Below, piece after piece: positions 1-10,483 of a stretch of DNA of 10,483 nt (its first letter is position 1; each line of letters starts with the position of its first letter). The DNA is from Chlorokybus atmophyticus. Taxonomy: Eukaryota > Plantae > Mesostigma and Chlorokybus algae. The position numbers and the translations under genes are program-made. The stretch is from assembly GCA_009103225.1 (NCBI GenBank), contig RHPI01002990.1, forward strand, positions 483,203-493,685, in the 5' to 3' direction. The notes under the pieces are model-generated. The model worked only from the letters and a program-made list of their open reading frames with translations. It searched no databases and was not told where the DNA came from.

Positions 1-21
1 GGGGGGAGGGGGGTAACACAC

Positions 22-2208
22 CTGAACGTAGCAGATGACAGTAGCAGAGTATGCACAGGGTGCGATGGATACTCTGCTGCCAGCCCAGACACCGCATCTT
101 GAACCACAACTTTGCCTAGGTATGCTAACAGTTCAGTTACACTCAACATCGAAGTCTTGGCGTTGGGACCCATGTCATTTACAGTTTGCTGAAGAACTGG
201 CAGGAAAGGGAACACGACATGTATAAGCTCAATGGGAACGTCCACCATGAAGCGCGCACTCCAAAAGAGTCCAAAGTCTTTTTGGGCGGCGCCTGGCCAG
301 CCGGCTGCACCCAACAACCCTTCCGGACCAAAAAACTTCATGTAGCTTTTATGCATAGCATCAAAGCACCATTTGCCCATTCGTGCAATTTCCTGTAACA
401 ACACAGTGTTGGCGCGCACATTACTTGCGTTCAGTATTCGAATTCTAACCGATACGTGCTTACCTTCTCATTGATGCCTCTGTTGTCCATGAATTGCGCT
501 CCGGCTACACGGAAGGCGTGTGTGACTTTCTTAATGTCAATGCCCAAGGCCTTACATCTGGTCTTGATGGATTTGTAGTGCTGCTCGTACGAGATAGTTT
601 GGTCCGGCTGTTGACAAGAGAAACAACCGCTAAGTGTTGTATGTGCCATGCTGCTGAGTGGAGCAGCATTGCACCATGCGATGCATCTTACTTGAGCTCC
701 AAACCATAATGCGGTCTTATTCCATTCATCTTTCACGCGAGGATCGGGAAACCGTTCACCATTAATAGCAAATCGATGTGAGAGTAGGCGTCCTAAGGAG
801 CCTTGTGGACACTCGACAGGATTTCTAGAGCGGATGCAACCCGCGAAACTGACTTGACCGTTTTTAAGTGTCTTCCCTCCGCTCAGCACCGCATAGACAA
901 GTATGCATGGTGAAGGACCTGCGTTGACAACATATTGTTACAAGCTAGCACTGGCACTACCTAGCATAGCGTGTGACTAAAACCATGCGCGTGTGTGTGT
1001 GCGCGCGCGTGTATGTGCACGGTGTAATTAACACCATGTCCGCGTGTGTGTGCAAGCGTGTGTAGGTGCAAGAGTGGTGGTGGGTTTACATACCTATGTT
1101 TTCCACGACTTGTGGAGGACACAAGTCTAGCAAGTAGACTGCTCTCCCTTCCGTTGAGCGCCCAATGCAACTCGTAAGCCACGTTGACATGGAGTGATCT
1201 CGCGACGCAGGCAAGGACGGGTCTGCCAACATGCTAGTGGCTAGGCTAAGCCATTGTTGAATGGTGAAAGTCGCGTTTACAATGCCATCTTGCGGATCGT
1301 CAGAAGAATCTGGCCGTTGCCCTTTTTGCGCAACCGAATCTTTTGCGGTTTGATACACCATCCGATACCCGACGTGCTGGACAAGTTGAGCACGCTCCCA
1401 AAGGTCTGGTGTGAATGATAGGTTTGCACGGGCTCCAACTTGTTGATGGGCGTAATGACTCTGCAACATTGAGTGGCAAGACTCCACAATACTTAGTTTC
1501 TGCACAGACAATGACAATTCGTGCACATGAGCAACATGAGCAACATGTCAGTTGCCAAGATATACCATCAAATATGTACCAGCACTTTGGCCTTGCGAGG
1601 ATAGTCATAACCAGGCATGTTGGATGTTACCCATTGCATGAAACGCATGGCCAACTTAGCCCCCTCTTCCCCTGCTAGGATGTCATCAATTGGAGCAGCA
1701 CGTGGCAAGCTTGTAGCAGGATCATGGTTGAGGAACCACTCAAACTTCTTGTGATGTTGATTGTAAGAGCGTGTGGAATTGGGTCGCATCGTGTTCCTTC
1801 GATTCTTTGACACCATGTTGTAAAACTCTGCTGGCGCTCTGCATGCATGCCAGTTCATAAACGTCACCAATGAATGGAGTGATGGGATAGCCTCTGCAAG
1901 CAGCAACTCACGTTGATGTGAGCGCATGTCTCGTCCTAGCTTGATCTCGTAGCTTTCCATGCTTTGCTTGATTCCCAGCTGCCACAGCGGCATTTGTTTG
2001 CTCTGCAGCGCCCCATTGCTGACGTTCACATTCCATTTGGCAAGACCTATCAAATACAACATTGAAGTGAGCAATGAACAACACGCGAGCACTAACCATG
2101 CATTATGCACCTGAGTGTTGCTGGCTGCTGTCGACCATGATTTTGTTGATGCAATGCACCATCATCGGCATCAGAGTCCCAATCCTCGATCTGTCCATCA
2201 ACCTCCAT
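22..2208 (-). CDS. CryptonF-like tyrosine recombinase (Ndc10 domain II-type), multi-exon, 3'-partial at the window edge
   Basis: Hand-spliced exons (-): 2208-2111, 2046-1912, 1838-1580 (alternative donor at 1586), 1499-1094, 918-692, 607-464, 392-22. All introns are GT..AG with matching phases (64, 73, 80, 175, 84, 71 nt); another GT donor starts at 21. This gives ~546 stop-free codons. Motifs: RPNSTRSYNQHHKKFEWF; CIGRSTEGR (R at 1158-1160); ENIGPSPCILVYAVLSGGKTLKNGQVSFAGCIRSRNPVECPQGSLG (K at 872-874); KKVTHAFRVAGA (H 518-520, R 509-511); EIARMGKW (W 369-371); MHKSY (Y 342-344); YLGKVVVQDAV..YPSHPV. The pattern matches my recollection of fungal CryptonF/Ndc10-II proteins. The two 5' exons and the start (2208 or 2229) are less certain than the catalytic core. 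Confidence 0.88.
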
Positions 2209-2419
2209 GTTCGATAACTCACACCCCATTAGAATGCGCCCATGCCTGCCTGCCTGTTCATGCGTGCGTGTGTACGTTTGTGCCTAAAGATACATAAGTG
2301 ACATTGGACGCTGCATGACTAGCACATTGCATGCGTGCATCACAGTGTATTTGCAAGCAAGCTACGACTATGTGTGGGTACAATTGGTACGCTACTGCAG
2401 GCGCTGCGCGTAGGTGGCG

Positions 2420-2590
2420 TGTGGGGCTGGGGTGGAGGGGAGAGGGGGATAAAGATTGCAACTGTATGAAATTTGTTTGAAAGCAAGCTCTGCCTGTATG
2501 GCCTGTGGGGCTGGGGTGGTGGGTGGAGGTGCGATAAAGACTGCAATTGTATGTCTGATACAAGGTGTCTTGAAGCAGCTCTGCCTATAT
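2420..2590. repeat. Degenerate ~85-90 bp tandem duplication containing a G-quadruplex motif
   Basis: tgtggggctggggtgg at 2420 and 2504; gataaaga(t/c)tgcaa(c/t)tgtatg at 2448 and 2533; aagc(a)agctctgcct at 2481 and 2573. Four G-runs at 2423-2448. Confidence 0.8.
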
Positions 2591-2652
2591 ATTCAGTTCA
2601 GCCAGTAATGCACATATGCGTGGCGCATGTGTGCGTCACAATGTCCATATCT

Positions 2653-3020
2653 GGAAGCAAGCTTCGTATGCTGCATGCAACTATGTGCTGGCTTGGCTGC
2701 TCAATGCGCATGTCAAAGCTAGGTTGTTGTGTGCATGCACTTGCGTTATTGCGTTAGTTTCAACTTGATCTCTATCGCATGCAGACAATGTCCAAGCCAG
2801 TATGTAAGTGAGCAATCAAAGGCTTAATGACAAAGCTAGACTTAAACACTGCACATAATTGGAAGCCAGTTTCGTATGCACTTGCAGCTATGTGCTGGCT
2901 TGGCTGCTGAATGTGCGTGTGCATACACTGGCACGCATAAGATTCAACTTCAGTCTCTATGGCATGCACACAATGTGCCAGTCAGTAAGTCAATATAAAG
3001 TGAGCAAACAAAGGCTTCAT
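2653..3020. repeat. Degenerate ~185-208 bp tandem duplication
   Basis: Exact 21-mer ctatgtgctggcttggctgct at 2681 and 2888; ggaagc at 2653/2861; ttcaactt at 2759/2943; aagtgagcaa at 2806/2998; aaaggctt at 2818/3010. Confidence 0.8.
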
Positions 3021-3349
3021 ATAGGCAAGGGGTACAAGCTCTTGTTACGCCTAGTCCTATCTGCTACTAAGCGAGGTTGCTAAGACAGCACCTTGCATGC
3101 GCTTGCATGACTCCTTGACTGCTTCTGCTAAAACAACCTGCCGACATACCTCGTGCCCTCTAGCAGGCGCCTGCCCCCGTCACTGCCGCCAGTGCCCTGT
3201 TGTCGCGGACGTTGCCAATGGCGGGCTAACCACTCACACTACCCACCACCTCCGCCCTTGGCCAATCGCCACTTCCACAAACATCCTGCTGCCGCCGTCG
3301 CCCGCAACTCCCACCGCCGCCACCTGCCGCCGTCGCCGCCGTGGCCTGC

Positions 3350-3376
3350 TTAAGCCACGTAGCCGCCGTGGCTTAA
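3350..3376. repeat. Perfect 10-bp inverted repeat with 7-bp asymmetric spacer
   Basis: ttaagccacg (3350-3359) + tagccgc + cgtggcttaa (3367-3376); the arms are exact reverse complements. Confidence refers to the repeat, not to a function. Confidence 0.9.
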
Positions 3377-3486
3377 AGTTTGCGTCAGCGCCAGCGTCAG
3401 CGTCACGGCCGCGCGCTGCGTGTGACGATGACGATGACTAGCGTCATTAGATGACGGGCGTGCTCGAGGCGTATACTGGATACGAT

Positions 3487-3678
3487 ACACGGTCTGACCG
3501 TGTCGCGGTTAATGAACCGCGACCTCAAAAAAGTTTTCGAGGTCGCGGCGGGCCGGGCCAAGATAAGCGGGTCCGCGCCCAAGATAAGCGGGCCCCAGGC
3601 AAAACGCCCGGGGCTGGCCGCGACTTATCTCTCTACTTATCTTCCCGGAGGACAAAGCGCCTAGGAGGCGTGTCCTCC
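3487..3678. repeat. Cluster of overlapping inverted repeats and short direct repeats
   Basis: acacggtc/gaccgtgt (3487-3503); gtcgcggtt/aaccgcgac (3502-3523); ccgcgacctc/gaggtcgcgg (3517-3548); ccaagataagcggg x2 (3558, 3579); cttatct x2 (3624, 3636); ggaggac/gtcctcc (3647-3678) enclosing cgcct/aggcg. Confidence 0.85.
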
Positions 3679-3776
3679 CACCGTCCTCTCCGCGCTGCGC
3701 GCGCGTCCTCCCAGTAAAGATATTCTCTACACATCATGCATCACGCAACTCGCAATTTGTGTACCGGTAATTGTGT

Positions 3777-3896
3777 GTGCACCGATACAGTGCACCGATA
3801 CCGATAATCTCACTTGCCCCATCCCCAACATTGTTGATACGTTGACAAATGCGTCGACGTCGACGCTCGGATAAGTCGCGTGTCGCCAACCCTAAA
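3777..3896 (+). promoter_or_regulatory. Candidate upstream elements of the S17 gene
   Basis: gtgcaccgatac x2 (3777, 3790); perfect 16-bp palindrome gcgtcgacgtcgacgc (3851-3866); telo-box-like aaccctaaa (3888-3896) about 80 nt before the ATG. Function is not demonstrable from sequence. Confidence 0.3.
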
Positions 3897-3974
3897 AGCA
3901 GTGGCATTCGCTGGGTGTTGCTGGCGGCGGCGGCGGCAGCGTTGGGGTTGTAGCTGGTGACGGCGGCAGCAGCA

Positions 3975-4697
3975 ATGGCATCGGCGGGGTTGAGGATAGG
4001 ATCATCAGTGAGCGCCTCGTCGCTGGCCTCTGTCCAGCGATGCGACTTGGGCGCGGCGGCGGGGCCGTCCAGGCCGCAGGCAGCAGGAGCAGCCGCCCCC
4101 TGCTGGAGGGCCCCCGTGGTTATGGCCAAGGCTCTCCAGGGAAGAGTCGTGGGAACCAAGGCTTCCAAGACAGCCGTCGTGGAGGTCACGCGCATCTATG
4201 AGCACCCCCGCTACAGGAAGAAGGTAGGCGCTACCTATTCTTACCACACTGTCCCCTCTGTGGCCAATTGTACTTGTACAAAGGACTGTGTTGGTCGTGA
4301 ACAGGCACATTGGCCATGAGTATTACACCCTACATTCCATGTGATTACCGTTGCTTGCCTTGCTCAATTCACTTATAGCTACTTGCTAACCGTTGTCTAT
4401 CTTCGTCAAGTATGGGGTCTTGCAGCAACGCTGATGTTGGCAATTACCATTAGCGATTACTCACGTAGACACGATGGTGCTGATCAAAGCTGAATTATGA
4501 TTGATATGTGCGTTCCTCTCCAGATACGCACTTCGCACAAGTACGCCGTGCATGATGAGACCGAGGAGGCCACCGTCGGTGACTTCGTGCAGATCATCCC
4601 TATTGCGCCCAAGTCCAAGACAAAGACCTTTGGGCTCGCCAGCATTATCCGCAAGGGTCGTATGCTTCCCGGCTCAGACATCCTCGTTGTCGAATAA
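3975..4697 (+). CDS. PRPS17: Nuclear-encoded bacterial-type ribosomal protein uS17, probably plastid-targeted; 2 exons, 140 aa
   Basis: Exons 3975-4223 and 4524-4697, with a 300-nt phase-0 GT..AG intron. Mature part: AKALQGRVVGTKASKTAVVEVTRIYEHPRYRKK|IRTSHKYAVHDETEEATVGDFVQIIPIAPKSKTKTFGLASII, a clear uS17 pattern. The ~50-aa Ser/Ala-rich N-terminus has only one acidic residue and ends in APVVMA, resembling a chloroplast transit peptide. Family call is strong; plastid versus mitochondrial targeting is inference. Confidence 0.92.
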
Positions 4698-4701
4698 GCA
4701 T

Positions 4702-4784
4702 GTAAGTCTCCTTGATTACCTGCCTTCATCCCTTGCCATGTTTTCTTGTTTACCCACACCTTGACACAACACAACTTGCGACAG
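4702..4784 (+). other. Possible 83-nt intron in the S17 3' UTR
   Basis: gtaagt donor 5 nt after the TAA; acag acceptor ending at 4784; length matches other short introns in the window. Confidence 0.4.
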
Positions 4785-6006
4785 GATGCTACTTCACAAT
4801 ATGCTGCTAGGAGTGGACTTGGCAGCAACCAGCACCTGTGTCGCACGTGGCTGACCTGAAGTTGTTACTTGTCTGCTGGCTAGCCTTGTGTTCCTGAGCT
4901 ATGCTAATTGCACTGCAACACTCTGCTCCAGTTGCCAGCTTATTGACTGCTGCTGTTATATATTTTGCTGCGCCACTGCGGCGTGAGGATTCAAAATCTG
5001 TCATTGCTGCCAGAGAGTATGCACTGGTGTGGCCTTGTTGTCGTTACGGCCTTGGGCACTGCATCTGTTGCTGTTGCTTGCGGCCATAGTGGTGTTTTGT
5101 TTCTAGACATAATTTCTGAGGTGATACTTTTCTTTTTACACGGTAGTTATCGGTGTGTGTCTGACACTTATACTAACAGTTGGTTTTGAGAAAGCAATCT
5201 GGCAAAAAAGCAGACACCAGACAGAGCTATGATCTGCTCAAGTTTCAGTAAAGAGGTGGTGACTATAACAGCAGATGCAGCCACAACCATTGCATGCAAG
5301 TTATAGCCGTCTCAAGGCATGTAGCCTGCATTCAAGTGGACTGTGTGTAGAAGGTGCACATGTCATTCCACTTGCAAGGCCTTTGGGTGCTTAGTAATGT
5401 AGGCAAAGTCAACTGCTTGGCAGGAACATGAGCATGCTTGTGTGCGTGGGTGTGGGCGTGCACATGTGTGCGTCTGCGCATGTGTAGAATATATGCAATA
5501 CGGTGTGTCTGCAAAGCACGTGCATTCACTGAGACTGCCACCCCCATACGCGCACTATCGCGTGGCTGGCAGTCTCAGCAGTTGCACACAGAAACTGTCA
5601 GAGATGCCAGCAAGCCTATACAGCCACATCCATCTAGCACGACCATCAACCATAATGTGTAGGTTTGTGCGCTGTGTGGTCCTCATTGTTCGGAATGCAG
5701 TGGAGGAGAGCGAACCCGCGTGATATATCAGCGCTGATGTAAGCTGCTGTTGGTGCGAGCATGCGTGCTCTTGAGAGACCATTCACGCTCATTCCAAAGG
5801 TTCTTGCATCGTGCATCGCAATCAGTATTTCACATGTATGAATCTAAATCCTATGGGTGTGTCGTTGCTGCCTGGCTTTCCACATGTGAGCATACAGCCA
5901 AGCTCGTCACAACAGTTCATGACAACAGCATACGGCAAAAGTTGTGCACATCTTGTCCTGGCCAGACAAACTAGCCGCACAACCCTCTTGCTCTCACACG
6001 TCGTTG

Positions 6007-6867
6007 CTAAAGACGTCCCCCGCGCCCGCCCTCACGCTCGTCGTCAAAGTACTTGGTGTGCTTGTCCTTGCCCTCCATCCGCTTCAGCGTGTAGTCCCCA
6101 TCATAGCAGGTCTCCGTGCGGCAGATCTCACCCTGTGTGCGCGTGCATGAGTGTGTGTCAAATCCCACTTCGTCACACAGGCTAAGTGTCTGATGAAGGT
6201 GGTACCAAAAGTCTCATGTTCCCGCCCACAGTGAATCCAATAGTGGACTCGTTCACCATCGCACCCTCCTTGATATCTGGAGACAGACGTGTGCGTGTGC
6301 GTGTAACAGTGTGTATGTGCGTGCCTTCAGTGGTAAAGAGCAGCACAGGGTGTGGCTTACGACATGTTGAAGGGCTGCATGACAATGTGCCACTCCTTGA
6401 CAAAATCCTGAAGAGCTTTGCGGCCCTTGATGGGCTCACTCTTCGGGGTCAACGGCTGCATCGCTGCACATCAATGAAAATTTTGTCACGACAACAGAAT
6501 GTCCAATCAAGATTGAACATTCTTTTGTCGTCACAAACTTTTCTTGAACTGATGCACGTGGTTTGAGCTCCCAACAGAGGTGGTTTTGTGTGTGCGTGTG
6601 TGTGAATGCATGCGTGCTTTGCAATTGAGAACACACTCACAGATGAAGTCCTCTGAGAGTAGGCGGTCAAGGTCCTTCACGCTGCGGGTGCCGACCCACA
6701 CCATCGCGTAGTCGCGCACGCTATCCGGGGTGTGTCTCGCCTGCAATGACACCAACATGCAAGTCTCATGTTGCCATCCAGCCAGTATGTCACATGCAAG
6801 CCACACATAACAAAACATGCCCCTCCTTGTGTGCAGTGTCTGATACCTTCATCTCCCCCTTGTGCAT
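6007..6867 (-). CDS. Small multi-exon protein, probable SnoaL-like/NTF2-fold (paralog A, ~149 aa)
   Basis: Candidate exons (-): 6867-6847, 6740-6641, 6463-6361, 6276-6177, 6132-6007. Translation: MHKGEMK|ARHTPDSVRDYAMVWVGTRSVKDLDRLLSEDFI|SMQPLTPKSEPIKGRKALQDFVKEWHIVMQPFNM|SYQGGCDGERVHYWIHCGREHETFGTTFIRHLAC|GEICRTETCYDGDYTLKRMEGKDKHTKYFDDEREGGRGGRL. Coding status is supported by synonymous-biased divergence from paralog B. DLDRLLSEDF..P....PIKGRKAL..F, DGERV and GEI......D resemble SnoaL-like domains. The start codon and the last intron (only 44 nt) are uncertain. Confidence 0.6.
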
Positions 6868-6928
6868 TTCCGCGTAACCTTACATCGGATGAGTGTTCAT
6901 CCTGAGGTGGGCACACAAGCAGAAATTG

Positions 6929-6948
6929 TCTCTCTCTCTCTCTCTCTC
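6929..6948. repeat. (TC)10 microsatellite
   Basis: tctctc... run read directly. Confidence 0.9.
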
Positions 6949-7203
6949 CCTGTTGCACACGCACACACAGACACACTGTCCTTGGGTCAAAACCACAAAC
7001 ACACCTCATACACACATGAGTCAGCACGAGTAACAGCCCTGCCCCGGCACAGTGTGTCTGTACAATGTGCCTAGGCTACAAGTCCACATACGCACACAGG
7101 CGTTTGCCAAGGCGTCGGAAAGCACCAAGCTGTCAGGTACAATAGTGTCGTTGTCACGCCCAAGGCCCGAGGGACCACATGGCTAAGAGTGACGACAAGA
7201 CAG

Positions 7204-7225
7204 GCGCGCGCGCGCGTGTGTGTGT
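7204..7225. repeat. (GC)n(TG)n alternating purine-pyrimidine tract
   Basis: gcgcgcgcgcgcgtgtgtgtgt between the divergent paralogs. Confidence 0.8.
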
Positions 7226-7901
7226 CATAATCTTTGCAGTTGTGTAGCACGCATAAGCACCTGGCTGATGCATTGTGTTGTATGTCACATGCACCGAACT
7301 CGTCATGATGTTTCCCTGATCGGGTTGCGAAGGGTGTGACTGTGTGCGATTATTTGAACGTTTGGGCAGATGCGGCCTGTGCTTCTTCTGTTTGGTCCTA
7401 TCGCATGTCCCACAGGCTGATGCTGACTCCTCCTTTGTGCAAGTCCCATCACTCCTCCTTACTGTACTGACCTTGCCACGGTAAGCATATTGAACCTTGA
7501 ACGCTAAAGTGAGTACACATGATGGGGCTGCACTGCTGGAGTAATTTGCACGTCAGCTTGTGTGGTGATGCATGTAGTCAAGCGTCACAGGCCACTAACA
7601 AGAAACTGATATCTCGTGAATAGTCTTACACCGGACAGCCTATGCACACTCTACATCTTTCTGCCCCTGTGTATAGCTGCTCGTATACCAGCCTGTACAG
7701 TCCGTGCGATGTATATACACACTTTTGCTCCACTAAAATGCCCTTGTCATCCACATCCACAGGCGGTAATGCATACATATAATTGTGGTCTAAGCAGAGG
7801 GCAGAGAGGGTGAGAGCGAGTATGACAGGGCTGTGCTGGTATCTCTCCTGCTTACGTACGGTCCCAGGATGAACACTCCTCAGATGCACGGCTTTACTGA
7901 G

Positions 7902-8828
7902 ATGCGCAAGGCGGGGCGAGTTCAAAGTATGCATTGGCAAGAGGAGTTGTTGCTTTGCATGGCTAAGGCACTGTGTGCAGTTACGCCATCTCATGCACAT
8001 GGCCACTTGTACCACGCTCTCACATCAACGTACATTTGCGTGCACGCAGGCTCGCCACACCCCGGACAACGTGCATGACTACGTGATGGTGTGGGTCGGT
8101 ACCCGCAGCGTGCAGGACCTCGACCGCATACTCTCAGAGGACTTCATCTGTGAGAATGCGTCTGTCCACGTGTTGTATACAAAACCACTCACATATGTGT
8201 GTGTGTGTGTGTGTGTGTGTTGTGGTAGCGATGCAGCCTGTGGCCCCCAAGACTGAGCCAATCAAGGGCCGCAAAGCCCTGCAGGACTTGATCCAAGCAT
8301 GGCACCATGTCCTCCAGCCCTTCAACGCATTGTAAGCAGCAGCAGTTGAGTATTCACTACTGCCTAGTTGCCACCCACCCACCCACATATGTGTAGGTAC
8401 GCGATCATGGAGGGTCCGATGGCGAACGAGTCCATGCACTGGTGGACTCTGCGCGAGCGCGGAAGGTGATGAACGACTTCCGCGGGGTCAAAGCATCCAG
8501 GGGTTGGGTCACTATACAGTGCAGCAGGCTGCGAGAAACACACCTTCAAGGAACGAGTGAGAGCTACGTGATGAACAAACAGACCAAAACTGCGAGTCAT
8601 AGAGAAATGCACACAGAGATACATACACATGCACACACGCAGGGGGAGATCTGTCGCACGGAGAATTGTTATGATGGGGGATTACATGCTGAAGCAGATG
8701 CAGGGGGGAAGGTCAAACACCCCAGCTACTTTGATGATGATGATGCGCGAGCACGGGCACGGCCGGGGGTTCTTCAGCAACAATGCTTGACAAATGATCA
8801 CAGAGTGACAACGACATCAACGACTTGA
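7902..8828 (+). pseudogene. Paralog B of the SnoaL/NTF2-like gene, with apparent frameshifts (pseudogene or assembly errors)
   Basis: Exons 8050-8149 (100 nt) and 8229-8331 (103 nt) match paralog A in length and splice phase (ARHTPDNVHDYVMVWVGTRSVQDLDRILSEDFI; SMQPVAPKTEPIKGRKALQDLIQAWHHVLQPFNA). The last exon from 8643 starts GEICRTENCYDG. Frame disruptions relative to A at ~7913-7916, ~8397-8405, 8676-8680 and 8703-8708; A's TAG aligns with CAG. Confidence 0.55.
8196..8220. repeat. (TG)12 microsatellite, intronic in paralog B
   Basis: Direct read; lies between the donor at 8150 and the acceptor at 8228. Confidence 0.9.
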
Positions 8829-9289
8829 CATTGTGCGTGTGTACAAAAGATGGAGTGCTGATAAGACCGCATGCAAGGGGTCATAAGCATGAGACATGCA
8901 TGTAGTCATGCACACGCCGCAAGCAAACAGTCAGCAGCAGTCGCAGTGCTATTTCACCACCGGGCTAGGTACTTCTAACGCACTCAACTACCACCACTTG
9001 GCTACGCCGTTAGTCATGCGTGCATGCATGTATGTATGTTCCATTATCACCTGCCCACACGGGCTGCTGTTAGTCCCTGGTGTCAACGGGCAGCATGGCA
9101 ATCACAACGACGACGACTCCCTCCCTTTCGTTCTCCCTCTTCCCCGCCACTCTCTGCATCTCGCCGCTCATGCCGCGGCCCTGGCTGCCACTCTACCCTA
9201 ACCCTCGCTGCGTGCTGCCTACGTCAGCACTGCACGCGCAGGGCCGTTCGGGTGGCAGCTGTTCTGCTGGTAGATTGGTGTCATTGGCA

Positions 9290-9874
9290 GTTCGGTGGTG
9301 CTGGCAGTTAAGTGCTGGTGGTTGGGTTGGGTGGTTGGGTTGGGCGCTCACGCCCTGGGCACGGGCAAGCTGCGTTACCATGCAGCTTGCTCCCCGTGCA
9401 TGCTCACTGTCCAGTCCGCCGGCTCCGCACTTGCTGGCCAGCATGTGGTCGGTACGCTCTGCAGTTGGCAGCAGCAGCAGCGTCAAGCCCAAGTTGCACG
9501 GTCGTGCAGCGGTATGCGAGTACGAGCGTGAGCATGCAGCGTGTGAATGCGCCCTCTCCTCTCCCTCCCCCTCCTCCTCTCCCTCCCCTCTCTCTCCCCT
9601 CCTCCTCCCCCGCCCTTCTCTCTCTTCTATCGCCACGTCCGTCTCCCTTGCTGGCGACGCAGCAACCCTTGTTGCTGTGCGAGGGAGGGCCCCTCTGCCC
9701 CTCCCCTCTGCTGTCCTGTCTCCTTGGGTGCGTAGTGCCAGTCCGCATTGCATGCAGTAGTAGCGGCGCTGTCGGTGGCGGTTAGGTATTGCTGGTGGGG
9801 TTGGGTGGTGGGGTTGGGTGTTGGTATCTTCGGCACGGGCAAGCTCGATTACCAGTCAGCCTGCTCCCCGCGCA
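9290..9874. repeat. Degenerate direct duplication (~474-bp offset) with G4 motifs and a hairpin, separated by a CT-rich tract
   Basis: tgctggtg..gttgggtggt.gggttggg..ggcacgggcaagct...ttacca..cagc.tgctccccg.gca occurs at ~9313-9400 and ~9790-9874. A pyrimidine tract lies at ~9551-9630. Confidence 0.8.
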
Positions 9875-10483
9875 CTGGGTGCACTACTGCTGTGTAGAAT
9901 GACACTCGAGGCGTACTTTTCTGCTGGTGGGTCGTTTGACAAGGCGCGGCCTGTGTGTTTTGGGTGCTCTGTTGTCGTCCTTTCTCATTGTCAGACGCTG
10001 TGCATTGCACTAGAGGACTTGTTCAGTTGTAGTTGTGAGTCAATGAGTGAGTGCACACGCACGCGCGCATACGAGCAATGCATCAGTGATGAGCAGATAC
10101 ATGCATGCACTTCCCTTGCAAGTACTCGCACAAATGCATTGCGTGCGCTGCATTTGTGCAAATTAACGCGCCATCGTCGACGTGGCATGTTATTCATACC
10201 GCACCGCATGTTGCGTTGTGTACACTATGCAGTGTGACCACATATCACAGGCTGCTACCTTTGGAATCCAACCATGTTGGGTGGCATGCAAGTTATACAT
10301 TGTGGTTGGGGCCAATGGTCTTCAGTAACCTTCCAGTCTCAACCTACTACTGTAGCCACATGTGCCAACAGTGTGCCCTCAAGACTGTGTGCAGCGTACC
10401 TGTATGTATACAGACTACCACTCTGTTCACTCCACTCTTCAATACGCGAGTGTCGCGTGTGTGTTTTCGTGTACGCGATCCCC

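Follow-up and report, generated by a model that had tools for sequence, protein, structure and literature searches.

An intron-split tyrosine recombinase gene of the CryptonF/Ndc10 lineage in a probable multi-copy transposon of the green alga Chlorokybus atmophyticus

The stretch of Chlorokybus atmophyticus DNA analysed here (10,483 nucleotides, hereafter the window) raises the question of whether fragments of open reading frame on the minus strand at its left end belong to one tyrosine recombinase gene and, if so, whether that gene belongs to a transposon, to the host or to a relic. Among eukaryotic DNA transposons, Cryptons form a rare class that has received little study; they have no TIRs or LTRs and carry at both termini short direct repeats (4-6 bp) that match the target. 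The first-pass annotation had proposed that GT-AG introns of consistent phase join the fragments, together with an exon at 392-22 missing from the list of open reading frames, into a spliced reading frame of approximately 546 codons. The gene was rebuilt from the sequence as exons E1 to E6, each of which was translated and searched singly rather than joined to the others:

2208-2097, minus strand: putative exon E1 with ATG at 2208, then a 50-nt intron (GTTAGT..ATAG, donor at 2096)
2046-1580, minus strand: exon E2, N-terminal region, then an 80-nt intron (GTACAT..GCAG)
1499-1094, minus strand: exon E3, first catalytic arginine, then a 175-nt intron (GTATGT..GCAG)
918-692, minus strand: exon E4, catalytic lysine, then an 84-nt intron (GTAAGA..ACAG)
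691-608, minus strand: the intron after E4 (intron 4; GTAAGA...CAACAG, 84 nt), in frame and stop-free
607-464, minus strand: exon E5, HxxR motif, then a 71-nt intron (GTAAGC..ACAG)
392-22, minus strand: exon E6, tryptophan and nucleophile tyrosine, then a GT donor at 21-20

All of the introns are GT-AG and phase-consistent, and the exons hold no stop codon. With E1 included, the gene within the window comes to 1727 nt, or 575 codons plus 2 nt; if E1 is left out and translation begins instead with the in-frame ATG at 2062, the length is approximately 544 codons, so that the first-pass figure is closely reproduced. Because E6 ends at a donor GT (21-20), the predicted gene extends past the left edge of the window and has at least six exons. 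E1 is phase-consistent with E2 and is optional, in that the ATG at 2062 could begin the protein without it. The exon-wise search of the listed homologs gave no match to E1 or to residues 1-83 of E2, and E1 together with the first 83 residues of E2 is a prediction. The only public run found to hold the window stretch (X1, seen as Logan contigs of low depth and possibly from another strain) is DNA-like, with contigs that cross introns 2, 3 and 5; one of its contigs diverges from the window sequence beyond 2105, which is within E1. The search of public runs found no RNA run containing the stretch, and the splice junctions are therefore judged by homology.

Four of the five internal junctions (E2/E3, E3/E4, E4/E5 and E5/E6) are backed by alignments to homologs, independently of the splice-site consensus. 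In a family HMM built from 21 long homologs, to which the exons were mapped one at a time, E3 matches positions 82-155 (E 6e-7), E4 positions 160-232 (E 4e-28), E5 positions 235-281 (E 6e-19) and E6, the exon that the first pass had brought out of hiding, positions 283-393 (E 6e-30), so that E3 to E6 abut in the coordinates of the model without gap or overlap. E2 residues 87-155 match positions 44-118 of proteins from Myrmecia bisecta (E 1e-14), and the E2/E3 junction is residue-exact in one of them (P0092), where E2 residue 155 falls on 118 and E3 residue 1 on 119. At the E3/E4 junction, E3 residue 135 falls on 62 of P0022 and on 366 of Coccomyxa viridis g8949, the glycine of the split codon on 63 and 367, and residue 1 of E4 on 64 and 368; E3 aligns to g8949 at 240-366 (E 5e-17). 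The E4/E5 junction is residue-exact in P0003 (E4 residue 75 on 111, E5 residue 1 on 112), as is the E5/E6 junction in P0092 (E5 residue 48 on 251, E6 residue 1 on 252). E4 is matched by 145 of the 150 listed homologs, and E6 over its full length is 49% identical to P0178. On these alignments, the predicted exon model is far beyond chance.

Since intron 4 is in frame and stop-free, E4, intron 4 and E5 form a continuous open reading frame (916-464), which was used as a query against 1.84 billion representative proteins at E<=1e-3. It gave 253 protein matches at that threshold and 50 at <=1e-10, nearly all of them as a pair of aligned segments from which the 28 codons of intron 4 are missing; in the coordinates of the family HMM, E4 ends at position 234 and E5 begins at 235. 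Retention of intron 4 as coding sequence was considered and rejected for most purposes: the nearest homologs are without an insert, and the few inserts found are dissimilar to intron 4.

CryptonF elements are established in fungi and oomycetes (Kojima & Jurka 2011, PMC3212892), and their architecture is an NDC10_II domain with a GCR1_C domain (PMC3212892). Assignment of the window gene to the NDC10_II (CryptonF/Ndc10) lineage, as the first-pass annotation had claimed, is supported by Pfam, by the family HMM, by the homologs and by a profile match to Ndc10. The Pfam family that the annotation had named, NDC10_II (PF16787), is matched by E4 alone at E 8e-5; Pfam searches with E2, E3, E5 and E6 as single exons gave nothing usable. 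The long homologs are NDC10_II proteins according to Pfam, with E from 1e-10 down to 1e-75, and several of them also have GCR1_C. Both fungal NDC10_II+GCR1_C proteins and green-algal proteins are found among the homologs of the 916-464 reading frame. The fungal members named among the homologs with GCR1_C or strong NDC10_II come from Tilletia (16 members in one 90% cluster), Diaporthe, Circinella and Amoeboaphelidium. Closest among the named relatives are green-algal proteins (Coccomyxa viridis g8949, Myrmecia bisecta and Dunaliella salina), with 36-62% identity exon by exon; Myrmecia bisecta has three paralogs on three contigs. A Pfam scan for GCR1_C in the nearest algal relatives (Myrmecia, Dunaliella, Coccomyxa and P0022) found none. 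A profile of alignment A1, searched against structures, matched Ndc10 at 1e-11 and matched Cre at E ~1e-3 over Cre 289-331, the His-Arg-Trp-Tyr segment; this profile worked where a PDB search with a single open reading frame had returned only chitinase matches, which were judged to be due to chance. In protein collections no near-identical protein was found, the best matches being 46-49% identical (the E6 search had only two matches), so that the gene appears to be unannotated, as had been suspected.

P0022, a relative of 560 aa with 37-45% identity to individual exons, is one uninterrupted open reading frame on Logan contigs of SRR22100208/211/212 (L001-L003), and a short overlapping upstream open reading frame in another frame accompanies it at these loci. 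The uninterrupted frame may be either a spliced transcript or an intron-poor copy.

For the active site, the first-pass annotation had reported R, K, HxxR, W and Y in the expected order. These residues lie at the following positions:

1160-1158, minus strand, E3: catalytic arginine in IGRSTE, on the conserved arginine of the family consensus
874-872, minus strand, E4: catalytic lysine in GGKT, equivalent to K78 of P0022
520-518, minus strand, E5: catalytic histidine in THAFR, equivalent to H168 of P0022
511-509, minus strand, E5: catalytic arginine of HxxR in THAFR, equivalent to R171 of P0022
371-369, minus strand, E6: catalytic tryptophan in GKW, equivalent to W193 of P0022
344-342, minus strand, E6: nucleophile tyrosine in KSY, equivalent to Y202 of P0022

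The catalytic set R...K...HxxR...W...Y is complete in the window gene and occupies conserved family columns throughout: by way of the coordinates that relate each exon to P0022, the lysine, histidine, arginine, tryptophan and tyrosine fall on invariant or nearly invariant columns of alignment A1. Judged by its residues, the enzyme is intact as far as the window encodes it. The catalytic competence that had been proposed thus holds, as a prediction, for this part of the gene, which has an intact active site and no stop codon.

Copy number, which the first-pass annotation had held to distinguish a mobile element from a domesticated gene, was approached through the low-depth contigs of X1. Positions 1-3594 are covered by 26 short contigs, with identity to the window of >=99% for 13, 95-99% for 11 and 90-95% for 2, and contigs with different variants overlap at several of the same places. 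The listed differences number 29 overall, 15 of them C>T or G>A; the 23 that are exonic comprise 5 synonymous and 18 non-synonymous differences, the latter including a change of glutamine to stop at 1445. One contig carries a 200-bp deletion variant in which 905-1104 is replaced by AT, with loss of intron 3 and of the adjoining parts of E3 and E4. The joint of 904 to 1105 was considered as the mark of an intron-less copy and rejected, as it removes 25 exonic bases and adds 2, which shifts the reading frame; the contig represents another copy of the element, reduced by deletion. The overlapping variants, the stop codon and the deletion indicate that repeated copies of the element, diverged from one another, exist in the genome, and the pattern of variants is that expected of neutral, independent decay of repeat copies and not of a conserved host gene. 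The relatives, too, occur in several copies, as three paralogs in Myrmecia and 16 cluster members in Tilletia.

Given this pattern of decaying copies, 1-3594 is read as part of a multi-copy element, and in the reading that we prefer (with a probability of roughly 0.8) this element is a Crypton-type DNA transposon of a green-algal nuclear genome, present in several copies, one of which has its right-hand part here. The alternative that survives best is that the copy in the window is a dead relic, inactivated outside the window or by missense changes, in a family that no longer moves. Such a relic would fit the stop codon and the deletion in other copies, the failure of the search of public runs to find an RNA run holding the stretch, and the richness of the variants in C>T and G>A, which is as in silenced repeats; against it, approximately 540 codons in the window contain no stop or frameshift, every conserved family column that was checked is kept, and the 13 of 26 X1 contigs that are at least 99% identical point to young copies. 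We regard the relic as a real possibility, although we lean against it.

In the DNA upstream of the recombinase gene the following features were found:

2209-3594, no strand: upstream non-coding part of the repeat unit, from X1 contigs and repeats; its end is GC-rich and hairpin-rich
2415-2529 and 2676-2920, in the upstream region: direct repeats spaced 84 bp and 207 bp apart
3350-3376, inside the repeated part of the element: perfect 10-7-10 inverted repeat
3487-3548, inside the repeated part: three adjoining perfect or near-perfect hairpins with stems of 8, 9 and 15 bp
3558-3643: imperfect palindrome of two direct CCAAGATAAGCGGG units facing two inverted ACTTATCT units, with a 7-nt centre at 3600-3606
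3975-4223, plus strand: exon 1 of rps17, the nuclear gene for plastid-type ribosomal protein S17 (Pfam S17, E 4e-5)

X1 contigs cover 1-3594, and there are none on 3601-6000. One contig continues past 3594 with 103 letters that do not match the window at that place and do not occur elsewhere in it. This one low-depth contig, together with the hole in coverage, which by itself is no proof, suggests a right-hand boundary of the element at 3594/3595 or close by, approximately 380 bp upstream of the rps17 start codon. A loose contig end at 3538 was also considered as the boundary and was rejected as a fold-back artefact at a palindrome. In the 1.4 kb between the start codon of the recombinase gene and the boundary there is no convincing open reading frame. 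An X1 contig (3111-3538) spans the inverted repeat at 3350-3376 and matches the window without a difference. The palindrome at 3558-3643 straddles the boundary, and the DNA fold of 3470-3660 has a z of -5.5; shaped like the core site of a tyrosine recombinase, the palindrome is a candidate recombination site. The ratio of observed to expected CpG is 1.39 in 3301-3900 versus 0.4-0.9 elsewhere, which is CpG-island-like and spans both the edge of the element and the region upstream of rps17; as a discriminator between element and flank, the ratio was rejected because it fails to separate them.

Several further observations concern the surroundings of these features. In the repeat region of 2415-2920, an X1 contig joint of 2854 to 2804 is a variant of copy number or arrangement. 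Exon 1 of rps17 encodes a transit-peptide-like N-terminus followed by positions 1-27 of Pfam S17, and has a GT donor at 4224. Farther right is a large inverted duplication (6096-6904 and 7865-8679) that consists of five colinear arm segments, 76-90% complementary, the innermost arms being separated by approximately 960 bp; each arm contains a similar piece of open reading frame with the motif VWVGTRSV.DLDR.LSEDFICE, which has no Pfam match. The region 9080-9785 is GC-rich and of low complexity, with CCTCCC-type repeats and long overlapping open reading frames on both strands that have no Pfam match, and is probably either non-coding simple sequence or a proline/serine-rich exon.

That only one end of the repeat lies in the window leaves room for the gene to belong to a larger or different element, such as a composite Crypton with a C48/Ulp1 peptidase, an element that carries cargo or a retroelement of the DIRS/Ngaro type, and oomycetes have CryptonF elements that include a C48 peptidase (PMC3212892). 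An element of this kind is distinctly unlikely: 1-3594 holds no second gene, and no open reading frame or Pfam match for a reverse transcriptase or RNase H, the mark of DIRS/Ngaro, was found there; recombinases of the NDC10_II type belong to the CryptonF lineage and not to DIRS; and the relatives of the window gene are 500-760 aa single-gene products on short contigs. Least probable is a host gene of the yeast Ndc10/Cbf2 or Gcr1 kind, domesticated from a Crypton and retained to bind DNA or to serve a function in the chromosome, for although five supported exons give an unbroken reading frame, the introns are ordinary and the host gene rps17 adjoins, all of the catalytic residues that known domesticated CryptonF derivatives have lost (PMC3212892) are kept, the several diverged copies show neutral substitutions, a stop codon and a deletion, and no RNA run holding the stretch was found. 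The element in the window is a transposon copy, not a domesticated gene.

As a transposon copy, the element may be expected to move in the way described by the Crypton model and by analogy to CryptonF-1_cRei of Chlamydomonas reinhardtii. The tyrosine recombinase encoded by the minus-strand gene, which belongs to the NDC10_II lineage and has all of the R-K-HxxR-W-Y residues, would cut and rejoin DNA via a 3'-phosphotyrosine intermediate; the element would be excised by recombination between the short repeats at its ends and would be re-inserted at a short look-alike target. The sequence and the contigs bear out the exon structure, the family assignment, the active-site residues, the presence of diverged copies and one repeat boundary; mobility by this mechanism is inferred, the palindrome is a putative recombination site, and the copy in the window may be complete and active.

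A bolder version of the transposon reading, which we think rather unlikely, is that a young and still mobile CryptonF-like lineage exists on the streptophyte (land-plant) side of the green algae and plants and that the palindrome, with its AAGATAAG-type arms, two on each side of 3600-3606, is the core site of its recombinase. If this were true, the locus would provide a defined pair of recombinase and site for direct tests of the poorly understood integration and excision of Cryptons.

In the searchable literature no paper was found that links Cryptons with Chlorokybus, and the titles and abstracts of the literature found describe no Crypton in streptophyte algae. To our knowledge, Chlamydomonas is so far the only host in which Cryptons have been seen to be active. 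The occurrence of a family with intact catalytic residues in the earliest-branching lineage of streptophytes, and of close relatives in Trebouxiophyceae and Chlorophyceae, would point to CryptonF-like elements as long established in the green lineage and not as a speciality of fungi or oomycetes. For annotation, the point is that genes of this kind are missed by tracks of open reading frames and are apparently absent from protein collections. To the specialist, the recombinase gene is useful rather than surprising.

Fungal CryptonF elements, reportedly described by Goodwin et al. in 2003, have a recombinase domain homologous to that of the window gene, with single exons matching such proteins (e.g., those of Tilletia) at 1e-5 to 1e-9, and share its catalytic motifs, its possession of introns and its multi-copy state; they differ in that the fungal proteins have a C-terminal GCR1_C, the corresponding region of the window gene lying beyond the window, and in that identity is only approximately 35%. 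Domain II of Ndc10/Cbf2, the subunit of the yeast CBF3 kinetochore complex, belongs to the same Pfam family (PF16787), but Ndc10 is domesticated, catalytically dead and single-copy, whereas the window gene has the full active site and is multi-copy. With Cre, the predicted enzyme has its chemistry in common, including the tryptophan that replaces the second histidine; the two are distantly related, with different N-terminal domains, and the window gene is a eukaryotic transposon gene with introns.

Among the closest known systems is CryptonF-1_cRei, which bears out the mention in the first-pass annotation of a CryptonF in Chlamydomonas reinhardtii: it has been published as an active, autonomous tyrosine-recombinase element (Lopez-Cortegano et al. 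2023, PMC9977147) whose terminus is CACCG and whose target is CAYCG, and it was the most active transposon in a Chlamydomonas mutation-accumulation strain (PMC9977147). Its host is a chlorophyte and its activity has been shown, whereas the host of the window element is reported to be a streptophyte, and the two are likened here by description and not by sequence. Both are green-algal elements of the CryptonF type, and the preference of CryptonF-1_cRei for insertion into gene-proximal intergenic DNA and 5' UTRs (PMC9977147) has a counterpart in the copy in the window, which is likewise gene-proximal, approximately 380 bp upstream of the start of rps17.
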